Assembly: GCF_000027125.1 (NCBI RefSeq)
Contig: NC_017626.1
DNA from: Escherichia coli 042
GTDB taxonomy: Bacteria > Pseudomonadota > Gammaproteobacteria > Enterobacterales > Enterobacteriaceae
DNA length: 64,000 nt
Direction: 5' to 3' (one strand)
The notes beneath the pieces are model-generated. The model made no database searches, was not told the DNA's origin, and worked only from the letters and a program-made list of their open reading frames with translations. How positions within the stretch are numbered: the first letter of the stretch is position 1; the number at the start of each line of letters is the position of its first letter. Both the position numbers and the translations under genes were made by a program. Shown piece by piece: positions 1 through 64,000 of the stretch.

Positions 1-788
1 TGTGCATTTGACTCCACCGCACCGGTCAGCGGCCAGCAGCCCAGCGTACGGAAACGCACCATCCGTTTTTTAATCACTTCTCCCGGTTGCAGGTCGATAC
101 GGTTGTCATCAATCATCATCAACATACCGTCGCGTTCCAGAACCGGTCGTTCCGCAGCGAGATACAGTGGAACAATGTCAATATTTTCCAGCCAGATGTA
201 TTGCCAGATATCCTGCTCGGTCCAGTTAGAGAGCGGGAAGACGCGGATGCTTTCGCCTTTGTTAATTTGCCCGTTGTAGTTGTGCCACAGCTCCGGGCGC
301 TGATTTTTCGGATCCCAGCGATGGAAGCGGTCACGGAAAGAGTAGATTCGCTCTTTAGCGCGGGATTTCTCTTCGTCGCGGCGCGCACCACCGAAGGCGG
401 CATCAAAACCGTATTTGTTCAGCGCCTGTTTCAGGCCTTCAGTTTTCATAATATCGGTATGTTTCGCGCTGCCATGAACGAATGGATTAATCCCCATCGC
501 TACGCCTTCCGGGTTTTTATGCACCAGCAGCTCGCAGCCGTAGGCTTTAGCCGTACGATCGCGGAACTCATACATCTCGCGGAATTTCCAGCCGGTATCG
601 ACATGCAGCAACGGGAAAGGCAGCGTACCTGGATAAAACGCCTTGCGCGCCAGATGCAGCATGACGCTGGAATCTTTACCGATAGAGTAGAGCATCACCG
701 GATTTGAGAATTCTGCCGCCACCTCGCGAATAATGTGGATGCTTTCCGCCTCCAGTTGCCGCAGGTGAGTAAGTCGTTTTTGATCCAT
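1..788 (-). CDS. cysD: sulfate adenylyltransferase subunit 2, partial (3' end cut by window start; start codon at about 786-788)
   Basis: Reverse-complement translation from about 788 reads [41 protein letters not shown]..., the CysD N-terminus with PAPS-reductase-like fold. Not in the ORF track because it is truncated; the 87..707 + track ORF is its antisense shadow. Confidence 0.85.
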
Positions 789-1039
789 AACCGTTCCTTT
801 GCAATACCGCTATTTTCTTGCCATCAGATGTTTCGACTATAGGGAGCGCAGGAGAACGAATGAAATTACCAATTAGAATGAGTAGTTCCTTAACGGAATA
901 ACGATTTGGCAAAGCTAATATCAAAAAGTGCTTAAGGCACCGGATTTCGGGCGTTTAGGAAGATTTGAAATTGTTTTAGCGCATCGGCAGTTTCATACTA
1001 TGGCGGTAAAAAAATTTGCATGGTATTTAAGGACTCACT

Positions 1040-2077
1040 ATGTTTTCCGCATTGCGCCACCGTACCGCTGCCCTGGCGCTCGGCGTATGCTTTATTCTCC
1101 CCGTACACGCCTCGTCATCTAAACCTGGCGATTTTGCTAATACTCAGGCACGACATATTGCTACTTTCTTTCCGGGACGCATGACCGGAACTCCAGCAGA
1201 AATGTTATCTGCCGATTATATTCGCCAACAGTTTCAGCAAATGGGTTATCGCAGTGATATTCGGACATTTAATAGTCGGTATATTTATACCGCCCGCGAT
1301 AATCGCAAGAGCTGGCATAACGTGACGGGAAGTACGGTGATTGCCGCTCATGAAGGCAAAGCGCCGCAGCAGATCATCATTATGGCGCATCTGGATACTT
1401 ACGCCCCGCTGAGCGATGCTGACGCCGATGCCAATCTCGGCGGGCTGACGTTACAAGGAATGGATGATAACGCCGCAGGTTTAGGTGTCATGCTGGAATT
1501 GGCAGAACGCCTGAAAAATACGCCTACCGAGTATGGTATTCGATTTGTGGCGACCAGTGGTGAAGAGGAAGGGAAATTAGGTGCTGAGAATTTACTCAAG
1601 CGGATGAGTGACACCGAAAAGAAAAATACGCTGCTGGTGATTAATCTCGATAACTTAATTGTTGGCGATAAATTGTATTTCAACAGCGGCGTAAAAACCC
1701 CTGAAGCAGTAAGGAAATTAACGCGCGACAGGGCGCTGGCAATTGCGCGTAGTCATGGAATTGCCGCAACGACCAATCCGGGTTTGAATAAAAATTATCC
1801 GAAGGGTACTGGCTGTTGTAATGACGCCGAAGTTTTCGACAAAGCCGGTATTGCCGTACTTTCGGTAGAAGCAACAAATTGGAATCTTGGGAATAAGGAT
1901 GGTTATCAGCAACGCGCAAAAACAGCTGCATTCCCTGCGGGAAATAGCTGGCATGACGTAAGACTGGATAATCAACAACATATTGATAAGGCACTTCCAG
2001 GAAGAATAGAACGTCGCTGCCGTGATGTTATGCGGATAATGCTACCGCTGGTGAAGGAGCTGGCGAAGGCGTCTTGA
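1040..2077 (+). CDS. iap: alkaline phosphatase isozyme conversion aminopeptidase
   Basis: 345-aa ORF with signal-peptide-like N-terminus (MFSALRHRTAALALGVCFILPVHASS) and M28-type aminopeptidase motifs (HLDT, SGEEEG); position between cysD and the CRISPR array. Confidence 0.85.
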   Translation: MFSALRHRTAALALGVCFILPVHASSSKPGDFANTQARHIATFFPGRMTGTPAEMLSADYIRQQFQQMGYRSDIRTFNSRYIYTARDNRKSWHNVTGSTVIAAHEGKAPQQIIIMAHLDTYAPLSDADADANLGGLTLQGMDDNAAGLGVMLELAERLKNTPTEYGIRFVATSGEEEGKLGAENLLKRMSDTEKKNTLLVINLDNLIVGDKLYFNSGVKTPEAVRKLTRDRALAIARSHGIAATTNPGLNKNYPKGTGCCNDAEVFDKAGIAVLSVEATNWNLGNKDGYQQRAKTAAFPAGNSWHDVRLDNQQHIDKALPGRIERRCRDVMRIMLPLVKELAKAS

Positions 2078-2097
2078 TGGGTTTGAAAATGAGAGCT

Positions 2098-2553
2098 GGG
2101 AGTTCTACCGCAGGGGCGGGGAACTCCAAGTGATGTCCATCATCGCATCCAGTGCGTCCGGTTTATCCCCGCTGACGCGGGGAACACACATGAATGTCGG
2201 TTCAGACCGTGTTTTTACCCGGTTTATCCCCGCTGGCGCGGGGAACACTCGTCGGCGTCTTCACCCGTCGCATAACGCTGCGGTTTATCCCCGCTGGCGC
2301 GGGGAACACTGCCAGCGTGTCGGCGTGCGTTTCGCGCTGCCCGGTTTATCCCCGCTGACGCGGGGAACACTCGATCGATAGCTGCGCGATACCTGCGGGG
2401 ATCGGTTTATCCCCGCTGACGCGGGGAACACGGCAGCTATCGAGGCAGTTATCGAGCGTCGCGCGGTTTATCCCCGCTGACGCGGGGAACACCAAAGGAC
2501 ACCGGGAGGCACCCGGCACCGCAGCGGTTTATCCCCGCTGACGCGGGGAACAC
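2098..2553 (-). CRISPR. CRISPR array (CRISPR2.1-type, cas-adjacent): 7 canonical 29-bp repeats plus one degenerate leader-distal repeat, 7 spacers of 32 bp
   Basis: Repeat CGGTTTATCCCCGCTG(A/G)CGCGGGGAACAC at about 2159, 2220, 2281, 2342, 2403, 2464, 2525 with exact 61-bp period; degenerate copy at about 2098-2126. Transcription inferred on the minus strand from the leader at 2554-2649. Confidence 0.95.
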
Positions 2554-2649
2554 ACTAAGCATACATAACTGTTTTTAAAAAAATTTATTCCGCATCAACA
2601 ATCTACCAACTAAATTAAAACATTTCCTTATTTTTAAAGAACAGATAAC
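2554..2649 (-). promoter_or_regulatory. CRISPR leader (AT-rich) between array and cas2
   Basis: AT-rich about 95 bp abutting the last perfect repeat; shares the motif CAATCTACCAAC with the second leader at about 28409-28500. Confidence 0.7.
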
Positions 2650-3859
<1,210 letters not shown>

Positions 3860-3863
<4 letters not shown>

Positions 3864-4510
3864 GCCTCTGCTCCGGGTTTGATCAGCATCAGACCACAGC
3901 CGAACGCGCGGCTTTTGCCATACCCCTGGCTCAGACGTTGCAGAAATAACCCAGGATCGGTGACCGTAAGCATCCCCGTATAATCCACGCTACAGAACTG
4001 GATCAGTTGCCGGGAGTTTTCCCGCCGCAGTTGCTGTTGTCGGTAGGCATCGACCGAGGTATCCAGTAGTGTAAAACCGCTTCTTTCCCCCTGCGCTGCC
4101 AGCCAGTCCAGCGCCGCCTGTTGTTGATGCAACCAGACATCACGCCCTTCCGCCTGCCCCCTCACCTGCCGTTTCGCCTCTATCAGCAGATCGTGGCGCT
4201 TACCCGCTTTACAGACTGTTGGATTCGCCCGCAGGTTGAAACAAAGGGATTGTCCGGTACGCAGCTCCGGCGCAAATGACCGGCATTCGATGGTGAACGT
4301 ATCACTTTCCGCCGGGCGTTCCTGCGACAGGACAAAAAAGCGAAACGCGCCCTGGAGTTCTTCCCGACGATAAAGAAATTGCCTTTCTTTGCCACCCGGG
4401 AAAAGATCCCACAGCCACTGATGCATCACATATTCACCGCGATCCACCAGATGCAGCAACTGCGCAGGCGAAAGCTGGCCGGTATGTAAGGTTATTCTTG
4501 AGAGGTACAT
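3860..4510 (-). CDS. casE: Cas6e / CasE (Cse3) crRNA endoribonuclease
   Basis: Track ORF 3860..4648; I place the start at the internal Met (MYLSRITLH..., about 4510), which is preceded by AGGAGG. C-terminal glycine-rich segment GCGLMLIK typical of Cas6e. Confidence 0.85.
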
Positions 4511-5238
4511 GGTTCCTCCTTGCTGAGCCACGGCCCCTGATTGACGGTGCGTTCCCCAAACAGCCACTGCTGGCGATTTAAAGGAACATCCCGGCGGCGC
4601 AATATTTTGCTCGCGACCAGGCCGTCGTGCTCCCCTTCCCACCAGCATTCATCCTGAAGTTTCGGGAGTGAGACTTTCAGTTCGTGGAAACGATCCTGAT
4701 ACTGTTGGTATGCGTTACGTAAGACATCAGACGCGTTGCCTTCGAGCAGTAACGGCGCAAGTGGTAACGCCAGCGGATGACTTTTTCGCCCCAGATAAAG
4801 CGGAAAAACCGGATGACGTAAATCTTCCTGCAACTGTTCGAGGCTGTAAGGCGCATCGGGGGTTGTTGCCACCGCCACCATCCACCAGGCGTCGGTGTAA
4901 TAGTCGCGCCGGGAGATAATCGCGCTTAGCAGTTCAAGATTACTCAACTCTTCGCGACGGCTGAAATAACGCGCTTTACGCACCTCTTTTGGCATCTGGA
5001 CCGTGTGATAATCCCGTGCCCAGCGCGGGTTACGGCTGGCGCAAACCACCAGTGAATAGTGGCGATTAAACGCGTTTAAGCGTTCGGTATCATCACGCCG
5101 AATCCCTACCCCGGCAGCCAGCAGCCCCAGCAATGCTGAGCGCGAAGGCAGTTCATGGGTATGACGCACTTCACCGGGGGCATCGACGCCCCAGGATGCC
5201 ATCGGCCCATGAAGCTGAAAAATTAGATATTGGCTCAT
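4492..5238 (-). CDS. casD: Cas5e / CasD
   Basis: 248 aa, MSQYLIFQLHGPMASWGVD...RSALLGLLAAGVGIRRDD matches the Cas5e N-terminal motif; operon position. Confidence 0.9.
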   Translation of the reverse strand: MSQYLIFQLHGPMASWGVDAPGEVRHTHELPSRSALLGLLAAGVGIRRDDTERLNAFNRHYSLVVCASRNPRWARDYHTVQMPKEVRKARYFSRREELSNLELLSAIISRRDYYTDAWWMVAVATTPDAPYSLEQLQEDLRHPVFPLYLGRKSHPLALPLAPLLLEGNASDVLRNAYQQYQDRFHELKVSLPKLQDECWWEGEHDGLVASKILRRRDVPLNRQQWLFGERTVNQGPWLSKEEPCTSQE

Positions 5239-5248
5239 AAGCCGCCCC

Positions 5249-6304
5249 TTACGCGCAGATAAAGTCCAGCACGTCCTTCATGCTTCCCTGTTTGTTCATC
5301 ACGTCAAAACTTGTGTAATCGGTCTTCTGTTCGTAAACCTTATTCATGTTTTCGCGAAGCGTCGTAATACGCTGCACCGCTTCATCTAACTGCCCGGTGC
5401 CGTTAATGGGTTCATAAAAAGCCGCCGCCAGAGAGCGCGGTTGTTCGATACCTTTTTCTGCCATCGCCCAGGAGGCGTAGGCACGACTGGCAAAGCTGTT
5501 TTGTTTACCGGTTGGGGAAACTTTAAACGCGGCTTCCGTAAAGGCGCGCAGGGTCTGATTAGCCAACGCTTCGTCTCCGCCGAGGTTTTCTACCAACAGA
5601 TCTTTATCAATGCAGATATAGGTGTAGAAAAGTGCTGAACCGAATCCGGTTTCACCAAGATGCCCGGCACCGGCATCTTCAGAAGCCTGGCGCAAATCAT
5701 CAACGGCGGTGAAAAAATCATCTTCGACAATCGTTTCACTGACACCAAACGCATGCGCAACCTGGCAGGCGGCTTCAACATTAAACTCGGGTTTATTCGC
5801 CAGCATACGACCAAACATAGCGATATCTACCGCCATGCGATCTTTACGTAACAAAGCGAGATCTTCCTCTTTTGGCGCGCGCTTTTCTTCGGCCAGTTGA
5901 TGGGCCAGCGCTTTTACGGCGTCAAATTCTGCCGGGCTGATATGGACTAGCTGTTCAGTTTCGGCGTTAGTGAGCGGATCTTTTGGTTTTTTGTCGTTTT
6001 TAGCTTTCCCAAGATAATCCGCAATTTTTGCCGCCCATTCGATGGCTTTTTTCTCTTCGATGCCTTTCTCAATCAGGATAGTTGCCGCCTCACGCGCAAT
6101 ACGCCCACTGCGAATACCAATATGGCCCGCCAGTGCCTGTTCAAAATGTGCAGAAGTGCGCCACGCACGTTTCAGACTTTGTGAGGAAACGCGCAGACGC
6201 GTTGCTCCACCCAGTACCACAGTTTTTGGCGCACCGGTGTCATCACGGTTAAGGTTGGCAGCAGGGTAAGCGGTTAACAAATGAAGCTGAATAAATGTCG
6301 TCAT
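5249..6304 (-). CDS. casC: Cas7e / CasC (Cascade backbone)
   Basis: 351 aa, MTTFIQLHLLTAYPAANLNRDDTG...SSQSLKRAWR is the Cas7e signature; operon position. Confidence 0.92.
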   Translation of the reverse strand: MTTFIQLHLLTAYPAANLNRDDTGAPKTVVLGGATRLRVSSQSLKRAWRTSAHFEQALAGHIGIRSGRIAREAATILIEKGIEEKKAIEWAAKIADYLGKAKNDKKPKDPLTNAETEQLVHISPAEFDAVKALAHQLAEEKRAPKEEDLALLRKDRMAVDIAMFGRMLANKPEFNVEAACQVAHAFGVSETIVEDDFFTAVDDLRQASEDAGAGHLGETGFGSALFYTYICIDKDLLVENLGGDEALANQTLRAFTEAAFKVSPTGKQNSFASRAYASWAMAEKGIEQPRSLAAAFYEPINGTGQLDEAVQRITTLRENMNKVYEQKTDYTSFDVMNKQGSMKDVLDFICA

Positions 6305-6318
6305 GAGATAGTCCTTTA

Positions 6319-6855
6319 TTAATTTTGTTCGTTATCGGCGTCGCCAGCCTGGTAATATTCCAGCGCCCAGCGGATACGGATAAATTCTGTTGGCCGCTGC
6401 TGGCGGCGGTGATGATTGAGCAGATCGTCGCTCTCCTGGCACCAGCGGAAAATATCGTCTGCCAAAGAGATAAGATTGACGGAACCATTTAATAATTTGA
6501 CCGCGCGACGTAACTGGCGCAGTAATTCATCCGGCGTTTTGACTGCCGACAGGCGAGTAAAACGCCCCTCAGACATTACCGCCGCCAACTGCGCGGCAAA
6601 AAGCTGCCGTTCATCAATGGCTTTTACATTGGCGGCAACGGCGGCAACCAGCGCCAGTGCGGTAAAACGCCACTCCTGTGATTCAATTTTCCACAACGTG
6701 TGGGTCTGCATCAGCAGAGAACGAAACCCTTCTGACAGACAAACATCATTAACCGTTGTGCTACGCCGCAGACTGGCACGATTGCCTCGTTTTTCCTGCA
6801 ACTCTTCGTGCCATTTACGCAGCGTGGCTTTGTGCTCCTCTTTTACAATACTCAT
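6319..6855 (-). CDS. casB: Cse2 / CasB (Cascade small subunit)
   Basis: 178-aa ORF between casA and casC with ATGA-type overlap to casA; assignment mainly by operon position and size, sequence divergent from my memory of K-12 CasB. Confidence 0.75.
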   Translation of the reverse strand: MSIVKEEHKATLRKWHEELQEKRGNRASLRRSTTVNDVCLSEGFRSLLMQTHTLWKIESQEWRFTALALVAAVAANVKAIDERQLFAAQLAAVMSEGRFTRLSAVKTPDELLRQLRRAVKLLNGSVNLISLADDIFRWCQESDDLLNHHRRQQRPTEFIRIRWALEYYQAGDADNEQN

Positions 6856-8414
6856 TCAGCAGCCTCCTGCTTTTTCTCCCTGGCGGCTTTAGCACTTTGC
6901 TTCTCCGCCGATGTTGTAAAATATTTCTTGCGCGCGGTCATGACGCGTTTCAAATCAACGGGCTCATAAGGATTAGTGAATACACGCTCGTCAAAATCCT
7001 GACGCGCGAATAACCAAATTTCCTTTTGCCATTTGCCGAGTAATTCATCCGCATCCTGACCTTCTTCAATTTGGCGCACTAACCTCAGGAAGCGATGCTG
7101 AGTTTTGTTCCAGAAGTCGATATCCACAAAACTAAAATCACCCCGAGCACCTTTTGGATCGGAGAACCAGGCTTCTTTCAATGCACTCCGTAACAGACTT
7201 AGAATCCGTGAAGCCGTTTGCGCAACCAGCCGCAGCTTCGGTATCTGGCCTTCTTTTTTATTGAGCAGCAGCGGGAAATGGTGTTCGTACCAACAACGGG
7301 CTTTCATGTTGTCAAAATCATAACCAAATCCCCACAGGCCCACTTTTGTCTGCTTCAGACTGCTGGCATTAAAGAGTTTCACCACCAGCGCGGGAAGTTC
7401 CGTATTGTTTTCTGACTTACCCGTTTCGATAAGACCTAACCAGTCGCGCCAGATTAAACCGCCCGGTTGTGGTTTAACGGAGTAAAACTCACCGCCCTCT
7501 TTAAGTGGTACACGGTAAGGCGTTAAGGGATGCTGCCACATGGCATAATTCGCACCATAATTTTTGGTCGTCATCAGGCTCAGGAGCGAGTCATTCTGCT
7601 CGCCGCAAATATCGCAGTTGCCGACTGTCGTGGTATTAAAATCAATACGAATACGCCGCGGCATTCCCCAGTACGCCTGGAGTTTATTGACCTGATCATG
7701 GGTTACCACCGCACCGGCCAGTTCGCTGGTACGCGTCGGGCCAAGCCAGGGGAAAATCAGATCGTCAAATTTTTTGGGTAGCGGTAAGTCGGCTTCATCC
7801 TGCGGCATCACATTGAGCCACAGTTTGCGCCACAAGGGTGTTTGTTGATTGCCCTGATATTCCTGTAATTCAATCAGAGTGGTCATCGGCCCACCGCCGC
7901 GTAAACCGGTGCGATAGCCTTTGCCGCCTGACGGCGCATTTAACTGTAGGGAGAACAGAGCTAACGCAGAACAATGTGGGCACAGGTATTCCGTTACACC
8001 ACGCTTGATAAAGTGGTCTTTATTAAACTTCGTTGTTTGAGCGCCGGGAATCTCAGGCAGTAGCGAAGCGACCGGAATTTTATCTCCGGTGAGCGCCTCG
8101 AAATCCTGCATAAATGAAGGGGAATCTGGGCCAAACTGGAAAGCATGTTCTAAAGATAGCAATGCTTCCCGTAGCTTTTCAGCTTCCAGTCCGTCTTCCC
8201 AGATATCATCCCAACGACGATGATCTTTTGGCGCGAAGCTGGTTTGTAGTAGCCCCAGCAAAAACTGCCACGCCGCTCCCTGGAGATCTGCCCGCGGCGC
8301 AGCGATATCGACAACATTTTCATCCGCCAGATCGACTGGCGCCAGTTTGCCTGTTGTTCCGTCTTTAAAACGAACGGGCAACCACGGGGTTGTCAGAAGT
8401 GAAAACGAGTTCAT
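6852..8414 (-). CDS. casA: Cse1 / CasA (Cascade large subunit)
   Basis: Track ORF 6852..8483; I favour the start at MNSFSLLTTPWLPVRF (about 8414) with GAGAGG 6 nt upstream; the 8420 and 8483 starts remain possible. Size about 520 aa fits the Cse1 family. Confidence 0.8.
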   Translation of the reverse strand: MNSFSLLTTPWLPVRFKDGTTGKLAPVDLADENVVDIAAPRADLQGAAWQFLLGLLQTSFAPKDHRRWDDIWEDGLEAEKLREALLSLEHAFQFGPDSPSFMQDFEALTGDKIPVASLLPEIPGAQTTKFNKDHFIKRGVTEYLCPHCSALALFSLQLNAPSGGKGYRTGLRGGGPMTTLIELQEYQGNQQTPLWRKLWLNVMPQDEADLPLPKKFDDLIFPWLGPTRTSELAGAVVTHDQVNKLQAYWGMPRRIRIDFNTTTVGNCDICGEQNDSLLSLMTTKNYGANYAMWQHPLTPYRVPLKEGGEFYSVKPQPGGLIWRDWLGLIETGKSENNTELPALVVKLFNASSLKQTKVGLWGFGYDFDNMKARCWYEHHFPLLLNKKEGQIPKLRLVAQTASRILSLLRSALKEAWFSDPKGARGDFSFVDIDFWNKTQHRFLRLVRQIEEGQDADELLGKWQKEIWLFARQDFDERVFTNPYEPVDLKRVMTARKKYFTTSAEKQSAKAAREKKQEAAE

Positions 8415-8511
8415 ACGCATCCTCTCGTAAAAAAGACCATCCCAGGTCGGTTGTCCATCATTCCATCCTTTTGGGTGTATCAACTATTCAGAGAGCCCTG
8501 TCGCAGGCATC

Positions 8512-11169
8512 TCAACCAACCTTGCCAGTCAATCCTTCCATAGCCGAATACCCGCAACTTTCGTCATCGGTGACTAAAATCACGTTTGCCATCTCCGGAT
8601 CTTGCCGCTGTTCAATGCACCACTGCCTGAACGCATCCCCTTCCAGTAAAGAAAACTCATCCCGATGTTTTTTCCACCAGCTTCGACGCACTCTGACAAC
8701 GCTCATTTCCCATGCGTGAGCACCGGTGGCATAAGGCTTCACCACACCGTCAATACAGGTAGCCAGCCACAGGGAAACAGATTCCTCAGCCAGACGTGTC
8801 GACAGCTTTTCCGGAAGGTAATCGTTGATATTGGCGGCATAGCCAGGCTTGAAGTTCAGGACAAACTTTTTAGCCATTGCGCGATCGCAGTAATATTTGC
8901 CCACTTGCTCCTGCTCACTGCGGGCAAATCCTTCCGGCATTGCCACGTCTTCACCGTAGACTGATTCAATAAGAAGCCGGGCTGCGTGTGGCATCTGAAT
9001 AGCGCCTTGCTCACGCAGCACACGCTGCGTCAGCCAGATTCGCCCATGATCGGGGTAGACATATGCACTGTTACGCATGGCGCTGCCAAACCATTCGTCA
9101 CCCGGAGAGTCATCCCAGACGGGAGCCAGAATCAGCAATTCAGGAGGGGAACGCTCATCTTTTCCGTCACGCTTTAACTGACCATTAATATCGCGGATAT
9201 GCCGCTGTAATCGCCCCGCCCGCTGGATTAGCAAATCAATGTGGGCCAGGTCGGAGATCATTTCGTCCAGGTCACAATCGACGCTCTGCTCTAATACCTG
9301 AGTACAAATAAGGACTTTTCCGGCACGCTGTGAGTTACCTTCTTTACCAAAGCGTGCCAGCGTTTCCGTTTCAATTCGCTGGCGATCGCTAAAAGCAAAG
9401 CGGCTATGAAAAAGTGAAAGGCTGGAAGCGGGAATGACGCCGCGGGCAAGCAGCTGACGATGAACCTTAATAGCGTCATCGACAGAATTCCGGATCCAGG
9501 CGATGCATTTCCCCTGACTTACCGCCGATTCGATATGTGCAATACATTCTTGTTCGCTATGAAGCCAACCCACACACACGTTGCGCTCAACTTCTTTGCG
9601 CGTCGCTACCCGGTGCGAATGCAAATCGGATTTCGTGACATGCGTCAGCCATGGGTAATCATCCTTTTCAAGGAACGGAGCTTCTTGTTGGCCCTCTGCA
9701 CCACGCGCAAAGGCAGCGACGAGTTTGTCGCGCTGCTGTTGAGATAACGTAGCAGAAAGCAAAATGATACTGTTTCCGCCACGCGCCTGCCGCTCAATCA
9801 ATCCTTCAAGAATGCACGACATGTAAGCGTCACAGGCATGGATCTCATCAGCCAGCAGGATTTTTTTACTCAACCCCAGAAGCCGCAGATTATTATGTTT
9901 GAACGGCATCACCGCCATCATCGCCTGATCCAAGGTGCCGACGCCAATTTCAGCCAGCAACGCCTTCTTGTTACTGTCGGCAAACCAGGCCGCACATCCC
10001 TGGCTGAACGCTTGTTCATCCGGTTCTTCTGACCCGACTAAATCACCGGACCAGAGTGATTCATTGAAGCGGTCCATTAATGTATGGGCACTGTGTGCCA
10101 GCACCAGGCTGGGGCGGGATTCTGGCGAATAGAAAGCAAGCCAGGTTTTGACCAGCCGATCGTACATGGCATTGGCCGTTGCCATTGTTGGCAGGCCAAA
10201 AAACAAACCCTGAGCTTTCCCCGCAGCCATCAACCTGTGGACCATGATAAGCGCTGCTTCTGTTTTACCTGCGCCAGTCACATCCTCCAGAATAAATAAC
10301 TGTGGCCCAGGCTGGCTGATATCCAGATCCAGTACCTTTTGCTGTAACGGTGTCGGGTGCTCAATAAAAGGAAACAGTGTATTAATTCCGGTGAAAGGCG
10401 CGGTTTGTGCTTTTGGAGGAAAGACGGTTAAGGCGTTTTGAGCCTGAACTAAAGCCTTCTGCCAGTAATCTTTAATATCCATTGCCTGTGCAACGCGTGG
10501 AAAAAACCGCGTTGACGATCCCGTCCAGTCTGCGAGTACGACGGTTGCAGAGATATACCAGGAAAGTTGTTTTATAAGTTCAACGCCCTCGTCATCATCC
10601 CAGAATGTGGGGATCTCGATGAGCGGGAACAGTGTCTTGATTGCAAGGAGAAAATCTCGTGCGGCAGCTTTGTCTTCAGGCAGAAAATTATCCAGTTCAT
10701 CCATACGATCAGGAGGCTGACCATGATGCCCGGTAGTCATGGGCATCCACATCTCTATTACCCGTTTAAGTTTGCGGGGAGAGAGTGAAGATGAAGGAAG
10801 CAACTCTTCACATTCAATTAAATAATGATTCCACAACCAGTAGCCCAGCGTTGAATGAGAGATCTTTTCGTAATTTTTTCTTGCACTTTCCGGAACCTTG
10901 AGCTGTGGGTGCAGGTAAAGTTGCTGAAAAGAGCGGGCAAATTTTCCAGTATCGTGCCAACACAGCAACCAGGCGAAAAATTGTGCTGCCTGCTCCGTGT
11001 CAGCGATACCTAATTGACGAAAATAGTCAGCCAACCCGAAACAGTTGTTTTTGACCATTAAATAACCCGTCGCGGCTACATCCAGCGAATGCCAGCAAAG
11101 TAGATGATAGTCGTCGCCGCCCTCTTTCTCGCCACGTCGGGTTTTTCCCCAGAAATCAAAGAAAGTCAC
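8512..11169 (-). CDS. cas3: Cas3 helicase-nuclease (HD domain + DEAD/DEAH helicase), type I-E
   Basis: 885 aa; N-terminal HD motif (HSLDVA...H), helicase motif I (GAGKTEA), DExH-like LADEIH, motif VI QRAGRLQR. Confidence 0.93.
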   Translation of the reverse strand: MTFFDFWGKTRRGEKEGGDDYHLLCWHSLDVAATGYLMVKNNCFGLADYFRQLGIADTEQAAQFFAWLLCWHDTGKFARSFQQLYLHPQLKVPESARKNYEKISHSTLGYWLWNHYLIECEELLPSSSLSPRKLKRVIEMWMPMTTGHHGQPPDRMDELDNFLPEDKAAARDFLLAIKTLFPLIEIPTFWDDDEGVELIKQLSWYISATVVLADWTGSSTRFFPRVAQAMDIKDYWQKALVQAQNALTVFPPKAQTAPFTGINTLFPFIEHPTPLQQKVLDLDISQPGPQLFILEDVTGAGKTEAALIMVHRLMAAGKAQGLFFGLPTMATANAMYDRLVKTWLAFYSPESRPSLVLAHSAHTLMDRFNESLWSGDLVGSEEPDEQAFSQGCAAWFADSNKKALLAEIGVGTLDQAMMAVMPFKHNNLRLLGLSKKILLADEIHACDAYMSCILEGLIERQARGGNSIILLSATLSQQQRDKLVAAFARGAEGQQEAPFLEKDDYPWLTHVTKSDLHSHRVATRKEVERNVCVGWLHSEQECIAHIESAVSQGKCIAWIRNSVDDAIKVHRQLLARGVIPASSLSLFHSRFAFSDRQRIETETLARFGKEGNSQRAGKVLICTQVLEQSVDCDLDEMISDLAHIDLLIQRAGRLQRHIRDINGQLKRDGKDERSPPELLILAPVWDDSPGDEWFGSAMRNSAYVYPDHGRIWLTQRVLREQGAIQMPHAARLLIESVYGEDVAMPEGFARSEQEQVGKYYCDRAMAKKFVLNFKPGYAANINDYLPEKLSTRLAEESVSLWLATCIDGVVKPYATGAHAWEMSVVRVRRSWWKKHRDEFSLLEGDAFRQWCIEQRQDPEMANVILVTDDESCGYSAMEGLTGKVG

Positions 11170-11340
11170 AATGTTTTTATCCTTCAGTAAAACTTAAAGG
11201 ATATTTACGCATATATTAAAAATTATCTGTGATATATATCGTTCAATAAAACATTTACATTATGAATAATCAAATAGTTTTCATCCGTAATATATATGAA
11301 TAATAAACATAGGCATAATATTCACATAAACAATATAAAT
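11170..11340. promoter_or_regulatory. AT-rich cas3 upstream region (probable promoter / nucleoid-protein-bound region)
   Basis: About 170 bp of very AT-rich sequence immediately 5' of the cas3 start; H-NS silencing of E. coli cas promoters is established knowledge, its application here is inference. Confidence 0.5.
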
Positions 11341-11406
11341 TAAAAAAGGGTGCAGGAGACCAAACCATCACAATTCAGTACGCGGGGTTTTACCCCCGCG
11401 TGGTGG

Positions 11407-11559
11407 CTACTTCTTCGATTCGTAAGCGAGAACTGCCTTAAACTCCATACCACGTTCTCTGATACTCAACTCACACAACGAGTCGCCTACCATCAGCGTG
11501 AATCCCAGTACTGTACAACACAGTACGATGATTGCCACAAGGGCATATTTTGTCAGCAT
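11407..11559 (-). CDS. Hok/Gef-family type I toxin, 50 aa (HokE-like), unannotated small ORF
   Basis: Hand translation of the minus strand gives [50 protein letters not shown]; single TM helix, conserved Cys and C-terminal AYE motif, GGGAGG SD upstream, GC hairpin just 3' of the stop. Below the track size cut-off. Confidence 0.8.
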
Positions 11560-11823
11560 GTCTTGCCTCCCTGCAAAGAAGAGACTAACATTCGAATTGC
11601 TTAGGTTCGAACGCTGGCCTCAGGTTGATTGAAATATCGCCTGGGGCTTTTGTCCATCTGGAACCTCGCGAATGCTTAACGCCAGACAGCCTCAAGCACC
11701 CAACGCCATTCTATACCTGTTAATTTTCCCTGCGATGTTCACCTTTAAATGCCGGAATGCTGCTCGCAAAATAAAAACGCCCCCATCATTTCTGACAGAG
11801 GCGTTTAATTTATCCGGCAATAT

Positions 11824-12558
11824 TTACCCTTCGTGTAACCCACATTCCCTTTTTAAGCCAAAGAAACGCGTTTCTTCTTCCGCCATGCCGGGTTCCCATT
11901 TACGGGTTGTATGGGTATCACCGACGGATAAATATCCTTCGTCCCATAATGGATGATATTTCAGGCCATGTTTTTGCAGATACTGATATATCGTTCGGTT
12001 ATCCCAGTCGATAATCGGCAGCACTTTAAATACGCCACGCTGAATTGCCAGCACCGGTAAATTGGCGCGACTGCCGGATTGTTCGCGGCGCAGGCCAGCA
12101 AACCACGTTTGCGCATTCAGTTCTTTCAGCGCCCGGTTCATCGGTTCGACTTTGTTGATGTCATTGTACTTTTCAATGCCTTCAACACCCTGCTCCCACA
12201 GTTTGCCGTAGCGCGCTTCCTGCCAGGCGGCGCTTTCGGTAGCGCGGTACACTTTCAGGTTGAGCTTGAGTTTGTCCGTTAACTCGTCAATAAAGCGGTA
12301 GGTTTCCGGGAACAGATAACCCGTATCGGTCAGGATCACCGGGATATCCGGGTGAATCTGATTCACCAGATGCAGGCTCACCGCCGCCTGAATGCCGAAA
12401 CTGGAAGAAAGTACATATTCACCGGGCAGATTATCCAGCGCCCAGGCAACGCGGCCTTCAGCATCCAGTTTTTCCAGTTCGGCGTTAGTTTCTGCCAGCG
12501 CCAGAATGCGATCTACCTTCGGCAGTTCGTTCAGGGCGTTTAGATCGAGTTTGGACAT
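11824..12558 (-). CDS. cysH: phosphoadenosine phosphosulfate reductase
   Basis: Track ORF 11824..12597; start placed at [16 protein letters not shown] (about 12558), 244 aa; ends in the conserved ...ECGLHEG. Confidence 0.93.
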
Positions 12559-12579
12559 AGATTCCTCACTGTTTGCTTT

Positions 12580-12615
12580 GCCTGATGCGACGCTCACACG
12601 TCTTATCAGGCCTAC
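12580..12615. repeat. REP (repetitive extragenic palindrome) element in cysI-cysH spacer
   Basis: GCCTGATGCGACGCTCACACGTCTTATCAGGCCTAC matches the enterobacterial REP consensus. Confidence 0.75.
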
Positions 12616-12633
12616 AAGACCGGGCTGATGGTT

Positions 12634-14346
12634 TTAATCCCACAAATCGCGCGCCGGATCGAGCACCGGGCGAATGATGCCCGCACGCACCGTAAAGTCG
12701 CCGAAGCCTTCACCCGCTTCGCGCTCTTTCGCCCAGCGCCCTATCAGTTCATCAAGCGACGCCAGGATTTCCGGCTCGGTGATGTTTTCTTTATACATCC
12801 GTGGGATACGTGTCCCAATGCGGTTGCCGCCAAGATGCAGGTTGTAGCGACCCGGCGCTTTACCCACCAGGCCCATTTCCGCCAGCATCGCACGACCACA
12901 ACCGTTCGGGCAGCCTGTTACACGCATCACGATATGCTCATCGCTGACACCATGTTTCGCCATTAAATTATCGATGTTGTCGATAAAAGACGGCAGGAAA
13001 CGCTCTGCTTCCGCCATCGCCAGCGGGCAAGTCGGGAACGAGACGCAGGCCATTGAGTTTTCACGCTGCGGCGTGACGGCATTCATTAACCCGCTCTCTT
13101 TGGCGATCTTCTCGATCTTCGCTTTCTCGCTTTCCGGTACGCCGGCGATGATCAGATTCTGGTTCGCCGTAATGCGGAAATCACCTTTGTGGATCTTCGC
13201 GATCTCCAGCAGGCCGGTTTTCAGCGGACGCCCCGGATAATCAAGGATGCGACCATTTTCGATAAACAGCGTCAGGTGCCAGTTATCATCAATGCCCTTA
13301 ACCCAGCCAATACGATCTCCGCGTCCGGTGAACTCATACGGACGGATCGGTTCAAATTTGATCCCCGCACGACGCTCCACTTCTGCTTTAAACGTCTCAA
13401 CCCCAACGCGTTCCAGCGTGTATTTGGTTTTGGCATTTTTACGATCGGTACGGTTACCCCAGTCGCGCTGAGTCGTCACGACGGCTTCCGCCACCGCCAA
13501 GGTATGCTCCAGCGGCAGATAACCAAACTCACTCGCCGTGCGGGCGTAGGTTTTCTTGTTGCCGTGCTCGATGGAAAGCCCGCCGCCCACCAGCAGGTTA
13601 AAGCCCACCAGCTTGCCGTTTTCGGCGATCGCCACGAAGTTCATATCGTTGGCGTGCAGATCGATATCGTTCTGCGGCGGTATCACCACCGTGGTTTTGA
13701 ACTTACGCGGCAGATAGGTCTGACCGAGTATCGGCTCTTCATCGGTGGTGGCGACTTTTTCCTGATCGAGCCAGATCTCCGCATACGCGCGAGTACGCGG
13801 CAGCAGATGTTCAGAGATTTTCTTCGCCCATTCATAGGCTTCCGCGTGCAGCTGCGACTCGTAAGGGTTCGAGGTGCAGAGTACGTTACGGTTCATGTCG
13901 TTAGCAGTCGCCAGCGCATCAAGACCGACCGAGTGCAGCATCTGGTGCACCGGTTTGACGTTCTTTTTCAGAATGCCGTGGAACTGAAACGTCTGGCGGT
14001 TGGTCAGGCGAATGCTGCCATAGATGGTGTTTTCACCGGCAAATTTATCGATCGCCTGCCACTGTTTGGTGGTAATCACCCCACCCGGCAGACGACAGCG
14101 CAGCAGCATCGCATGACGCGGCTCCAGCTTCTGTTCAGCACGTTCAGCGCGGATGTCGCGGTCATCCTGTTGATACATGCCGTGGAAGCGGATCAGCAGG
14201 AAGTTATCGCCCTTAAAGCCGCCGGTCAGACCGTCGTTTAAATCTTCCGCAATGGTGCCGCGCAGGTAGTTGCTCTCCAGCTTCATGCGCTCGGCGTCTG
14301 CCAGTTTTCCTTCGACCACTAAAGGCCCTGGATGTTTTTCGCTCAT
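12634..14346 (-). CDS. cysI: sulfite reductase hemoprotein beta subunit
   Basis: 570 aa; siroheme/4Fe-4S cysteine cluster ([13 protein letters not shown] ... TGCPNGCGR). Confidence 0.95.
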
Positions 14347-16145
14347 TAGTAGACATCTCGCTGATAACGGCGCTCTACGCGCAGCTCACTTAAAAATTCA
14401 TCCGCCGCTTCGGTGTCCATGCCACCAAATTCGGCAATCACTTCCAGAAGTGCCTGCTCAACGTCTTTCGCCATGCGATTAGCGTCGCCGCAGACATAAA
14501 TGTGGGCACCGTCATTGATCCAGCGCCACAGCTCTGCGCCCTGTTCGCGCAGTTTGTCTTGTACGTAAATTTTTTCTTTTTGATCGCGCGACCAGGCAAG
14601 ATCGATCCGCGTCAGCACGCCCTCTTTGACGTAGCGCTGCCATTCCACCTGGTAGAGGAAATCTTCCGTAAAGTGCGGGTTGCCAAAGAACAGCCAGTTT
14701 TTCCCCGGCGCTTCGTCGGCGGCGCGTTGCTGCATAAAGGCGCGGAACGGCGCGATGCCGGTGCCTGGGCCAATCATAATCACTGGGGTTTCTGGGTTGG
14801 CTGGCAGGCGGAAGTTGTCGTTATGTTCGATAAATACGCGGACTTCGCCCTCTTCTTCCACGCGGTCCGCGAGGAAGCTGGAGGCACCACCGGCACGGGC
14901 GCGGCCTTCCACGTCGTAACGCACCACACCAACGGTGACGTGTACTTCGTTCTCGACTTCCGCCTGCGAGGAGGCGATGGAATACAGGCGCGGGGTCAGC
15001 GGGCGCAGCAGATTAATCAGCGCTTCGGCATTCAGTTGCGCCGGAGAGAAACGCACCATGTCGACAATCGGCGTGGTCGCGGCGTAATGCTGTAACTTCG
15101 CTTTATCGCCCACCAGCGGCAGCAGCGTTTCGCTGCGGGTAAGCGTGGCGTAGTTCTCAACAATGTTGGCGGTGTTGACGGTCAGTTCAAAGTGCCACTG
15201 GAGCGCTTCGCTCAGGGTCAGCGTTTTGCCGTCAACGGTGACAGTTTCATCGCCTTTCAGCCACAGCAGTTCGACAAGTTCTTTCACCAGTGCCGGATCG
15301 TTCTGATACCAGACGCCCAGCGCGTCACCCGGCTGGTAACGCAGGCCCGAGTCACCTAAGTCAATTTCGATATGGCGAACGTCTTTTTCAGAGTTACGCC
15401 CGGTAATTTTCTGGTTAACAGAGAGGCTCGCCACCAGCGGCGCGTCTTTGCTGTACGGGCTGGTGTGGATTTCATTTACCGCGCCAGTAGCGACGGATTG
15501 CGAAGGTGCCGCGACAGGCGCACGCGATTTAAGCGCATCAACCACGCGGGCGCGCCACTCGATGGCAGCAGCCTGGTATTCAACGTCGGCATCGACACGG
15601 TCGAGCAGGCGTTCACCGCCCAGTTCCGCCAGCTTGCTGTCAAAATCTTTCCCGGACTGGCAGAAAAATTCATAAGAGCTATCGCCGAGGCTAAACACGG
15701 CAAACGCGGTGTTTTCCAGCTTTGGCGCTTTTTTGGAGAACAGGAACTTATGCAGCGCGACGGCTTCTTCCGGCGGTTCCCCTTCCCCTTGCGTTGACGT
15801 CACCACGATGAGCAGTTTTTCGCTGGCGATTTGTTTGAATTTATAGTCGCCCGCGTTCACCAGCTTAACGTTCAGTTTTGCCGCTAATAAATCATCGCGT
15901 AATGCTTCAGCAACCCGGCGCGCATTGCCGGTTTGCGAAGCAGAGATAATAGTTATACCCGGCATTTCTGCGGCTGGCGCTGGCGTCGCTGCAAGCGCAG
16001 CAGGCTGCTGATTGAGCACGCCCCAGAAATAGCCAGAAACCCAGGCAAGCTGGGTGGGAGTTAAATCGGTCGTGGCCGCCTGAAGGCGTGCCAGTTGCTC
16101 CGGGTTCAACGGAAGCAACGCGGAAGGTGGGACCTGTGTCGTCAT
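14346..16145 (-). CDS. cysJ: sulfite reductase flavoprotein alpha subunit
   Basis: 599 aa; flavodoxin-like N-terminal domain and FAD/NADPH reductase C-terminus (...RYQRDVY). Confidence 0.95.
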
Positions 16146-16376
16146 GCGTCGTTATGTTCCAGTAAGCAAAGCTGTTTCTGCGCCCTGTCAGCGCCCATAA
16201 AACAGAAGAGAAGGTAAGGTTAACGGGGTGAACGGTGTGGATTAAAGACGGGATAGCGATAACTAATAACCAAATCGACTAACCTGTTTTAGCAATAGTC
16301 TTTAACAACAAAATAGATTAACCAACCCAATGAAAAACAAATGAATTTAGCCAATCATTAAGATAAATTAGCGATT
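16146..16376. promoter_or_regulatory. cysJIH promoter region / divergent queD upstream region
   Basis: Intergenic segment 5' of cysJ; CysB-dependent promoter expected from established knowledge. No sites mapped by me. Confidence 0.45.
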
Positions 16377-16460
16377 TTGCGCAACAAAGTCGTTTTAGAT
16401 AATGCGAAAAAACAGCCTTTCCGGTACTCTACGGCGGTTTTATCGTCCTGTAGAGAAATT

Positions 16461-16826
16461 ATGATGTCCACCACGTTATTTAAAGATTTCACCTTCGAAG
16501 CCGCTCACCGCTTACCACACGTCCCGGAAGGACATAAATGTGGTCGCCTGCACGGGCATTCCTTTATGGTGCGACTGGAAATCACCGGGGAAGTCGATCC
16601 GCATACGGGCTGGATTATCGATTTCGCTGAACTGAAAGCGGCGTTTAAGCCAACCTACGAGCGTCTCGATCACCATTATCTCAATGATATTCCAGGTCTG
16701 GAAAACCCAACCAGCGAAGTTTTAGCAAAATGGATTTGGGATCAAGTTAAACCGGTTGTGCCGCTGTTAAGTGCGGTGATGGTAAAAGAAACCTGTACTG
16801 CAGGCTGTATCTATCGCGGCGAATGA
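16461..16826 (+). CDS. queD: 6-carboxy-5,6,7,8-tetrahydropterin synthase
   Basis: Track ORF 16377..16826; start placed at [18 protein letters not shown] (about 16461), 121 aa; Zn-binding CGRLHGHSF motif. Confidence 0.92.
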
Positions 16827-16903
16827 TAAGAGTGTGTCGGCGGTCAATTTCCCTTAAGTAACGCCATGTTAGGGTGTTGTGTTCTGGATATCTGGGGCAT
16901 GAC

Positions 16904-18175
16904 ATGGAAGACAACTGCGACATTATTATTATTGGTGCGGGTATAGCAGGCACCGCTTGCGCGTTACGCTGCACGCGGGCAGGTTTGTCCGTTCTGTTAC
17001 TGGAACGCGCTGAAATCCCCGGCAGCAAAAATCTTTCCGGCGGGCGTTTATACACCCATGCGCTCGCGGAACTCCTCCCGCAATTTCATCTGACCGCGCC
17101 TCTTGAACGACGCATCACTCACGAAAGCCTTTCTCTGCTAACGCCGGATGGCGCAACGACGTTTTCCAGCTTACAGCCCGGCCGTGAATCCTGGAGTGTA
17201 TTACGTGCACGGTTCGATCCGTGGCTGGTTGCCGAAGCCGAAAAAGAAGGTGTCGAATGCATCCCCGGTGCGACGGTGGATGCGCTGTATGAAGAAAACG
17301 GCAGGGTGTGTGGTGTCATTTGTGGTGACGATATTCTCCGCGCCCGTTATGTGGTGCTGGCAGAAGGTGCCAACAGCGTCCTGGCTGAACGTCACGGGTT
17401 AGTGACTCGTCCTGCTGGCGAAGCGATGGCGTTGGGGATCAAAGAAGTGCTGTCGCTGGAAACATCCGCTATTGAAGAACGTTTTCATCTGGAGAATAAC
17501 GAAGGCGCAGCGTTGCTGTTCAGCGGCGGGATCTGTGATGACTTACCCGGCGGCGCATTTCTTTATACTAATCAACAAACGCTCTCGTTAGGGATTGTTT
17601 GCCCGCTCTCTTCCCTTACGCAAAGTCGTGTTCCGGCAAGCGAGCTGCTGGCTCGCTTTAAAACGCATCCGGCAGTGCGCCCGCTTATCAAAAACACGGA
17701 ATCACTGGAGTATGGTGCGCATCTGGTGCCAGAAGGTGGCTTGCACAGTATGCCGGTGCAATACGCCGGTAACGGCTGGCTGCTGCTGGGCGATGCGTTG
17801 CGCAGTTGCGTCAATACCGGAATTTCCGTGCGCGGCATGGATATGGCGCTAACTGGCGCGCAGGCGGCGGCACAAACGCTGATAAGCGCCTGCCAGCACC
17901 GCGAGCCGCAAAATCTGTTTCCGCTTTATCATCACAACGTCGAGCGCAGCCTGCTATGGGATGTTCTACAACGTTATCAGCATGTTCCGGCGCTTTTGCA
18001 ACGCCCTGGATGGTACCGTGCGTGGCCTGCGTTAATGCAGGATATTTCCCGCGATTTATGGGATCAGGGTGATAAACCTGTTCCACCGCTGCGCCAGTTA
18101 TTCTGGCGTCATTTACGTCGTCACGGCCTGTGGCATCTGGCGGGCGATGTTGTCAGGAGTATTCGATGTCTGTAG
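16904..18175 (+). CDS. ygcN: FAD-dependent oxidoreductase, FixC-like (ETF-quinone oxidoreductase family)
   Basis: Track ORF starts at GTG 16874; internal start MEDNCDIIIIGAGIAG (about 16904) gives the dinucleotide-binding GxGxxG motif at the N-terminus. Confidence 0.85.
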   Translation: MEDNCDIIIIGAGIAGTACALRCTRAGLSVLLLERAEIPGSKNLSGGRLYTHALAELLPQFHLTAPLERRITHESLSLLTPDGATTFSSLQPGRESWSVLRARFDPWLVAEAEKEGVECIPGATVDALYEENGRVCGVICGDDILRARYVVLAEGANSVLAERHGLVTRPAGEAMALGIKEVLSLETSAIEERFHLENNEGAALLFSGGICDDLPGGAFLYTNQQTLSLGIVCPLSSLTQSRVPASELLARFKTHPAVRPLIKNTESLEYGAHLVPEGGLHSMPVQYAGNGWLLLGDALRSCVNTGISVRGMDMALTGAQAAAQTLISACQHREPQNLFPLYHHNVERSLLWDVLQRYQHVPALLQRPGWYRAWPALMQDISRDLWDQGDKPVPPLRQLFWRHLRRHGLWHLAGDVVRSIRCL

Positions 18176-18426
18176 CCCGTAATCTCTGGCGCGCTGCTGA
18201 TGCGCCACATATTGTTCCGGCAGACTCCGTTGAGCGCCAGACGGCACAACAGTTGATTAACGCTTGTCCGGCTGGTCTTTTTTCGCTCACACCGGAGGGT
18301 GATTTGCACGTTGATTATCGTAATTGTCTGGAGTGCGGCACCTGCCGTTTGCTGTGCGATGAAAAAACGCTACAACAGTGGCACTATCCGCCTTCCGGAT
18401 TCGGCATCACCTACCGCTTTGGATAA
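18166..18426 (+). CDS. ygcO: ferredoxin-like protein, FixX-like
   Basis: 86 aa from MSVARNLW; cysteine motif CLECGTCRLLC; overlaps the ygcN 3' end. Confidence 0.85.
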   Translation: MSVARNLWRAADAPHIVPADSVERQTAQQLINACPAGLFSLTPEGDLHVDYRNCLECGTCRLLCDEKTLQQWHYPPSGFGITYRFG

Positions 18427-18442
18427 ATAATAAGGATAATTT

Positions 18443-19018
18443 ATGCCCCTCTTACACCTGCTCCGCCAGAATCCGGTGATTGCTGCCGTTAAAGATAATG
18501 CCAGCCTGCAACTGGCAATCGATTCTGAATGCCAGTTTATTTCCGTGTTGTACGGCAATATCTGCACCATCAGTAATATCGTTAAAAAGATTAAAAACGC
18601 CGGAAAATATGCCTTTATTCATGTTGATTTGCTGGAAGGCGCATCGAACAAAGAAGTGGTGATTCAGTTTCTGAAACTGGTGACCGAGGCGGACGGCATT
18701 ATCAGCACGAAAGCATCGATGCTAAAAGCGGCAAGAGCGGAAGGTTTTTTCTGTATTCATCGCCTGTTTATTGTTGATTCGATTTCGTTTCACAACATTG
18801 ATAAGCAAGTTGCGCAATCGAATCCGGATTGTATTGAGATCCTGCCAGGCTGTATGCCTAAAGTGCTAGGCTGGGTGACGGAGAAAATCCGCCAACCGCT
18901 GATTGCCGGCGGGCTGGTGTGCGATGAAGAAGATGCGCGTAATGCGATTAACGCGGGTGTTGTGGCGCTTTCCACCACGAATACCGGGGTCTGGACGTTA
19001 GCGAAAAAATTGCTTTGA
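18443..19018 (+). CDS. ygcP: GlpP-like glycerol-3-phosphate-responsive antiterminator family protein
   Basis: 191 aa; family assignment from overall similarity to GlpP-like proteins as I recall them and from position. Confidence 0.75.
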   Translation: MPLLHLLRQNPVIAAVKDNASLQLAIDSECQFISVLYGNICTISNIVKKIKNAGKYAFIHVDLLEGASNKEVVIQFLKLVTEADGIISTKASMLKAARAEGFFCIHRLFIVDSISFHNIDKQVAQSNPDCIEILPGCMPKVLGWVTEKIRQPLIAGGLVCDEEDARNAINAGVVALSTTNTGVWTLAKKLL

Positions 19019-19059
19019 CGGGATACTCGTAACGAGTTGAATTTGTGTGATTTGTAGGC

Positions 19060-19164
19060 TGCACGCCACATCCGACATTCAGCGCCTGATGCGACGCTTG
19101 ACGCGTCTTATCAGGCTTACAAGTCCCCAGCCCAGAACCGTAGGCAGGATCATCCGGCTGCACG
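19060..19164. repeat. REP / BIME-like cluster between ygcP and ygcQ
   Basis: GCCTGATGCGACGCTTGACGCGTCTTATCAGGCTTAC plus flanking partial inverted copies (GTAGGC...CATCCGGCTGCAC). Confidence 0.7.
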
Positions 19165-20025
19165 TTATTGGCATTCTGCGTGAATGTTTGTCACCAGTGC
19201 CTCCAGCACCACTTTCCAGTCATCAACCACGCCAACATCTGCCTGTGAAAATACCGCTGCGCTGGCGTCATGATTAATCGCCACCACAAACTTGCTATTG
19301 CGTACGCCCGCCATTAACGCTGCTGCGCCGGAAGCGCCAACAACAATACACACCTCAGGTGCCAGCAGATGTCCGGAAATACCAATCACTTTTTCAGCAT
19401 CAACGCCACCGTTCATCACTCGCGCCCGACTGTAGCCCACTTCGGCTCCCAGCTTTTCTGCCAGCATAGCGATTTCCTGGTTATCTGCCTCTCCGCCCTG
19501 CCCCACCACCAGCACCCGTCTGGCCTCAGCTAATGGGTCACGGGTAACATTTTTCAGATCCTCTGTGCTAACCAGCCAGTCGGGAAGCGCGCCGGGGACA
19601 ATGTTCAGTTGCTGCATACCAGAGGGCAATGTGGCGTTTTTCACTGCTCCCGCCTGGCGGGCAAGGGAAAGGCATAGCGGGCGTTTTTCTGTTTGCAGCG
19701 TCGCCGTTAGCGCATTTCCCCAGTGGGATTTGCGCACGCTTACGGTTGAAATATCTAACGAAGTCACCTGGCAGATGCTTGCACCATGTAAACGCCAGGC
19801 CAGCCGGGTCGACAGTTCATCACCAAACGTTCCCGGCGGAAAGAGAACAACGTCCGCTGGCGTTCGCTGCCACTGTTCCACCAGCGCATCCAGCACCTGT
19901 TCCGCCACTACGGGCTGAGGTTCAATCTGCCAGTGTGCCAGGGTACAACCGCTGAAATCCTGTTCTGCCAGCCAGCTCGCTATTGCGGCATTCTCCTGAT
20001 TTATTGTCACAATTGCGATATTCAT
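19165..20025 (-). CDS. ygcQ: electron transfer flavoprotein alpha-subunit-like (FixB-like)
   Basis: Track ORF 19165..20058; start placed at MNIAIVTINQENAAI (about 20025), overlapping the ygcR stop. Confidence 0.85.
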   Translation of the reverse strand: MNIAIVTINQENAAIASWLAEQDFSGCTLAHWQIEPQPVVAEQVLDALVEQWQRTPADVVLFPPGTFGDELSTRLAWRLHGASICQVTSLDISTVSVRKSHWGNALTATLQTEKRPLCLSLARQAGAVKNATLPSGMQQLNIVPGALPDWLVSTEDLKNVTRDPLAEARRVLVVGQGGEADNQEIAMLAEKLGAEVGYSRARVMNGGVDAEKVIGISGHLLAPEVCIVVGASGAAALMAGVRNSKFVVAINHDASAAVFSQADVGVVDDWKVVLEALVTNIHAECQ

Positions 20026-20801
20026 GGCTGCATCCTTTGGCGTAAATAGTCCTGCCATAGCTTTTGCGCTTTTTCTGCTACCGTTTGCCCATCAATCAGC
20101 GTCGCTCCGCGTTGTTGCTCTGCTCTTGCCAGTTGCAGACACTGCATCGCTGGCGATTCGGCAGCAACAGTTTTACGGATAATTGCTGCTTTCCCCGCCG
20201 CCATTCGCTGACGCATTCCCGGTACTGGCAAGGCCACTTCACCGCACTGACGCACGGCAATCACCGCAGGCAAGCGAACCCGGCAACAGCGCAGCCCATG
20301 TTCAGTACGCTGTTCGAGGGTGATAAACGGCGCGTCGAGAGTGAAACGCTCCACCTGGGTGAAGCAGGGCCAGCCCAGCATTTCCGCCAGCAAAAATGGC
20401 GTTTGCCCATTCTGCCCTTCGCTGCTTTGGCAGCCGGTAATTATCAGATCCAGCGGATTCTGACGCTGCCATTCGGCAATATGGCGAGCGACAAATTCCG
20501 GCGCAAAGCGCAGATCTGCCGCCGTCTCCAGTAATACAGCTTCCTCAAACCCAAGAGCCATGAGATAGCGCAGCCATTGCAACGCCCGTTCATCCCCCAT
20601 GCTCAACGCGGTTAAAGACATCGACGTACCGTTTTTTCTCTGCGTCAACAGCAGCGCGGCGGCAGCCTGTTCATCAGCACCGAGTAAACTTCGCAGAAGC
20701 GAAACATCCGGCCCGCAGTTACCCTGAGCCGCCGCCTGCCACTCTTTTTCCGCCAGCATTCCGGCATCCGGTTCGGCTTTAAACGCTAACAGAATGTTCA
20801 T
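20022..20801 (-). CDS. ygcR: electron transfer flavoprotein beta-subunit-like (FixA-like)
   Basis: About 259 aa from MNILLAFKAEPDAG; ETF-beta-like fold inferred from sequence and its pairing with ygcQ. Confidence 0.85.
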   Translation of the reverse strand: MNILLAFKAEPDAGMLAEKEWQAAAQGNCGPDVSLLRSLLGADEQAAAALLLTQRKNGTSMSLTALSMGDERALQWLRYLMALGFEEAVLLETAADLRFAPEFVARHIAEWQRQNPLDLIITGCQSSEGQNGQTPFLLAEMLGWPCFTQVERFTLDAPFITLEQRTEHGLRCCRVRLPAVIAVRQCGEVALPVPGMRQRMAAGKAAIIRKTVAAESPAMQCLQLARAEQQRGATLIDGQTVAEKAQKLWQDYLRQRMQP

Positions 20802-22116
20802 TCGCACCTCCTACATTTCCCGCCGCCACCAGCGGGAGTGCTTTGGTTTCTGGTGCCCATAGCCAGGTCACAACAAACCCAATCAACAACACTGCCGCCA
20901 GAAGCAATAAGGTGGCCTGCATTCCCCACTGCGCCAGCACCCACGGCAGCAGGCCGGTACTTACCGCCGCGCCCAACCGGCTCATGGCGGTGGCAAAACC
21001 GACGCCCAGAGAGCGAATGTCGGTGGGGAAACTTTCCGCAGGCAAAATGCCCACCAGATTACTGACTGCCGAAATGGTGGTACTGAAGAGAACAAAAAGC
21101 AGCAGCGTTAATGAACTGCCGGAAGGCAAACAGGCCATCACAACCAGCGTTGCCGCCAGCAGCAAAAAACTGCCAAGTAAAAATTTGCGATGTGCCAGCA
21201 GGTGCGTCAGAACTAATCCCAGCAGCGCGCCCACAATTAACAACGCATTAAGCATCAGGCTGGCAGTCAGCGCATCTTCCAGTCCAATCGTCTGGGCGAT
21301 AGTTGGCAGCCAGGTATAAATCACAAACCACGGGATCACGAGGCAGACAAAGAAGACGCTGTTAAACACCGTGCGCCGCCAGTAACGTGAAGAGAACAAA
21401 GTTTTGATATGTTTATGGGTCGCCGTTGCCACTTCATCGCCCAATAAAACATGGGGACCCAAATAGCGATGTACGATAGCGTGAGCTTCTGCAAAACGCC
21501 CCTGGCGCAGTAGCCAGCGCGGCGATTCTGGTGTTCCCCAACGTAACAGGGTAATCAGCAAGGCGGGCAGCGCCGCCGATGCCAGCAGCCAGCGCCAGGC
21601 CTCCGGGCTTTCGCTAATAAAGTGATGTCCGGCAATACTTGCCAGCACATAGCCCACCGTCCACACCACGCTGAATGCGCCCAGCAAAATACCGCGATGG
21701 CGGCGCGGAGAAAATTCAGCCAGCAAGGTGTGGCCTACTGAATAATCGCCTCCCAGTCCAATGCCTATCAAAATGCGCAGGCCAATCAGGTGCTCTGGCG
21801 TGGTGGCAAAAAATTGTAAAAACGAGGCGAGCGTAATCAGCACAAAGCTGAAGGTGAAGATTTTTTGTCGCCCGATATGGTCGGAGATCCACCCCAAAAC
21901 CAGACTGCCAAGAAACAAACCCAGTAGCGCCGAGCCGCCGATCATTCCTGCCATAAACGGCGTCAGTTGCATGGCTGGCGTAAGCTGAATAATGGCGTAC
22001 CCAATGACGCCGAGGACATAACCATCGGTCAGGTGTGCGCCGAAAGTGAGCGCAGCAATTCGGCAGTGAAAACTGTTAAGCGGTAAATCATCCATTCGCA
22101 CCGGTGAAGTGTTCAT
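20779..22116 (-). CDS. ygcS: MFS transporter (sugar-porter-like)
   Basis: Track ORF 20779..22191; start placed at MNTSPVRMDDLPLNSF (about 22116); 12-TM hydrophobic profile with MFS motifs. Confidence 0.85.
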   Translation of the reverse strand: MNTSPVRMDDLPLNSFHCRIAALTFGAHLTDGYVLGVIGYAIIQLTPAMQLTPFMAGMIGGSALLGLFLGSLVLGWISDHIGRQKIFTFSFVLITLASFLQFFATTPEHLIGLRILIGIGLGGDYSVGHTLLAEFSPRRHRGILLGAFSVVWTVGYVLASIAGHHFISESPEAWRWLLASAALPALLITLLRWGTPESPRWLLRQGRFAEAHAIVHRYLGPHVLLGDEVATATHKHIKTLFSSRYWRRTVFNSVFFVCLVIPWFVIYTWLPTIAQTIGLEDALTASLMLNALLIVGALLGLVLTHLLAHRKFLLGSFLLLAATLVVMACLPSGSSLTLLLFVLFSTTISAVSNLVGILPAESFPTDIRSLGVGFATAMSRLGAAVSTGLLPWVLAQWGMQATLLLLAAVLLIGFVVTWLWAPETKALPLVAAGNVGGANEHSVSV

Positions 22117-22209
22117 CTTTACCCCTTCATTGTCCGGTAATAAGAACGGCTTCTCACCTGAGAAGCCGAAAAGGCAACGCCCCGTCACCACGGGACGCTG
22201 CCTGACACA

Positions 22210-23664
22210 TTATTTTTCAATCGGATAGATAGTACCCGTGTTCATAATACCGTTAGGATCGAACTGCTTTTTCAGTCCTTCCAGCAACGCCCATGCGCTG
22301 CCGTGTTCCAGTTTGCTCCAGTGAACGCGATGTTTACCGATACCGTGGTGGTGCACCATCGAACCGCCGAGGCGAATGGTTTCTTCGCAGATGATTTTGT
22401 TGAGCGGATTGTGGTACTTGTCGATTTCCTCTTCCGGTTTGCAGTCTACAACGTTGTAGTCGTACACGAAGTACATGTTGGTGCCGTTCTGGTAGCTGTG
22501 AGAGGAGTGACCGCCCAGCATGGTGATGTCGTCGGCGTGTGGGAACTCGGTACGAATACGGTTGATGACGCTTTCGTAGATTTCGTGGATGCAGCTCCAG
22601 CAGCCGGACACTTCGGTGGTAAAGCCCATGTTGCCAGTTTTGAGGATCTGCACACGTTCGGCAGCCACTTTATCCGGCCCCCAGTTCAGGTTGTTAAACC
22701 AGGTTTCGATCAGTTTGCTGTCTACGCGCTGGCACTGCGGGTAGCGAGCAACAATTTCCGCAATCCCTTCGCCCGTCGCCTTCGCAATGCGTGGGTTACC
22801 TTCAGCCATAAAGATCAGCACGCATTTTCCGTCGGCAAAATGGGTGAAGTGTTGGGTGCCATCTTCAGCGTCATACAAACGAGCGATCGACGGACGATAC
22901 CCTTCCACCATGATTTCACGCAGGATGTTGAAGCCGGTTTTCATGTCTTCCAGGATATAGCCGTAGAAGAGGTTGTTTTCCGGGGTGAACTTAAAGATTT
23001 TCACAGTTACTTCAGTGATATAGCACAATGCACCTTCGTTGCCGATGATGATGTGACGAATGTCCGGGCCAGCTGCGCGGCGTGGCACGTTTTTAATACG
23101 TGTGACGGTGCCATCAGCCAATACTGCTTCCAGACCAACGACCATATCTTCGATTGCGCCGTAGAGTGTGGAAAACTGCCCGATACTGCGGGTCGCCACC
23201 AGGCCGCCCATCTGCGCCAGCGGCTTTGACTGCGGAGAATGCCCCGTGGTGTAACCTTTTTCACGCAACGCGTTTTCCAGCACCTCCAGCGGAACGCCAC
23301 ATTGCGCCGTGGCCTGCATATTCTCAATATCAATATTAATGATTTGATTCATGGCGGAGCCGTCGAGCACCACCGAGTTTTCCACAACGGTTTCCAGCCC
23401 ACCTTCGGTGGCGGAAGCACCGGTACGTGGCACACCGTTAATTTTGTGCGCATTCATAAAATTCAGCACACGGGAGACTTGTTCTGTGGAACCGAGTTTT
23501 ACGACCGCTGCCGGAATCGGCAAAGTATAAATACCATGAATATCCGGAAATTTACGAAAACGGTCAATACTGTTTTTCTTTAATACTGTTTCATCGGTAA
23601 TTACGCGATCTGCACCAACAATTTCCTTTAGCTGGTCGACAATCGCTGCGCGAGATAAAGACAT
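22210..23664 (-). CDS. ygcU: FAD-binding oxidase (FAD-linked oxidase / alkyl-DHAP-synthase-like family)
   Basis: 484 aa; FAD-binding PCMH-type domain signature region. Confidence 0.85.
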   Translation of the reverse strand: MSLSRAAIVDQLKEIVGADRVITDETVLKKNSIDRFRKFPDIHGIYTLPIPAAVVKLGSTEQVSRVLNFMNAHKINGVPRTGASATEGGLETVVENSVVLDGSAMNQIINIDIENMQATAQCGVPLEVLENALREKGYTTGHSPQSKPLAQMGGLVATRSIGQFSTLYGAIEDMVVGLEAVLADGTVTRIKNVPRRAAGPDIRHIIIGNEGALCYITEVTVKIFKFTPENNLFYGYILEDMKTGFNILREIMVEGYRPSIARLYDAEDGTQHFTHFADGKCVLIFMAEGNPRIAKATGEGIAEIVARYPQCQRVDSKLIETWFNNLNWGPDKVAAERVQILKTGNMGFTTEVSGCWSCIHEIYESVINRIRTEFPHADDITMLGGHSSHSYQNGTNMYFVYDYNVVDCKPEEEIDKYHNPLNKIICEETIRLGGSMVHHHGIGKHRVHWSKLEHGSAWALLEGLKKQFDPNGIMNTGTIYPIEK

Positions 23665-23733
23665 AGTAATTCCTTCCTGATAATAAAAATGGAATAATCA
23701 TTAATAAGAGAAAACAGAAACCACCGTTATGGA

Positions 23734-24519
23734 TTAGCGCACTAAATAACCGCCATCAACCACTAATAAATGTCCGTTGACATAATTCGATGCCGGACTT
23801 GCGAGGAATACGGCTGCGCCCATTAAATCCTGAGTATCGCCCCAACGGTTTGCCGGAATATGTTCAAGAACGCGCTGGTTAGTTTCTGGATTACTACGGG
23901 TCGCCAGAGTGATATCGGTAGCGTAATATCCCGGGGCAATACCATTCACCTGAATATTATATTGACCTAATTCATCGCAATAGGCTTTGGTGAATCCGGC
24001 AAGAGCATGTTTAGTGGCAGAATAAGCAGGTGACCATTGTCCACCTAAGTAAGAGAACAATGAACAGATATTAATGATTTTACCGCTTTTCTGCGGGATC
24101 ATAATTTTTGCAGCTTCATAGCTTAACTCGAATGCGGCGGTCAGGTTCACATCAATCATTGGATCCCAGTCGGCACGACCGAAGTCCAGCACCTTATTCA
24201 GCTTACAAATACCGGCATTGTTAACCAGAATATCGACGGTACCGAAACGTTCGCAACAGGCGGCGATTATCTTCTGCGGCGCGCCTTTTGCGGTGATATC
24301 CACCTGCATAAAATCAACTTCAACACCCTGTTTTTCAATCATTCCCTTTGTTTCGCCGTTATCTTTAACGAAGCTTGGAATAAAGATATTTGCACCAGCT
24401 TTGGCCAGCGCCATGGCAAATGCCTGGCCTAAACCGCTATTCCCGCCGGTAACAATTGCGGTTTTACCTTTCAGGGAGAAAAAATCCATTGAGAACGCAT
24501 TGAGAGATTCGATTGACAT
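23734..24519 (-). CDS. ygcW: short-chain dehydrogenase/reductase (KduD-like)
   Basis: Track ORF 23734..24594; start placed at MSIESLNAFSMDFFSLKGK (about 24519); Rossmann motif TGGNSGLG and catalytic YSATK. Confidence 0.88.
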   Translation of the reverse strand: MSIESLNAFSMDFFSLKGKTAIVTGGNSGLGQAFAMALAKAGANIFIPSFVKDNGETKGMIEKQGVEVDFMQVDITAKGAPQKIIAACCERFGTVDILVNNAGICKLNKVLDFGRADWDPMIDVNLTAAFELSYEAAKIMIPQKSGKIINICSLFSYLGGQWSPAYSATKHALAGFTKAYCDELGQYNIQVNGIAPGYYATDITLATRSNPETNQRVLEHIPANRWGDTQDLMGAAVFLASPASNYVNGHLLVVDGGYLVR

Positions 24520-24837
24520 AGTTAGCTCCAATTTCCGTAAGGCAAAAAAAAAGAAAGGTAACTTCCCCCGCGAGAGGGAAGTTACCTTTCTCATTATCTC
24601 TGGTAACTGGAGATAATTTTTATCATAAGGGCATAATCGCTAATGTGATCGTAATCACAGTGTTATATTCGAATTGTCAAATAATTTTAAAAAGCAGAAG
24701 CGTGATTACTCTCACACAACACCACTGCTTTCCATGTTATTTCTTATTGCAATTACTAGAGACCTGAGAAAAGTAATCCACCTGAAAGGGCGGCTTACTT
24801 TTCTCTTTTTTTTGTCTATTACAAATGGGAATACGAT

Positions 24838-26115
24838 ATGCAACACAACTCATATCGCCGTTGGATAACCCTCGCGATAATTAGTTTTAGCGGCGGCGTT
24901 AGTTTCGACCTGGCTTATTTACGTTATATTTATCAAATTCCCATGGCGAAATTTATGGGATTCAGCAATACCGAGATAGGTTTAATAATGAGTACCTTTG
25001 GTATTGCGGCTATTATTCTTTATGCCCCCAGCGGCGTTATTGCCGATAAATTTTCACACCGCAAAATGATTACTTCCGCGATGATCATTACCGGATTACT
25101 GGGTCTGTTAATGGCAACATATCCACCGCTGTGGGTAATGCTCTGTATTCAGGTCGCCTTTGCGATAACGACGATTTTAATGCTGTGGTCGGTGTCGATT
25201 AAAGCCGCCTCGTTGCTGGGCGATCATAGCGAGCAAGGGAAAATTATGGGCTGGATGGAAGGGCTGCGCGGCGTCGGTGTAATGTCGCTGGCGGTGTTTA
25301 CCATGTGGGTCTTTTCTCGCTTTGCACCGGATGACAGCGCCAGCCTGAAAACGGTCATTATTATCTATAGTGTGGTTTACATTCTGCTGGGCATTTTGTG
25401 TTGGTTTTTTGTTAGCGATAACAACAACCTGCGCAATACCAATAACGAAGAAAAACAGTCATTCCAGCTTAGCGACATCCTGGCTGTTTTGCGCATCAGC
25501 ACCACCTGGTATTGCAGCATGGTGATTTTTGGTGTCTTCACCATCTACGCCATTCTGAGTTACTCCACCAACTATCTGACCGAAATGTACGGCATGTCGC
25601 TGGTGGCGGCGAGCTACATGGGGATTGTGATCAACAAAATCTTCCGCGCACTGTGCGGCCCACTTGGTGGCATTATCACCACCTACAGCAAAGTGAAATC
25701 CCCTACCCGCGTGATCCAAATCCTTTCCGTACTCGGCTTGCTGGCGTTAACTGCCCTGCTCGTCACGAACTCTAACCCGCAATCGGTCGCGATGGGGATT
25801 GGCCTGATTTTACTGCTGGGATTCACCTGTTACGCCTCACGCGGGCTGTACTGGGCCTGCCCTGGCGAAGCGAGAACACCGTCTTACATTATGGGCACCA
25901 CGGTAGGTATTTGTTCGGTGATTGGATTCCTGCCGGATGTCTTCGTTTACCCGATTATCGGCTACTGGCAAGACACCCTGCCCGCTGCAGAAGCCTACCG
26001 CAATATGTGGCTGATGGGCATGGCGGCGCTTGCCATGGTGATCGTCTTTACCTTTTTGCTGTTCCAAAAAATTCGTACTGCTGATAGCGCCCCTGCTATG
26101 GCTAGCAGCAAGTAA
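24838..26115 (+). CDS. yqcE: MFS transporter
   Basis: 425 aa, polytopic hydrophobic profile; position between ygcW and ygcE. Confidence 0.85.
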   Translation: MQHNSYRRWITLAIISFSGGVSFDLAYLRYIYQIPMAKFMGFSNTEIGLIMSTFGIAAIILYAPSGVIADKFSHRKMITSAMIITGLLGLLMATYPPLWVMLCIQVAFAITTILMLWSVSIKAASLLGDHSEQGKIMGWMEGLRGVGVMSLAVFTMWVFSRFAPDDSASLKTVIIIYSVVYILLGILCWFFVSDNNNLRNTNNEEKQSFQLSDILAVLRISTTWYCSMVIFGVFTIYAILSYSTNYLTEMYGMSLVAASYMGIVINKIFRALCGPLGGIITTYSKVKSPTRVIQILSVLGLLALTALLVTNSNPQSVAMGIGLILLLGFTCYASRGLYWACPGEARTPSYIMGTTVGICSVIGFLPDVFVYPIIGYWQDTLPAAEAYRNMWLMGMAALAMVIVFTFLLFQKIRTADSAPAMASSK

Positions 26116-26141
26116 GTCCAGAAAATTACAGGAGAAAAATC

Positions 26142-27620
26142 ATGTCGAAAAAATACATCATAGGGATTGATGGCGGAAGTCAGAGCACAAAAGTGGTGAT
26201 GTATGATCTGGAAGGTAATGTGGTTTGCGAAGGCAAAGACTTATTGCAGCCGATGCACACGCCAGATGCCGATACCGCAGAACATCCTGACGACGATTTA
26301 TGGGCATCATTATGTTTTGCCGGTCACGATTTGATGAGTCAGTTTGCCGGGAATAAAGAAGATATTGTCGGTATTGGTCTGGGCTCCATCCGTTGCTGCC
26401 GTGCGTTATTGAAAGCCGATGGCACGCCAGCTGCGCCGTTGATTAGCTGGCAGGATGCACGCGTTACACGCCCTTACGAACATACGAATCCTGACGTGGC
26501 ATATGTCACCTCTTTTTCAGGTTATCTGACGCATCGCTTAACCGGCGAGTTTAAAGACAATATCGCCAACTATTTTGGTCAGTGGCCGGTGGATTATAAG
26601 ACCTGGGCATGGAGTGAAGATGCCGCAGTCATGGAGAAGTTTAATATCCCCCGTCATATGCTGTTTGATGTGCAAATGCCTGGCACCGTCCTCGGACATA
26701 TCACACCACAAGCCGCACTGGCGACACATTTCCCGGCAGGACTGCCGGTTGTTTGTACCACCAGTGATAAACCGGTAGAAGCTCTGGGGGCCGGATTACT
26801 GGATAATGAAACTGCGGTAATTTCTCTTGGCACTTACATCGCATTGATGATGAACGGCAAAGCACTGCCGAAAGATCCGGTGGCGTACTGGCCAATTATG
26901 TCTTCTATTCCGCAAACATTGCTGTATGAAGGTTACGGTATCCGCAAAGGCATGTGGACAGTGAGCTGGCTGCGCGACATGTTAGGCGAGTCGTTAATTC
27001 AGGATGCCAAAGCACAGGATCTTTCACCGGAAGATTTACTCAACAAGAAAGCGTCTTGTGTGCCGCCTGGCTGTAATGGTCTGATGACGGTGCTGGACTG
27101 GCTGACCAATCCGTGGGAACCGTACAAACGCGGGATTATGATCGGCTTTGATTCCAGCATGGATTACGCATGGATATATCGTTCGATACTGGAAAGCGTG
27201 GCGCTGACGCTGAAGAACAATTACGACAATATGTGTAATGAAATGAATCACTTTGCAAAGCATGTGATCATTACTGGCGGTGGTTCGAACAGCGATCTGT
27301 TTATGCAGATTTTTGCCGACGTGTTCAACCTTCCGGCACGACGTAACGCCATTAATGGTTGTGCAAGTCTGGGGGCAGCGATTAATACGGCGGTAGGTCT
27401 GGGGCTATACCCGGATTACGCAACGGCTGTCGACAAAATGGTTCGCATGAAAGATATCTTTATGCCTGTTGAGAGCAACGCCAAACGCTACGACGCGATG
27501 AATAAAGGCATTTTCAAAGACCTAACCAAACACACTGATGTGATCCTGAAAAAATCGTATGAAGTGATGCATGGTGAGCTGGGGAATGAAGATTCGATCC
27601 AGAGCTGGTCGAATGCGTAA
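26142..27620 (+). CDS. ygcE: FGGY-family carbohydrate kinase
   Basis: 492 aa; N-terminal GIDGGSQSTK sugar-kinase motif and C-terminal ITGGGSNSDLFMQIFADVF. Confidence 0.88.
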   Translation: MSKKYIIGIDGGSQSTKVVMYDLEGNVVCEGKDLLQPMHTPDADTAEHPDDDLWASLCFAGHDLMSQFAGNKEDIVGIGLGSIRCCRALLKADGTPAAPLISWQDARVTRPYEHTNPDVAYVTSFSGYLTHRLTGEFKDNIANYFGQWPVDYKTWAWSEDAAVMEKFNIPRHMLFDVQMPGTVLGHITPQAALATHFPAGLPVVCTTSDKPVEALGAGLLDNETAVISLGTYIALMMNGKALPKDPVAYWPIMSSIPQTLLYEGYGIRKGMWTVSWLRDMLGESLIQDAKAQDLSPEDLLNKKASCVPPGCNGLMTVLDWLTNPWEPYKRGIMIGFDSSMDYAWIYRSILESVALTLKNNYDNMCNEMNHFAKHVIITGGGSNSDLFMQIFADVFNLPARRNAINGCASLGAAINTAVGLGLYPDYATAVDKMVRMKDIFMPVESNAKRYDAMNKGIFKDLTKHTDVILKKSYEVMHGELGNEDSIQSWSNA

Positions 27621-27667
27621 GTGAGGAAGACCGGGCGGGAAACTGCCCGGCCTGAACATACCTGAAT

Positions 27668-27804
27668 GGTTATCCCCGCTGACGCGGGGAACATAAGTTC
27701 GACAACTTAAAAAATGATAACAAGTCCGGTTTATCCCCGCTGATGCAGGGAACATAATAAAAACTTTAACTAGTTCGGTTTATCCCTGTTTTTACAAGGA
27801 ATAT
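27668..27804 (-). CRISPR. degenerate CRISPR remnant (CRISPR2.2-like): about 3 decayed repeats
   Basis: Decayed repeat copies at about 27668 (GGTTATCCCCGCTGACGCGGGGAACAT), 27727 (CGGTTTATCCCCGCTGATGCAGGGAACAT) and 27776 (CGGTTTATCCCTGTTTTTACAAGGAATAT); spacing 59 then 49 bp. Confidence 0.7.
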
Positions 27805-28257
27805 TAACTACACTCGATGTCTTTAGAATAAAAGACAATACGAATCGCACTTTATCAATTTTCACTTAAAGTATGAACTGGATATCTTTATTCATAAGAA
27901 CTATTCATCAACAGCGTATAGAGGCGATTATGTAAAATCACTCATTAGCCTCAAAACAAAGACAAATTTCCAGATTTATTACTTAATCAATGAATAATAA
28001 GCTTAAAAAATACACTGTTATTCTAAAGAAAAAATTAACAGGCATTAATTAATATTAAAAAAATAATATATTAAAATTTCTTAACGATTTAAGAATCATA
28101 CAAATAACACTTTGATTAAATTTAATTTTTTGTATCGATAATTGTGAACTTCTCTGGCATGGAGAACTATTTTGAACATGAGGTGTTACGTGGATATGTT
28201 GCTTATTACAAGTACTGCTAATATAAAAACTTGAGAAAGAGATAACGGGTTATATGG

Positions 28258-28408
28258 TGGTTTATCCCCGCTGGCGCGGGGAACTCTTGGCATAGGCGCT
28301 ATAGCGGCGCTCTGTGTCCGGTTTATCCCCGCTGACGTGGGGAACTCAAAGACAAATTTCTTTGTTCCTATGGCCAGACCGGTTTATCCCCGCTGGCGCG
28401 GGGAACTC
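28258..28408 (-). CRISPR. CRISPR array (CRISPR2.3-like): 3 repeats, 2 spacers
   Basis: Repeats at about 28258, 28319, 28380 with 61-bp period, consensus CGGTTTATCCCCGCTGGCGCGGGGAACTC; the middle repeat carries GACGTGGGG. Confidence 0.9.
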
Positions 28409-28500
28409 TCTAAACATAACCTATTATTAATTAATGATTTTTTAAGCCAGTCACAATCTACCAACTTTACAGTATCACACAAACAACACATCCATTATGT
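28409..28500 (-). promoter_or_regulatory. CRISPR leader for the 28258-28408 array
   Basis: AT-rich, abuts the terminal repeat, shares AAACATAAC and CAATCTACCAAC with the 2554-2649 leader. Confidence 0.65.
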
Positions 28501-28746
28501 TAAAGAGCATTTAATCCATTGATTAAAAAGATAAATATTTGAAATAACTCTATTCAAACTAAAATCTACCAAATTTCACCGCAATAATTTTCACTCCAAC
28601 GAAAAATTAACGCCATAAAATTTGTAGAGAATGATAATGATTAGTTCAGGATGGGCAAAATGGAGGTTTTTCAGAGGCGACAAAGAATATAAATGAGTAG
28701 AAGTCTTTACAGGTTCCACCCATTTATAACGCTTATAAATGTTTAA

Positions 28747-29418
28747 TCAGGCAATATTTAAATATTTATGCGTTTGCATCGACAAACGCCAGTTGCGCGC
28801 AATGCACGTATCGATACATAAACGAGTAGCATCATCCTTTTGGCTAATCGGCTGCAGTGCAATGACTCGCGGTTTATCATCGGTCAGTGTTGCCAGTAGT
28901 TCATCCAGTGCTTCAATATCACGTACGCGTCCCACTGGATGCTTGATTTCGTTGGCTCGCTCCAGTGCCTGTGACAACACTTCATAGCCGCCGCGCATGT
29001 TCAGCTTTGGCGATACGGTAACCCAGGTATTCGGTGTGCAGCGTACCTCATGAGTACCACTGGTTTCGATCTGGCAGCTAAAACCGTTCTTTTCGAGCAG
29101 GTCAGTCAGTGGCAGCAAATCATGAATGCAAGGCTCACCACCCGTAATCACCACATGCCGCGCGGTGTATCCCTGGCGACCAATGACAGCCAGCAAGTCT
29201 TCACTGCTCGCCGCCCCCCACTTATCACTCTCTTTGGTCTTCGCCAGAATGCTGAAAAGGGAGACTTCCCGATCCTCAAGCTTTTCCCAGGTGTGTTTGG
29301 TGTCGCACCAGGCACAGCCAACCGGGCATCCCTGTAAACGAATAAAAATGGCGGGGACGCCGGTAAAGTAACCCTCACCTTGCAGGGTCTGGAACATCTC
29401 GTTAATCGGGTACTGCAT
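28747..29418 (-). CDS. queE: 7-carboxy-7-deazaguanine synthase (radical SAM)
   Basis: 223 aa, MQYPINEMFQTLQGEGYFTGVPAIFIRLQGCPVGCAWCDTKHTWEK (radical-SAM Cys cluster). Confidence 0.93.
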   Translation of the reverse strand: MQYPINEMFQTLQGEGYFTGVPAIFIRLQGCPVGCAWCDTKHTWEKLEDREVSLFSILAKTKESDKWGAASSEDLLAVIGRQGYTARHVVITGGEPCIHDLLPLTDLLEKNGFSCQIETSGTHEVRCTPNTWVTVSPKLNMRGGYEVLSQALERANEIKHPVGRVRDIEALDELLATLTDDKPRVIALQPISQKDDATRLCIDTCIARNWRLSMQTHKYLNIA

Positions 29419-29590
29419 AGCATTCTCTGTGAAGTGGATAATTGTTAATTATTGCAGATCCTGCCACAACAATCATGTCTTATTAACATTCTGTTACAGG
29501 CAGGTTTAAGGCAAAAAGTGGATGAGATCATAAAGAATAAAATGAAGCGGCGTATTATGTTTTAAGGAATTAATTAAAAGGGACATAGAC

Positions 29591-30193
29591 ATGCTCAGGA
29601 TATTCATCGTAATTATATTTATTGCCAATTTATCAGGCTGTGGATATAACGATATTCAAACCTATGATGAGCAGGTTAACGCCTCCTGGTCTGAGGTATT
29701 GAATCAATATCAACGTCGCGCCGATCTTATTCCTAATCTTGTCGCCAGTATTAAAGGTTATTCCAGCCATGAACAAGAGGTACTGGAAGCCGTAACATTG
29801 GCACGTAGCCAGGCTAATCGCGCCAGTAGCGATCTTCAGCAAGCTCCGGGAGATGCGCAAAAATTACAAGCCTGGCAACAAGCCCAGGCGCAGGTGTCTC
29901 GCACTCTCGGTCAGTTAACGATAATTAGTGAACGTTACCCTGATTTAAAAGCTCAGGAACTCTATCAAAATTTAATGGTACAGCTCGAAGGAAGTGAAAA
30001 TAGAATTGCCGTTGCGCGAGGAAGATATATTAAAGCCATTGAACAATATAATGTCACTATCCGCAAATTCCCCGCTGTATTAACCGCAAAGGTCATGGAT
30101 TACACACCGAAGAAAAATTATTTGCCGGATGACGTCGCAGCTGTGAGTAAAGCACCAATAATAGATTTTAGCCAGAATGCTAATGCGCATTAA
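29591..30193 (+). CDS. LemA-family protein, probable lipoprotein / membrane-anchored
   Basis: 200 aa; N-terminal hydrophobic segment with lipobox-like LSGC; LemA-like core (ASWSEVLNQYQRRADLIPNLVASIKGY...ERYPDLKA...QLEGSENRIAVARGRY...YN). AAGGGA SD. Confidence 0.85.
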   Translation: MLRIFIVIIFIANLSGCGYNDIQTYDEQVNASWSEVLNQYQRRADLIPNLVASIKGYSSHEQEVLEAVTLARSQANRASSDLQQAPGDAQKLQAWQQAQAQVSRTLGQLTIISERYPDLKAQELYQNLMVQLEGSENRIAVARGRYIKAIEQYNVTIRKFPAVLTAKVMDYTPKKNYLPDDVAAVSKAPIIDFSQNANAH

Positions 30194-30206
30194 GCGGGGA
30201 AGTTAT

Positions 30207-31100
30207 ATGCGAAATTTTATCTTCCTTATGGCTTTCTTCTGTTCATCTGTGTTTGCCACACAAATTCCAGTACCTGAATCACCCAGGTATGTGAATGACT
30301 TAACCGGCACATTGACAAACAGTGAAGTAAACACCCTGACCAACCAGATTAAAGCCCTGACGCAAAAAAACAACGCACAGTTGGTCGTGTTAGTGGTTGA
30401 AACAACAGGCGATGAAACCATCGAGCAGTACGCAACGCGGGTATTCGATAGCTGGAAACCGGGTGATAAAGACCGCGATGATGGCGTTCTACTGTTAGTC
30501 GCCTGGCAGGATAATACCGTGCGTATTGAAATTGGTTACGGACTGGAAGGTATTATTACGGATGCGCAGTCCGGGAAAATTATTCGCAACAGTATTATTC
30601 CGGCATTTAAAAAAGGCGACCTGGCTGGCGGTTTACAAAAGGGGATCAGCGATATTGAAAGTCGTCTGACGGGGAATAATTTAGCAACGATAACACCGAC
30701 CGATTACCCTTTGCCCTTTAGTGGTTGGTGGGCTTTGTTAGTCTGGGCGATAGTACTGACGTTTATTTCTGCCAGAGGATATGTCAAAACACTGGGACTA
30801 ATTTGCTTCGCAGCTATTGTACTGGCCTTTGTTTTACCTATAGCAGGTTTCAGCGGAAGCTGGGGAGTGCTCGCAACATTACTCTGCTTCGCCACACCGT
30901 TCCTGGCTGTCGCCATCGCTTTTACTCCCTTCGGCAAAAAGGTTCGGGATTCGATGCGTAATACCAACCAGCCATCACGCCATACAAGAAACAATTCTTC
31001 CTCCCACTATTCGTCATCGTCATCCTCTTCATTCGACAATGACAATTTCCGCGGTGGTGGCGGTTCATCTGGTGGCGGTGGCGCTTCCGGGCGCTGGTAA
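30207..31100 (+). CDS. TPM-domain membrane protein (YgcG-like), paralog 1, Gly/Ser-rich C-terminal tail
   Basis: Track ORF 30177..31100; start placed at MRNFIFLMAFFCSSVFA (signal peptide). TPM-like domain (LVVLVVETTGDETIEQYATRVFDSWKPGD...GVLLLVAWQDNTVRIEIGYGLEG), then TM segments, tail ...FRGGGGSSGGGGASGRW. Confidence 0.85.
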   Translation: MRNFIFLMAFFCSSVFATQIPVPESPRYVNDLTGTLTNSEVNTLTNQIKALTQKNNAQLVVLVVETTGDETIEQYATRVFDSWKPGDKDRDDGVLLLVAWQDNTVRIEIGYGLEGIITDAQSGKIIRNSIIPAFKKGDLAGGLQKGISDIESRLTGNNLATITPTDYPLPFSGWWALLVWAIVLTFISARGYVKTLGLICFAAIVLAFVLPIAGFSGSWGVLATLLCFATPFLAVAIAFTPFGKKVRDSMRNTNQPSRHTRNNSSSHYSSSSSSSFDNDNFRGGGGSSGGGGASGRW

Positions 31101-31114
31101 CAAAAGGAATTGAT

Positions 31115-32263
31115 ATGCGTATTTTTCTCTTACTTCTGATGCTATGCGGTTTTCAGGTATTCGCTGAACGATTGCCTTCAGTGACTGACTTAACCGGGAC
31201 ATTAACGACAGAAGAACAAAGTGCTTTAAATCAACAATTACAGACTCTCGAGCAGCAAAACCACTTCCAGGTGGCCGTGTTGGTTACGCCGACCACAGGG
31301 GGCAAAAATATTAAACTTGCAGCCTCGCAGAGCTACGGGTTATATCACTGGAAACCCGTTGGAGAGAAGCGATATGGCGAAGGAATCTTAATTCTCGTCC
31401 TCTGGCCGGAAGGGCTGGCGTCAATGAAGATTGGACATGGACTGGAACAGATGTTGCCGCCGGAACAAGCTGCACAAATTGTTCGTTACCATATGCAGCC
31501 AGAATTCGAAAAAAACAATCTCTTTGCTGGATTAACGGGCGGAATTGAAAGCATCGCACAGTTTACCCATATCAAAGCGAACCTTAGCCCTTTGGATGCT
31601 TTAGCCAATCATCTGTTTGCTAATCCGCAACGTTCGCTGCCATGTCTTGCCTGGACACTGCTGATGATCGTTGCCATCGTTGTCCTCTGGCGATTTGCCA
31701 GCCGCCCAGGGCGTGGCATATGGATGATATCGATGATTACCCCTATGGTCTGGTTTTTCTTCTTTCAGGACGATGTCATCATTCGGCGGGTGTCGATCGT
31801 TTGTTTTAGTTTATTGTTCGCAACAACCTGCTGGCAGCGTCTCGCGGTAGTTTTTAATATGTGCCGCGCATTTCCTATGATGCTGGCCCCCAAAAATAAA
31901 AACACTAAAGTGAAAAAACAAAAGAAGACTCCGCAGGTTCGTGAATCAGGACGAAATTCATTGTTTGTCGTGATGCTGATAATTATTGTGGGATGGTGCC
32001 TGGTGTTCGCCAGTAATAAAGATATTGCATTCATCTCAACAATTATTGGGCTAATTGATCATTTTATCGGCCCAATAACCATTGCTGGCATAGTTCTGCT
32101 GATCATTGTGGCCAAATTTACTGGCAATCTTAAACTGGGGTCAGGAGAAAAAAGCAACAGGAAAACGGGGAATCGTAATGCTCATTCTCGCTCTTCGTCG
32201 AGAAATTCTTTCCGCGGTGGTGGTGGTTCTTCAGGAGGCGGCGGTTCATCCGGACGCTGGTAA
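31115..32263 (+). CDS. TPM-domain-like membrane protein, divergent paralog 2 with extended polytopic region and Lys-rich loop
   Basis: 382 aa; signal peptide, degenerate TPM-like region (VAVLVTPTTGGKNIK...ILILVLWPEGLASMKIGHGLEQ), several hydrophobic helices, loop KNKNTKVKKQKK, tail ...FRGGGGSSGGGGSSGRW. Confidence 0.8.
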   Translation: MRIFLLLLMLCGFQVFAERLPSVTDLTGTLTTEEQSALNQQLQTLEQQNHFQVAVLVTPTTGGKNIKLAASQSYGLYHWKPVGEKRYGEGILILVLWPEGLASMKIGHGLEQMLPPEQAAQIVRYHMQPEFEKNNLFAGLTGGIESIAQFTHIKANLSPLDALANHLFANPQRSLPCLAWTLLMIVAIVVLWRFASRPGRGIWMISMITPMVWFFFFQDDVIIRRVSIVCFSLLFATTCWQRLAVVFNMCRAFPMMLAPKNKNTKVKKQKKTPQVRESGRNSLFVVMLIIIVGWCLVFASNKDIAFISTIIGLIDHFIGPITIAGIVLLIIVAKFTGNLKLGSGEKSNRKTGNRNAHSRSSSRNSFRGGGGSSGGGGSSGRW

Positions 32264-32268
32264 TCATT

Positions 32269-33162
32269 ATGCGCTTAATCTTTTTTCTACTTACTTTATG
32301 GTGCCTTCCTGGGCTTGCCCAGCAAATTGCTGTGCCGGAGCTGCGCCAACAGGTGACCGATATTACTGGTACGTTAAGCACGTCTGAACAACAATCACTG
32401 ACACAACAGCTGCAGGATATCACACAAAAAACACGGGCCCAGGTCGCCGTATTAATAGTGCCATCCACCGGAGACGATACCATTGAACAATATGCAACAC
32501 GCGTTTTTGATAGCTGGAAACTGGGAGATAAGCAGCGAAACGATGGTATTTTACTGCTGGTTGCCTGGGAAGATCATGCTGTCCGTATAGAAGTGGGCTA
32601 CGGGCTGGAAGGGGTGGTTACCGATCTGCAAGCAGCGAAGATTATCCGTAATATATTAATCCCAGCCTTCAAAAGTGATGACTTGATGGGTGGGTTAACA
32701 CTGGCAAGCGAAAATATCGGAGCGCTTCTGTTGAATGGTGAATTACCGGAAGACAGGGGGGATTATTACAGTATCAATCCCCCTATTCCATTATCGCTTG
32801 CTGTAATTATATTGCTGGCGGTACTTTCATATTTTATTGTTTTTACCGATCCGTCGAATTTACCCTGGATAGCACTGACTGGCGGAATTTATGGGATGGT
32901 ATTCCTCTATGTTGCCGAGCCAGGACCATGGACGAATTTAATCGTTGCCTGCGGTATGCTCACGCCTTTTGCTATCGTACCACTGGTTATTTTTTGGCTT
33001 ATCGTTAATAAAAAGCTACGCGCCAAATACAAAAAACTCAGTAAAGAAAGAGCTTCAAGAAAAGGTTCTTCTTCATCCTCTTCCGGTGGCGGCTCAAGTG
33101 GCGGCGGATTTAGCGGCGGGGGCGGTTCTTCTGGCGGTGGCGGCGCGTCCGGTCGCTGGTAA
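32269..33162 (+). CDS. TPM-domain membrane protein (YgcG-like), paralog 3
   Basis: 297 aa; signal peptide, TPM domain close to paralog 1 (AVLIVPSTGDDTIEQYATRVFDSWKLGDKQRNDGILLLVAWEDHAVRIEVGYGLEG), TM helices, tail ...GGGSSGGGFSGGGGSSGGGGASGRW. Possibly the ygcG ortholog; not certain. Confidence 0.85.
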   Translation: MRLIFFLLTLWCLPGLAQQIAVPELRQQVTDITGTLSTSEQQSLTQQLQDITQKTRAQVAVLIVPSTGDDTIEQYATRVFDSWKLGDKQRNDGILLLVAWEDHAVRIEVGYGLEGVVTDLQAAKIIRNILIPAFKSDDLMGGLTLASENIGALLLNGELPEDRGDYYSINPPIPLSLAVIILLAVLSYFIVFTDPSNLPWIALTGGIYGMVFLYVAEPGPWTNLIVACGMLTPFAIVPLVIFWLIVNKKLRAKYKKLSKERASRKGSSSSSSGGGSSGGGFSGGGGSSGGGGASGRW

Positions 33163-33171
33163 CTCAACCAT

Positions 33172-33202
33172 AAAAAATGCCAGCCCGAAGGCTGGCATTT
33201 TT
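33172..33202. terminator. bidirectional rho-independent terminator between the LemA-TPM cluster and eno
   Basis: AAAAAA-TGCCAGCC-CGAA-GGCTGGCA-TTTTT: perfect stem flanked by A-tract and T-tract. Confidence 0.8.
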
Positions 33203-33221
33203 AAATCAGATAAAGTCAGAC

Positions 33222-34535
<1,314 letters not shown>

Positions 34536-34565
34536 TCACTAGTTAAACTGAAACTCCAGACAAAC

Positions 34566-34588
34566 AACGCGTACCCAGGGTACGCGTT
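34566..34588 (-). promoter_or_regulatory. perfect palindrome in pyrG-eno intercistronic region (probable RNA stem-loop / processing site)
   Basis: AACGCGTACCC-AGG-GTACGCGTT between the pyrG stop and the eno start. Confidence 0.5.
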
Positions 34589-34607
34589 GCCGTTCTAACT
34601 TTTTTAC

Positions 34608-36260
<1,653 letters not shown>

Positions 36261-36472
36261 TTAGGTTGAAAAGACGATGGAATAACCAGGACGGGAAAGC
36301 AGTATACCCGAACATGACCTGTGCCACAAACTTTCATTATCCCTCCTCTTCGCCAGCGCACTATTGAAATCAGGAGTGAGAAAATAGCCCCTTTGGGGTA
36401 AATGTTTTTGACGCAAATCAAGCGCTTGTCATTTAAAAAATGACACAAATCGCGCTTGACCACGTAATTCCC

Positions 36473-37264
36473 TTAGAGATCAATTTCCTGCCGTTTTACC
36501 TGTTGCCAGACTTCTTCCATTGTTTCGAGGTCAACACCTGTCATTTCCAGTCCACGCGCGGCAACAATACGCTCCACTTCGCGAAAACGGCGCTCGAATT
36601 TTTCATTGGCTTTTTGTAGTGCAATCTCTGCTTTTGTCCCTAAATGGCGTGCCATGTTGACCGTGGCAAACAGCAGGTCACCCATTTCCTCCTCCAGTTT
36701 AGCCTGGTCGATAACAGCCTGCCGCGCCTCGTACATCACCTCGTCGATCTCTTCGTAGACTTTATCGACTACCGGACCAAGCGTCGTCCAGTCGAAACCA
36801 ACGTTGGCGCAACGTTTCTGGATTTTTTGCGCACGCATTAAAGCCGGTAAACTACGAGGAATATCGTCCAGCGCTGAATGCTGCGCTTTCTGCGCGCGCT
36901 CTTCGGTTTTGATTTGCTCCCAACGGGTAAGCACTTCACTACTGTTTTCGGCAGAACTGTCAGCAAAAACATGCGGATGGCGACGCTCTAATTTATCGCT
37001 AATAGCAGCGCAAATATCATTAAAGTCAAAGCGCCCTTCTTCCTGAGCCATTTGCGCGTAAAACACCACCTGGAATAGCAGATCGCCCAGTTCACCGCGA
37101 AGATCGTCAAAATCTTCACGGGCGATGGCGTCCAGCACTTCGTAGGTTTCTTCAAGGGTGTAAGGCGCAATGGTGGCAAATGTCTGCTCTTTATCCCACG
37201 GGCAGCCGTTTTCCGGGTCGCGCAGGCGCTGCATAATAGTGAGCAAACGGTCGATTTGATTCAT
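36473..37264 (-). CDS. mazG: nucleoside triphosphate pyrophosphohydrolase MazG
   Basis: 263 aa, MNQIDRLLTIMQRLRDPENGCPWDKEQTF... Confidence 0.95.
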   Translation of the reverse strand: MNQIDRLLTIMQRLRDPENGCPWDKEQTFATIAPYTLEETYEVLDAIAREDFDDLRGELGDLLFQVVFYAQMAQEEGRFDFNDICAAISDKLERRHPHVFADSSAENSSEVLTRWEQIKTEERAQKAQHSALDDIPRSLPALMRAQKIQKRCANVGFDWTTLGPVVDKVYEEIDEVMYEARQAVIDQAKLEEEMGDLLFATVNMARHLGTKAEIALQKANEKFERRFREVERIVAARGLEMTGVDLETMEEVWQQVKRQEIDL

Positions 37265-37359
37265 TGAATTGTCCTGAAAATTGCGGGTCTGTCAGGTGTA
37301 ATACCTTCGAGTAAAAGATATCGCTGGATACGGCTGACGCCATATCCAGCTATATAAGA

Positions 37360-39594
37360 CTAACTCCCGTGCAACCGACGCGCGTCGATAACATCCGGCA
37401 CCTGGTTGAGTTTACCCAGCACGCGCCCCAGCACTTGCAGGTTGTAAATCTCAATGGTCATGTCGATGGTCGCCAGTTGCTGTTTGGTATCGCTACGGCT
37501 GGCAACGCCAAGCACGTTCACTTTCTCATTGGCGAGAATGGTCGTGATATCACGTAACAACCCACTACGATCATTAGCCACCACGCGGACCACCAGCGAA
37601 TATCCGGCGGAGTAGCTCTCACCCCATACCGCGTCAACAATGCGTTCTGGCGCATGGGAGCGCAGTTCCGCCAGTTGTTCGCAATCGGCGCGGTGTACTG
37701 AAATACCGCGTCCCTGGGTAATGAAGCCGACAATCTCATCTCCAGGAATCGGCTGGCAGCAGCGCGCGATGTGGTGCATCAGGTTACCGACACCTTCAAC
37801 CACCACACGACCGTTATCTTTACTGCGGTTTTGCGGCGTATAGCTTTTTTGCTGAAGTTGCTTCAGCGCGGCGGCATCCTGCTCTTCGGCACTCGGCTTA
37901 TTAAATTGCGATTGCAGGAAGTTCACCATCTGATTGAGACGGATATCCCCGCCACCAATTGCCGCCAGCAACTCGTCGACATCATTGAAGTTGTAACGCG
38001 GCAGCAGATGTTTTTCTGCTTCTTTCAGGCTGATCCCCAGATGTTCCAGCTCGTCGTCAAGGATTTGCCGCCCAGCCAGAATGTTTTTGTCACGGTCCTG
38101 TTTACGGAACCAAGCGTGAATTTTCGAACGCCCACGGCTGGTTGTGACGTAACCGAGGTTTGGGTTTAACCAGTCACGGCTGGGGTTCGGCTGTTTCTGG
38201 GTGATAATTTCAATCTGGTCGCCCATCTGCAGCTGGTAGGTGAACGGCACAATGCGCCCGCCTATTTTTGCCCCGATGCAGCGGTGTCCGACATCACTGT
38301 GGATGTGGTAAGCGAAGTCCAGCGGCGTTGATCCCGCAGGCAAATCAACAACATCACCTTTCGGCGTAAAGACATACACCCGGTCGTCAAAGACCTGGCT
38401 GCGTACTTCGTCGAGCATTTCGCCGGAATCAGCCATCTCTTCCTGCCACGCAATCAGTTTACGCAGCCAGGCAATCCGGTCTTCATGTCCCGAACGTGCG
38501 CCGCCAGCAGCCGCGCCCTCTTTATATTTCCAGTGCGCAGCAACACCCAACTCTGCATCTTCATGCATCTGTTTGGTGCGGATTTGGATCTCAACGGTTT
38601 TGCCACCCGGCCCCAGAACCACGGTATGAATAGACTGATAACCGTTTGGTTTCGGGTTAGCGACGTAATCGTCAAACTCATCCGGCAGGTGGCGATAGTG
38701 AGTGTGCACTATCCCCAGTGCGGCATAACAATCCTGTAAACGCTCGGCGACAATACGTACCGCACGCACATCAAACAGCTCATCGAAGGCGAGGTTCTTT
38801 TTCTGCATTTTGCGCCAGATGCTGTAGATGTGTTTCGGTCGACCATACACTTCAGCTTTAACGCCTTCAGCTTTCATCTCAGCGCGCAGATGGCCGACAA
38901 ACTCTTCGATATAGTGTTCGCGGTCGAGACGGCGTTCATGCAGCAGTTTTGCGATGCGTTTGTATTCGGTCGGGTGGAGATAACGGAAGCAGTAATCTTC
39001 CAGCTCCCATTTCAGTTGTCCAATCCCAAGACGGTTCGCCAACGGCGCGTAGATATTGGTGCACTCTTTTGCCGCCAGTACGCGTTCATCTTCCGGCGCG
39101 TCTTTTACTTCGCGCAGATGAGCAATACGCTCTGCCAGTTTGATGACCACGCAGCGGAAATCATCGACCATCGCCAATAACATCCGGCGAACGTTATCGA
39201 CCTGTTCGGAGGAAACAGAATCGGTATGCGTCGCTTTCAGCTGGCGGATCGCCGCCATATCACGCACGCCGTGAATAAGGTTAACGACCGACTTACCGAC
39301 GCTCTCACGCAGCACATCTTCGCTGACTACGTTGGCATCCGCCAGAGGGAACAGCAGCGCCGCCCGCAGCGTGTCAATGTCCATACTTAATGTCGAGAGG
39401 ATCTCCACCATCTCAACACCACGCCACAATAACAGACTGGCATCCGGATGCCCCTGCGTCTGTTGCAGACAATACGCCCAGGTTTCGGCTAAGCACTCAC
39501 ACGACTTCTGGCTGGTAATACCCAGACTTGCGATCCATTTTTCCGGATCAAATTCACCAGCCTTATTGATATGTGCACTTCTTACCGCAACCAT
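37360..39594 (-). CDS. relA: GTP pyrophosphokinase, (p)ppGpp synthetase I
   Basis: 744 aa, MVAVRSAHINKAGEFDPEKWIASLGITSQKS...; RelA/SpoT synthetase domain with TGS and ACT C-terminal domains. Confidence 0.97.
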   Translation of the reverse strand: MVAVRSAHINKAGEFDPEKWIASLGITSQKSCECLAETWAYCLQQTQGHPDASLLLWRGVEMVEILSTLSMDIDTLRAALLFPLADANVVSEDVLRESVGKSVVNLIHGVRDMAAIRQLKATHTDSVSSEQVDNVRRMLLAMVDDFRCVVIKLAERIAHLREVKDAPEDERVLAAKECTNIYAPLANRLGIGQLKWELEDYCFRYLHPTEYKRIAKLLHERRLDREHYIEEFVGHLRAEMKAEGVKAEVYGRPKHIYSIWRKMQKKNLAFDELFDVRAVRIVAERLQDCYAALGIVHTHYRHLPDEFDDYVANPKPNGYQSIHTVVLGPGGKTVEIQIRTKQMHEDAELGVAAHWKYKEGAAAGGARSGHEDRIAWLRKLIAWQEEMADSGEMLDEVRSQVFDDRVYVFTPKGDVVDLPAGSTPLDFAYHIHSDVGHRCIGAKIGGRIVPFTYQLQMGDQIEIITQKQPNPSRDWLNPNLGYVTTSRGRSKIHAWFRKQDRDKNILAGRQILDDELEHLGISLKEAEKHLLPRYNFNDVDELLAAIGGGDIRLNQMVNFLQSQFNKPSAEEQDAAALKQLQQKSYTPQNRSKDNGRVVVEGVGNLMHHIARCCQPIPGDEIVGFITQGRGISVHRADCEQLAELRSHAPERIVDAVWGESYSAGYSLVVRVVANDRSGLLRDITTILANEKVNVLGVASRSDTKQQLATIDMTIEIYNLQVLGRVLGKLNQVPDVIDARRLHGS

Positions 39595-39641
39595 CGTCCT
39601 CTCCTTTAGGGACCAGACCTGCCGAAATCGGCAAATCGTAA

Positions 39642-40943
39642 CTATTTAACGCGCGAGAAAAGTACCATCGATTCCAGATGTCCCGTGTGTGGGAACATAT
39701 CCAGCATCGCCAGTCGCGCAATGGTATATCCTGCTTTTAATAACGCTTCGCTATCCCGAGCCAGCGTTGCAGGGTTACAGGATACATAAACTATACGAAT
39801 AGGTTCCAGTTTTATAATTTGCTGCATAACACCTGCGGCACCTGCTCGCGCGGGGTCCAGCAACACTTTATCGAAGCCGTTTTTCGCCCACGGCTGCTTT
39901 GTGACATCTTCTTCAAGATTTTCGTGATAAAACGTCACATTGTGTAAGTCATTAAGACGCGCATTCTGCTGGCCTTTTTCCACCAGCGCCGGAACACCTT
40001 CTACACCCACCACACTGGCAGCTTGTGTCGCCAATGGCAGTGTAAAATTGCCCATACCGCAGAACAGATCCAGTACGCGATCTTCAGGTTGTACATCCAG
40101 CCATTCCAACGCACGCGCTACCATTTTTTGGTTCACACCCGCATTGACCTGAATAAAATCGCGCGGGCTAAAAGTTAAGCGCAACCCGTTTGAGTCATAC
40201 CAGGGCATCTCACCAGAGACGGTTTCGAGTATCTCACTATCGGGGGCGAGATACAGATCCAGGCCTTCAGAATGCGAAAAGCGTTCCAGTTTTTCGCGAT
40301 CAGCCGAACTTAGCGGTGCGGTATGGCGCAAAATCATCAGCGTGCCGCTGGTTGCCTGTACCAGTTCAACATGACCAAGATGGCGCATAGCTTGTAAGCT
40401 GCCCAGGCATGCCCTGACTTTGGGCAGTAATGCTTCAAGTTGGGGCACTAAAATGGGGCATTGTTTAACGTCGACAATGTCACTGGAGCCCGCTTTGCGA
40501 AAGCCCATCTGAAGTTGCTGTGTTTTCGGTAAGTAGTTCAAACTTAAACGCGCGCGACGGCGATAGCCCCAGGGAACATCGGCGATCACTTCAGAGACTT
40601 CGTGTTTCATTAATCGGGCGAGTGCCGCACTTTTGCTTCGCTGCTGTAAATCCACGCTGGCGTGTTGTTGCTGACAGCCACCGCATACGCCAAAATGAGG
40701 GCAGAGTGGCGTTTCGCGTTCCGGGCTATCGCTTAACCGGCGCACGACTTTAGCGCGGGCGTACTGTTTTTTATCTTCAGTAACAGTAACTTCCGCGTTT
40801 TCCTGTGGCAGTAATCCAGGAATAAATAACGCTTTGCCGTTATGTCGTGCCACGCCCTGACCAAAAGAGTCGAGGTCGTTGACTGAAACAGTTATGATCT
40901 GACGCGTCGTCGTGCGTCGTTTTGCAGAGTAGAATTGCGCCAT
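39642..40943 (-). CDS. rlmD: 23S rRNA (uracil1939-C5)-methyltransferase
   Basis: 433 aa; TRAM domain plus Fe-S cysteines ([14 protein letters not shown]) and SAM methyltransferase fold. Confidence 0.93.
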
Positions 40944-40999
40944 TGGCGAGACTTTCTCAATTTAACAGTGTGACCTTAATTGTCCCATAACGGAACTCC

Positions 41000-43756
41000 A
41001 TGACCAACTACAGCCTGCGCGCACGCATGATGATTCTGATCCTGGCACCGACCGTCCTTATTGGTTTATTGCTGAGTATCTTTTTCGTTGTGCATCGCTA
41101 TAACGACTTGCAGCGTCAACTGGAAGATGCCGGAGCCAGCATTATTGAGCCGCTTGCAGTTTCTACTGAATATGGCATGAGCCTGCAAAATCGCGAATCT
41201 ATCGGTCAGTTAATAAGCGTACTGCATCGTCGCCATTCCGATATTGTTCGCGCGATTTCGGTTTATGATGAAAATAACCGACTCTTTGTCACCTCCAATT
41301 TTCATCTTGATCCCTCATCAATGCAGCTCGGCAGCAACGTGCCGTTTCCTCGCCAGCTCACTGTCACTCGTGACGGCGATATTATGATCCTCCGCACGCC
41401 GATTATTTCTGAGAGTTACTCCCCCGACGAATCGCCCAGTAGCGATGCCAAAAATAGTCAAAATATGTTGGGATATATTGCGCTTGAGCTGGATCTTAAA
41501 TCGGTTCGCTTGCAGCAATATAAAGAGATCTTTATTTCCAGCGTGATGATGCTGTTTTGTATCGGTATTGCGCTTATTTTTGGCTGGCGCTTAATGCGCG
41601 ATGTAACCGGTCCGATTCGCAATATGGTGAATACCGTCGACCGCATCCGTCGCGGGCAACTCGACAGCCGTGTGGAAGGATTTATGCTCGGCGAGCTGGA
41701 TATGCTGAAAAACGGTATCAACTCGATGGCAATGTCGCTGGCTGCTTATCACGAAGAGATGCAGCACAATATCGATCAGGCGACGTCCGATCTGCGTGAA
41801 ACGCTGGAGCAGATGGAAATTCAGAACGTTGAGTTGGATCTGGCGAAAAAGCGTGCCCAGGAAGCGGCGCGTATTAAATCCGAGTTTCTGGCAAATATGT
41901 CACACGAGCTGCGTACACCACTGAATGGTGTTATTGGCTTTACCCGCCTGACGCTGAAAACAGAATTAACACCAACGCAGCGCGATCACCTGAATACGAT
42001 TGAACGTTCGGCAAATAATTTGCTGGCAATTATTAATGATGTTCTCGACTTCTCGAAACTGGAAGCAGGTAAGCTGATTCTGGAAAGTATTCCATTCCCA
42101 CTACGCAGCACGCTGGATGAAGTCGTTACCCTGCTGGCACATTCTTCTCACGATAAAGGGCTGGAACTGACGCTCAATATTAAAAGCGACGTGCCCGATA
42201 ACGTAATTGGCGACCCACTACGATTACAGCAAATCATCACTAACCTGGTGGGGAATGCAATTAAATTCACCGAGAATGGCAACATTGATATTCTGGTAGA
42301 AAAACGTGCGCTGAGTAATACCAAAGTTCAGATTGAAGTGCAGATTCGGGATACCGGCATTGGTATTCCTGAACGCGATCAATCGCGCTTATTCCAGGCC
42401 TTCCGACAGGCTGATGCCAGTATTTCCCGCCGTCATGGTGGCACCGGGCTGGGGCTGGTGATTACACAAAAACTGGTTAATGAAATGGGCGGCGATATTT
42501 CGTTCCATAGCCAGCCGAATCGCGGTTCAACTTTCTGGTTCCACATTAATCTCGATCTGAATCCGAACATTATTATCGAAGGGCCATCCACCCAATGCCT
42601 CGCCGGCAAGCGCCTGGCCTATGTCGAACCAAACTCCGCAGCAGCGCAATGTACGCTGGATATTTTAAGTGAAACGCCGCTGGAAGTGGTTTATAGCCCA
42701 ACGTTCTCCGCGCTGCCTCCCGCGCATTACGACATGATGTTATTAGGCATTGCGGTGACCTTCCGCGAGCCGCTAACAATGCAACATGAGCGATTAGCGA
42801 AAGCGGTATCGATGACCGATTTTCTGATGCTGGCACTTCCTTGCCATGCACAAGTCAATGCTGAAAAACTTAAGCAAGATGGTATCGGCGCGTGTCTGCT
42901 GAAACCATTAACACCTACGCGCCTGTTACCTGCCCTGACGGAATTTTGTCATCACAAACAAAACACGCTTTTGCCTGTAACCGATGAAAGTAAGCTGGCA
43001 ATGACAGTCATGGCGGTTGATGACAACCCCGCTAACCTGAAACTTATCGGCGCATTGCTGGAAGATATGGTGCAACATGTGGAACTTTGCGATAGCGGGC
43101 ATCAGGCGGTTGAACGGGCGAAACAGATGCCGTTCGATTTGATCTTAATGGATATTCAAATGCCGGACATGGACGGCATTCGGGCCTGCGAACTCATCCA
43201 CCAGCTCCCCCATCAGCAACAAACGCCAGTTATCGCGGTAACGGCGCATGCAATGGCCGGGCAAAAAGAGAAGCTGCTTGGCGCAGGGATGAGCGATTAT
43301 CTGGCGAAACCGATTGAAGAAGAGCGATTGCATAATTTGCTGTTGCGCTACAAGCCTGGCAGCGGCATTTCCTCTCGCGTCGTGACGCCTGAAGTCAACG
43401 AAATTGTGGCGAACCCGAATGCAACCCTCGACTGGCAACTGGCACTACGCCAGGCAGCAGGAAAAACCGATTTAGCGCGCGATATGCTGCAAATGTTACT
43501 CGATTTCCTGCCTGAAGTTCGCAACAAAGTTGAGGAACAGCTGGTTGGAGAAAACCCGGAAGGCCTGGTTGATTTGATTCATAAACTGCATGGCAGTTGC
43601 GGCTATAGCGGTGTGCCGCGTATGAAGAATCTCTGCCAACTGATCGAACAACAGCTACGTAGCGGTACTAAAGAAGAAGATTTGGAGCCGGAGCTGCTGG
43701 AACTGTTAGACGAGATGGATAATGTAGCGCGCGAAGCCAGCAAAATTCTAGGGTAA
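41000..43756 (+). CDS. barA: hybrid sensor histidine kinase BarA (HisKA-HATPase-REC-HPt)
   Basis: 918 aa; H-box SHELRTPLN, receiver [12 protein letters not shown]...[15 protein letters not shown]-terminal HPt domain. Confidence 0.95.
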
Positions 43757-43831
43757 TGGACCGTCTTGCCGAGTAGCAATCGGCTTTTTATGAAGCTGGT
43801 TTCAGACTGGTGACAAAGTGCCTGTGTTTAT

Positions 43832-43865
43832 GCCGGATGCGGCGATAACGCCTTATCCGGCCTAC
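43832..43865. repeat. REP element downstream of barA
   Basis: GCCGGATGCGGCGATAACGCCTTATCCGGCCTAC. Confidence 0.75.
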
Positions 43866-43952
43866 AAAACCAATTAAATTCAATGAATTAAAAAGTATGT
43901 TGGCCTGATACGTAGCGCAACAGGCAATTTTGCGTTTGGCATCAGACTCAAC

Positions 43953-43985
43953 CCGGCTCCTGACAGAGCCGGTTTTGGTTTTCTG
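43953..43985 (+). terminator. rho-independent terminator shared by barA and the convergent gudD
   Basis: CCGGCTC-CTGACA-GAGCCGG followed by TTTTGGTTTTCTG. Confidence 0.7.
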
Positions 43986-43987
43986 TC

Positions 43988-45328
43988 TTAACGTACCATG
44001 CACGGACGCTTGTTATCGAACGTCCAGCCAGGAATCAGATACTGCATTCCCATTGCATCGTCACGCGCGCCAAGCCCGTGCTTCTGATACAGCTCGTGGG
44101 CTTTCATCACCTGATCCATATCGATTTCTACGCCCAATCCTGGTTTTTGCGGCACCTGTACCAGCCCGCCTTTGATCTCAAACGGTTCTTTGGTCAGACG
44201 CTGATTGCCTTCCTGCCAGATCCAGTGTGTATCAATCGCGGTGATTTTACCCGGTGCAGCAGCGGCTACATGGGTAAACATCGCCAGGGAGATATCGAAA
44301 TGATTGTTAGAGTGTGAACCCCAGGTCAGGCCAAATTCATGGCACATTTGCGCCACACGTACCGAACCTTGCATCGTCCAGAAATGCGGATCCGCCAGCG
44401 GGATATCAACGGATTGTAACGAGAGCGTATGGCCCATCTGCCGCCAGTCGGTGGCGATCATATTGGTTGCGGTTGGCAGGCCAGTCGCGCGACGGAACTC
44501 TGCCATCACTTCACGCCCGGAGAAACCTTGCTCCGCACCACACGGATCTTCTGCATAAGCCAGCGAACCTTTCAGGTATTTACCGATTTTAATCGCTTCG
44601 TTCAGCGACCAGGCACCGTTAGGATCGAGGGTAATACGCGCCTGTGGGAAGCGTTGCGCCAGTGCCACAATAGATTCGGCTTCTTCTTCCCCGGCCAGTA
44701 CACCGCCCTTCAGTTTGAAATCGTTGAAGCCATATTTTTCATATGCCGCTTCCGCCAGGCGCACCACCGCATCCGGCGTCATCGCTTCTTCGTGACGCAG
44801 GCGATACCAGTCACATTTATCATCCGGCTGGCTTTGATACGGCAGCGGTGTGGCTTTGCGATTACCGACGAAGAACAGATAACCGAGCATTTCGACTTCG
44901 CTACGCTGTTGACCATCGCCCAGCAGCGATGCCACGTTAACCCCCAGATGCTGCCCCAGCAGATCCAGCATTGCCGCTTCTATACCGGTAACCACATGAA
45001 TAGTGGTCCGCAAATCAAATGTCTGCAAACCGCGCCCGCCGGCATCACGATCGGCAAATGTATTACGCACCAGCGTCAGAACGTTTTTGTATTCACCCAG
45101 CGTTTTACCCACCACTAGCGGAATCGCATCTTCCAGCGTTTTACGGATTTTCTCGCCGCCGGGAATTTCCCCTACGCCGGTGTGACCAGAATTATCTTTG
45201 ATAATCACAATATTACGCGTGAAGAACGGTGCGTGTGCACCACTCAGATTCATCAGCATACTGTCATGGCCCGCCACCGGGATGACCTGCATTTCAGTAA
45301 CAACAGGCGTCGTAAATTGAGAACTCAT
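43988..45328 (-). CDS. gudD: glucarate dehydratase
   Basis: Track ORF 43988..45352; start placed at [25 protein letters not shown] (about 45328), 446 aa; enolase-superfamily fold. Confidence 0.9.
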
Positions 45329-45348
45329 ATTTATGTCCTTTTTCAAAA

Positions 45349-46689
45349 TCAATGACGGCCGAAAACGGGACGTTTACGGTCAAAGGTCCAGCCGGGGATC
45401 AGGTACTGCATCGGGCCCGCGTCGTTACGCGCACCGCCAGGCAGACGTTTATAGGCCTCATGCGCCTTTTGTACCTGCTCCCAGTCCAGTTCCACGCCCA
45501 GACCGGGCGCATCAGGAACGGCAATTTTTCCGTTTTTAATCTCCAGCGGATTTTTGGTCAGGCAACAATCTCCCTCCTGCCAAATCCAGTGGGTATCGAT
45601 AGCAGTAGGATTACCCGGTGCCGCCGCGCCCACATGGGTAAACATCGCCAGAGAGATATCAAAGTGGTTATTGGAATGGCAGCCCCAGGTCAGCCCCCAG
45701 TCGTCGCAAAGTTGCGCCACGCGGACTGCACCGGAAAGCGTCCAGAAGTGCGGATCGGCAAGTGGAATATCTACCGCATTGAGCATCACCGCATGGCCCA
45801 TTTCGCGCCAGTTGGTGGCGATCATGTTAGTCGCGACGGGCAAGCCGGTCGCCCGCCGAAACTCCGCCATCACTTCACGTCCGGAGAAACCCTGTTCTGC
45901 GCCACATGGATCTTCGGCATAGGTGAGAACATCATTCAGCCCTTTGCACAGAGAAATGGCTTCATCAAGCAGCCATGCACCGTTGGGATCAACGGTAATT
46001 CGCGCATCCGGGAAGCGTTTCTTCAATGCACGAACAGTGTCGATTTCTTGCTCGCCAGGTAACACTCCGCCCTTAAGTTTGAAATCTTTAAAGCCATAGC
46101 GATCCTGTGAAGCTTCCGCCAGACGCACAACGGCTTCGCTGTTCATCGCTTTCTGATGCCGCAATTGATACCACTCATGGTTGCCCGGCGTATTTTCCAG
46201 ATAAGGAAGATCGGTTTTGGTCCGATCACCGATATAAAACAGATAACCGAGGACGGTAATAGCATCGCGTTGCTTGCCTGGCCCTAACAGTTCGCAGACC
46301 GGAACATTCAGCGCCTTACCTAGCAGGTCAAGCAAGGCGGCTTCCAGCGCCGCCACGGCATTAACGCGCAATTCAAAAGTCCAGGCACCTTTGCCGAAGG
46401 TATCAAAATCGGCTGCCTGATTACCTTTATGCACCTGCTGAACCACTTTATTCAGGCGCGCAACTTCCTGGCCCAGCACCATCGGAATAGCATCGACCAG
46501 TGTCTGATAAATCACCTCTCCGCCCGGCGCTTCACCAATACCGGTATGCCCGGCGTTATCGGTGAGTACCACAATATTGCGGGTGAAATATGCGTTATGT
46601 GCACCACCAATATTAAGCAACATGCTGTCATGCCCGGCCACCGGAATGACTTTCATATCAGTAATAACAGGACTGGATTGTGTCGTCAT
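45349..46689 (-). CDS. gudX: glucarate dehydratase-related protein (paralog of GudD)
   Basis: 446 aa, [31 protein letters not shown]...; strongly paralogous to the adjacent gudD. Confidence 0.9.
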
Positions 46690-46690
46690 C

Positions 46691-48043
46691 TTATTGCCCC
46701 GCGACAGGTTTCAGCTCGATACGCTTGATATCGCCCACCAGCACCAGGTAGCTCAGCACCGCGATTAAGGCATGAACACCAACATAAATCAGCGCCCCAT
46801 TAAACGAGCCAGTCGTGCCAACGATATAACCAATTGCGATTGGCGTGACGATGCCAGAAATGTTACCGAACATGTTGAACAGGCCACCGGAAAGACCGCT
46901 GATCTCTTTTGGCGCGGTATCTGCCATTACTGCCCAACCCAGCGCCCCGATGCCCTTACCGAAGAAGGCCAGCGCCATAAAACCGATGATCATCCACTCA
47001 ACGTTGACGTAGTTGCAGAACACCATCACCATCGACAGCAACATGCCCATTACGATCGGTGTTTTACGCGCAATGTTCAGCGATCCCGTGCGGCGCATCA
47101 GCCAGTCGGAAATAATCCCACCCAGCACACCGCCGATAAAACCGCAAACCGCCGGAACGGAAGCCACAAAGCCCGCTTTCAGAATCGACATCCCACGCGC
47201 CTGCACCAGATAAACCGGAAACCAGGTAATGAAAAAGTAAGTCAGGGCGTTGATACAGTACTGACCGATATAAACGCCGATCATCATCCGTGACCCGAGC
47301 AGCTGTTTGATCTGCCCCCACTTCACGCTGAACGGCACTTTAACTTTGGTATTTTGCTGATCCATATTGATCAGCGCGCCACCCGCGGCGATGTACTCCA
47401 GCTCTTTCTGATTTACACCCGGATGTTGATTTGGCTCGTGGATGACTTTCAACCAGATAAAGCTGATGACAATGCCCAGACCGCCCATAAAGAAGAAGAC
47501 GTGTGACCAGCCCACTTCATGCGTCAGCCAGCCCATAATCGGCGCGAAGATCACCGTTGCGAAGTATTGAGCGGAGTTAAAAATCGACACCGCCGTTCCC
47601 CTTTCCTGCGCCGGAAACCAAGCCGCAACAATGCGACTGTTGCCGGGGAAAGATGGCGCTTCAGCAAGCCCGACCAGGAAGCGCAGCGTAAACAGGGCAA
47701 CGATAATGCCGAATCCACTAAAGATATCGACGAAGCCTTGCAGCAAGGTAAACATCGACCAGATAAAGATCGACCAGAAGTAGACGCGTTTTGAACCAAA
47801 ACGATCCAGCAACCAACCACCAGGGATCTGCCCGATAACATAAGCCCATGAGAAGGCAGAGAACACATAGCCCATTCCCACGGGATCAAGGCCGATATCT
47901 TTGGCCATTTCCGAACCGGCAATAGAAAGCGTAGCGCGGTCGCCGTAGTTGAAGGATGTGACGATAAACAACATCACCACTATCCAGTAACGAGCATTCG
48001 TGCGTTTTTCCACACTGCTCGCAGCCTGACTTAAAGAACTCAT
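46691..48043 (-). CDS. gudP: glucarate/galactarate MFS transporter
   Basis: 450 aa polytopic MFS protein, first gene of gudPXD. Confidence 0.9.
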
Positions 48044-48370
48044 TGTTGCACTCCTGAAAATTCGCGTTAGCCACGCTCACTCTGGACTGCGACATCGCCA
48101 GGAAATCAGAGGTGACGTAGGGTGTTTTTTGCCGTTTTTATAGGTCGTTCGCCGAATACGGCGCGTGTTTATATCTGGCAATAGCAGTATAAAAAGCGCG
48201 CCATAGCGGCTCACCGTGCAACAACACAACATTAATGCGTTCAATGAGGCCCAATTTTGGCATTAGCCCTGGACGGTGGAATCCACTTCACGGAAATGAA
48301 AACAAGAACAAGAAAGGAAGGGTTAAAACGAAGAAATAAAGAAGAGTATGAAATGGATCGCTTGACTCCA

Positions 48371-48421
48371 GGCAAACGCCAGTAAAAATCCGCGCTATGA
48401 AGCAGTTTTTACTGGCATTTG
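48371..48421. repeat. 17-bp-arm inverted repeat in the yqcA-gudP intergenic region
   Basis: GCAAACGCCAGTAAAAA ...17 bp... TTTTTACTGGCATTTGC (one mismatch). Confidence 0.7.
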
Positions 48422-48442
48422 CCTGAAAAGATTCGATTCAGC

Positions 48443-48502
48443 ACCGCTAAAACGGCATTTACACCGCTAAAACGGCATTTACACCGCTAAAACGGCATTT
48501 AC
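48443..48502. repeat. perfect tandem repeat, 3 x 20 bp, plus partial fourth copy
   Basis: ACCGCTAAAACGGCATTTAC repeated three times head-to-tail, followed by CCGCT. Confidence 0.9.
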
Positions 48503-48517
48503 CGCTCGCTGAACGTA

Positions 48518-48967
48518 TCAGGACAACAGCGTGCCCCAATGTTCGACCCACGGATTTGATTCCGTTTCCGGTTCCGGGTTCTCACTGGCGTCAATCAACA
48601 GCATTTCTCCCACTCGCTGAGCGCTCTGTTCCTGCAACAAGGCATCGAACTGTTTGCCGCCATTGCAGAAATTCACATAACTACTGTCGCCGAGCGCAAT
48701 CACGCCATAACGCAGATTCGGCTGGAAGCCCAGGGTATCTTTGATTCCCTGAAAGAGCGGCACAATGCTATCAGGAAGGTCGCCCTGCCCGGTCGTGGAC
48801 GTAACCACCAGAACATACTTATCCTGATAGGGCAGCCAGTCGCTTAATTCAGGATCTTCAAATACCGTTGCTTTGTGGCCCTGTGCGGTCAGAATTGCTT
48901 CTGCTTCTTCCGCCACTAACAGCGAATTTCCGTACATGGTGCCGACAAAAATACCAATTTCCGCCAT
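48518..48967 (-). CDS. yqcA: flavodoxin-like protein
   Basis: 149 aa, [23 protein letters not shown]...; flavodoxin fold. Confidence 0.9.
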
Positions 48968-48984
48968 ACCGTTTTCTCCCTGGA

Positions 48985-49767
48985 TTAGGAACTTATCTCT
49001 CCATCCTGACCCGATGGCGCACTGAACTCAACCCTTTCATTTTCAGGAAGCAGACCGCGCCAGCCAAATTGTGATAACGCCTGCATCCAGGTGTCGTCCA
49101 GGCCCGCGTGAATAGTCAGCGGCTCGCCAGTAAAAGGATGCGTCAATGACAACTGACTGGCATGCAACATTAACCGCTGAAGGCCAAAATGTTCAGCACC
49201 GCTGCGATTCTGGCGTAAATCACCATGTTTGCTGTCGCCAATAATCGGGTGGCGCAAATGGGCAAGATGGCGACGGAGCTGGTGCTTGCGTCCGGTTTTC
49301 GGCTCCAGTTCCACCAGGCCGTAGCGCGTGGTCGGGTAACGTCCGGTCGCTACCGGCATTTCTACGGTCGCCAGACCGCGATAATGCGTCACTGCTGGCT
49401 GTGGGCCTTTATCTTCGCGGGCAAATTTATCAGCGATTTTGTCCAGTTCTTCCACCAGTGGATAATCCAGAACTGCTTCTTCCATCAACCAGCCGCGCAC
49501 AATCGCATGGTAACGTTTCTGGATTTGGTGCTGTTCAAACTGTTGTGCCAGCAGCCGTCCGGCCTCGCTGGATAATCCCATCAACAACACACCAGAAGTT
49601 GGTCGGTCCAGACGATGAGCAGTAAACACATGCTGGCCTATCTGGTCACGCACGGTTTGCATGACCACTACTTTCTCGTCGCGATCCAGCCAGCTGCGGT
49701 GAACCAGCCAGCCGGAGGGTTTATTTACCGCAACCAGCCATTCATCCTGATAGAGTATTTCCAGCAT
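48985..49767 (-). CDS. truC: tRNA pseudouridine(65) synthase
   Basis: 260 aa; RluA-family motif [12 protein letters not shown]. Confidence 0.92.
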
Positions 49768-50096
49768 TAGCTCGCATCATCCGCAAAAAGAGCATCCAGT
49801 TTTTCCAGCTCAGCCAGAATAAGCGCGCGTTGCGGGTGGTCCGTCGCCAGCGCCATTTCATAATAGGGTGCAACGGCAAAAGCGCCCGGTAACGGCTGGT
49901 TGTTATCTAACAAATCGTGCATTCGCGGGATCAGCACCCACTGCAACCACTCCAGTGGTTCCATGGTGTCCATAAAGAACGGTTGGGTACTGTTAAATTG
50001 ATGCGGCTGGGGTTCATCGTTTTGCCAGTGCTGATGTTCACGCAGTAATGCTTCAAGCGCCTGCAGCTGGAGACGAACGCGGTCATGAGTGGTCAT
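49767..50096 (-). CDS. yqcC: DUF446-family protein
   Basis: 109 aa, overlapping the truC start; position upstream of csrB. Confidence 0.85.
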   Translation of the reverse strand: MTTHDRVRLQLQALEALLREHQHWQNDEPQPHQFNSTQPFFMDTMEPLEWLQWVLIPRMHDLLDNNQPLPGAFAVAPYYEMALATDHPQRALILAELEKLDALFADDAS

Positions 50097-50141
50097 AAAG
50101 CAACCTCAATAAGAAAAACTGCCGCGAAGGATAGCAGGAAT

Positions 50142-50498
50142 AAAAAAAGGGAGCACTGTATTCACAGTGCTCCCGGTTCGTTTCGCAGCATTCCAGCTAC
50201 TTTTGTTGCTCCCTGCTCATCCTTGACAACTTTTCCTCTGGCCTTGCGGCCAATCGTTCATCCTGAACTATTGCTTCCTGCTCACACCACCCCGATGTGA
50301 TACTTCATCCTGAAGTGTCCCTGGCCTTCCTGGCCCACCGAATCATCCTGACCGGTTCTCATTCTCCATCCTGGAGGTGTCCTTTAACGCGTCCTGCGTC
50401 ATCCTCTTCGCTTCATCCAGAAGCCTTTCCCTGAAACACCATCCTGGTGTGTCCTTCAGAAGTGTCATCATCCTGATGTTCACTTCGTTGTCTGACTC
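50142..50498 (-). ncRNA. csrB: CsrB regulatory sRNA (CsrA-sequestering)
   Basis: About 357 nt with many CAGGATG / AGGA motifs (seen as CATCCTG on the + strand); 5' end GAGTCAGACAACGAAGTGAACATCAGGATG; 3' terminator GGGAGCACTG...CAGTGCTCCC plus U-tract. Track ORFs 50085..50300 and 50377..50565 lie inside it and are not coding. Confidence 0.95.
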
Positions 50499-50680
50499 CC
50501 TGTCGACGAAGATAGAATCGTCTTTTTCGCGAAGTCTTACAAGGCGCTTACAGACAATGCCTTAAGGAAAATTTCATATGAAAGTTAAGGATTAACAAGC
50601 AATATATTGATTTTAAATGAAAATAACGATTCTTATCTTTTTAAGTATTCGCTTATTTCCTGGCGATCTCCTACAGAGTC

Positions 50681-50698
50681 TGTAAGAGATCTCTCACA
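50681..50698. promoter_or_regulatory. 18-bp palindrome TGTAAGAGATCTCTCACA upstream of csrB (UvrY/SirA-type box)
   Basis: Near-perfect inverted repeat about 185 bp upstream of the csrB 5' end; matches the UvrY-type recognition sequence as I recall it. Confidence 0.7.
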
Positions 50699-50717
50699 AC
50701 CAGATGGGGTATTTGGA

Positions 50718-51263
50718 TTACAGAAGAGGCTTAAGTTGATTAAGGAATTCCGCAAGATTTGAGGCTAAATGCGCCCGTTTACGTGTTCCCAGCGTCTCTT
50801 TGCACACTTCACCGGAGAGATTACACACCGAGATGACCTCTAACTCTTCTTCCAGCGTCGCGATAAATAGCGTGGGCGGCAGTTTTAGCCTTTTCTGAGT
50901 CACCAGATGACCAATCAGATTTTCCTGCACCCGACGGAAGTCGTCTTCACTCCAGGTTTGCAGCAATGTCAGTTTAATATCGCCAAACTGCGCGTGCATA
51001 TCCCCGGCAAACTGAGTCGTATAAAAGGTATGAATTGTGGGTTGTATCACAATATCAAAAGCGCGTTCAACCGCGTTTACATTTTGTTCCCCGGTAAACG
51101 GCTGGGGTTGCCAGTATACGGCGTCTTCGGTGGTTGAAATAATGCACGGTGAAGGAACGCCGTACAGTTCCTCACTCAACGGCCAGCTTTTATGCTCTTC
51201 ATGCCACGCATCGCAGTAGCGTGCAGTAAAATCTTTCAGGGCTTGTGCGGTCAAATCGTCCAC
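50718..51263 (-). CDS. syd: SecY-interacting protein Syd
   Basis: 181 aa, [24 protein letters not shown]... Confidence 0.92.
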
Positions 51264-51330
51264 TAATTTCTCTCTTCACTTAAACCAGATACACTTGTCG
51301 TTTAGTTTATCTGGTTTATGACGGTGAAAC

Positions 51331-52179
51331 ATGTCTTCTTATGCAAACCATCAGGCACTTGCGGGCCTGACTCTTGGAAAATCAACCGATTACCGGGATA
51401 CCTATGACGCCAGCCTACTGCAAGGCGTTCCGCGTAGTCTGAATCGCGATCCGCTGGGTCTGAAAGCGGATAACCTGCCTTTTCACGGTACGGATATCTG
51501 GACGCTATATGAACTTTCCTGGCTGAATGCGAAAGGTTTGCCGCAGGTCGCCGTCGGTCATGTTGAACTTGATTACACCAGCGCAAATCTGATTGAGTCG
51601 AAGAGTTTTAAGCTCTATCTCAACAGTTTTAACCAGACGCGTTTTAATAACTGGGATGAGGTGCGCCAGACGCTGGAGCGCGACTTAAGCACTTGCGCTC
51701 AGGGTAAGGTTAGCGTGGCGTTATATCGTCTTGATGAACTGGAAGGCCAACCGATAGGTCATTTCAATGGCACTTGCATTGATGACCAGGATATCGCTAT
51801 CGATAACTATGAATTCACCACTGACTATCTTGAGAATGCCACCAGCGGCGAGAAAGTAGTGGAAGAAACACTCGTTAGCCACCTGCTGAAATCAAACTGC
51901 CTGATTACTCATCAGCCAGACTGGGGATCTATCCAAATTCAGTATCGTGGACGCAAGATTGACAGGGAAAAACTGCTGCGTTATCTGGTTTCTTTCCGTC
52001 ATCATAACGAGTTCCATGAACAGTGCGTAGAACGCATTTTTAATGACCTGTTACGCTTCTGCCAGCCAGAGAAATTGAGCGTTTACGCACGTTATACCCG
52101 TCGTGGCGGTCTGGACATTAACCCGTGGCGCAGTAATAGCGATTTTGTCCCATCGACCACAAGACTGGTTCGGCAATAA
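51331..52179 (+). CDS. queF: NADPH-dependent 7-cyano-7-deazaguanine reductase
   Basis: 282 aa; two-domain YqcD-type QueF with Cys in ...[17 protein letters not shown]. Confidence 0.93.
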
Positions 52180-52290
52180 ATTTTTTCTCAATTTTGCGTG
52201 CTGGATTCACGCAGAAGGTTGTGAAAGGTCATCAGGCAGGGCTATTGTAATCAAAGGGAATGACGATATTCGTCCCATAAGGAGTTTTTC

Positions 52291-53655
52291 TTGATTACAC
52301 ATATTAGCCCGCTTGGCTCCATGGATATGTTGTCGCAGCTGGAAGTGGATATGCTTAAACGCACCGCCAGCAGCGACCTCTATCAACTGTTTCGCAACTG
52401 TTCACTTGCCGTACTGAACTCCGGTAGTTTGACCGATAACAGCAAAGAATTGCTGTCTCGTTTTGAAAATTTCGATATTAACGTCCTGCGCCGTGAACGC
52501 GGCGTAAAGCTGGAACTGATTAATCCCCCGGAAGAGGCTTTTGTCGATGGGCGAATTATTCGCGCTTTGCAGGCCAACTTGTTCGCGGTTCTGCGTGACA
52601 TTCTCTTCGTTTACGGGCAAATCCATAACACCGTTCGTTTTCCCAACCTGAATCTCGACAACTCCGTCCACATCACTAACCTGGTCTTTTCCATCTTGCG
52701 TAACGCTCGCGCACTGCATGTCGGTGAAGCGCCAAATATGGTGGTCTGCTGGGGCGGGCACTCAATTAACGAAAACGAGTATTTGTATGCCCGTCGCGTC
52801 GGGAATCAGCTGGGCCTGCGTGAGCTGAATATCTGCACCGGCTGTGGTCCGGGAGCGATGGAAGCGCCAATGAAAGGTGCTGCGGTCGGACACGCACAGC
52901 AGCGTTACAAAGACAGTCGTTTTATTGGTATGACAGAGCCATCGATTATCGCCGCTGAACCGCCTAACCCGCTGGTCAACGAATTGATCATCATGCCGGA
53001 TATCGAAAAACGTCTGGAAGCGTTTGTCCGTATCGCTCACGGTATCATTATCTTCCCTGGCGGTGTGGGTACGGCAGAAGAGTTGCTGTATTTGCTGGGA
53101 ATTTTAATGAACCCGGCCAACAAAGATCAGGTTTTACCATTGATCCTCACCGGCCCAAAAGAGAGCGCCGACTACTTCCGCGTACTGGACGAGTTTGTCG
53201 TGCATACGTTGGGTGAAAACGCGCGCCGCCATTACCGCATCATCATTGATGACGCCGCTGAAGTCGCTCGTCAGATGAAAAAATCGATGCCGCTGGTGAA
53301 AGAAAATCGCCGCGACACAGGCGATGCCTACAGCTTTAACTGGTCAATGCGCATTGCGCCAGATTTGCAAATGCCGTTTGAGCCGTCTCACGAGAACATG
53401 GCTAATCTGAAGCTTTACCCGGATCAACCTGTTGAAGTGCTGGCTGCCGATCTGCGCCGTGCGTTCTCCGGTATTGTGGCGGGTAACGTAAAAGAAGTCG
53501 GTATTCGCGCCATTGAAGAGTTTGGTCCTTACAAAATCAACGGCGATAAAGAGATTATGCGTCGTATGGACGACCTGCTACAGGGTTTTGTTGCCCAGCA
53601 TCGTATGAAGTTGCCAGGCTCAGCCTACATCCCTTGCTACGAAATCTGCACGTAA
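52291..53655 (+). CDS. ppnN: nucleotide 5'-monophosphate nucleosidase (LOG-family, YgdH-type)
   Basis: 454 aa; LOG-family motif [10 protein letters not shown]. Confidence 0.9.
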
Positions 53656-54210
53656 TCCCCCTCCCCCGGTGACGTTTGTTGCCGGGTTTTCTCGTTTTTG
53701 GTCACATACCCATCAATTTATTTCATTTGTTATATGAATGTTTCTTACCACCCTCACGCGATAAATATCATTACAGTTAATATGTCATACAATTTATGTT
53801 GTAACGCAAACGTTTCCCTATTTTCATAAACCACATTTTATCGCTATGAAAAAGAAATTATCGCCATGATTAACTAAAAGTATTGATTTTTTCAGTTCAA
53901 CCTACATATATTGCGCGCCCCGGAAGAAGTCAGATGTCGTTTAATGGGCAAATATTGCCCTTAAATTCTCTTTTACTTTTGATTTACAGAGTAAAGCGTT
54001 GGGATAATCTATCTTCCAAGTAGATTATTGTATTTGGGATCAAGATCACTGATAGATACATAACTTGTGTGTATCTTTCCGCCCTCAAATTATTACGGCG
54101 GTAAATGATTAAGCCATCGCCGATAGACAGATTTCATTTTTACGGTCAGGCACCTTCCCGGGCTGAACTGGCTAAAAGCTGAATTATTTGCATTCCTCCA
54201 GGAGAAATAG

Positions 54211-55500
54211 ATGGAAACGACTCAAACCAGCACGATTGCGTCGAAAGACTCTCGTAGTGCCTGGCGCAAGACAGACACCATGTGGATGCTGGGCCTTTAC
54301 GGCACGGCAATCGGCGCGGGCGTGCTGTTCCTGCCAATCAACGCCGGTGTTGGCGGTATGATCCCGCTGATCATCATGGCTATCCTTGCGTTCCCGATGA
54401 CATTTTTTGCTCACCGCGGTCTGACTCGCTTCGTACTGTCTGGTAAAAACCCGGGCGAAGACATCACCGAGGTTGTAGAAGAACACTTTGGTATTGGCGC
54501 AGGTAAACTGATTACCCTGCTCTACTTCTTCGCTATCTACCCGATCCTGCTGGTTTATAGCGTGGCAATCACCAATACAGTTGAAAGCTTCATGTCTCAC
54601 CAGCTGGGTATGACGCCACCGCCGCGTGCGATTCTGTCGCTGATCCTGATCGTGGGTATGATGACCATCGTTCGCTTTGGTGAGCAGATGATCGTTAAAG
54701 CGATGAGTATTCTGGTATTCCCGTTTGTTGGCGTACTGATGCTGCTGGCTCTGTACCTGATCCCGCAGTGGAACGGCGCAGCACTGGAAACGCTGTCTCT
54801 GGACACTGCATCGGCAACCGGAAACGGTCTGTGGATGACCCTGTGGCTGGCAATTCCGGTAATGGTGTTCTCGTTCAACCACTCTCCGATCATCTCTTCT
54901 TTCGCCGTTGCGAAGCGTGAAGAGTACGGCGATATGGCAGAACAGAAATGCTCGAAGATCCTGGCATTCGCACACATCATGATGGTGCTGACCGTAATGT
55001 TCTTCGTATTCAGCTGCGTACTGAGCCTGACTCCGGCAGACCTGGCTGCGGCTAAAGAGCAGAACATCTCGATTCTGTCTTACCTGGCTAACCACTTTAA
55101 CGCACCGGTTATCGCGTGGATGGCTCCGATTATCGCGATTATCGCAATCACCAAATCCTTCCTCGGCCACTACCTGGGCGCACGTGAAGGCTTCAACGGT
55201 ATGGTGATTAAATCTCTGCGTGGTAAAGGTAAGTCTATCGAAATCAACAAGCTGAACCGTATCACTGCGCTGTTCATGCTGGTAACGACCTGGATTGTTG
55301 CCACCCTGAACCCGAGCATCCTGGGTATGATTGAAACCCTGGGCGGCCCAATCATCGCGATGATCCTGTTCCTGATGCCGATGTACGCAATTCAGAAAGT
55401 ACCGGCAATGCGTAAGTACAGCGGTCACATCAGCAACGTATTCGTTGTCGTGATGGGTCTGATTGCAATCTCCGCAATCTTCTACTCTCTGTTCAGCTAA
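54211..55500 (+). CDS. sdaC: serine:H+ symporter
   Basis: 429 aa, [42 protein letters not shown]... Confidence 0.95.
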
Positions 55501-55557
55501 GTCCTTTCGCGCCGCTTTCGGGCGGCGCTTCCTCCGTTTTAACGCGATGTATTTCCT

Positions 55558-56925
55558 ATGATTAGCGTATTCGATATTTTCAAAATCGGCATTGGCCCTT
55601 CCAGTTCTCATACCGTTGGACCAATGAAAGCGGGTAAACAATTTACCGACGATCTGATTGCCCGTAATCTGCTTAAAGACGTGACCCGCGTGGTGGTTGA
55701 CGTGTACGGCTCGCTCTCTCTGACCGGTAAAGGCCACCACACTGATATCGCCATTATTATGGGCCTGGCGGGTAACCTGCCGGATACCGTGGATATCGAT
55801 TCCATCCCTGGTTTTATTCAGGATGTGAATACTCATGGTCGCCTGATGCTGGCAAATGGTCAGCATGAAGTGGAGTTCCCGGTTGATCAGTGCATGAACT
55901 TCCATGCCGACAACCTTTCTCTGCATGAAAACGGTATGCGCATTACCGCACTGGCGGGCGATAAAATCGTTTACAGCCAGACTTACTACTCTATCGGCGG
56001 TGGCTTTATCGTTGATGAAGAACATTTTGGCCAGCAGGATAGCGCACCGGTTGAAGTTCCTTATCCGTACAGTTCAGCAGCCGATCTGCAAAAACATTGT
56101 CAGGAAACCGGGCTGTCACTCTCTGGCCTGATGATGAAAAACGAGCTGGCGCTGCACAGCAAAGAAGAGCTGGAACAGCACCTGGCGAACGTCTGGGAAG
56201 TCATGCGTGGCGGTATTGAGCGCGGTATTTCCACCGAAGGCGTGTTGCCTGGCAAACTGCGCGTTCCACGCCGTGCTGCGGCACTACGCCGGATGCTGGT
56301 CAGCCAGGATAAAACCACCACTGACCCGATGGCGGTTGTTGACTGGATCAACATGTTTGCACTGGCAGTGAACGAGGAGAACGCTGCTGGCGGTCGCGTG
56401 GTGACTGCGCCGACTAACGGTGCGTGCGGGATTATCCCGGCTGTGCTGGCGTACTACGATAAGTTTATCCGCGAAGTGAACGCTAACTCACTGGCTCGTT
56501 ACCTGCTGGTAGCCAGCGCCATTGGTTCTCTTTATAAGATGAACGCGTCGATTTCTGGTGCCGAAGTGGGTTGCCAGGGTGAAGTTGGCGTGGCGTGCTC
56601 AATGGCGGCGGCTGGTCTGGCAGAACTGTTAGGCGCAAGCCCGGCGCAGGTGTGCATCGCGGCGGAAATAGCCATGGAGCATAACCTCGGTCTGACGTGT
56701 GACCCGGTTGCTGGACAGGTGCAGGTACCGTGCATCGAGCGTAACGCCATTGCGGCAGTAAAAGCGGTGAACGCCGCGCGTATGGCGCTGCGCCGTACCA
56801 GCGAGCCGCGCGTCTGCCTCGATAAAGTTATCGAGACCATGTACGAAACAGGTAAAGATATGAACGCCAAGTACCGCGAAACCTCTCGCGGCGGCCTGGC
56901 AATGAAGATCGTTGCCTGCGATTAA
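55558..56925 (+). CDS. sdaB: L-serine dehydratase 2
   Basis: 455 aa, MISVFDIFKIGIGPSSSHTVGPMKAG... Confidence 0.95.
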   Translation: MISVFDIFKIGIGPSSSHTVGPMKAGKQFTDDLIARNLLKDVTRVVVDVYGSLSLTGKGHHTDIAIIMGLAGNLPDTVDIDSIPGFIQDVNTHGRLMLANGQHEVEFPVDQCMNFHADNLSLHENGMRITALAGDKIVYSQTYYSIGGGFIVDEEHFGQQDSAPVEVPYPYSSAADLQKHCQETGLSLSGLMMKNELALHSKEELEQHLANVWEVMRGGIERGISTEGVLPGKLRVPRRAAALRRMLVSQDKTTTDPMAVVDWINMFALAVNEENAAGGRVVTAPTNGACGIIPAVLAYYDKFIREVNANSLARYLLVASAIGSLYKMNASISGAEVGCQGEVGVACSMAAAGLAELLGASPAQVCIAAEIAMEHNLGLTCDPVAGQVQVPCIERNAIAAVKAVNAARMALRRTSEPRVCLDKVIETMYETGKDMNAKYRETSRGGLAMKIVACD

Positions 56926-57792
<867 letters not shown>

Positions 57793-57845
57793 CGGCGTGC
57801 CGGATGCAAACGATTATCAACACATTGAATTTAATGAACTTATAC

Positions 57846-57879
57846 GCCGGATAAGACGCAGCTAGCGTCGCATCCGGCA
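57846..57879. repeat. REP element between xni and fucO
   Basis: CGCCGGATAAGACGCAGCTAGCGTCGCATCCGGCA. Confidence 0.7.
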
Positions 57880-57896
57880 TTATCACATCAGCGCAT

Positions 57897-59048
57897 TTAC
57901 CAGGCGGTATGGTAAAGCTCTACAATATCCTCAAGCGTTGCTTCGCGCGGGTTGCCACCGGTACAAACGTCATCAAGCGCCGCCTGCGCCAGTGCCGGAA
58001 TGTCTTCCTTGCGTACACCAACGTCACGCAAATGTGGCGGAATACCGACATCACGGTTGAGAGCAAACACCGCTTCAACAGCGGCATTACGCGCCTCTTC
58101 CAGGCTCATACCTTCCACTTTCACGCCCATAACGCGCGCGATATCGCGGTACTTCTCACCGGTAAAGTCAGCGTTATAGCGCATGACATGCGGTAACAGG
58201 ATGGCGTTCGCAACACCGTGTGGAGTGTTATAAAACGCGCCCAGTGGATGCGCCATACCATGCACCAACCCTAACCCAACATTCGAGAAGCCCATACCCG
58301 CAACATACTGCCCGAGCGCCATTTCTTCTCCGGCATCCTTATCACCAGCAACCGATCCTCGCAGCGCCCCAGCAATGATTTCAATCGCTTTAATGTGCAG
58401 TGCATCGGTTAGCGCCCACGCGCCACGGGTAATATACCCCTCAATAGCATGAGTGAGCGCATCGACACCCGTCGCAGCTTTCAGCGCTGGAGGCATACCA
58501 TCCATCATGTCAGCGTCAATAAACGCCACCTGCGGGATATCATGCGGATCAACGCAAACAAACTTGCGCCGTTTCTCTTCGTCAGTGATCACGTAGTTAA
58601 TGGTCACTTCTGCCGCAGTGCCTGCTGTGGTGGGGATTGCCAGAATCGGTACACTGGGTTTATTGGTCGGGGAAAGTCCTTCCAGGCTACGCACATCGGC
58701 AAACTCCGGGTTGTTGCTGATAATGCCAATCGCTTTGCACGTATCCTGTGGAGAACCACCACCAATAGCGATCAGGTAATCCGCGCCGCTATTCTGGAAT
58801 ACACCGAGCCCTTCTTTGACGACAGTAATTGTTGGGTTGGGCACTACGCCGTCGTAAATCGCCCATGCCAGCCTTGCAGCATCCATCTTATCGGTCACTT
58901 TTGCCACCACGCCGCATTGCACCAGCGTTTTATCGGTGACGATCAGCGCCTTCTGATAACCACGGCGTTTCACCTCATCGATTAAAGCTCCAACAGCACC
59001 CCGACCAAACCATGCCGTTTCGTTCAGAATCATTCTGTTAGCCATCAT
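57897..59048 (-). CDS. fucO: L-1,2-propanediol oxidoreductase (lactaldehyde reductase)
   Basis: 383 aa (start may be the second Met); iron-containing alcohol dehydrogenase family. Confidence 0.95.
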   Translation of the reverse strand: MMANRMILNETAWFGRGAVGALIDEVKRRGYQKALIVTDKTLVQCGVVAKVTDKMDAARLAWAIYDGVVPNPTITVVKEGLGVFQNSGADYLIAIGGGSPQDTCKAIGIISNNPEFADVRSLEGLSPTNKPSVPILAIPTTAGTAAEVTINYVITDEEKRRKFVCVDPHDIPQVAFIDADMMDGMPPALKAATGVDALTHAIEGYITRGAWALTDALHIKAIEIIAGALRGSVAGDKDAGEEMALGQYVAGMGFSNVGLGLVHGMAHPLGAFYNTPHGVANAILLPHVMRYNADFTGEKYRDIARVMGVKVEGMSLEEARNAAVEAVFALNRDVGIPPHLRDVGVRKEDIPALAQAALDDVCTGGNPREATLEDIVELYHTAW

Positions 59049-59072
59049 CCTTCTCCTTGTTGCTTTACGAAA

Positions 59073-59720
59073 TTACTCTTCAATCCGTAACCCGTAGGTT
59101 TTGAATTTCTCCAGCACTACGGCAATCTCTTCATCGCTCAGCACTGGCACCGGGTCCGTAATCGCCAGGGTCGTCAGGTAAAGTTGCGCCAGCACTTCAA
59201 CTTCATGCGCCAGCCATAACGCTTTTTCCAGATTCACCTCACAAGCGATAAGCCCATGATGTTGTAACAAAGTTGCCTTACGATTTTTGAGAGCCAGCGC
59301 AACATGTTCAGAAAGTTCGCGTGTTCCAAAGGTCGCATAAGGCGCGCAAGGAATAGAATTACCGCCAGCCGCCGCAATCATGTAGTGAATAGCGGGGATC
59401 GGTCGGTTAAGAATGGAAACTGCTGTGCAATGAACGGCATGATTGTGAACAACCGCGTTGGCATCCGGTCTGCTTTGATAGGCCGCCATATGGAAACGCC
59501 ATTCGCTTGAGGGGAGTTTTCCTTCCTCATGTTTACCGTTGCCATCAATAAAGACAATATGCGACTCCGTCAGTTTTTCATATGGAATACCTGTAGGCGT
59601 AATCAGCATCCCATCCTGATAACGTACACTGACGTTACCCGCTGTCCCCTGGTTCAGTCCCAGGCGGGTCATTTCCAGGCAAGTGTCAATAATCTGACGA
59701 GCAAGTTTATTTCGTTCCAT
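59073..59720 (-). CDS. fucA: L-fuculose-phosphate aldolase
   Basis: 215 aa, MERNKLARQIIDTCLEMTRLGLNQGTAGNVSVR... Confidence 0.95.
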   Translation of the reverse strand: MERNKLARQIIDTCLEMTRLGLNQGTAGNVSVRYQDGMLITPTGIPYEKLTESHIVFIDGNGKHEEGKLPSSEWRFHMAAYQSRPDANAVVHNHAVHCTAVSILNRPIPAIHYMIAAAGGNSIPCAPYATFGTRELSEHVALALKNRKATLLQHHGLIACEVNLEKALWLAHEVEVLAQLYLTTLAITDPVPVLSDEEIAVVLEKFKTYGLRIEE

Positions 59721-60266
59721 TAGCTACCTCTCTCTGATTCAAAACAGGGCAATAATGTTGTTCCTTTCACACTATTGAATTAGCCGTTTAATTACCCACC
59801 ATCTTCTTCCTGATTAACAAGAAAGAAATTCACAAGCTTATATTTTGTGACCTGGTTCAACTAATCACAGTAAATAACTGCAACTTCTCTTTTTATAATC
59901 CCATTAAAAATGACCGCTCTTAAAAATATTTATCAAAACGGTCATTTTTCCATTCCCTCTCGCCAGAAATGCCCGTTTTCGGCACAAACAATTAATACGG
60001 TCATCGGGTTTGTGTTTTTTATGATTTATTTTCTGAAACGGGCATGAAATTTCGATTATTAAAGTGATGGTAGTCACATAAAGTCACCTCCCAGCTAATA
60101 AGTGTGACCGCCGTCATATTACAGAGCGTTTTTTATTTGAAAATGAATCCATGAGTTCATTTCTGACAGGCAAATATTCACTGATATGAAGCCCGAACTC
60201 GCTGGTTTTGCACTTTTGAAAACATAACCGATTACGTGCTTAAGCTTCTGAACCTAAGAGGATGCT
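59721..60266. promoter_or_regulatory. divergent fucAO / fucPIK control region
   Basis: About 545-bp AT-rich intergenic segment between divergent operons; FucR/CRP control is established knowledge, no sites mapped by me. Confidence 0.5.
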
Positions 60267-61583
60267 ATGGGAAACACATCAATACAAACGCAGAGTTACC
60301 GTGCGGTAGATAAAGATGCAGGGCAAAGCAGAAGTTACATTATTCCATTCGCGCTGCTGTGCTCACTGTTTTTTCTTTGGGCGGTAGCCAATAACCTTAA
60401 CGACATTTTATTACCTCAATTCCAGCAGGCTTTTACGCTGACAAATTTCCAGGCTGGCCTGATCCAATCGGCCTTTTACTTTGGTTATTTCATTATCCCA
60501 ATCCCTGCCGGGATATTGATGAAAAAACTCAGTTATAAAGCAGGGATTATTACCGGATTATTTTTATATGCCTTGGGCGCTGCATTATTCTGGCCCGCTG
60601 CAGAAATAATGAACTACACCTTATTTTTAGTTGGCCTATTTATTATTGCAGCCGGATTAGGTTGTCTGGAAACTGCCGCAAACCCTTTTGTTACGGTATT
60701 AGGGCCGGAAAGCAGTGGTCACTTCCGCTTAAATCTTGCGCAAACATTTAACTCATTTGGCGCAATTATCGCGGTTGTCTTTGGGCAAAGTCTTATTTTG
60801 TCTAACGTGCCACATCAATCGCAAGACGTTCTCGATAAAATGTCTCCAGAGCAATTGAGTGCGTATAAACACAGCCTGGTATTATCGGTACAGACACCTT
60901 ATATGATCATCGTGGCTATCGTGTTACTGGTCGCCCTGCTGATCATGCTGACGAAATTCCCGGCATTGCAGAGTGATAATCACAGTGACGCCAAACAAGG
61001 ATCGTTCTCCGCATCGCTTTCTCGTCTGGCGCGTATTCGTCACTGGCGCTGGGCGGTATTAGCGCAATTCTGCTATGTCGGCGCACAAACGGCCTGCTGG
61101 AGCTATTTGATTCGCTACGCTGTAGAAGAAATTCCAGGTATGACTGCAGGCTTTGCCGCTAACTATTTAACCGGAACCATGGTGTGCTTCTTTATTGGTC
61201 GTTTCACCGGTACCTGGCTCATCAGTCGCTTCGCACCACACAAAGTCCTGGCCGCCTACGCATTAATCGCTATGGCACTGTGCCTGATCTCAGCCTTCGC
61301 TGGCGGTCATGTGGGCTTAATAGCCCTGACTTTATGCAGTGCCTTTATGTCGATTCAGTACCCAACAATCTTCTCGCTGGGCATTAAAAATCTCGGCCAG
61401 GACACCAAATACGGTTCGTCCTTCATCGTTATGACCATTATTGGCGGCGGTATTGTCACTCCGGTCATGGGGTTTGTCAGTGACGCAGCGGGCAACATCC
61501 CCACTGCCGAACTGATCCCGGCACTCTGCTTCGCAGTCATCTTTATCTTTGCCCGTTTCCGTTCTCAAACGGCAACTAACTGA
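60267..61583 (+). CDS. fucP: L-fucose:H+ symporter
   Basis: 438 aa MFS protein; position in fuc operon. Confidence 0.95.
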   Translation: MGNTSIQTQSYRAVDKDAGQSRSYIIPFALLCSLFFLWAVANNLNDILLPQFQQAFTLTNFQAGLIQSAFYFGYFIIPIPAGILMKKLSYKAGIITGLFLYALGAALFWPAAEIMNYTLFLVGLFIIAAGLGCLETAANPFVTVLGPESSGHFRLNLAQTFNSFGAIIAVVFGQSLILSNVPHQSQDVLDKMSPEQLSAYKHSLVLSVQTPYMIIVAIVLLVALLIMLTKFPALQSDNHSDAKQGSFSASLSRLARIRHWRWAVLAQFCYVGAQTACWSYLIRYAVEEIPGMTAGFAANYLTGTMVCFFIGRFTGTWLISRFAPHKVLAAYALIAMALCLISAFAGGHVGLIALTLCSAFMSIQYPTIFSLGIKNLGQDTKYGSSFIVMTIIGGGIVTPVMGFVSDAAGNIPTAELIPALCFAVIFIFARFRSQTATN

Positions 61584-61615
61584 ACATATTTTCCGAATAA
61601 AGTGAGGAATCAGTA

Positions 61616-63391
61616 ATGAAAAAAATCAGCTTACCGAAAATTGGTATCCGCCCGGTTATTGACGGTCGTCGCATGGGTGTTCGTGAGTCGCTTGAAGAAC
61701 AAACAATGAATATGGCGAAAGCCACGGCCGCACTGCTGACCGAGAAACTGCGCCATGCCTGCGGAGCTGCCGTCGAGTGTGTCATTTCCGATACCTGTAT
61801 CGCGGGTATGGCTGAAGCCGCTGCTTGCGAAGAAAAATTCAGCAGTCAGAATGTAGGCCTCACCATTACGGTAACGCCTTGCTGGTGCTATGGCAGTGAA
61901 ACCATCGACATGGATCCAACCCGCCCGAAAGCCATTTGGGGCTTTAACGGCACTGAACGTCCCGGCGCTGTTTACCTGGCAGCGGCTCTGGCAGCTCACA
62001 GCCAGAAAGGCATCCCGGCATTCTCCATTTACGGTCATGACGTTCAGGATGCCGATGACACATCGATTCCTGCTGATGTTGAAGAAAAACTGCTGCGCTT
62101 TGCCCGCGCCGGTTTGGCCGTCGCCAGCATGAAAGGTAAAAGCTATCTGTCGCTGGGCGGCGTTTCGATGGGTATCGCCGGTTCCATTGTTGATCACAAC
62201 TTCTTTGAATCCTGGCTGGGAATGAAAGTCCAGGCGGTGGATATGACCGAACTGCGTCGCCGTATCGATCAGAAGATTTACGACGAAGCCGAACTGGAAA
62301 TGGCGCTGGCCTGGGCTGATAAAAACTTCCGCTATGGCGAAGATGAAAATAACAAACAGTATCAACGCAATGCCGAGCAAAGCCGCGCAGTTCTGCGCGA
62401 AAGTTTACTGATGGCGATGTGTATCCGCGACATGATGCAAGGCAACAGCAAACTGACCGATATTGGTCGCGTGGAAGAATCACTTGGCTACAACGCCATC
62501 GCTGCGGGCTTCCAGGGACAACGTCACTGGACCGATCAATATCCCAATGGCGACACCGCCGAAGCGATCCTTAACAGTTCATTTGACTGGAATGGCGTGC
62601 GCGAACCCTTTGTCGTGGCGACCGAAAACGACAGTCTTAACGGCGTGGCAATGCTAATGGGCCACCAGCTCACTGGTACCGCTCAGGTATTTGCCGATGT
62701 GCGTACCTACTGGTCACCAGAAGCAATTGAGCGTGTAACGGGGCATAAACTGGACGGACTGGCAGAACACGGCATCATCCATTTGATCAACTCCGGTTCT
62801 GCTGCGCTGGACGGTTCCTGTAAACAACGCGACAGCGAAGGTAACCCGACGATGAAGCCGCACTGGGAAATCTCTCAGCAAGAGGCTGACGCTTGCCTCG
62901 CCGCTACCGAATGGTGCCCGGCGATCCACGAATACTTCCGTGGCGGCGGTTACTCTTCTCGCTTCCTTACCGAAGGCGGCGTCCCGTTCACTATGACTCG
63001 AGTCAACATCATCAAAGGCCTGGGACCGGTACTGCAAATCGCGGAAGGCTGGAGCGTGGAATTGCCGAAGGATGTGCATGACATCCTCAACAAACGCACC
63101 AACTCAACCTGGCCAACCACCTGGTTTGCACCGCGCCTCACCGGTAAAGGGCCGTTTACGGATGTGTACTCGGTAATGGCGAACTGGGGCGCTAACCACG
63201 GGGTTCTGACCATCGGCCACGTTGGCGCAGACTTTATCACTCTTGCCTCCATGCTGCGTATCCCGGTATGTATGCACAACGTTGAAGAGACCAAAGTGTA
63301 TCGTCCTTCTGCCTGGGCCGCGCACGGCATGGATATTGAAGGCCAGGATTACCGCGCTTGCCAGAACTACGGCCCGTTGTACAAGCGTTAA
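61616..63391 (+). CDS. fucI: L-fucose isomerase
   Basis: 591 aa, [32 protein letters not shown]... Confidence 0.97.
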
Positions 63392-63499
63392 TACATTACT
63401 CCCTGATGTGATGCCCGGTCGCTCCGGCTACCGGGCCTGAACAAGCAAGAGTGGTTAGCCGGATAAACAATGTTATCCGGCTATATTGCAGGAGCGATT

Positions 63500-64000
63500 A
63501 TGAAACAAGAAGTTATCCTGGTACTCGACTGTGGCGCGACCAATGTCAGGGCCATCGCGGTTAATCGGCAGGGAAAAATTGTTGCCCGCGCCTCAACGCC
63601 TAATGCCAGCGATATCGCGATGGAAAACAACACCTGGCACCAGTGGTCTTTAGACGCCATTTTGCAACGCTTTGCTGATTGCTGTCGGCAAATCAATAGT
63701 GAACTGACTGATTGCCACATCCGCGGTATCGCCGTCACCACCTTTGGTGTGGATGGCGCTCTGGTAGATAAGCAAGGCAATCTGCTCTATCCGATCATTA
63801 GCTGGAAATGTCCGCGAACAGCAGCGGTAATGGACAATATTGAACGGTTGATCTCCGCACAGCAGTTGCAGGCTGTTTCTGGCGTCGGAGCCTTTAGTTT
63901 CAATACGTTATATAAGTTGGTGTGGTTGAAAGAAAATCATCCACAACTGCTGGAACGCGCGCACGCCTGGCTCTTTATTTCGTCGCTGATTAACCACCGT
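63500..64000 (+). CDS. fucK: L-fuculokinase, 5' portion (truncated by window end)
   Basis: ATG at about 63500 after GGAGCG; translation [33 protein letters not shown]... (FGGY kinase N-terminus). Confidence 0.88.

Follow-up and report, generated by a model that had tools for sequence, protein, structure and literature searches.

The intergenic region between ygcE and queE of Escherichia coli 042 holds a small CRISPR array and, separated from it by AT-rich DNA, three eroded repeat copies. The question raised by this locus is whether the eroded copies are a fossil array decaying beside its own former leader, as a first-pass annotation had proposed, or something that the genome retains. The window, which is the whole stretch of 64,000 nucleotides that we analyzed, contains both E. 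coli type I-E loci, namely CRISPR-I on the iap side and CRISPR-II between ygcE and ygcF. It also contains the cognate cas genes for the arrays as a complete cas2-cas3 operon. The two loci and the genes flanking CRISPR-II are composed of the following features.

2159..2553, minus strand: CRISPR2.1 array, seven repeats ending ..AACAC, with leader2.1 at 2554-2649.
2650..11169, minus strand: complete type I-E cas operon (cas2, cas1, cas6e, cas5, cas7, cse2, cse1, cas3).
26142..27620, plus strand: ygcE (FGGY-family carbohydrate kinase), the left flank, assigned from the ORF, the RefSeq annotation of matching records, and weak FGGY-family matches.
27629..27652, unstranded: GC-rich hairpin after ygcE, recognized from the sequence, RNA folds, and outgroup intergenic regions.
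28258..28408, minus strand: CRISPR2.3 array, three repeats ending ..AACTC and two 32-nt spacers.
28409..28746, minus strand: leader2.3, a leader of functional type that belongs to CRISPR2.3 and reaches up to the queE stop codon.
28747..29418, minus strand: queE (ygcF), the right flank, assigned from TIGR04322 (E 1e-110) and annotation.

The relic and the DNA joining it to CRISPR2.3 comprise six further features.

27667..27694, minus strand: eroded repeat A, 28 nt, one T lost from a TTT run, hairpin intact, ending ..AACAT.
27695..27726, minus strand: CRISPR2.2 spacer 1, 32 nt, with an internal palindrome AAGTT-CGAC-AACTT; its minus-strand sense is AAGTTCGACAACTTAAAAAATGATAACAAGTC.
27727..27755, minus strand: eroded repeat B, matching the type-A consensus at 26 of 29 positions.
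27756..27775, minus strand: CRISPR2.2 spacer 2, truncated to 20 nt, invariant in 21 loci.
27776..27804, minus strand: eroded repeat C, matching the consensus at 18 of 29 positions, with all changes from GC to AT.
27805..28257, unstranded: AT-rich inter-array DNA, 453 bp, 26.5% GC, single copy, by alignment not homologous to type I-E leaders.

The first-pass annotation had described three eroded repeat copies spaced by 59 and 49 bp, about 450 bp of very AT-rich DNA at 27805-28257, and a three-repeat array beyond it. This anatomy is real, including the low GC content of the AT-rich DNA (50.5% GC in the whole window) and the 49-bp spacing. The first spacing had been counted from 27668 instead of 27667; the start-to-start distances are 60 and 49 nt, leaving spacers of 32 nt, the canonical length, and 20 nt. 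On the plus strand, three relatives of the type I-E repeat CGGTTTATCCCCGCTGGCGCGGGGAACTC lie within 27660-27810, and an array was defined as at least two direct repeats matching the 29-nt consensus CGGTTTATCCCCGCTGRCGCGGGGAACWC (repeat cluster 2). When a profile was made exclusively from the window's canonical repeats, a search of 8.3 kb with it recovered repeat A with an E-value of 2e-8 and repeat B with an E-value of 9e-8. Repeat C is marginal when taken alone, as only its first 11 nt score against this profile (E 0.25), and a comparable 11-nt partial match occurs by chance within ygcE at 26764-26774. These two observations are all that speaks for a chance resemblance of the eroded copies to CRISPR repeats. 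For A and B chance is refuted by the E-values; moreover, the spacer between them has the canonical 32 nt, and in E. coli CFT073 and E. albertii true arrays end in repeat A. We therefore regard chance resemblance as having practically no probability. Repeat C is accepted as a repeat because of its 18 matches (binomial tail 3e-4 at p=0.3), its position in register after B, its retained palindrome, in which five of six hairpin pairs are kept with two T-A replacements, and the exclusively GC-to-AT direction of its changes. Hence the earlier view that a CRISPR-derived relic is kept in tandem with the small array stands, both on the profile E-values and the 32-nt spacer and on the occurrence of repeat A in true arrays of other genomes.

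A palindrome that could form the Cas6e hairpin is present in all three copies. All three hairpins fold in minus-strand RNA; that of A is perfect, and that of B has one G-U pair, which corresponds to a C-A pair on the plus strand. In the stem of C, two of six pairs are changed on both sides. We considered this as a sign of compensatory selection and rejected it, as by our own combinatorial count five mutated stem positions would produce it by chance with a probability of about 0.15. For spacer 1, neither a second chromosomal site in E. coli nor a significant phage match was found, and protospacer searches with CRISPR2.2 spacer 1 and CRISPR2.3 spacer 2 returned chance-level matches only.

Orientation was settled from the repeats. 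The published repeat consensus has the leader at its ..AACWC end, and the plus strand of the locus reads in the sense of this consensus, so that leaders lie to the right of their arrays and transcription proceeds on the minus strand. In agreement, leader2.3, which is described in PMC3903273 and PMC3737337, is located to the right of its array. It is similar to leader2.1 (1 of 300 shuffles scored as well), and its counterpart in E. albertii is 93% identical. Thus every CRISPR element of the locus is oriented for minus-strand transcription from leader2.3 beside queE. The order in the sense of transcription is queE, leader2.3, CRISPR2.3, AT-rich DNA, repeats C, B, and A, the hairpin, and the 3' end of ygcE. 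The relic, earlier placed upstream of the small array, is therefore downstream of it.

The flanking genes and the anatomy identify the relic with an element that is already known. According to PMC3903273, CRISPR-II is either a single array (CRISPR2.2-3) or consists of CRISPR2.2 and CRISPR2.3, 0.5 kb apart. Leaders are assigned to CRISPR2.1 and CRISPR2.3 in PMC3903273 and PMC3737337, and CRISPR2.2 has no assigned leader there. In the literature CRISPR2.2 has three type-2 repeats and two invariable spacers, and its carriers include K-12, O157:H7, and BL21 (PMC3737337). The nomenclature is that of Diez-Villasenor et al. 2010, as applied in PMC3903273, PMC3737337, and PMC4489801. The relic lies on the ygcE side of the ygcE-ygcF/queE interval, has three repeats and two spacers, and is 453 bp from CRISPR2.3; structurally it does not differ from the published element. 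The interval matches thousands of E. coli chromosomes, each time between ygcE and queE. We put the probability at roughly 85% that the relic is the published CRISPR2.2, with about 0.45 kb of AT-rich DNA between it and the CRISPR2.3 array and leader. Presumably it is also the element called CRISPR III in K-12. As CRISPR2.2 is a catalogued feature of CRISPR-II and has long been used in CRISPR typing, its structure itself is of little import. The PGAP pipeline always leaves CRISPR2.2 unmarked: in other strains its CRISPR feature begins at CRISPR2.3, and in a strain identical to the window no CRISPR is marked at the locus. CRISPR2.2 is consequently undercounted in automated CRISPR surveys.

The AT-rich DNA adjoins the leader-proximal end of repeat C, and with the arrays read on the minus strand it occupies the position of the relic's leader. 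Its GC content is near that of the real leaders (29% and 24%), and like them it lies against a repeat end of the ..AAC(W)C type and is more conserved near the repeat than further off. In position and composition, the term pseudo-leader used in the first-pass annotation is apt. Homology, however, was not found by any comparison. The 453 bp as a whole and the repeat-proximal 120 bp were both aligned with leader2.3, type-A leader2.1, and K-12 leader2.1, and the local alignments are no better than those of dinucleotide shuffles. An nhmmer profile of the three leaders, run with filters off, has no match in 27600-28257 at E<=10, whereas it finds the leaders of E. albertii (E 2e-18) and Klebsiella spallanzanii (E 5e-11), which served as positive controls. 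The real leaders share the motifs CTAAACATA and CAATCTACCAAC. The AT-rich DNA has neither, and no repeat-proximal leader motif was found in it. Its only perfect IHF consensus is 300 bp from C, whereas the two real leaders have theirs at 93-116 bp from the array. Of the three repeats, the one next to it is the most degenerate and not the best preserved. Nor does 27805-28257 contain further decayed repeat copies, even at E<=100. Judged by these sequence comparisons, the AT-rich DNA and type I-E leaders are not homologous, and the alignment to functional leaders that the earlier reading would predict is not seen.

A fossil array with its own fossil leader would require that an ancestral unit was tandemly duplicated or superseded and that the older copy has since decayed neutrally. 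Besides the position, the GC content, and the drop of conservation with distance from the repeat, which is also seen in leader2.3, this account can draw on the common 3' end of A, B, and C (..AACAT/AATAT), which would be expected if the repeats had been made serially from one leader-proximal variant. Against it stand the negative alignments and profile, the lacking motif, and the distant IHF site. A recent duplication of leader and array is unlikely, as E. coli and E. albertii still share 93% identity in leader2.3, and nothing similar to leader2.3 is seen in the AT-rich DNA. The duplication would have to be old, and yet there are outgroups that have leader2.3 and repeat A but lack the AT-rich DNA. 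Finally, synonymous sites are 12 to 48 times more diverse than the relic, which is thus not decaying neutrally. Taken together, we consider a fossil leader improbable.

The block that carries repeats and AT-rich DNA is widespread in E. coli. It is present in 4164 of 5426 complete genomes (77%), in single copy and only on the chromosome. A plasmid origin was rejected, as the only matches labelled as plasmids are mislabelled 4.8-Mb E. coli chromosomes. Searches for a phage relative of the AT-rich DNA gave no match, and sensitive blastn detected no paralogue in any E. coli genome, including those without the block. For the outgroups, one genome per species was scanned with QueE as query, which yielded 80 enterobacterial queE loci; a homologue of the block or of the AT-rich DNA is absent from all of them. 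An exact-protein look-up of QueE, aimed at other Escherichia species, returned only E. coli-type loci. In E. albertii, leader2.3 and three repeats are followed by ygcE; in E. whittamii, leader2.3 is fused to a single repeat; and E. coli CFT073 has two repeats. None of the three has the insert. We take CFT073 to belong to phylogroup B2, as presumably do most of the genomes without the block. In Escherichia lineage L009, Citrobacter, and other genera, the GC-rich hairpin is the sole element between queE and ygcE.

The fused arrays of CFT073, E. albertii, and E. whittamii (CRISPR2.2-3) share with the split locus the ygcE-side flank, leader2.3, and, next to ygcE, repeat A with the same T deletion. 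The left flank of repeat A in these genomes is CCTGAATGG, or CCTAAATGG in E. albertii. The fused arrays are without B, C, the two spacers of CRISPR2.2, and the 453 bp of AT-rich DNA, and their repeat A ends in ..AACTC or ..AACCC, in contrast to ..AACAT in CRISPR2.2. In CFT073 and E. whittamii the terminal repeat is of hybrid type, its 5' part being that of A and its 3' end reading ..AACTC. Hence repeat A and leader2.3 are the ancestral ends of Escherichia CRISPR-II, A being the ancestral terminal repeat, and what lies between the end of A and the first CRISPR2.3 repeat, namely B, C, the two spacers, and the AT-rich DNA, is one block.

Two histories of this block were weighed. Parsimony on the lineages compared, namely E. 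coli with CFT073, E. albertii, E. whittamii, lineage L009, Citrobacter, and other genera, favors a single gain within E. coli, and we lean towards this history. The block would then most likely have entered, or become trapped in, an ancestral single array, and recombination of repeat A with a CRISPR2.3 repeat could remove it again to give a fused CRISPR2.2-3. Repeat-to-repeat recombination does occur at the locus, as NCCP 13906 and strain 21B8 have each lost one A/B unit. The same observation makes repeated loss mechanistically easy, and so the split architecture of CRISPR2.2, AT-rich DNA, and CRISPR2.3 might instead be ancestral to Escherichia and have been lost independently in E. albertii, E. 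whittamii, and CFT073-type strains. The hybrid terminal repeat is the exact product expected from a deletion crossover, and the near-neutral diversity in the right half of the insert implies that the insert is no younger than its carrier lineages. An insertion crossover, however, explains the hybrid repeat equally well; three or more independent losses are needed in place of one gain; and the AT-rich DNA is untraced in any of the 80 enterobacterial loci. Repeated loss is the less likely history, though it keeps an appreciable share of the probability.

If the relic were a snapshot of array decay, as had been suggested, it should vary. We aligned the 3' end of ygcE together with the sequence up to the first CRISPR2.3 repeat in 12 and then 21 loci, chosen across the identity range. 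Segregating sites per alignment columns and nucleotide diversity (pi) are as follows.

ygcE third codon positions: 72/304, pi 0.076.
ygcE first and second positions: 25/608, pi 0.010.
Block 27667-27955: 8/289, pi 0.006.
Nearly invariant core 27683-27926: 4/244, pi 0.0016 (21 loci).
Right part of the AT-rich DNA, 27956-28257: 48/304, pi 0.038.

The core begins within A, of which it takes in the 3' half, and covers B, C, the two spacers, and the ~120 bp of AT-rich DNA next to C. The differences are significant by Fisher's test, with 7e-16 for the core versus ygcE third positions and 3e-8 for the block versus the right part. Parsimony-informative sites number 30 in the left 467 bp and 29 in the right 302 bp, compared with two in the block, and the haplotypes of the flanks are several, deep, and recombining with each other. 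Three equal 289-bp megablast queries against all 5426 genomes gave the same picture. Identity to the window of at least 99% is found for the block in 2434 of 4164 genomes, for the right part in 34 of 4161, and for the 3' end of ygcE in 26 of 5372. Even leader2.3 is less conserved than the relic (proximal pi 0.016-0.025). The relic is thus a fixed feature of the genomes that carry it and far less variable than its flanks, and the description as a snapshot of decay has to be given up.

The relic takes up no new spacers, since spacer 1 is identical in 4048 of 4062 genomes. The variability of spacers between strains that goes with acquisition at the leader end is not seen in it. No extra repeat-spacer units occur in the 21 loci, the sole change seen being the loss of one unit. 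As it has no canonical leader-repeat junction, the relic would be inert for adaptation. A relic that is simply inert is expected to diverge neutrally, like the right half of the insert, and this is not seen. The two halves of the insert occur in the same genomes, and the outgroups have neither, which makes the halves equal in age. Unequal diversity in halves of the same age points to constraint on the relic and the ~120-150 bp beside it or, less plausibly, to a local sweep. The near-invariance would therefore reflect purifying selection on some secondary role.

What such a role might be was approached from the transcripts and structures that the region could form. Published work lists the ygcE/queE intergenic region of K-12 as promoter island 2901670_347, H-NS-associated and situated between convergent genes (PMC2731890, PMC3661553 Table 1). 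For the 78 promoter islands of K-12, in vivo binding of RNA polymerase is reported, and between ygcE and ygcF a small RNA has been predicted, HB_171 (PMC2731890, PMC3661553). The intergenic region is listed among the promoter islands (Shavkunov 2009; Panyukov and Ozoline 2013), yet a simple promoter scan of the AT-rich DNA shows no significant enrichment, with 7 promoter-like sites versus 4.8 +/- 2.2 in shuffles. The best minus-strand site, at 27954-27927, has a -10 element that reads CATAAT in the window and CATAAC in most strains, so the key T is polymorphic. From K-12 coordinates, we assume the island to fall on 27805-28257. No terminator-like site was found in the AT-rich DNA. Any RNA of the relic would stem from read-through of CRISPR2.3 or from the promoter-like sites in the AT-rich DNA. 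As the hairpins can fold, transcription of the region in the presence of Cas6e might conceivably yield a crRNA with spacer 1. An Rfam scan of 26000-30000 at E<=1 returned only a chance Chlorobi-1 match on a CRISPR2.3 repeat. The longest ORFs in the conserved block encode 31 aa (minus strand, GTG start) and 20 aa (plus strand), neither with a ribosome-binding site. Compared with shuffles, the folding of 27805-27955 (151 nt) has z-scores of -1.6 on the minus strand and -2.6 on the plus strand, and the variable part has -0.8; this signal is weak.

On this basis, we tentatively consider that the relic and the adjacent ~120-150 bp (27667-27955) may be a functional element under purifying selection, a reading to which we give rather less than even odds. 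It could take the form of a minus-strand transcript processed at the A and B hairpins into a fixed crRNA-like RNA, of a plus-strand RNA (a ygcE 3' UTR or small RNA), or of protein-binding DNA. The contrast in diversity between the core and all three comparison classes, the scarcity of informative sites in the block, and its near-identity across more than two thousand genomes argue for this reading, as do the hairpins of A, B, and C in minus-strand RNA and the prediction of HB_171. Against it count the negative Rfam search, the lack of any ORF longer than 31 aa or preceded by a ribosome-binding site, the unenriched promoter-like sites with a polymorphic -10 element, and the modest folding scores. 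No outgroup carries the block, and its lack of variation leaves no room for covariation. The low diversity could also reflect a local recombination sweep. More doubtful still is the specific proposal that 27667-27955 is a CRISPR-derived element under purifying selection across E. coli, perhaps acting as a crRNA-like or small regulatory RNA from A and B that is possibly HB_171.

In the CRISPR2.2 literature examined, we found no quantified contrast in diversity between CRISPR2.2 and its flanks, no negative test of leader homology, and no report that E. albertii and E. whittamii lack the insert. The primary description, Diez-Villasenor et al. 2010, may already treat where the 0.5 kb DNA comes from. 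The conservation of the relic is possibly the only new point. In a supposedly dead CRISPR relic, conservation is about that of ygcE at its first and second codon positions, while the other half of the same insert drifts near-neutrally. If this conservation is indeed due to selection, E. coli would have reused a CRISPR remnant for another role.

The three arrays of the genome each have a different repeat 3′ end, as listed here.

CRISPR2.1, 2159-2553, minus strand: seven-repeat array, repeat 3′ end ..AACAC (type A)
CRISPR2.3, 28258-28408, minus strand: three-repeat array, repeat 3′ end ..AACTC (type T)
CRISPR2.2, 27667-27804: relic of three eroded repeats (copies A, B, and C), repeat 3′ end ..AACAT/AATAT

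The A/T dimorphism of the repeat 3′ ends has been published (PMC3737337), and in the literature searched on these arrays, we found no discussion of the ..AT end of the CRISPR2.2 relic. We inspected the RefSeq/PGAP CRISPR features in the strain identical to the window (L002) and in loci L087-L098. The features always start at the first repeat of CRISPR2.3, and CRISPR2.2 is never inside them. Loci whose CRISPR2.3 array is just two or three repeats long, as in the genotype of the window and in O157:H7, carry no CRISPR annotation at all.

The leader of CRISPR2.3 (leader2.3, 28409-28746) contains two copies of the motif AATCTACCAA(C/A)(T)TT, which are located at 28455-28468 and 28563-28576. The matching part of the motif, CAATCTACCAAC, is also the best-conserved stretch in common with leader2.1, the leader of CRISPR2.1, where it lies at about 2597-2610. 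The Escherichia whittamii leader (L008, 5673-5902) lacks the ~100 bp separating the two motif copies, as if this segment had been deleted by recombination between them. The IHF consensus WATCAANNNNTTR is matched perfectly at 2646-2658, 28512-28524, and 28105-28117 (minus strand). The first two matches are in the real leaders, 93-116 bp from the array, and the third is at a distance of 300 bp from copy C, in the AT-rich DNA between CRISPR2.2 and CRISPR2.3 (27805-28257). All of these are farther from the repeat than the known leader IHF site.

A 14-nt stretch of the AT-rich DNA, CAAAGACAAATTTC (27957-27970), recurs exactly where spacer 2 of CRISPR2.3 begins (28347-28360), covering the final repeat base and 13 nt of the spacer. 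Any 14-mer common to the array and shuffled AT-rich DNA was obtained in only 2 of 5000 shuffles. The match is PAM-distal in the crRNA sense and hence not a seed match; in K-12, it contains one mismatch. Searches of phages and plasmids with spacer 2 returned no match.

On the other side of the relic, a GC-rich hairpin (27629-27652) lies 3′ of ygcE; neither of its strands carries a U-tract. The convergent genes queE and ygcE have nothing but this hairpin between them in Citrobacter and other genera (L012 and L015, around 5670-5770). In Escherichia, the entire CRISPR-II locus is placed between queE and the hairpin. Within ygcE, 11 nt on the minus strand (26753-26776) match the 5′ end of the repeat (CGGTTTATCAC). 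This match accounts for several of the reported inverted-repeat pairs, and with E 1.4 it scores no better than chance.

Two structurally variant forms of the locus were observed, in L094 (NZ_CP068591.1) and L006 (NZ_LR536431.1). One is a deletion fusing queD to a truncated ygcE, and a ~12-kb deletion of the same kind has been described in O156:H8 (PMC5359238). In the other, an IS1/IS3 insertion has eliminated most of the AT-rich DNA, of which 34 bp remain beside CRISPR2.3. The 3′ end of ygcE (27200-27620) differs by up to about 5-7% among E. coli strains, and the window strain differs from E. albertii (L007) by 6.4% in this region. As the difference within E. coli equals that to E. albertii, the sequence comparison suggests that the alleles around the CRISPR-II locus are unusually deep or introgressed.

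Follow-up and report, generated by a model that had tools for sequence, protein, structure and literature searches.

AACAC and AACTC repeats in two type I-E CRISPR arrays of Escherichia coli 042: a further instance of the published CRISPR-A/CRISPR-T polymorphism

Two CRISPR arrays of Escherichia coli 042 (NC_017626.1) carry repeats that differ by one base near their end, and this raises the question whether the arrays were shaped by different cas cassettes and whether the resident proteins serve both. The stretch of DNA analysed here, hereafter the window, is 64,000 nucleotides long and corresponds to the E. coli iap-CRISPR-cas-cysHIJ...ygcE-CRISPR-queE (ygcF) region in the K-12 plus-strand orientation. 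It is 99.4% identical to strain CB6837 over the first 12 kb and 100% identical to strain A10 over a 7-kb central stretch, and the distal array is placed between ygcE and queE by synteny with annotated relatives at 99-100% identity. A Hamming-distance scan with the type I-E repeat consensus demonstrated that the difference is real. The cas-adjacent array, CRISPR2.1 (2159-2553, minus strand), consists of six spacers and seven intact 29-nt CRISPR-A repeats that start at 2159, 2220, 2281, 2342, 2403, 2464 and 2525 with a period of 61 nt. All seven end in GGGGAACAC (...AACAC), and the variable base of the leader-proximal repeat (2525-2553) is at 2552. The distal array, CRISPR2.3 (28258-28408, minus strand), holds three CRISPR-T repeats of 29 nt at 28258, 28319 and 28380 that are separated by two 32-nt spacers (61-nt period). 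These repeats have 1-3 mismatches to CGGTTTATCCCCGCTGRCGCGGGGAACWC and all end in GGGGAACTC (...AACTC); the terminal repeat at 28258 begins with TGG and agrees with the one found in other strains, and the leader-proximal variable base is at 28407. Between the two lies the CRISPR2.2 remnant (27666-27816, minus strand), which has no leader and comprises two decayed repeats ending in AACAT (27666-27694 and 27727-27755), a third, more decayed copy that begins at 27788, and one fixed spacer. Besides the window, 9 of 10 sampled E. coli genomes contain this spacer, AAGTTCGACAACTTAAAAAATGATAACAAGTC.

The leaders of both arrays are on the high-coordinate side, from 2554 onward, where the leader abuts cas2, and from 28409 onward. 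Degenerate terminal repeats and old spacers common to several strains occupy the low-coordinate ends, while new, strain-specific spacers are found on the leader side. Protospacers are followed by C-W-T in plus-strand orientation, matching the published convention. Together, the leader position, the order of old and new spacers and the C-W-T flank indicate that the arrays are read from the minus strand, which makes the variable base nucleotide 2 of the repeat in RNA sense (GUGUUCCCCGCG... versus GAGUUCCCCGCG...). At the Rfam gathering threshold the arrays had no match and hence gave no independent strand call, and scans of both leaders with the sigma-70 consensus returned matches at or below chance expectation. 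The only additional site within 9 mismatches of the consensus on either strand of the 64 kb is a degenerate 'anchor' repeat of CRISPR2.1 (2098-2126, minus strand; GGGAGTTCTACCGCAGGGGCGGGGAACTC), which has 9 mismatches and is in the 61-nt register of the array. Together with a fossil spacer (2127-2158) it is kept in 19 of 19 sampled genomes. Its plus-strand end is AACTC, T-like at position 2, so the cas-adjacent locus of the window also holds a T-like copy. The oldest unit of both CRISPR loci has a T at position 2.

The AACAC/AACTC difference is the already published CRISPR-A/CRISPR-T polymorphism of E. coli type I-E repeats. Both forms were defined by Diez-Villasenor 2013 (PMC3737337) with the consensus ...GGGGAACWC, and Swarts 2012 wrote the repeat as GWGTTCC...; in RNA sense it reads GWGUUCCCCGCG..., with W as nucleotide 2. 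At CRISPR2.1, A repeats were found paired with leader-A and the cas-EO cassette, and T repeats with leader-T and cas-EK (Diez-Villasenor 2013, PMC3737337). According to Almendros 2014 (PMC3903273) the primary cassette of the species is E1, which was replaced in a minority of strains by E2, the cassette of K-12. E2 arrived as a module with its leader and at least one 'L2-specific CRISPR'. The same study found the CRISPR-II leader to be identical across E1, E2 and cas-less strains and CRISPR-II to be older than the cassette replacement. In Salmonella, Klebsiella and Cronobacter, the reported form is A.

The cas2, cas1, cas6e, cas5, cas7, cse2 and cse1 genes of the window (2650-8414, minus strand) all have open reading frames and encode an O157-type I-E system. 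Cas6e, Cas5, Cas7 and Cse1 are 96-97% identical to their O157 counterparts and 21-36% identical to those of K-12 (Cas6e 96% versus 27% to K-12 CasE, Cas7 97% versus 30%, Cse1 97% versus 21%). Cas1 and Cas2 share 98-99% identity with O157 and 85% with K-12, and cse2 shares 83% with O157. Judged by these identities, the cassette is the majority or primary E. coli variant E1 (cas-EO, O157-type) with its L1/leader-A. The sok antisense RNA of a hok/sok locus lies between cas3 and cysH (11544-11701, minus strand; Rfam RF01794, 109.6 bits); hok/sok occurs in all strains but E2 carriers (Almendros 2014, PMC3903273). A further Rfam match in the window is CsrB (50139-50498, minus strand). In cas3 (8512-11212, minus strand), alignment to O157 cas3 revealed a 1-nt insertion at nt 24 (near 11189) that shifts the frame at codon 8 and leads to a stop at codon 11, and an 885-aa open reading frame restarts at a GTG, a possible restart. 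Annotations of A10, CB6837 and GPEC1031 also list this gene as frameshifted. Owing to the lesion, the lineage may have reduced interference and priming, so the description of the arrays as active-looking needs a caveat.

The leader of CRISPR2.1 (2554-2649, minus strand; plus strand ACTAAGCATACATAACTG... / ACTAAGCATACATAAC...) belongs to the type named leader-A or L1 in the literature. Over the 75 nt compared it is identical to CB6837 and A10; it differs from O157:H7 by a few SNPs and is unlike the L2 leader of K-12. The AT-rich CRISPR2.3 leader (28409-28500, minus strand; plus strand TCTAAACATAACCTATTATTAATTAATG...) equals the K-12 CRISPR2.3 leader over the first ~60 nt. At CRISPR2.3 a leader SNP tracks the repeat variant, with TTTACAG next to T repeats and TTTATAG next to A repeats, an association that suggests old haplotypes. 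A duplicated dinucleotide was observed at cognate repeat-leader junctions, AAC-AC|AC-TAAG for A/L1 and AAC-TC|TC-TAAA for T/L2 and for T with the CRISPR2.3 leader (window 2549-2558 and 28404-28413, and other loci). It is absent from A-type CRISPR2.3 (AC|TC) and from CRISPR2.3 of A10 (TC|AC). This duplication may be related to the 2-nt-shifted insertions of Diez-Villasenor 2013.

The concern that the resident Cas6e might discriminate between the arrays was founded on the variable base lying in the 3' flank of the repeat hairpin, but this is the wrong side: the base sits 5' of the hairpin. RNA folding gave the same hairpin with a 7-bp stem and a 4-nt loop (U5-A22 to C11-G16) at -15.1 kcal/mol for the A and the T variant. 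On its 3' side, the variable base is followed by the stem at a distance of 3 nt and by the Cas6e cut at ~19 nt. The exact position of this cut is established (Brouns 2008; Jore 2011). Cleavage leaves the last 8 nt of the repeat as 5' handle (Swarts 2012), and array transcription and crRNA processing have been demonstrated experimentally for K-12 only (Swarts 2012). A different substitution does affect the fold: the middle distal repeat (28319-28347) has a C>T change at 28338 that creates an A.C mismatch in the stem, with a folding energy of -9.7 instead of -15.1 kcal/mol. By this prediction the spacers flanking it could be processed less by Cas6e. The mismatched repeat is also present in CB6837 and is the leader-proximal repeat in GPEC1031. 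A second repeat polymorphism, GCTGGCGCG versus GCTGACGCG, is located in the hairpin loop and varies within arrays (window 2159-2553, NY1601, A10); from the oldest to the newest cas-adjacent repeat of the window, the succession of variants is A G G A A A A. The loop pattern AGGA...A and the number of 19 repeats are common to NY1601 (E2, T-type) and A10 (E1, A-type), yet these two arrays have zero spacers in common. A concerted A-to-T change over one shared array, with 19 T repeats in NY1601 and 19 A repeats in A10, was rejected on account of this lack of a common spacer.

The distribution of the variable base was determined by junction BLAST against 5,426 complete E. coli genomes, using paired queries of 37-38 nt in which 26-27 nt of leader were joined to the final 11 nt of the repeat next to it and which differed only at the variable base. 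Cas-adjacent arrays with the L1 leader carried A in 2,698 of 2,698 cases (1,811 exact matches and 887 with leader SNPs) and T in none. With the K-12-type L2 leader, at least 1,221 of 1,222 carried T (1,198 exact) and at most one carried A. The distal junction was found in 4,550 of the 5,426 genomes. Exact matches there numbered 958 for T and 2,300 for A, and the one- and two-mismatch bands imply ~2,127 T (~47%) versus ~2,421 A (~53%). The variant is therefore a perfect cassette marker at CRISPR2.1 and a balanced polymorphism (~50:50) at CRISPR2.3. The original suggestion, according to which the two arrays were shaped by different cas cassettes, holds only in that the variant is tied to the cas/leader module at the cas-adjacent array and that cassette exchange in E. 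coli is documented; for the distal array of the window it fails.

Reading both loci in 22 sampled genomes revealed each distal variant with either cas type, four combinations in all. E1 together with distal T repeats occurs in the window, CB6837, A10, O157:H7, GPEC1031, NR329 (17 repeats), 10035776-3 (9 repeats) and NCTC9112 (aaa, then t x11), and E1 with distal A repeats in 2013C-3513 (ttttaaaaaa), EC14 (ttt, then a x16) and, from junction matches alone, E2865. The E2 cassette is accompanied by distal A repeats in K-12, 504239, DDG206, 1532WA and BE2-5 and by distal T repeats in NY1601 and 2018-05-5CC. Distal T repeats were found with E1, with E2 and in cas-less strains. In this survey of repeat variants across cas types, which had been proposed as a check, the distal variant was independent of cas type. 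Both variants also occur within single arrays, as in both arrays of K-12, in BL21, 2013C-3513, EC14, 504239, NCTC9112 and others, with patterns such as ttttaaaaaa, ttt followed by a x16, aaaatttttttt, aaa followed by t x11, tatt and t a t t t.... K-12 mirrors the window, its CRISPR2.1 reading one A then 12 T and its CRISPR2.3 one T then six A. Since the variants often co-occur in this way, the repeat difference cannot be taken as a sign of different cassettes. Next to the old spacers S03 and S08, some strains have a T repeat and others an A repeat, which shows that repeats have undergone deletion or recombination and that the base has changed both ways. Among 20 E. coli distal arrays sampled, the window included, 19 have T in the oldest CRISPR2.3 repeat. 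T-type and mixed arrays are also found beyond E. coli, in Pseudocitrobacter, Enterobacter sp., Leminorella and Entomohabitans. A contig labelled Pseudocitrobacter vendiensis (NZ_CALSBS010000035.1, 1802-7290) carries an E1 cassette 96-98% identical in amino acid sequence to that of the window and an L1 leader, and its array changes over from T (10 repeats) to A (19 repeats). Either the module was transferred horizontally into an array of T type, or the contig is mislabelled or contaminated.

Are both variants used? In adapted clones of K-12, 67% had gained spacers in CRISPR2.1 and 74% in CRISPR2.3, and immunity was indistinguishable (Swarts 2012); by our repeat scan these K-12 loci are T and A, respectively. 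K-12 Cas1-2 also extends CRISPR2.3 of BL21-AI, a published adaptation substrate (Diez-Villasenor 2013, PMC3737337), and the leader-proximal CRISPR2.3 repeats of C41(DE3), a BL21 derivative, are A. For E1, the evidence comes from a close relative. Both distal spacers of the window are also present in CB6837, which has two more leader-proximal spacers flanked by T repeats (CB6837 piece 29331-29423). These two match the tail-sheath gene (gene 22) of phage P1 at 100%, on the same strand and 458 bp apart, with CAT PAMs. Scanning a whole P1 genome with the 312 unique sampled spacers identified two further spacers against P1 that have a CAT PAM, each located in the A-type array of an E1 strain. CAT is the commonest natural PAM of leader-A arrays and was selected in 0 of 68 insertions by K-12 Cas1-2 versus 11 of 45 by O157 Cas1-2 (Diez-Villasenor 2013, PMC3737337). 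CAT PAMs in the T array of CB6837 and in A arrays thus point to the same E1-type machinery filling both. The spacer pair of CB6837 has the pattern expected of primed acquisition and suggests that the system was recently active in the lineage despite the cas3 lesion. As to whether the resident proteins process and extend both arrays equally, K-12 proteins use both alike and E1-type acquisition has added T repeats in this lineage; the word equally applies to the K-12 proteins only.

Among the phage and plasmid matches listed, no protospacer was found for the two distal spacers of the window. The newest cas-adjacent spacer (2493-2524) exactly matches many ~90-100-kb plasmids of E. coli and Salmonella, for example pMS6198C, with a CTT PAM, and it matches P1 with two mismatches. 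Similar plasmids are matched by the oldest cas-adjacent spacer (2188-2219), with a CAG flank. The cas-adjacent spacers of the window are a subset of those in the 19-repeat array of A10 (A10 piece 8928-10054), of which spacers 0, 1, 2, 4, 15 and 16 are kept. CRISPR2.1 of the window is shorter than that of A10 and lacks its newest spacers, which implies internal deletions between repeats.

Distal arrays that do not carry the variant of the resident cassette's own module can be long, with 17 T repeats in the E1 strain NR329 and 20 A repeats in the E2 strain 1532WA; in the E2 strain BE2-5 the annotated CRISPR feature extends over ~2.35 kb, of which 9 repeats were read. Such arrays argue against a strong incompatibility between variant and cassette. 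We had considered that T-type distal arrays are stunted in E1 strains, as they comprised 2-8 repeats in the first 11 genomes, and rejected this given the 17 repeats of NR329, the 9 of 10035776-3 and the 11+3 of NCTC9112.

We consider it highly probable that the window contains the standard CRISPR2.1 and CRISPR2.3 arrays of an E1 strain and that the difference between them is the known A/T polymorphism, copied from the leader-proximal repeat and essentially neutral. A at CRISPR2.1 with T at CRISPR2.3, as in O157:H7, is the ordinary native E1 configuration. With each spacer insertion Cas1-Cas2 duplicates the leader-proximal repeat, whose base then passes to all later repeats. New repeats are replicas of the repeat adjoining the leader (Yosef 2012, as summarised by Diez-Villasenor 2013), and the second repeat is not the template (Swarts 2012). 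Under templated copying, uniformity within an array is not a matter of chance, and a base change in the first repeat would become visible as a step along the array. The first repeat of CRISPR2.1 directly adjoins the leader, lies ~100 bp from cas2 and is exchanged with leader and cas genes as a unit; being inherited with the module, A travels with E1/L1 and T with E2/L2. CRISPR2.3 is older than the exchange and has one leader type; there, rare mutations and deletion or recombination events among repeats reshuffle the alleles regardless of the cassette. The variable base is not part of the hairpin and is distant from the site of Cas6e cleavage, and both cassette types extend and use both variants, so the difference should be essentially neutral; for the E1 Cas6e and Cascade we infer this neutrality. 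The explanation draws on what was observed here, namely the anatomy of the arrays, the frequency of both variants across genomes, their mixture within arrays, a hairpin that does not change with the variant and the CAT-PAM spacers in a T array, and on repeat copying and the equal use of both arrays in K-12, which are taken from the literature.

It is conceivable that the distal T array was built under a K-12-type E2 cassette that was later replaced by the resident E1, the T repeats being its footprint. T is indeed the variant strictly linked to E2/L2 at CRISPR2.1, cassette exchange at this locus is documented (Almendros 2014, PMC3903273), and the absence of protospacer matches for the two distal spacers of the window means that their PAMs leave room for E2-type acquisition. 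However, the direction of exchange is the reverse, since E1 is the primary cassette and E2 a later replacement in a minority of strains (Almendros 2014, PMC3903273), and the window keeps hok/sok, which E2 strains lack. A T terminal repeat at CRISPR2.3 is common to E1, E2 and cas-less strains. Moreover, a cassette imprint predicts T at CRISPR2.3 of E2 strains, whereas 5 of the 7 sampled have A. As copying is templated, a cassette cannot impose a variant of its own, and the T array of CB6837, the 99.4% identical relative, gained two CAT-PAM spacers, which points to E1-type acquisition. Taken together, this makes an E2 origin of the distal array very improbable. The possibility that the pattern is an assembly or sequencing artefact or a chance resemblance is practically negligible, as it recurs in independent complete genomes (CB6837, A10, O157:H7 and others) and in thousands of junction matches.

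A co-adaptation of cassette and repeat, in which cognate Cas1-Cas2, Cas6e or both read position 2 and leader bases, selection pairs A with E1 and T with E2, and a mismatched distal array works worse, would account for a pairing without exception in ~3,900 genomes and for the duplicated dinucleotides at the cognate junctions, AC|AC for A/L1 and TC|TC for T/L2. It could also be seen in the outcome of K-12 Cas1-2 acting on an A repeat with leader-A, where 7 of 18 insertions were aberrant and three of these were displaced by exactly 2 nt (Diez-Villasenor 2013, PMC3737337), although the aberrant insertions could stem from the leader or from plasmid copy number according to the authors. Against it, in K-12 the mismatched A-type CRISPR2.3 is used no less than the T-type CRISPR2.1, the A-type CRISPR2.3 of BL21-AI serves as substrate for K-12 Cas1-2, mismatched distal arrays are common and can be long (NR329, 1532WA, BE2-5), and the hairpin is unaffected by the variant. 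Selection for cognate pairs would likewise produce perfect linkage at CRISPR2.1, but the first repeat abuts the leader and physical adjacency suffices; we therefore dropped selection as the cause of this linkage and regard co-adaptation as quite unlikely. In the 2013 test repeat and leader were changed together (Diez-Villasenor 2013, PMC3737337), which allows for a subtle effect of the base on fidelity. Position 2 and the first leader bases (the WC|WC junction) might influence, depending on the cassette, the register or fidelity with which spacers are integrated, so that T-type CRISPR2.3 of E1 strains would be extended with a different rate or error profile than A-type CRISPR2.1. We hold this to be unlikely; if true, a natural single-base 'mismatch' of an integrase substrate would be maintained in about half of E. 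coli. A 2-nt slipped integration that converts A to T was dropped as a candidate, as it would lengthen or shift the repeat and not substitute a base.

The polymorphism has practical uses. Position 2 of the cas-adjacent repeat is a perfect one-nucleotide marker of the E1 or E2 cassette in ~3,900 complete genomes, and the variable base is a natural lineage tracer for the copying of the leader-proximal repeat. Automated scans should not count the variant base as a sign of cassette replacement or incompatibility. Publications from 2010 to 2014 already cover the polymorphism, its name, its link to the two cas-E cassettes and the functional use that K-12 makes of both variants. Beyond this literature, the present analysis adds larger counts and the CAT-PAM evidence that E1 machinery fills T arrays.

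Compared with CRISPR-A and CRISPR-T as published (Diez-Villasenor 2010, 2013; Swarts 2012), the window shows the same position, the same bases and the same consensus CGGTTTATCCCCGCTGRCGCGGGGAACWC, as well as the same combination of A repeats, leader-A and O157-type cassette at CRISPR2.1 with T repeats at CRISPR2.3 as in O157:H7-like strains. There is no substantive difference, and the window is one further instance. It likewise agrees with the E1/L1 module (Almendros 2014) in its L1 leader, hok/sok, O157-like Cas proteins and conserved anchor repeat beside iap, and bears no sign of the exchange of E1/L1 for E2/L2, whose replaced state is represented by K-12 (E2). CRISPR I and CRISPR II of K-12 MG1655 correspond to the window in both loci, the CRISPR2.3 leader, the CRISPR2.2 remnant and the terminal TGG...AACTC repeat. 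However, the variants are reversed in K-12, with T at CRISPR2.1 and A at CRISPR2.3, its Cascade proteins are only 21-36% identical, and its E2-associated CRISPR2.1 retains an old A repeat behind the T repeats.

Follow-up and report, generated by a model that had tools for sequence, protein, structure and literature searches.

The interval between queE and eno in Escherichia coli 042 holds four real and intact genes of a predicted envelope operon, encoding a LemA lipoprotein and three inner-membrane proteins with TPM domains. Rather than a novel system, this arrangement is a version, specific to Escherichia, of the very common LemA/TPM operon. The canonical module, whose members we take to be COG1704 (LemA), COG1512 (TPM-A) and COG3762 (TPM-B), was sampled in 61 usable proteobacterial loci, 40 of which show the order LemA, TPM-A, cytoplasmic TPM-B, in line with the view of an earlier sequence-only reading that LemA and TPM families co-occur widely. 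The canonical module is defined in this way as a three-component one, whose domains are predicted to lie on either side of the inner membrane. Canonical TPM-B is a protein of about 165 aa without signal peptide or transmembrane (TM) helix that ends in NELPDxPVxL; this small cytoplasmic TPM protein is absent from the operon described here and from the Escherichia and Klebsiella loci. Three TPM-A-type genes per locus were likewise found only in E. albertii among the 61 sampled loci. Few bacterial envelope proteins without an assigned function are as widespread as LemA and TPM proteins, and full-text literature searches found no functional study of this operon, which is fairly called under-described; annotations of the locus itself already exist for more than 1,100 complete genomes.

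Gene content and predicted architecture

The window analysed here is a stretch of 64,000 nucleotides of the E. coli 042 genome, in which queE and eno bracket the four same-strand genes lemA, TPM1, TPM2 and TPM3 (Table 1). The four co-directional ORFs match the description in the sequence-only reading, and of the gaps of 14, 14 and 5 bp that it gave, the second and third are right while the first measures 13 nt. Its common bidirectional terminator was confirmed as the hairpin AAAAAATGCCAGCC-CGAA-GGCTGGCATTTTT, whose 13-bp stem (-20.3 kcal/mol, z=-5.97) is preceded by an A-run and followed by a T-run. As this is the sole strong hairpin, with no internal terminators above chance within the operon, the short gaps and the single terminal hairpin predict that lemA and the three TPM genes form one operon. 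In strain Ecol_316, which is 100 % identical, the RefSeq annotation likewise shows these four CDS. The AT-richness described for the segment is real but modest in size, with a GC content of 46.2 % in the operon versus 50.5 % in the window (lemA 42.8 %, with a GC3 of 37 %). Compared with E. albertii, dN/dS amounts to 0.036 for lemA, 0.14 for TPM1, 0.21 for TPM2 and 0.11 for TPM3, and since these values are reached at a dS of 0.36-0.79, all four genes are under clear purifying selection.

Table 1. Features of the queE-eno interval, in positions of the window.
Feature	Position	Strand	Length	Basis
queE-lemA divergent intergenic region: putative operon promoter and lemA Shine-Dalgarno sequence	29419-29590	+		homology with the K-12 queE-yqcG region
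lemA	29591-30193	+	200 aa	ORF and Pfam LemA PF04011
TPM1	30207-31100	+	297 aa	ORF and Pfam TPM PF04536
Tail-coding repeat copy 1, end of TPM1	31046-31100	+	55 nt	repeat comparison
TPM2	31115-32263	+	382 aa	ORF and Pfam TPM PF04536
Tail-coding repeat copy 2, end of TPM2	32209-32263	+	55 nt	repeat comparison
TPM3	32269-33162	+	297 aa	ORF and Pfam TPM PF04536
Tail-coding repeat copy 3, end of TPM3	33108-33162	+	55 nt	repeat comparison
Bidirectional intrinsic terminator, common to the operon and convergent eno	33173-33202	.		hairpin folding

Profile searches recovered the expected domains in all four proteins. The first gene product had been described as a LemA-family lipoprotein-like protein, which is borne out by its match to Pfam PF04011 (E=2.5e-48, model positions 1-149 of 149) and by an LSGC lipobox whose cysteine, C17, is invariant in 14 homologues. 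It further matches PDB 2ETD over residues 22-177 (phmmer E=6.9e-33), so the predicted architecture is an N-terminal lipobox anchor followed by a periplasmic helical-bundle domain like that of 2ETD. In E. coli, the residue after the lipid-modified cysteine governs lipoprotein sorting (the +2 rule), and because LemA carries glycine at this position it is probably sorted to the outer membrane.

The three downstream TPM-domain membrane proteins, likewise anticipated, match TPM_phosphatase (PF04536) with E=1.4e-40 (TPM1), 3.4e-21 (TPM2) and 9.2e-39 (TPM3), each covering about 123 of the 125 model positions. They are paralogous and adjacent, as claimed, but with pairwise identities of 35-42 % they are old paralogues of the YgcG type and not recent tandem copies. 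Each consists of a signal peptide, a TPM domain, a membrane module of its own and a Gly-rich tail; the membrane modules differ wholly between the paralogues, whereas TPM core and tail are conserved. In TPM1, which is 87 % identical to its E. albertii orthologue, a predicted periplasmic TPM domain is accompanied by a Ser-rich linker, hydrophobic spans at about 175-193, 196-214 and 221-239 and the C-terminus GGGGSSGGGGASGRW. TPM2 is a divergent YgcG-type protein with a TPM domain, a membrane module of about five helices with a Lys-rich loop and the C-terminus GGGGSSGGGGSSGRW. Its full-length relatives are confined to Escherichia, its membrane module found just 12 matches among 1.84 billion representatives, and Klebsiella holds a version without the TPM domain; in the AF2 model most of the TPM domain reaches a pLDDT of 76-88 and the membrane part is of low confidence. 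TPM3 has, besides its TPM domain, three TM helices and a helix rich in K/R, and its Gly/Ser tail closes with GGGGASGRW; its AF2 model (mean pLDDT 81.9, alpha/beta TPM domain 89-97) places the helices at 175-192, 195-215 and 220-246.

An envelope location, as first proposed, is borne out by the lipobox, the signal peptides and the hydrophobic spans. In each TPM protein the TM helices are odd in number and lead into a K/R-rich segment, from which the tails are predicted to be cytoplasmic, while the LemA domain and the TPM domains would face the periplasm. All three C-termini fit GGGG[AS]SGRW, and the GGGGASGxW tail recurs in 54 of the 55 TPM-A proteins adjoining LemA in the proteobacterial loci. 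At the DNA level the tails correspond to a repeat with 80-84 % identity between its three copies, one at each TPM gene 3' end. In the AF2 prediction, GGGGASGxW forms a confidently modelled strand (pLDDT about 84) that follows 25 disordered residues.

Distribution, haplotypes and the K-12 remnant

Of 5,426 complete E. coli genomes, 1,454 carry lemA and 1,104 carry TPM2, the middle TPM gene; the four-gene form is thus present in about a fifth of E. coli (about 1,100 genomes), at one chromosomal site. In about 350 genomes lemA is accompanied by a truncated TPM1 and by a 121-aa ORF that is unrelated, and about 3,947 show the form known from K-12, in which yqcG (b4682) and ygcG (b2778) occupy the queE-eno site, as the sequence-only reading had correctly stated. 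In the synteny comparison, queE and eno enclose lemA not only in E. coli but also in E. albertii, E. marmotae and Klebsiella. Close relatives are chromosomal and do not lie on plasmids or phages of E. coli. The locus is bordered by CRISPR arrays or, in Klebsiella, has them inside.

Homology of K-12 to the window (94 %) spans queE and the intergenic region up to position 29623 and takes in the first 33 nt of lemA; the last 80 nt of ygcG are homologous to the window as well. K-12 has lost all of lemA but its 5' end. This remainder is translated as part of YqcG, a protein of 46 aa that starts at a new ATG further upstream, and this explains the origin of YqcG as a relic of the lemA signal-peptide region. 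Because yqcG contains this relic, K-12 represents the reduced form; the presence of the operon at the queE-eno site is ancestral, and most E. coli including K-12 have been cut down to yqcG and ygcG. The idea of an expanded or ancestral locus reduced in the reference therefore stands as far as the conserved site and the yqcG relic are concerned, but ygcG is not a plain survivor. Its product shows 42-45 % identity with TPM1 and TPM3, and in about 330 genomes of the four-gene form the 3' two-thirds of ygcG recur at the 3' side of the fourth gene. K-12 ygcG is hence not simply one of the three paralogues, and the sequence comparison identifies the locus as a recombination mosaic, with cassettes exchanged at two conserved boxes, the IEQYATRVFD box and the tail repeat. 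The right-hand breakpoint against the K-12 haplotype lies at 33081, at the TPM3 3' end with tail-repeat copy 3, and the TPM1/TPM3 junction of E. marmotae falls within the tail-coding repeat. At least four deeply diverged haplotypes (full four-gene, chimeric, truncated and K-12 remnant) coexist in E. coli, with lemA alleles differing by up to about 10 % in nucleotides versus near 98-99 % identity in the flanking eno.

The decay in O157:H7 Sakai, where lemA has lost its start codon and TPM1 carries a nonsense codon, together with the absence of lemA from about 73 % of complete E. coli genomes, argues that the module is dispensable. These losses, along with the truncated TPM1 forms and the lack of close LemA orthologues from Salmonella, Citrobacter and Enterobacter among the best 120 clusters, could mean that the module is an ancestral remnant heading for loss in E. 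coli without an important present function. We consider this unlikely, since the four ORFs are intact in the window and under purifying selection against E. albertii, about 1,100 genomes hold the four-gene form at a single site, and the C-terminal peptide is near-invariant across Proteobacteria.

Stress link, proposed function and alternatives

The K-12 queE-yqcG intergenic region is bound by sigma-S RNA polymerase (PMC4447067, PMC5493296), and PhoP-P binds DNA upstream of queE in K-12 (PMC4974570). RefSeq names the yqcG product a 'cell envelope stress response protein'. In an sppA mutant of F. columnare, lemA and a TPM gene go up together with envelope genes (PMC13236525), and the TPM1 orthologue ECs_3635 is up about 2.4-fold under TiO2 stress (PMC11301168). 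A consensus promoter scan of the queE-lemA intergenic region gave no match; from its similarity to K-12, we infer that the operon may depend on the stationary-phase and envelope-stress promoter region that serves yqcG in K-12.

The explanation that fits best, and on which we place about half of our confidence, is a single operon encoding an Escherichia-specific LemA/TPM envelope module variant with a presumed accessory role; by analogy, it would best be understood as a stress-linked, periplasm-facing module for membrane maintenance or assembly. Its TPM domains would have no catalytic role but bind membrane-embedded complexes from the extracytoplasmic side, as accessory or assembly factors, LemA would serve as a membrane-proximal helical scaffold, and the three paralogues may provide three different membrane anchors or client specificities. 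An accessory role is proposed because the TPM proteins of photosystem II and of the mycobacterial CIII2CIV2 supercomplex behave in this way, and because the same has been suggested for PspA operons; Foldseek matches of TPM3 include Psb32, TLP18.3 and a subunit of that supercomplex. Published analyses regard TPM as an accessory factor (PMC11237479, bioRxiv 10.1101/2025.01.14.632903), and a LemA-like domain has been described as a membrane scaffold (bioRxiv 10.64898/2026.07.15.738315). Against the accessory role stand the loss or decay of the operon in most E. coli, the missing canonical TPM-B partner, and the phosphatase or ATPase activity in vitro that PMC11237479 cites for the TPM domains of BA42, BA41 and TLP18.3.

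Such activities, which are reported for structures among the nearest (BA41 as an ATPase/ADPase, BA42 and TLP18.3 as phosphatases), would suit TPM domains working as periplasmic metal-dependent phosphatases or nucleotidases (ATPase/ADPase) on periplasmic phosphorylated substrates, with LemA as regulator or anchor. The Pfam family is named accordingly, and a D-x4-L-x3-E motif at the domain start is kept in TPM1-3 and aligns with Rhom172_1776 (7TBR), for which a Mg2+ site has been proposed; D31 is invariant in the TPM alignment, and the literature is divided over the site. We nonetheless judge enzymatic function improbable, as the reported activities are weak and inconsistent across a family with 'no consensus' on function, the invariant residues are mostly structural Gly, Pro and Asp, the well-studied members are bound accessory subunits, and the same two comparative analyses call a phosphatase role unlikely.

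The missing TPM-B leaves the conserved tail here without an identified partner. It is conceivable, if doubtful, that GGGGASGxW is a beta-strand docking ligand for TPM domains, which in canonical operons would tether cytoplasmic TPM-B to membrane-spanning TPM-A and make LemA/TPM-A/TPM-B a device coupling a periplasmic event to a cytoplasmic partner, and that Escherichia rebuilt this device as three interchangeable TPM-A cassettes, with membrane modules shuffled at the two conserved boxes and several haplotypes held by selection. Least probable of all is a conflict-driven cassette system, in which diversifying or balancing selection acts on the membrane modules, for instance because these are exploited by, or block, phages, colicins or contact-dependent toxins: it would explain the mosaic of diverged haplotypes with swapped cassettes, the fully different membrane modules beside a kept TPM core and tail, and the position beside CRISPR arrays, but the four proteins gave zero matches at E<=0.01 to 5,027 PADLOC-DB v2 defence models and contain no nuclease, toxin or NTPase domain, close relatives are chromosomal, between-species dN/dS is low, the proteins are not surface-exposed, and adjacency to the CRISPR-2 array is fixed in the E. 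coli chromosome.

No new kind of system is shown here; the value of the locus, for which we favour the accessory role, lies in making an old question testable. The haplotypes at one fixed site amount to a natural experiment, swappable in a tractable organism, and the GGGGASGxW peptide offers a concrete experimental target.

Relation to known systems

Like the canonical LemA/TPM-A/TPM-B operon, the Escherichia locus starts with the LemA lipoprotein, directly followed by a YgcG-type protein at short gaps, and canonical TPM-A shares with TPM1-3 a signal peptide, a TPM domain, about three TM helices and the GGGGASGxW tail. It differs in lacking TPM-B and in having three TPM-A genes that bear unrelated membrane modules. 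The yqcG-ygcG pair of K-12 has the site, promoter region, terminator and TPM/tail architecture in common with the window locus, but only one TPM gene instead of three, and lemA is reduced to its 5' end.

Bacillus subtilis YdjH is a TPM protein of the pspA-like operon ydjFGHI with a proposed chaperone-like role in membrane stress (PMC11237479). Its partners are PspA, a band-7 protein and YdjG, whereas the partner here is LemA, and no pspA-like gene is found among the ORFs of the locus. Psb32, TLP18.3 and LMTP1 resemble TPM1-3 in their TPM fold, extracytoplasmic (lumenal) side and C-terminal TM anchor, but are photosystem II assembly and repair factors without LemA partner or GGGGASGxW tail, and the locus described here has no photosystem. 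As Psb32 equivalogs (NCBIfam NF047379), TPM proteins of the operon were ruled out by scores of 37.8 and 33.6 bits, versus a cut-off of 160.

MamQ shares with LemA its fold, a membrane-proximal position and an implication in membrane remodelling, but is TM-anchored and encoded in a magnetosome island, whereas LemA here is a lipoprotein in a TPM operon; a score of 93.8 bits against NF040966, below the curated cut-off of 250, excludes it as a MamQ equivalog. The closest solved TPM structures are BA41 and BA42 of Bizionia argentinensis and Rhom172_1776 (7TBR, E=5.6e-22), with TPM3 matching BA41 in Foldseek at a TM-score of 0.92 normalised to the target (rmsd 1.7 Å, 30 % identity). These proteins differ from the operon-encoded TPM1-3 in having been studied as isolated soluble domains, in phosphatase or ATPase assays in vitro.

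Gene order and predicted topology of the LemA/TPM proteins

Between queE and eno, lemA is followed by three genes for TPM-domain proteins (TPM1, TPM2 and TPM3), all on one strand. This arrangement, proposed by the sequence-only reading, is confirmed by ORF calls and RefSeq annotation, while Pfam profile searches of all four proteins recovered the expected one LemA and three TPM families. Its intergenic gaps of 14, 14 and 5 nt held for the second and third, the first being 13 nt. A hairpin starting 10 nt past the end of the putative operon agrees with the shared bidirectional terminator suggested before and, by its predicted fold, can be used by both the operon and convergent eno. The supposed AT-richness was likewise found, with 46.2% GC in the operon against 50.5% in the window and a minimum in lemA (42.8%, GC3 37%). 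No structured RNA or riboswitch was detected by Rfam at gathering thresholds within 27000-34000. Window positions 28700-33300 are 100% identical in strain Ecol_316, where RefSeq annotates the same four CDS.

Features of the queE-eno region in the window
Feature	Position	Strand	Remarks
CRISPR remnant	27667-27805		tiny, type I-E, 2-3 decayed repeats, repeat GGTTTATCCCCGCTGGCGCGGGGAAC
CRISPR remnant	28259-28409		tiny, type I-E, 3 repeats, 2 spacers, repeat GGTTTATCCCCGCTGGCGCGGGGAAC
queE	28747-29418	minus	left flank of operon
lemA	29591-30193	plus	200 aa; Pfam LemA, E=2.5e-48, full model
TPM1	30207-31100	plus	297 aa; Pfam TPM_phosphatase, E=1.4e-40
TPM1 tail repeat	31046-31100		55 nt, 3' end of gene
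TPM2	31115-32263	plus	382 aa; Pfam TPM_phosphatase, E=3.4e-21
TPM2 tail repeat	32209-32263		55 nt, 3' end of gene
TPM3	32269-33162	plus	297 aa; Pfam TPM_phosphatase, E=9.2e-39
TPM3 tail repeat	33108-33162		55 nt, 3' end of gene
Terminator hairpin	33173-33202	both directions	13-bp GC-rich stem, -20.3 kcal/mol, z=-6, flanking A-run and T-run
eno	33222-34520	minus	right flank, convergent with operon

LemA matches the solved LemA domain of T. maritima (2ETD), and its N-terminus reads MLRIFIVIIFIANLSG-C, with a lipobox cysteine invariant in 14 homologues. In E. coli, the residue after the lipid-modified cysteine (+2) decides Lol sorting to the outer membrane, and LemA, carrying Gly at this position, would be sorted there under this rule.

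Each TPM protein carries a cleavable-looking signal peptide. TPM1 has three hydrophobic spans, and the AF2 model of TPM3 (mean pLDDT 81.9) combines a TPM fold, with a TM-score of 0.92 to BA41 (normalised to target), with helices at 175-192, 195-215 and 220-246, followed by a K/R-rich helix and a disordered Gly/Ser stretch. For TPM2, about five helices and a Lys-rich loop were modelled at low confidence (pLDDT 35-65 in the membrane module). An odd number of transmembrane helices and basic residues after the last one suggest that the tails probably lie in the cytoplasm. In the TPM3 model, the final seven residues GGASGRW (33139-33159) form a beta strand (pLDDT ~84) after 25 disordered residues; the sole sheet of the model is the TPM domain, which should be periplasmic, whereas the tail itself should be cytoplasmic.

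Haplotypes and history of the queE-eno interval

Prevalence in E. coli was assessed in 5,426 complete genomes, searched by megablast with individual sub-segments. Matches were obtained in 1,454 genomes for lemA, 1,104 for TPM2, 1,114 for the 5' part of TPM3 and 782 for its own membrane part, as well as in 3,947 and 4,290 for the 5' and 3' parts of K-12 ygcG, all of them chromosomal and in one copy each. Together with inspected example genomes, these counts imply four haplotypes, whose numbers are approximate as they are based on megablast presence or absence: the K-12 form yqcG+ygcG (~3,950 genomes), the form of the window (~780), lemA with truncated TPM1 and an unrelated 121-aa ORF (~350), and lemA-TPM1-TPM2 with a chimeric fourth gene (~330). 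In the truncated example genome (L002 3949-4311), the ORF encodes a hypothetical membrane protein that takes the place of the TPM1 end, TPM2 and TPM3 and for which we saw no Pfam-style relatives. In O157:H7 Sakai (L096 5482-7033, ECs_3634-3636), lemA has lost its start codon (MLRIF to TLRIF), and the TPM1 reading frame is interrupted by a stop codon following ...GVLAT, exactly where the truncated haplotype ceases to match TPM1.

Synteny of the interval, a check proposed by the sequence-only reading, places lemA at the same site in E. albertii, E. marmotae and Klebsiella. It is followed in E. albertii by counterparts of all three TPM genes (protein identity 87% for TPM1, 79% for TPM2 and 92% for TPM3), in E. 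marmotae by TPM1 and TPM3, with TPM2 absent, and in Klebsiella by a single TPM gene, while Klebsiella spallanzanii-like genomes have an additional TPM2-like membrane protein devoid of a TPM domain. The best 120 clusters contained no close orthologue of LemA from Salmonella, Citrobacter or Enterobacter. Full-length TPM2 was found in Escherichia only, and its membrane module had just 12 matches in 1.84 billion representative proteins.

Homology between K-12 and the window extends from queE to 29623, 33 nt inside lemA, and restarts at 33081 within the TPM3 Gly-tail. K-12 yqcG (L093 3058-3198; window 29556-29623) starts at an upstream ATG, whose window equivalent runs ATG TTT TAA and is closed two codons on, and continues in frame through the codons of the lemA signal peptide (…IIFI…). 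yqcG thus holds a relic of lemA, which bears out the earlier suspicion that K-12 has a reduced form of the locus. K-12 ygcG is no plain survivor of TPM1, TPM2 or TPM3, as it shares only 42-45% identity with TPM1 and TPM3 and over its 5' 210 nt has no match to any of the three. The chimeric fourth gene resembles TPM3 (92-98%) up to nt 210-240, the box encoding IEQYATRVFD, and K-12 ygcG (95-100%) beyond it, and the junction of TPM2 presence and absence in E. marmotae falls within the 55-nt tail repeat. Going by these breakpoints, the queE-eno locus is a mosaic recombined at two conserved boxes.

Recent tandem duplication of the TPM genes was ruled out, since identity among the paralogues is 35-42% and a separate orthologue of each exists in E. 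albertii. A mobile element was also rejected: plasmid-borne LemA relatives are at most 50% identical and come from other genera, where they reside on chromids or megaplasmids, and phage matches are distant and mostly from Firmicutes. The only 95% 'plasmid' match, PLSDB entry NZ_CP141089.1, is a 4.94-Mb E. coli record carrying the lemA locus and evidently a chromosome.

Between E. coli and E. albertii (dS 0.36-0.79), dN/dS amounts to 0.036 for lemA, 0.14 for TPM1, 0.21 for TPM2 and 0.11 for TPM3. These ratios clearly point to purifying selection on all four genes, weaker than on queE and eno, and it seems unlikely to us that the operon, despite the lesions in Sakai, is a dispensable remnant.

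Both CRISPR remnants of the window lie between ygcE and queE, where arrays are longer in K-12-type strains. A long array of the same repeat type is located inside the queE-eno interval of the Klebsiella spallanzanii-like contig (L010 ~6863-8184), flanked by eno and the TPM2-like gene without a TPM domain. In another Klebsiella contig (L011 7020-8129), a gene for an NAD-dependent epimerase/dehydratase separates the LemA/TPM genes from eno, another sign that this interval accepts insertions.

Expression context and proposed role

The window operon and K-12 yqcG have the queE-lemA promoter region in common, and the operon may be regulated through it; a consensus sigma-70 scan of this intergenic region found no promoter. 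In K-12, the region is bound by sigma-S holoenzyme according to ChIP-seq and genomic SELEX (PMC4447067, PMC5493296), DNA upstream of queE is bound by PhoP-P, and queE expression rises on yqcG deletion (PMC4974570). RefSeq lists YqcG as a cell envelope stress response protein. Furthermore, Sakai ECs_3635 is up ~2.4-fold under TiO2 stress (PMC11301168), and deletion of sppA in F. columnare raises lemA and a TPM gene together with envelope genes (PMC13236525).

We consider there to be an about even chance that the operon encodes a stress-linked, periplasm-facing module for membrane maintenance or assembly with three different membrane anchors, in which the TPM domain, rather than acting as an enzyme, would assist membrane complexes or their assembly from the extracytoplasmic side. 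This role is favoured by comparative analyses that argue for a non-catalytic accessory function of the TPM domain (PMC11237479; bioRxiv 10.1101/2025.01.14.632903), by the resemblance of the TPM3 model to Psb32, TLP18.3, LMTP1 and a subunit of the mycobacterial CIII2CIV2 supercomplex, and by a model of a LemA-like domain as a membrane-proximal scaffold (bioRxiv 10.64898/2026.07.15.738315). That the TPM proteins are periplasmic phosphatases or nucleotidases, as the Pfam family name would have it, is improbable beside these analyses. A conflict-driven cassette system is less probable still, as PADLOC returned no matches for any of the four proteins; a known defence system was rejected on the same result.

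Comparison with the LemA/TPM module of other bacteria

Literature searches on LemA+TPM, ygcG, yqcG and the Sakai genes turned up only expression tables and domain surveys and no study of the operon, so that the locus is indeed under-described, as initially supposed. We found no description there of the variant with three TPM-A (YgcG-type) genes and no TPM-B, the haplotype mosaic with its breakpoints, the origin of yqcG or the conserved terminal peptide GGGGASGxW. Its genes already carry annotations in over 1,100 complete genomes, and LemA is widely paired with TPM proteins, so the operon does not represent a novel type of system.

LemA peptide patterns, applied to one genome per species up to a limit of 600 pattern matches, yielded 80 loci, a sample of Proteobacteria without Salmonella or Klebsiella rather than a census, whose ORFs were searched with a TPM profile built in this analysis. 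Counts, which are approximate, cover the 61 loci whose sequence extends 2.2 kb or more downstream of LemA: TPM-A followed by TPM-B was found in 40, TPM-A only in 11, two TPM ORFs not further classed in four and no TPM gene in five; E. albertii alone had three TPM-A genes. TPM-A proteins feature a signal peptide, the TPM domain, ~3 transmembrane helices and a Gly-rich tail, ending in the nine residues GGGGASGxW in 54 of 55 cases. TPM-B (~165 aa, NELPDxPVxL at the C-terminus) is presumably cytoplasmic, having neither signal peptide nor transmembrane helix. Whether E. coli has a homologue of TPM-B at another site was addressed by tblastn against a plasmid collection that includes the mislabelled chromosome; no Escherichia was named among the matches listed, which is weak evidence against such a gene. 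While the canonical LemA/TPM-A/TPM-B operon contains TPM-B, the Escherichia and Klebsiella loci do not, which, together with the rarity of three TPM-A genes in the sample, marks the Escherichia form as a lineage-specific variant of a widespread LemA/TPM operon.

Follow-up and report, generated by a model that had tools for sequence, protein, structure and literature searches.

Why should three adjacent genes encode proteins that have diverged along most of their length and still end in the same peptide? The question is raised by the lemA locus of Escherichia coli 042, which was analysed within a stretch of 64,000 nucleotides (hereafter the window). LemA proteins and proteins of the TPM-domain (YgcG) type have a very wide distribution; recent papers describe the TPM domain as having no agreed function, and the phosphatase activity claimed for it is doubted in the recent literature. 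The gene order in the window is queE, lemA, three TPM-domain genes, and eno (Table 1). The three TPM open reading frames were confirmed from sequence and lie on the same strand. Pfam PF04536 (TPM) recognises all three products, at E-values of 1.5e-40 (TPM1), 3.4e-21 (TPM2), and 9.2e-39 (TPM3), and inspection of each reveals a signal peptide and membrane helices in addition to the tail. With respect to annotation, the three genes are ordinary members of a known family; the subfamily encountered here is laid out as a signal peptide or lipobox, the TPM domain, at least one membrane helix, and a disordered spacer. lemA lies directly upstream of TPM1 on the same strand, and the top NCBIfam match of its product is MamQ, under the cutoff. 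The mechanically called TPM1 frame begins at 30177, inside an overlap with lemA; the ATG at 30207, with GGGGAAG just before it, is the likelier start. A preliminary description of this DNA had opened the region of interest at position 30980, which falls within the Ser-rich spacer of TPM1 and coincides with no gene boundary. TPM3 and eno are convergent, and the hairpin in the gap between them, which is missing from the output of a consensus scan, probably ends the operon as a terminator that works in both directions. Three tandem tailed paralogs are a rare arrangement: among 200 loci, they were found in the window and at just one more locus, from the closely related E. albertii.

Table 1. Features of the lemA/TPM locus, with positions counted from the first nucleotide of the window.
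Feature	Positions	Strand	Description
lemA	29591..30193	+	LemA-family lipoprotein, lipobox LSGC; open reading frame; orthologue in RefSeq named "LemA family protein"
TPM paralog 1 (TPM1)	30207..31100	+	Signal peptide, TPM domain, 3 hydrophobic helices, Ser-rich spacer, tail
17-residue C-terminal motif, TPM1	31047..31097	+	FRGGGGSSGGGGASGRW, TAA next; fits the family logo
TPM paralog 2 (TPM2)	31115..32263	+	382 aa; most divergent; longer membrane region
17-residue C-terminal motif, TPM2	32210..32260	+	FRGGGGSSGGGGSSGRW, TAA next
TPM paralog 3 (TPM3)	32269..33162	+	Adjacent to eno; same place as ygcG in K-12-type genomes
Low-complexity Gly/Ser spacer, TPM3	33064..33108	+	From the basic juxtamembrane stretch to the motif
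17-residue C-terminal motif, TPM3	33109..33159	+	FSGGGGSSGGGGASGRW, TAA next
GC-rich hairpin GCCAGCC-cgaa-GGCTGGC	33177..33205	.	A and T runs on either side; TPM3-eno gap; read from sequence

All three TPM proteins terminate in F[RS]GGGGSSGGGG[AS]SGRW-stop. Searched with a degenerate DNA pattern for GGGG-[AS]-S-G-R-W-stop, the window gives three matches and 100 dinucleotide-preserving shuffles give none. Over the last 17 codons, pairs of paralogs are identical at 15–16 of 17 amino acids and at 39–42 of 51 nucleotides, with 7 to 9 of the identical residues in each pair written with different codons; the nucleotide strings that the preliminary description quoted in support of a shared Gly/Ser tail in different codons are exact. 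Identity reaches 88–94% over the last 17 residues, as compared with 39–57% in the TPM domain, where TPM2 is 39% identical to the other two, and 24–29% in the membrane and spacer region. At fourfold-degenerate sites under identical residues, the third base is the same at 9/28 sites in the tail, where codon usage predicts about 26%, and at 16/83 sites in the TPM domain. Since the tail is 88–94% identical while the remainder has diverged and the synonymous sites are randomised, selection has acted on the protein. Gene conversion and recent duplication are ruled out by the third-base identity, which is near the value expected from codon usage, and by the 24–57% identity elsewhere. Conservation at the protein level, as proposed beforehand, is thus upheld, and the recurrence of the tail in homologues retrieved with a tail-less query and in five phyla (see below) points the same way. 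The three paralogs are old.

The TPM domain alone, with the tail left off, was used as a phmmer query against 1.84e9 cluster representatives and retrieved 22,601 matching representatives at 50% identity. Among the best 150 matches, a terminal Trp is present in 115 and the strict motif in 107. In these 107 homologues, Gly occupies positions -6, -7, -9, and -12 without exception and position -8 in 105, position -5 is always Ala or Ser, and Ser at -4 and Trp at -1 are each found in 104. The family consensus is [FYW]-[SGR]-G-G-G-G-x-[SF]-G-G-G-G-[A>S]-S-G-x-W-COOH, with strict positional conservation at at least 13 of the 17 positions among cluster representatives at 50% identity. The spacing of the aromatic residues is constant (-17, -10, -1), with the GGGG turns between them, and all three window paralogs match [FYW]-x-GGGG-x-[SF]-GGGG-[AS]-S-G-x-W-COOH at 17/17 positions. 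The expectation that an alignment across bacteria would find a conserved terminal SGRW was therefore borne out in part: the Trp, both GGGG blocks, and A-S-G are nearly invariant, but the Arg at -2 is not (R/S/G/K/N/D). The conserved unit is the 17-residue peptide rather than SGRW, and GRW cannot be its core given the variable Arg. Neither of the outcomes that the preliminary description had set against its own reading, a motif confined to this locus or a tail of mere low complexity, was found; the tail is positional in homologues from five phyla, and low complexity as such is ruled out by the position-specific logo.

The motif is also almost exclusive to TPM-domain genes. Metagenome matches to the DNA pattern GGGG-A-x-G-x-W-stop lie in TPM-domain open reading frames in 109 of 123 cases, and the remaining matches are mostly TPM genes that are truncated by the contig or frameshifted. 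The pattern matches include one secreted protein that carries the tail but has no membrane helix (L177) and two small membrane proteins that consist of helices and tail alone (L097 and L138). DUF2207 proteins, which may have the same tail, were not recognised among the few non-TPM reading frames in this set. In the named PLSDB records used, tailed TPM proteins occur in Pseudomonadota, Bacteroidota, Spirochaetota, Bacillota, and Actinomycetota. The motif is a mark of the membrane-anchored TPM subfamily (E. coli YgcG/Bizionia BA41 type) in at least five bacterial phyla, and purifying selection on the protein maintains it. As a sequence signature, it cleanly splits this subfamily from other TPM proteins, and the near-invariant 17 residues are the most conserved part outside the TPM fold. 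Structural and comparative-genomics work has taken the tail for low complexity; a comparative-genomics paper on PSP, for example, terms the YdjH region a "low-complexity segment" (PMC11237479). No published description of the motif was found, and a full-text search with the motif string returned unrelated linkers only. Weak Pfam YxzE-like (bacteriocin) matches to TPM1 and TPM3 were treated as compositional.

Two described proteins have the same architecture and tail as the window paralogs. BA41 of Bizionia argentinensis (PDB 5ANP) is a 277-aa sequence ending in GGGFGGGGASGGW, and K-12-type YgcG ends in GGGFSGGGGSSGGGGASGRW; the window differs from both in its three tandem tailed paralogs. The modelled part of the BA41 crystal structure comprises the TPM domain only (140–145 residues), and the searchable literature on BA41/YgcG-type proteins contains no mention of the tail as a motif.

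On which side of the membrane does the tail reside? Topology was derived from sequence rules and inspection, with helices also read from the structure model described below; the automated helix counters used were unreliable and under-counted weak middle helices, and in each of 10 automated two-helix calls that were inspected a third, weaker hydrophobic segment is visible. In all tailed TPM proteins, the TPM domain and the tail are separated by one or more hydrophobic segments, and the Gram-positive tailed forms have a single helix. The 20 residues past the last helix contain on average 2.7 Lys plus Arg versus 0.6 Asp plus Glu, and Cys4 zinc ribbons are located between helix and tail in Bacteroides and Paracoccus. 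The TPM domain is predicted to be exported, by way of a cleavable signal peptide or lipobox, and the stretch that follows the helices appears to be a basic juxtamembrane segment. Because one or three membrane helices plus a disordered spacer precede it, we infer that the tail is cytoplasmic, which would put the motif and its own TPM domain on different sides of the membrane, with LemA on the side of the domain. Since hardly any of LemA lies in the cytoplasm, the membrane pair would present itself to the cytoplasm mainly through the tail. Spacer length varies from 7 to 284 aa across the family, with a median of 36 aa, and spacer charge is variable too; the spacer is disordered and composed of Gly/Ser/Arg/Asp, and in some proteins a zinc ribbon or helical region is added before it.

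AlphaFold2 (AF2) modelling of TPM3 suggests what the tail may bind. The full-length model has a mean pLDDT of 80.8, with values of 95–98 in the TPM fold domain, helices at residues 175–192, 198–215, and 220–254, and a spacer (residues 253–279) below 50. Beyond the spacer, the last seven residues reach a pLDDT of 93, and β-bridges are formed at 284–285, 288, and 293–296. In a model of TPM3 without the signal peptide and TPM domain, the tail has a pLDDT of about 55, falling below 50 over the last three residues, and no strands; alignment depth differed between the two runs (73 vs 53 sequences). The contact partner of the tail was deduced solely from this comparison of models with and without the TPM domain. 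AF2 is blind to the membrane, and the contact as modelled would be with the protein's own periplasmic TPM domain, an arrangement forbidden by the inferred topology. The model contains no barrel, only α-helical hydrophobic segments and the glycine tract, and an outer-membrane β-signal, in which a terminal Phe or Trp closes an amphipathic barrel strand, is thereby ruled out. In Foldseek searches with the TPM3 model, BA41 (5ANP) was the closest match (E 5e-11; TM-score 0.89 normalised to the target), and 7TBR, 2KW7, TLP18.3, and Psb32 were also matched.

Which TPM fold could a cytoplasmic tail reach? The commonest architecture consists of lemA, a tailed TPM gene, and a gene for a soluble cytoplasmic TPM protein, here labelled TPMc, which is BA42-like and has no signal peptide or membrane helix. 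It was found at 82/200 loci, or 82 of the 138 with adequate flanks, and lemA, whose place upstream of the tailed TPM gene is conserved, adjoins that gene on the same strand in 123 of those 138. TPMc proteins are about 165 aa long, lack the tail, and end in NELPDxPVxL; no window paralog qualifies as one. BA42 of Bizionia argentinensis (PDB 2LT2, 2MPB, 4OA3) is a stand-alone TPM domain and a TPMc orthologue (E 3e-39 for the match with Bacteroidota-type TPMc), with which it has a C-terminal ...ELPN... motif in common. Published work on BA42, as far as it was available, treats it as an isolated phosphatase-like domain, and no test of a BA41-BA42 interaction was found in the literature searched. 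Of 34 TPMc matches in PLSDB, at least 27 have a TPM match from the tail-less query no more than about 1.2 kb away, the C-termini of these neighbours being seen in Leptospira only. Phe at -10 occurs in 69/83 cases where TPMc is present versus 25/43 and 3/14, a difference that is phylogenetically confounded.

Neither the E. coli locus nor any E. coli record searched contains a BA42-type protein; when TPMc served as a tblastn query, the chromosome-sized E. coli records of PLSDB gave no match. The motif is equally conserved without TPMc in E. coli (both locus types), Proteus, Enterococcus, Lactococcus, and Bifidobacterium, as well as in 400-aa Pseudomonas proteins that also have no lemA. An explanation through TPMc only is therefore incomplete. 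TPMc is ruled out as a universal receptor that would account for the whole family, given its absence from E. coli and many Gram-positive loci, and the tail is not a LemA-specific feature, since the Pseudomonas and K-12-type proteins are tailed without lemA.

We tentatively favor a reading in which a TPM fold is the docking site for the tail, a tethered C-terminal peptide; where a cytoplasmic paralog is present, the fold would be the one of that paralog. A conserved tip on a flexible leash would become ordered by docking, probably through β-strand addition, and the receptor within topological reach would be TPMc, which is encoded by the canonical operon of lemA, tailed TPM, and TPMc. Such docking would connect the periplasmic LemA/TPM module with a component in the cytoplasm. 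In E. coli, where the locus encodes three tailed paralogs but no TPMc, the tip would have to bind something else, for instance a different partner in the cytoplasm, the surface of the membrane, or further tails. The role of an interaction tag, one of those first suggested for the tail, fits the behavior of the AF2 models and the operon context. A broader proposal, which we consider doubtful, would make the tip the part that docks in the cytoplasm in a three-component module that spans the inner membrane, is widespread, and has gone unrecognised. In this module, LemA and the exported TPM domain would sense or chaperone something in the envelope, and the tip would capture or release the soluble, BA42-like TPM paralog. 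The proposal ties the periplasmic to the cytoplasmic members of the lemA/TPM operon. If it were true, a glycine-rich C-terminal peptide would be the first ligand defined for the TPM fold, and LemA/YgcG, which are among the commonest "unknown" envelope proteins, would gain a testable mechanism. BA41 and BA42 already have separate crystal and NMR structures, and the tail peptide (form FSGGGGSFGGGGASGRW) is a small synthesisable handle toward the partner.

In SSB, with its C-terminal tip (...DDDIPF), and in the C-terminal peptide of FtsZ, a variable linker is followed by a short conserved peptide that recruits partners. The TPM proteins resemble them in that a spacer of 7–284 aa leads to an invariant 17-aa tip, a functional analogy only and one with a putative receptor; the TPM tip differs in being almost pure glycine with a terminal Trp and in being membrane-tethered. 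Conserved C-terminal elements that mark families are also known from the LPXTG/sortase, PEP-CTERM/exosortase, GlyGly-CTERM/rhombosortase, and type IX C-terminal domain systems, and GlyGly-CTERM contains glycine, as does the TPM tail. These sorting signals are either folded β-sandwich domains or motifs with a membrane helix and then a basic cluster behind them. In the TPM proteins the order is reversed, with the helices and basic cluster before the motif and Trp as the last residue, and the known C-terminal sorting signals were rejected as candidates. For the same reason, the further suggestion of a sorting tag finds no support: with membrane helices ahead of the motif, the layout matches none of the known C-terminal sorting signals. 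The neighborhoods of the surveyed tailed-TPM loci contain no conserved sorting enzyme.

Other readings have to be set against docking on a TPM fold. The tail may serve self-association or anchor the protein in the inner leaflet, with the aromatics at -17, -10, and -1 on the interface or with tails pairing as kinked glycine-rich β segments, such that TPM proteins would cluster without a receptor. This would suit the persistence of the tail without LemA and TPMc (K-12-type ygcG and the 400-aa Pseudomonas proteins), the fixed spacing of the aromatics, the three tailed paralogs side by side in E. coli, and the existence of small membrane proteins made of helices and tail only (L097, L138). However, the tail is unstructured in AF2 when modelled with the membrane helices alone, and neither interfacial anchoring nor generic low-complexity pairing would need A-S-G and all the glycines to be nearly invariant from phylum to phylum, so that we regard it as possible but rather unlikely. 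Recognition by a universal cytoplasmic machine (FtsH, Lon, ClpXP, or an insertion or targeting factor), or a glycine tract acting as a "slippery" anti-degradation element, seems to us improbable. Glycine-rich tracts weaken the grip of AAA+ unfoldases in other systems, and this established effect speaks for such a signal, as do the extreme C-terminal place of the motif on a long disordered leash and its conservation in all sampled phyla whatever the operon partners. A signal of this kind would nevertheless be expected in many families, yet 109/123 pattern matches are TPM genes; we know of no bacterial degron or targeting signal that resembles the motif, and the ordering of the AF2 tail only in the presence of the TPM domain would be left unexplained.

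Taken literally, the full-length and TPM-deleted AF2 models would have a periplasmic tail docking on its own or a neighbor's TPM domain, for autoinhibition or oligomerisation, and L177, which is secreted, helix-less, and tailed, would agree with this. That arrangement is nonetheless very unlikely in view of the hydrophobic segment between domain and tail in all tailed TPM proteins, the common single-helix forms, the third, weaker segment visible in the 10 inspected two-helix calls, and the basic residues and Cys4 zinc ribbons past the last helix. It is scarcely credible that the tail does nothing specific and is a biased flexible linker or leftover identity from recent duplication or gene conversion. 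Its Gly/Ser-rich composition is of low complexity, the Pfam YxzE-like match is weak and compositional, and the YdjH region has been described in such terms (PMC11237479); but at least 13 of 17 positions are strictly conserved at 50% identity, the spacer just upstream is free in length and charge, the synonymous sites are randomised, and the motif spans five phyla. 

The TPM fold itself extends to Psb32/TLP18.3 and to a TPM-like subunit of the mycobacterial CIII2CIV2 supercomplex (Foldseek 3PTJ, 8C7I, 6ADQ_J). These relatives are distant (15–21% identity), and the NCBIfam Psb32 model scores far under its cutoff. They are located on the extracytoplasmic side of energy-transducing membranes, where they are found on membrane complexes.

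The three tandem TPM-domain paralogs between lemA and eno in Escherichia coli 042 (TPM1, TPM2 and TPM3) are ordinary, already known members of Pfam PF04536 (E = 1.5e-40, 3.4e-21 and 9.2e-39, respectively); orthologues of the locus are named 'LemA family protein' and, for the three, 'TPM domain-containing / YgcG family' proteins in RefSeq. Their C-terminal 17-residue Gly/Ser motif is apparently an undescribed property of these known genes. The longest ORF of TPM1, starting at 30177, shares 17 nt with lemA, but the ATG at 30207, which is preceded by GGGGAAG and yields a normal signal peptide (MRNFIFLMAFFCSSVFA), is the likelier start.

Features of the window around the three TPM genes, in gene order; eno, pyrG and mazG are all on the minus strand
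Feature	Position	Strand	Sequence or remark
ygcE			
CRISPR remnants	27663-28420		GGTTTATCCCCGCTGGCGCGGGGAAC, spacing 61 nt
queE		-	
queE-eno gap	29420-33220		
lemA	29591-30193		
LemA near-C-terminal motif	30140-30193		APIIDF
TPM1	30177/30207-31100	+	
TPM1 tail	31047-31097	+	FRGGGGSSGGGGASGRW, then TAA
TPM2	31115-32263	+	
TPM2 tail	32210-32260	+	FRGGGGSSGGGGSSGRW, then TAA
TPM3	32269-33162	+	
TPM3 tail	33109-33159	+	FSGGGGSSGGGGASGRW, then TAA
eno			
pyrG			
mazG		-	

Over their last 17 residues the paralogs agree pairwise at 15-16/17 amino acids and 39-42/51 nucleotides, and in each pair 7-9 of the shared residues are encoded by different codons. The window contains three matches to a degenerate DNA pattern covering the final ten tail codons, and 100 shuffles contain none. 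The paralogs are old: amino acid identity is 39-57% over the signal peptide and TPM domain, 24-29% over the membrane and spacer part, and 88-94% over the last 17 residues. At fourfold-degenerate sites under identical residues, third bases agree at 9/28 tail positions and 16/83 TPM-domain positions, and ∼26% agreement is expected from the glycine codon usage of the three genes. Since the synonymous sites of the tail are scrambled like those of the rest of the genes, tail identity is maintained in the protein sequence, and gene conversion is excluded as its source (9/28 vs ∼26% expected). The preliminary description, which had reported matching tails written in different codons and had ascribed them to conservation of the protein, was correct in both respects.

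Homologues were sought using the TPM domain alone, with the tail left out of the query to avoid circularity. The search matched 22,601 cluster representatives (50% identity); of the top 150, 115 have a terminal Trp and 107 fit the strict pattern; the remainder are mostly truncated- or frameshifted-looking, and a few are multi-TPM proteins with a membrane helix as the C-terminal end. A logo built on the 107 strict-pattern representatives, numbered back from Trp at -1, reads F/Y/W at -17 (75/107), S/G/R at -16, GGGG from -15 to -12, any residue at -11, Ser (63) or Phe (42) at -10, GGGG from -9 to -6 (105-107/107 per position), Ala (93) or Ser (14) at -5, Ser at -4 (104/107), Gly at -3 (89/107), Arg (43), Ser (31), Gly (14), Lys (7), Asn (6) or Asp (5) at -2, and Trp at -1 (104/107). 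This position specificity excludes a reading of the tail as just low complexity. Of the 'GRW' core proposed earlier, the near-invariant Trp stands, but Arg is variable, and GRW is therefore the local form of a longer motif. When one genome per GTDB species was searched with another query lacking the tail, 80 loci with 74 tailed TPM ORFs were recovered. The motif is present in K-12-type YgcG (290 aa) and in named records from Enterococcus, Lactococcus and Priestia (Bacillota), Bifidobacterium (Actinomycetota), Leptospira (Spirochaetota), Legionella and Paracoccus; variants with terminal Phe or His occur in Bacteroides and Subdoligranulum, and the sequence of the Bizionia argentinensis TPM protein BA41 in PDB 5ANP has the C-terminus GGGFGGGGASGGW. 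Conservation beyond the E. coli locus, which had been set as a check, thus extends with its position-specific pattern to homologues of several phyla. These results show that a 17-residue, W-terminated glycine motif under strong purifying selection defines a membrane-anchored TPM subfamily.

The motif is also nearly exclusive to TPM genes. When metagenome contigs were scanned by a bare DNA pattern for GGGG-A-x-G-x-W-stop, the TPM domain not being part of the query, TPM-domain ORFs held 109 of the 123 in-frame matches. The other 14 were mostly contig-end cuts or frameshifted TPM genes (L105, L128), and two matches were chance occurrences in GC-rich DNA. True exceptions are few. Two small proteins consist of membrane helices and a glycine tail with no TPM domain, one adjoining a lemA/TPM pair (L097) and one encoded alone (L138); helices and tail may together form a module that can be separated from the TPM domain. 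The third, a protein of 575 aa with a signal peptide, no membrane helix and no TPM domain (L177; C-terminus ...FEGGQSGGGGASGSW), has no lemA or TPM gene near its ORF on the metagenome contig, and may represent either chance similarity or a secreted protein that has borrowed this tip.

In every tailed protein examined, the TPM domain and the tail are separated by one or more hydrophobic segments. Gram-positive and many other tailed forms have one helix; the AlphaFold2 model of TPM3 places helices at residues 175-192, 198-215 and 220-254 after a TPM domain predicted with pLDDT 95-98. Automated helix counts were unreliable; a third, weaker hydrophobic segment was seen in the ten 'two-helix' calls that were inspected. 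Tailed proteins begin with signal peptides or lipoboxes, and the first 20 residues past the last helix contain on average 2.7 K+R vs 0.6 D+E (NKKLRAKYKKLSKERASRK in TPM3). As read from sequence, the TPM domain would be exported and the tail cytoplasmic. Across tailed proteins, the spacer preceding the motif ranges from 7 to 284 aa (median 36 aa) and may be Arg/Gly-rich or Ser/Asp-rich; it is disordered in the TPM3 model (pLDDT <50). We infer that the motif is a flexibly tethered tip in the cytoplasm. A Cys4 zinc ribbon lies between helix and tail in Bacteroides finegoldii (L204, 2387-3304) and Paracoccus ferrooxidans (L211, 2372-3313), and an insert of ∼230 aa in Lactococcus. The P. ferrooxidans gene adjoins ppk2 (polyphosphate kinase 2), with no lemA.

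Among 200 loci, the commonest architecture combines lemA, a tailed TPM gene and a tail-less TPM gene (82), with lemA plus tailed TPM in 43 and tailed TPM alone in 20. In the 138 loci with adequate flanks, the tailed gene is accompanied by lemA and TPMc, the soluble cytoplasmic tail-less paralog, in 82, by lemA only in 41, by neither in 13, and by TPMc without lemA in 2. TPMc is ∼165 aa long, lacks both signal peptide and membrane helix, and carries a conserved C-terminal NELPDxPVxL; the Bacteroidota form is orthologous to B. argentinensis BA42 (E = 3e-39), for which NMR assignments are available. Acinetobacter and Burkholderia carry the complete three-gene module, and TPMc has a cognate tailed TPM in Leptospira noguchii (L205) and Nitrosospira (L020). 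Of 34 TPMc matches in PLSDB, at least 27 lie within ∼1.2 kb of a match to a tail-less TPM-domain query, the C-terminus of the neighbour having been read in Leptospira only, and TPMc is absent from about half of the records with a TPM-domain match, including chromosome-sized E. coli and Proteus records. The E. coli set of three tailed paralogs with no TPMc is unusual, recurring among the 200 loci only in the closely related E. albertii; K-12 has one ygcG copy, with neither lemA nor TPMc. The LemA of this locus is a lipoprotein (LSGC), other LemA proteins are anchored by their N-terminus, and the helical domain is considered extracytoplasmic (PMC3905215). Near its C-terminus LemA has a conserved P-x-V-[DEK]-F motif followed by a variable tail (loci L003-L080); together with NELPDxPVxL and the TPM tail, this places a conserved C-terminal short motif on all three module members. 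In Legionella adelaidensis (L212, 3100-3711), a 'hypothetical' gene after lemA and tailed TPM has a TPMc-like beginning with a hydrophobic hairpin inside, and its product may therefore be a membrane-inserted TPMc variant.

The sorting, anchoring or interaction tag suggested in the preliminary description is a plausible candidate role for the tail. Of the mechanisms considered, the most likely, which we advance tentatively, is that the tip would serve as a docking peptide for the TPM fold, its reachable receptor being TPMc where one is encoded. TPMc is proposed because it is tightly linked in operons to the membrane pair, and the tail would be almost the sole cytoplasmic surface of that pair. 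Phe at -10 is commoner with TPMc present (69/83 vs 25/43 and 3/14), a comparison confounded by phylogeny that weakly suggests docking on TPMc. The main weakness of this mechanism is that the motif is equally conserved without TPMc, and even without lemA (both E. coli locus types, Pseudomonas, Gram-positives), and rivals consequently remain live. The tail could instead be a membrane-interface or self-association element built on its three spaced aromatics, a somewhat less probable reading, or, rather improbably, a signal for a universal cytoplasmic machine.

Structure prediction bears on docking to a TPM fold. In the full-length TPM3 model the last seven-residue block reaches pLDDT 93 beyond the unstructured spacer, and DSSP assigns β-bridges at 284-285, 288 and 293-296. 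When residues 158-297 were modelled alone, with the helices kept and the signal peptide and TPM domain removed, the tail had pLDDT ∼55, the last three residues were <50, and no strand assignments were left (73 sequences in the full-length run vs 53). AlphaFold2 thus orders the motif only with the TPM domain present, and the simplest reading of the models is that the tail would add a β-strand to the TPM sheet. Taken literally, the contact implied by the models would be with the periplasmic domain of TPM3 itself, an arrangement incompatible with the inferred topology. That topology likewise argues against a periplasmic tail docked on the TPM domain of the same or a neighbouring protein, which we regard as the least likely of the rivals and a long shot.

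The fold matches BA41, Rhom172_1776, PG0361, TLP18.3, Psb32 and a mycobacterial respiratory supercomplex subunit, and scores against the NCBIfam Psb32 and MamQ models were far under their cutoffs. TPM-domain function is without consensus across six solved structures (2025 preprint); the phosphatase claim has been doubted and a chaperone-like role in membrane-complex assembly proposed (PMC11237479, PMC12419801). The region after the TPM domain of YdjH has been described just as a 'low-complexity segment' (PMC11237479), and a full-text literature search with the motif strings returned nothing relevant. A sortase, exosortase or rhombosortase signal was rejected because the element order is reversed in tailed TPM proteins, and identity with the outer-membrane β-signal was also rejected. 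In logic, the tail would most closely resemble linker-plus-tip peptides such as the C-termini of SSB and FtsZ, an analogy that carries no family assignment. Defining the motif turns a former 'low-complexity tail' into a precise, testable entry point to two envelope protein families that are very common and of unsettled function.

A 3.9-kb query around the tails gave a partial match in 5425/5426 complete E. coli genomes; at least 80% of it is present in 1101, and lemA with three TPM genes occupies the queE-eno gap in 1101/5426. The gap is polymorphic among strains: most have one ygcG, often with yqcG, some have lemA and a TPM pseudogene, and strain CH4796 carries an IS4 insertion. The first TPM gene of O157:H7 strain Z1504 has an annotated length of only 675 nt (224 aa), so that the tail is missing. 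Degenerate type I-E CRISPR repeats form two small clusters in the ygcE-queE interval; they look like a decayed array just upstream of the TPM locus, and a CRISPR array is annotated at the corresponding site of a related genome.

Follow-up and report, generated by a model that had tools for sequence, protein, structure and literature searches.

We analysed a 64,000-nucleotide stretch of Escherichia coli 042 (contig NC_017626.1; hereafter the window), in which the site between queE and eno is occupied by a four-gene operon, lemA-TPM1-TPM2-TPM3. All four genes are co-directional on the + strand, with the three TPM genes downstream of a LemA-family gene and with intergenic gaps of 13, 14 and 5 nt, the last two separating TPM2 from the end of TPM1 and the start of TPM3. 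The lemA gene (29591..30193, +) encodes a 200-aa LemA-family protein (Pfam PF04011, 164 bits) with an N-terminal lipoprotein-type signal, whose lipobox (…LSGC) can be read straight off the sequence. TPM1 (30207..31100, +) and TPM3 (32269..33162, +) encode canonical YgcG-type TPM proteins of 297 aa each; the mechanical open reading frame of TPM1 begins at 30177, and we adopted the start at M11 (30207) from RefSeq homologs. TPM2 (31115..32263, +) encodes a diverged YgcG-type TPM protein of 382 aa. The operon order was the same at the loci inspected in E. coli, E. albertii, E. whittamii, another Escherichia sp. and Klebsiella spallanzanii.

The queE-eno site carries three mutually exclusive cassettes in E. 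coli, found in 72%, 20% and 6% of genomes. The lemA-TPM operon is the cassette present in about 20% of genomes and is lacking in about 80%. A 120-aa 'hypothetical protein' of the C2-type cassette was considered as a relative of TPM2 or TPM3 and rejected as unrelated. CRISPR arrays adjoin the locus. The queE-lemA intergenic region (29419..29590, +) contains the presumed operon promoter, and in an alignment of six loci the ~110 nt adjoining queE were identical among all E. coli cassette types. A sigma-S ChIP peak has been reported at queE/ygcG in K-12 (PMC4447067), as has PhoP binding upstream of queE (PMC4974570). We infer that the operon uses this queE-side intergenic promoter. Scanning the operon for internal promoters and terminators gave no convincing terminator and fewer promoter-like sites than shuffled sequence, and a promoter inside TPM2 was rejected. 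Positions 27000-34600 had no match in Rfam at the gathering threshold on either strand, and PADLOC defence models did not match any of the four operon proteins.

The TPM2 reading frame opens with an ATG about 8 nt downstream of an AAGGA Shine-Dalgarno sequence and has no internal stops. Its first 17 residues form a signal peptide by hydropathy and sequence (31115..31165, +; MRIFLLLLMLCGFQVFA, with E as the next residue), which is also kept in the Klebsiella orthologues described below. The first-pass annotation of this DNA had described the middle paralog as strongly diverged and about 85 aa longer than its neighbours, and both descriptions hold: TPM2 has 382 aa against 297, and scores 76.5 bits against Pfam TPM (PF04536) compared with 138.9 for TPM1 and 133.2 for TPM3. 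The motifs it quoted are all present as written. Its description of the TPM1 and TPM3 cores as near-identical fits a stretch of ~50 aa but not the proteins as a whole, which are 42% identical overall; TPM2 shares 35-39% identity with either one. The exact TPM2 sequence of the window was absent from the protein-cluster collection, and strain Ecol_316 carries DNA identical to it.

The periplasmic TPM domain of TPM2 spans aa 18-156 (31166..31582, +), with support from Pfam, the AlphaFold (AF2) model, Foldseek and a residue table. All three paralogs matched the Pfam model over its full length, with residues 23-149 of TPM2 aligned to positions 1-124 of 125 and a score far above the cutoff of 22.1 bits. 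In the AF2 model the domain (pLDDT 76-88) is an alpha/beta/alpha sandwich around a four-stranded sheet, with its elements in the canonical order: strands at 23-25, 53-58, 91-96 and 101-106, and helices at 32-49, 66-76, 116-132 and 136-156. The best Foldseek match of this model was Bizionia argentinensis BA41 (PDB 5ANP; E=2e-8, TM 0.83, rmsd 1.8 A). Further matches were 2KW7, 7TBR, 3PVH and 4OA3, and the fold matches included TLP18.3, Psb32 and a chain of the mycobacterial CIII2CIV2 supercomplex.

Conservation of individual residues was assessed against 88 distant YgcG-type relatives, using the 80 alignment columns with a consensus of at least 60%. TPM1 and TPM3 each matched 57 of the 80 columns and TPM2 matched 38, and TPM2 thus does not retain all conserved residues. 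Neither outcome that the first-pass annotation had named as refuting its reading was therefore observed, the other being a fused or mis-called frame (see below). At columns conserved in at least 90% of relatives, TPM2 retains T24, D25, T27, L30, L38, Q52, L56, G83, G90, G107, G109, L110, E111, P129, F131 and G139. At five positions conserved in 94-99% of the 88 relatives it carries a replacement (E to K67, R to S103, E to K105, G to Q112 and D to P116), two of these (K67 and K105) being Glu-to-Lys charge reversals. Milder changes at conserved columns are D to E99 and Y to H108. TPM2 is accordingly without the near-invariant polar set of YgcG proteins, namely the helix 2 Glu (TIEQYA), the R-x-E of strand 4 (RIEVG) and the Asp that caps helix 3. 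The loop after strand 4, G-Y-G-L-E-G in canonical members, reads G-H-G-L-E-Q and is the same at four of six positions (Y to H, G to Q). Because the five substitutions fall where strands end and helices begin, they would be expected to cluster in three dimensions, and the rebuilt residues would lie along the C-terminal edge of the sheet. These derived states have become fixed across Escherichia species, E. albertii included.

These replacements bear on the suggestion of the first-pass annotation that TPM2 is a non-catalytic scaffold or regulatory subunit. That suggestion is partly supported. Conserved polar residues have indeed been replaced, but the term non-catalytic takes for granted that the other paralogs are catalytic, the literature that we searched on TPM domains yielded no validated catalytic residues against which such a loss could be read, and the domain is under constraint (see below). 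The positions equivalent to the R and E lost in TPM2 read F-I-A-T in 7TBR and A-I-N-T in BA41. The title of Cerutti et al. 2017 attributes ATPase/ADPase activity to BA41, and published reports credit TLP18.3, BA42 and BA41 with phosphatase or nucleotidase activity in vitro. Since R and E are also missing from 7TBR and from BA41, reportedly an ATPase/ADPase, their loss in TPM2 does not prove lost activity. In CrLMTP1 and Rhom172_1776 the described metal site consists of an Asp at the end of strand 1 and a Glu in helix 1. TPM2 has D25 and E34, a D...E(+9) spacing that TPM1 and TPM3 share, and judged by sequence it appears to keep this putative metal-site motif.

The C-terminal part of TPM2 is where it differs most in architecture from its paralogs. 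Hydropathy and the AlphaFold model predict five transmembrane helices, at aa 171-194, 200-216, 221-251, 279-298 and 301-335, consistent with the extra hydrophobic helices noticed in the first-pass annotation; TPM1 and TPM3 have ~3 each by our reading of the hydropathy profile. The model of the membrane part is of low confidence (pLDDT 39-72), and the topology was assigned from hydropathy together with the positive-inside rule. Charges are distributed as expected for an N-out/C-in protein with five transmembrane segments. Helices a-c (aa 171-251; 31625..31867, +) contain conserved LPC…TLL and (D/E)DVII(R/H) motifs and have invariant columns in common between Escherichia and Klebsiella. Helices d-e (aa 279-335; 31949..32119, +) constitute an extra hairpin relative to the paralogs by count alone, as the TPM2 anchor cannot be aligned to theirs. 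Comparison of the TPM2 membrane module with the TPM1 and TPM3 anchors by hhalign gave probabilities below 2% and no homology, so there is no support for tracing the extra helices to a simple duplication within a paralog anchor.

Between helices c and d lies a putative cytoplasmic Lys-rich loop (aa 252-278; 31868..31948, +), disordered in the model. The lysine-rich sequence singled out in the first-pass annotation, KNKNTKVKKQKKTPQ, occupies aa 260-274 within it, and the loop as a whole has 8 Lys and Arg residues against 1 Asp or Glu. The loops of the Klebsiella orthologues are longer, with 10-13 Lys and Arg residues, and their sequence is not conserved. A basic and Gly-rich tail, also putatively cytoplasmic, follows the last helix (aa 336-382, plus the stop codon; 32120..32263, +) and ends in FRGGGGSSGGGGSSGRW. 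Residues G368-W382 are invariant or near-invariant columns among 110 YgcG-type proteins. Gene conversion was considered as the origin of the identical protein tails of the three paralogs and rejected, as their DNA is only 80-84% identical and the differences fall mostly at third codon positions.

We then asked how widely this architecture occurs. A profile of the membrane module scanned against 1.84 billion representative proteins gave 11 matches, which comprised two full-length clusters and belonged to the TPM2 lineage only. Among 100,044 species genomes the module was found only in E. whittamii, E. albertii and K. spallanzanii. These scans detected no relatives of the module outside Escherichia (coli, albertii, whittamii) and K. 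spallanzanii. TPM2 arose within the enterobacterial YgcG group, at the locus of its paralogs, and then changed quickly: in the tree its clade is nested among the YgcG proteins of enterobacteria and has a long stem, its root-to-tip distances being 0.70-0.75 against 0.50-0.60.

In K. spallanzanii the TPM domain has been deleted from the syntenic orthologue, which still has its signal peptide, membrane module, basic loop and Gly tail. A remnant of beta1-alpha1 (ISDLTSTLAAAEQ) is still present in this protein. Since some 20 residues from the start of the TPM domain are retained colinearly, the Klebsiella form is a deletion derivative and not an unfused ancestor. It continues to evolve under purifying selection, with an omega of 0.33 from 69 nonsynonymous and 61 synonymous differences.

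TPM2 is the sole TPM paralog that is intact at every locus examined, in Klebsiella in a form without the TPM domain. It was intact in nine of nine Escherichia loci and TPM-less but intact in K. spallanzanii, and the complete 382-aa protein is encoded in the window, in O157:H7, in an allele of 93% identity, in E. albertii, in E. whittamii and in a cryptic Escherichia. At least 80% of the gene was found in 1,102 of 5,426 genomes. Among the 30 matches listed, 29 were full-length copies annotated as 'TPM domain-containing protein', and the copies inspected directly carried no pseudogene flag. TPM1 is truncated at three loci (L001, L012 and L013), and O157:H7 is among the E. coli in which it stops prematurely, an allele with an in-frame stop at codon 225 being common. 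Neither the Klebsiella loci nor one E. albertii locus (L007) contains TPM3. The idea that TPM2 acts alongside two canonical paralogs therefore fails as a requirement; its constant companions, at all 12 loci inspected, are lemA and TPM1.

To describe selection on the operon, dN/dS (omega) was computed on five to seven sequences, at a locus with clear recombination mosaicism. TPM2 had an omega of 0.20-0.31 overall, above that of either other paralog, as well as the highest dN in the operon; values for lemA and TPM3 were 0.04-0.07 and 0.09-0.15, respectively. Omega was nevertheless well below 1 in every long segment of TPM2. Within Escherichia it was 0.09-0.21 in the TPM domain and 0.23-0.69 in the membrane part. 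This stronger constraint on the TPM domain indicates a working, remodelled domain in Escherichia. The first-pass description of TPM2 as keeping only the outline of the TPM core is right in that it is the more diverged protein, but goes too far, as TPM2 remains 35-39% identical to either paralog, with the fold present at full length and under constraint. The role of the domain in Escherichia may be primary rather than accessory. Synonymous divergence was raised in parts of the gene: the Klebsiella orthologue had a dS of 0.38, against 0.02-0.08 for lemA, eno and queE, and in the comparison of the window with L007 the dS of the TPM domain was 1.59, against 0.14 for eno. TPM2 is thus a real, intact and selectively maintained but strongly remodelled TPM protein.

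TPM2 shares with the YgcG family, as represented by YgcG of K-12 and by BA41, a signal peptide, a periplasmic TPM fold, a C-terminal membrane anchor and a Gly-rich tail ending in ...SG(R/S)W, and in RefSeq its relatives are already listed under the name 'YgcG family protein' or 'TPM domain-containing protein'. It differs from the family in the five replaced near-invariant residues, in having five transmembrane helices instead of ~3, in the added polybasic loop, and in its membrane module, for which no homology to other YgcG anchors could be detected and which is restricted to Escherichia and K. spallanzanii. MOLO-1, which contributes the 'M' of TPM, is an auxiliary subunit of the levamisole-sensitive acetylcholine receptor of C. 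elegans, and combines a TPM domain with a transmembrane anchor, modulating a membrane complex by non-enzymatic means. Unlike TPM2 it is eukaryotic and single-pass; TPM2 had no Pfam MOLO1 match at all, and TPM1 and TPM3 had weak, sub-threshold matches only. Psb32 and TLP18.3, which are repair and assembly factors of photosystem II, and the mycobacterial CIII2CIV2 subunit likewise place a TPM fold on the extracytoplasmic side of a membrane, where they serve as bound subunits with an auxiliary or assembly role and are not clearly enzymes, an analogy for an accessory role of TPM2. TPM2 is not a member of the Psb32 family (NCBIfam NF047379, 11.4 bits against a cutoff of 160), and it differs from Psb32 and TLP18.3 in its partners, its membrane anchor and its non-photosynthetic hosts. 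TPM domains have been viewed in the literature as non-enzymatic subunits or assembly factors (PMC11237479), and LemA-like four-helix bundles have been proposed as membrane-associated scaffolds or remodelling factors (bioRxiv 10.64898/2026.07.15.738315). As in LemA/MamQ-type scaffold systems, TPM2 shares its operon with a LemA-family gene, although this LemA scored 93.8 bits against the NCBIfam MamQ equivalog model, below its cutoff of 250.

The residue losses, their fixation and the TPM-less Klebsiella orthologue under selection together suggest that the canonical TPM pocket is not what the TPM2 lineage is kept for. We tentatively favour, as the likeliest of the readings considered and with somewhat less than even confidence, TPM2 as a specialised, lineage-specific YgcG member that serves as a non-enzymatic, membrane-embedded accessory subunit of a LemA/YgcG module of the inner-membrane envelope. 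The operon would probably be expressed from the stress-responsive promoter region divergent from queE. The signal peptide would send the TPM domain to the periplasm, and the five transmembrane helices would then put both the tail and the Lys-rich loop on the cytoplasmic side. TPM2 would associate with LemA and one canonical YgcG paralog, and contribute mainly its membrane module, its basic loop and the common Gly tail. The loop may contact anionic lipids or anchor the topology, and the remodelled, charge-inverted face of the TPM domain may act as a binding surface instead of a canonical ligand pocket.

A possible, if less probable, alternative is that TPM2 is a neofunctionalised and autonomous TPM protein, in which the remodelled pocket, basic where it used to be acidic, binds or processes another periplasmic ligand and the enlarged membrane domain works in transduction or transport without the other paralogs. 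The low omega of the TPM domain (0.09-0.21) and the fixation of K67, K105 and P116 across Escherichia are consistent with such a role, as are the fold, fully retained in the model, and the apparent Asp25/Glu34 counterpart, at the level of sequence, of the CrLMTP1 and Rhom172_1776 metal site. However, the Klebsiella orthologue is maintained without a TPM domain, TPM2 never occurred apart from lemA and TPM1 at the 12 loci inspected, and YgcG-type proteins are without any known ligand or activity.

We regard it as unlikely that TPM2 or its locus is under attack by antagonists that exploit proteins of the inner membrane or periplasm (phage, colicins or contact-dependent toxins, for example), the divergence of TPM2 then reflecting diversifying or balancing selection and not a new biochemical role. 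The three mutually exclusive cassettes, the adjacent CRISPR arrays, the high dN of TPM2 and the values of dS far above those of flanking genes would all fit this explanation. Against it, omega stayed well below 1 in every long segment, defence models gave no matches, there is no direct evidence of any antagonist, and recombination with divergent alleles alone can explain the raised dS.

A further reading, in which TPM2 is redundant and on its way to becoming a pseudogene, is very improbable and largely refuted. Among the three paralogs it does score lowest against Pfam and show the highest omega, in an operon missing from about 80% of E. coli genomes, but the protein is intact at 382 aa across the Escherichia lineages named above and its gene widespread and unflagged, with an omega clearly below 1 (0.2-0.3) and with the stop codons in TPM1, not TPM2. 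Finally, conservation of the intact frame refutes the possibility that the reading frame was called wrongly or fused artificially, as when an error of sequencing or annotation runs a TPM gene together with an unrelated gene for a membrane protein: the TPM domain and membrane module are evolutionarily separable, as the Klebsiella form shows, but the Klebsiella protein is a colinear deletion derivative, the single uninterrupted frame keeps its length from species to species and in 1,102 genomes, and the pattern of synonymous and nonsynonymous change agrees with it throughout.

LemA and YgcG/TPM proteins are widespread in bacteria, yet their function is essentially unknown and the TPM 'phosphatase' label is contested. 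Our search of the literature on ygcG, yqcG, LemA with TPM and the LemA family found no functional study of a lemA-TPM operon in Enterobacteria. The YgcG/TPM family itself was already known; what is new here is a lineage-specific five-helix anchor and its TPM-less Klebsiella derivative. The immediate impact is limited, as the lineage is very narrow and has no known phenotype. A broader and decidedly speculative proposal, which we consider improbable as a whole, is that the working core of the LemA/YgcG system is not the TPM 'phosphatase' domain but a membrane-embedded hetero-oligomer, held together by cytoplasmic poly-Gly ...SGRW tails that are conserved universally. TPM2 would then add a five-helix, polybasic, lipid-contacting module, the TPM-less form of K. 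spallanzanii would be a natural minimal version, and the hypervariable queE-eno cassettes would represent a balanced polymorphism of envelope-module compositions. The locus offers a natural dissection of the system, in which the conserved TPM face has been rebuilt in one paralog, and in a sister genus that paralog has lost the whole domain while staying under selection with its membrane module and Gly tail. This directs experiments from the TPM pocket to the membrane and cytoplasmic parts and to hetero-oligomerisation, and the three alternative cassettes at queE-eno in E. coli make isogenic comparisons straightforward.

In this stretch of the Escherichia coli chromosome, the TPM2 gene (31115-32263) is the third of four co-directional plus-strand genes lying between the minus-strand genes queE (28747-29418) and eno (33222-34520). 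It is preceded by lemA (29591-30193) and TPM1 (30207-31100) and followed by TPM3 (32269-33162), with intergenic gaps of 13, 14 and 5 nt, and a scan of the operon detected no internal terminator and no promoter above chance. At the same locus in other strains, RefSeq lists one 'LemA family protein' gene and, after it, three genes named 'TPM domain-containing protein'. Searches of both strands of the locus with Rfam at the gathering threshold, and of the operon proteins with PADLOC defence models, gave no match. LemA begins (29591-29650) with a lipoprotein-type signal (…ANLSGC followed by GYND) instead of a plain transmembrane anchor. The residue after the lipoprotein cysteine usually governs inner-membrane retention (the +2 sorting rule), and since glycine follows the lipobox cysteine of LemA, the predicted lipoprotein would not be kept in the inner membrane. 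About 110 nt adjoining queE have the same sequence in every cassette type found at this site; in K-12, a sigma-S ChIP peak lies over this queE-side region (PMC4447067) and PhoP-bound DNA lies near it (PMC4974570), which makes it plausible that the operon is expressed in response to stress. Upstream of queE are two short type I-E CRISPR repeat arrays (GGTTTATCCCCGCTGGCGCGGGGAAC) with 61-nt spacing (27667-27805 and 28259-28409). The first is degenerate, RefSeq marks CRISPR at this position in other strains, and Rfam at the gathering threshold returned nothing over the arrays.

The TPM2 ORF is intact, encodes 382 aa and is preceded by a good Shine-Dalgarno sequence. The protein exceeds TPM3 by 85 aa, in line with the length difference that the first-pass annotation gave for a middle paralog it described as strongly diverged. 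All three proteins match the whole Pfam TPM model, with 138.9 bits for TPM1, 133.2 for TPM3 and 76.5 for TPM2. We aligned 88 distant relatives of the YgcG type (signal peptide, TPM domain, transmembrane segment and Gly tail) and scored the columns in which consensus reached at least 60%. Of these 80 columns, 57 were matched by TPM1, 57 by TPM3 and 38 by TPM2. Where consensus was at least 90%, TPM2 keeps the V-T-D-L-T-G-T-L start, Q52, G83, G90, G-x-G-L-E, P129 and F131. It does not keep all conserved TPM residues: K67 replaces the Glu of TIEQYA, S103 and K105 replace the Arg and Glu of R-I-E in strand 4, and Q112 and P116 replace Gly and Asp. The local alignments at these positions contain no gaps and are anchored on both sides by identical residues. 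In E. albertii and one further Escherichia species, the derived K67, K105 and P116 are fixed. These results confirm the reported divergence of TPM2. The TPM1 and TPM3 cores had also been called near-identical; the quoted motifs are present in both, but their overall identity is only 42%, against 35-39% between TPM2 and each of them, so the contrast is real but less extreme than those short motifs imply.

The first-pass annotation further described the TPM2 core as degenerate, which the structural and selection data do not bear out: the domain is remodelled. An AlphaFold2 model based on an alignment of 110 sequences retains the canonical strand and helix order (pLDDT 76-88 over the TPM domain). 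Foldseek matched this domain to BA41 (5ANP; TM 0.83, rmsd 1.8 A) and also to PG0361, Rhom172_1776, TLP18.3, BA42, Psb32 and, within the mycobacterial CIII2CIV2 supercomplex, a chain with the TPM fold. A metal site with an Asp/Glu pair has been described for CrLMTP1 and Rhom172_1776 (bioRxiv 10.1101/2024.10.28.620569), and at the sequence level TPM2 keeps this pair as D25/E34, spaced as it is in TPM1 and TPM3. The five replaced residues fall at the start of helix 2, in strand 4, in the strand 4-helix 3 loop and at the helix 3 cap; judging from these strand-end and helix-start positions, they would occupy the usual ligand face of such folds. At the positions of the lost Arg and Glu, 7TBR has F-I-A-T and BA41 has A-I-N-T. 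Since R/E is specific to the proteobacterial YgcG subfamily, its loss does not imply that catalysis is lost, and we found no validated catalytic residues in the literature on the TPM family. Between species, Nei-Gojobori dN/dS was 0.09-0.21 in the TPM domain and 0.23-0.69 in the membrane part of TPM2, estimates which, like all those given here, come from few sequences at a recombining locus. The fixed derived residues and this purifying selection together indicate that the domain is kept in its new state. The low dN/dS of the domain also favours the main alternative to an accessory role, that TPM2 is an autonomous, neofunctionalised ligand-binding domain, which we regard as unlikely but worth serious consideration.

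The membrane half is the real novelty of TPM2. AlphaFold2 and hydropathy give five helices, a to e (171-194, 200-216, 221-251, 279-298 and 301-335; the membrane model is of low confidence), and our reading of the hydropathy profiles gives about three transmembrane segments in each of TPM1 and TPM3, in agreement with the additional helices first noted. The Lys-rich loop of the first-pass annotation was also found (aa 260-274), within a disordered stretch (252-278) containing 8 K+R and 1 D+E; the tail is disordered, basic and Gly-rich. If the signal peptide is cleaved and the TPM domain lies in the periplasm, the distribution of charges agrees, by the positive-inside rule, with an N-out/C-in topology. 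The Lys-rich loop, the tail and the short loop joining helices a and b would then face the cytoplasm, and the periplasmic side would hold the d-e turn and the acidic loop (QDD) between helices b and c. The 85 extra residues would then match one basic loop and one helical hairpin, leaving the tail cytoplasmic. Using hhalign, no similarity was found between this module and the TPM1 and TPM3 anchors. An HMMER search of 1.84 billion representative proteins, run with a profile of the module from which TPM domain and tail had been left out, gave 11 matches, comprising two full-length clusters and fragments, and among 100,044 species genomes the module was restricted to E. whittamii, E. albertii and K. 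spallanzanii. The C-terminal tail, F-[RS]-GGGGSSGGGG-[AS]-SG-[RS]-W, is present in all three paralogs and in nearly all 110 aligned YgcG-type proteins, with near-invariant columns family-wide. The tail-coding segments of TPM1, TPM2 and TPM3 (31046-31100, 32209-32263 and 33108-33162) are 80-84% identical in DNA and differ mostly at third codon positions, indicating conservation at the protein level. On the strength of this family-wide conservation, the tail is a candidate for a shared interaction element.

Database searches also identified TPM2 relatives of 265-285 aa in K. spallanzanii and related metagenome contigs that lack the TPM domain. They share with TPM2 the signal peptide, the linker (ALA[DN]HL...LPC), membrane motifs (TLL..., [DE]DVII[RH]) and the tail (...FRGGGGSSGGGGASGRW), have a longer basic loop with 10-13 K+R, and are syntenic (queE / lemA - 294-aa TPM protein - TPM-less gene / ... 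eno). One of these proteins keeps ISDLTSTLAAAEQMLNHQ, colinear with VTDLTGTLTTEEQSALNQQ of TPM2, and then skips approximately residues 44-157, which makes it a deletion derivative and not an unfused ancestor. Two Klebsiella loci differ in this gene by 69 nonsynonymous and 61 synonymous changes (dN/dS 0.33), so the TPM-less orthologue is maintained. In K. spallanzanii (L004, 5860-7200), a type I-E-like CRISPR array directly follows the TPM-less gene, at the site of E. coli TPM3; a related contig (L005) has an epimerase gene in its place.

Among 5,426 complete E. coli genomes, three mutually exclusive cassettes occur in the queE-eno interval (29419-33221): the K-12-type yqcG+ygcG (3,924 genomes, 72%), the four-gene operon (about 1,101, 20%), and lemA with a truncated TPM1 and an unrelated 120-aa ORF encoding a hypothetical protein (340, 6%). 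The variable part starts some 60 nt before the first gene, and K-12 YgcG shares just 44-48% identity with TPM1 or TPM3. When the window was compared with loci L006, L007 (E. albertii) and L008, dS shifted sharply within TPM2 (against L006, 0.65 for the TPM domain but 0.09 for the membrane part) and was in places far above that of eno and queE, pointing to an intragenic recombination mosaic between divergent alleles. This high dS and the cassette polymorphism would fit conflict-driven polymorphism at the locus, an explanation that we consider improbable. Some strains carry IS4 in or beside the locus (H1, NZ_CM166348.1; L012, 4426-5747), and in one of these strains the operon is apart from this a 100% match to the window; IS1 occurs in the K-12-type cassette.

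TPM2 was intact in all nine Escherichia loci inspected (the window, two O157-type strains, a 93%-identity allele, two E. albertii-type loci, the E. albertii type strain, E. whittamii and a cryptic Escherichia). In O157:H7, in strain e1-39 and in the C2-type cassette (the one with the 120-aa ORF), TPM1 is interrupted at codon 225 by one in-frame stop that removes the last transmembrane helix and the Gly tail; the 224-aa and 297-aa forms of TPM1 are both common, each on at least 1,000 contigs. The truncated form is present in loci L001 (2308-3215), L012 and L013. In the window (30177-31100), TPM1 probably starts at 30207 (M11), not at the first ATG at 30177 used by the mechanical ORF call. TPM3 is missing from one E. 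albertii locus and from Klebsiella. In a neighbor-joining tree of TPM domains (no bootstrap), TPM2 forms a clade within enterobacterial YgcG on a long stem (root-to-tip 0.70-0.75 versus 0.50-0.60), consistent with an old duplication within this group, presumably at the queE-eno locus, followed by acceleration. That TPM2 is a decaying copy is highly improbable, and that it is a mis-called frame still more so; both are effectively excluded.

We tentatively favour the reading that TPM2 serves a LemA/YgcG inner-membrane module as a specialised accessory subunit, probably a non-enzymatic one. The first-pass proposal of a non-catalytic scaffold or regulatory subunit is partly supported, by the replaced residues and the TPM-less orthologue, but the subfamily-specific R/E loss does not prove that catalysis is lost. 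TPM2 would owe its retention chiefly to the membrane module specific to its lineage, to the basic loop and to the Gly tail common to the family, with the charge-inverted TPM face of the Escherichia protein serving in binding instead of forming a canonical pocket. It may associate physically with LemA or TPM1, possibly through the tail, and the Lys-rich loop may contact lipid. By score and fold TPM2 belongs to the Pfam TPM family, and it carries the YgcG hallmarks of signal peptide and Gly tail but lacks the conserved polar residues of the subfamily and a homologous anchor. Against the Psb32 model it scores 11.4 bits, where the cutoff is 160, and it is not a Psb32 protein. The nearest functional analogies are Psb32/TLP18.3 and the mycobacterial supercomplex chain, TPM proteins that act as bound auxiliary or assembly subunits; MOLO-1 is likewise a bound auxiliary subunit. 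LemA-like domains have been proposed as membrane scaffolds (bioRxiv 10.64898/2026.07.15.738315). TPM2 already had a generic annotation. It represents a narrow sub-lineage of YgcG, marked by a new membrane module and by a natural derivative that lacks the TPM domain. Narrowly distributed as it is, it offers a useful handle on an uncharacterised family.
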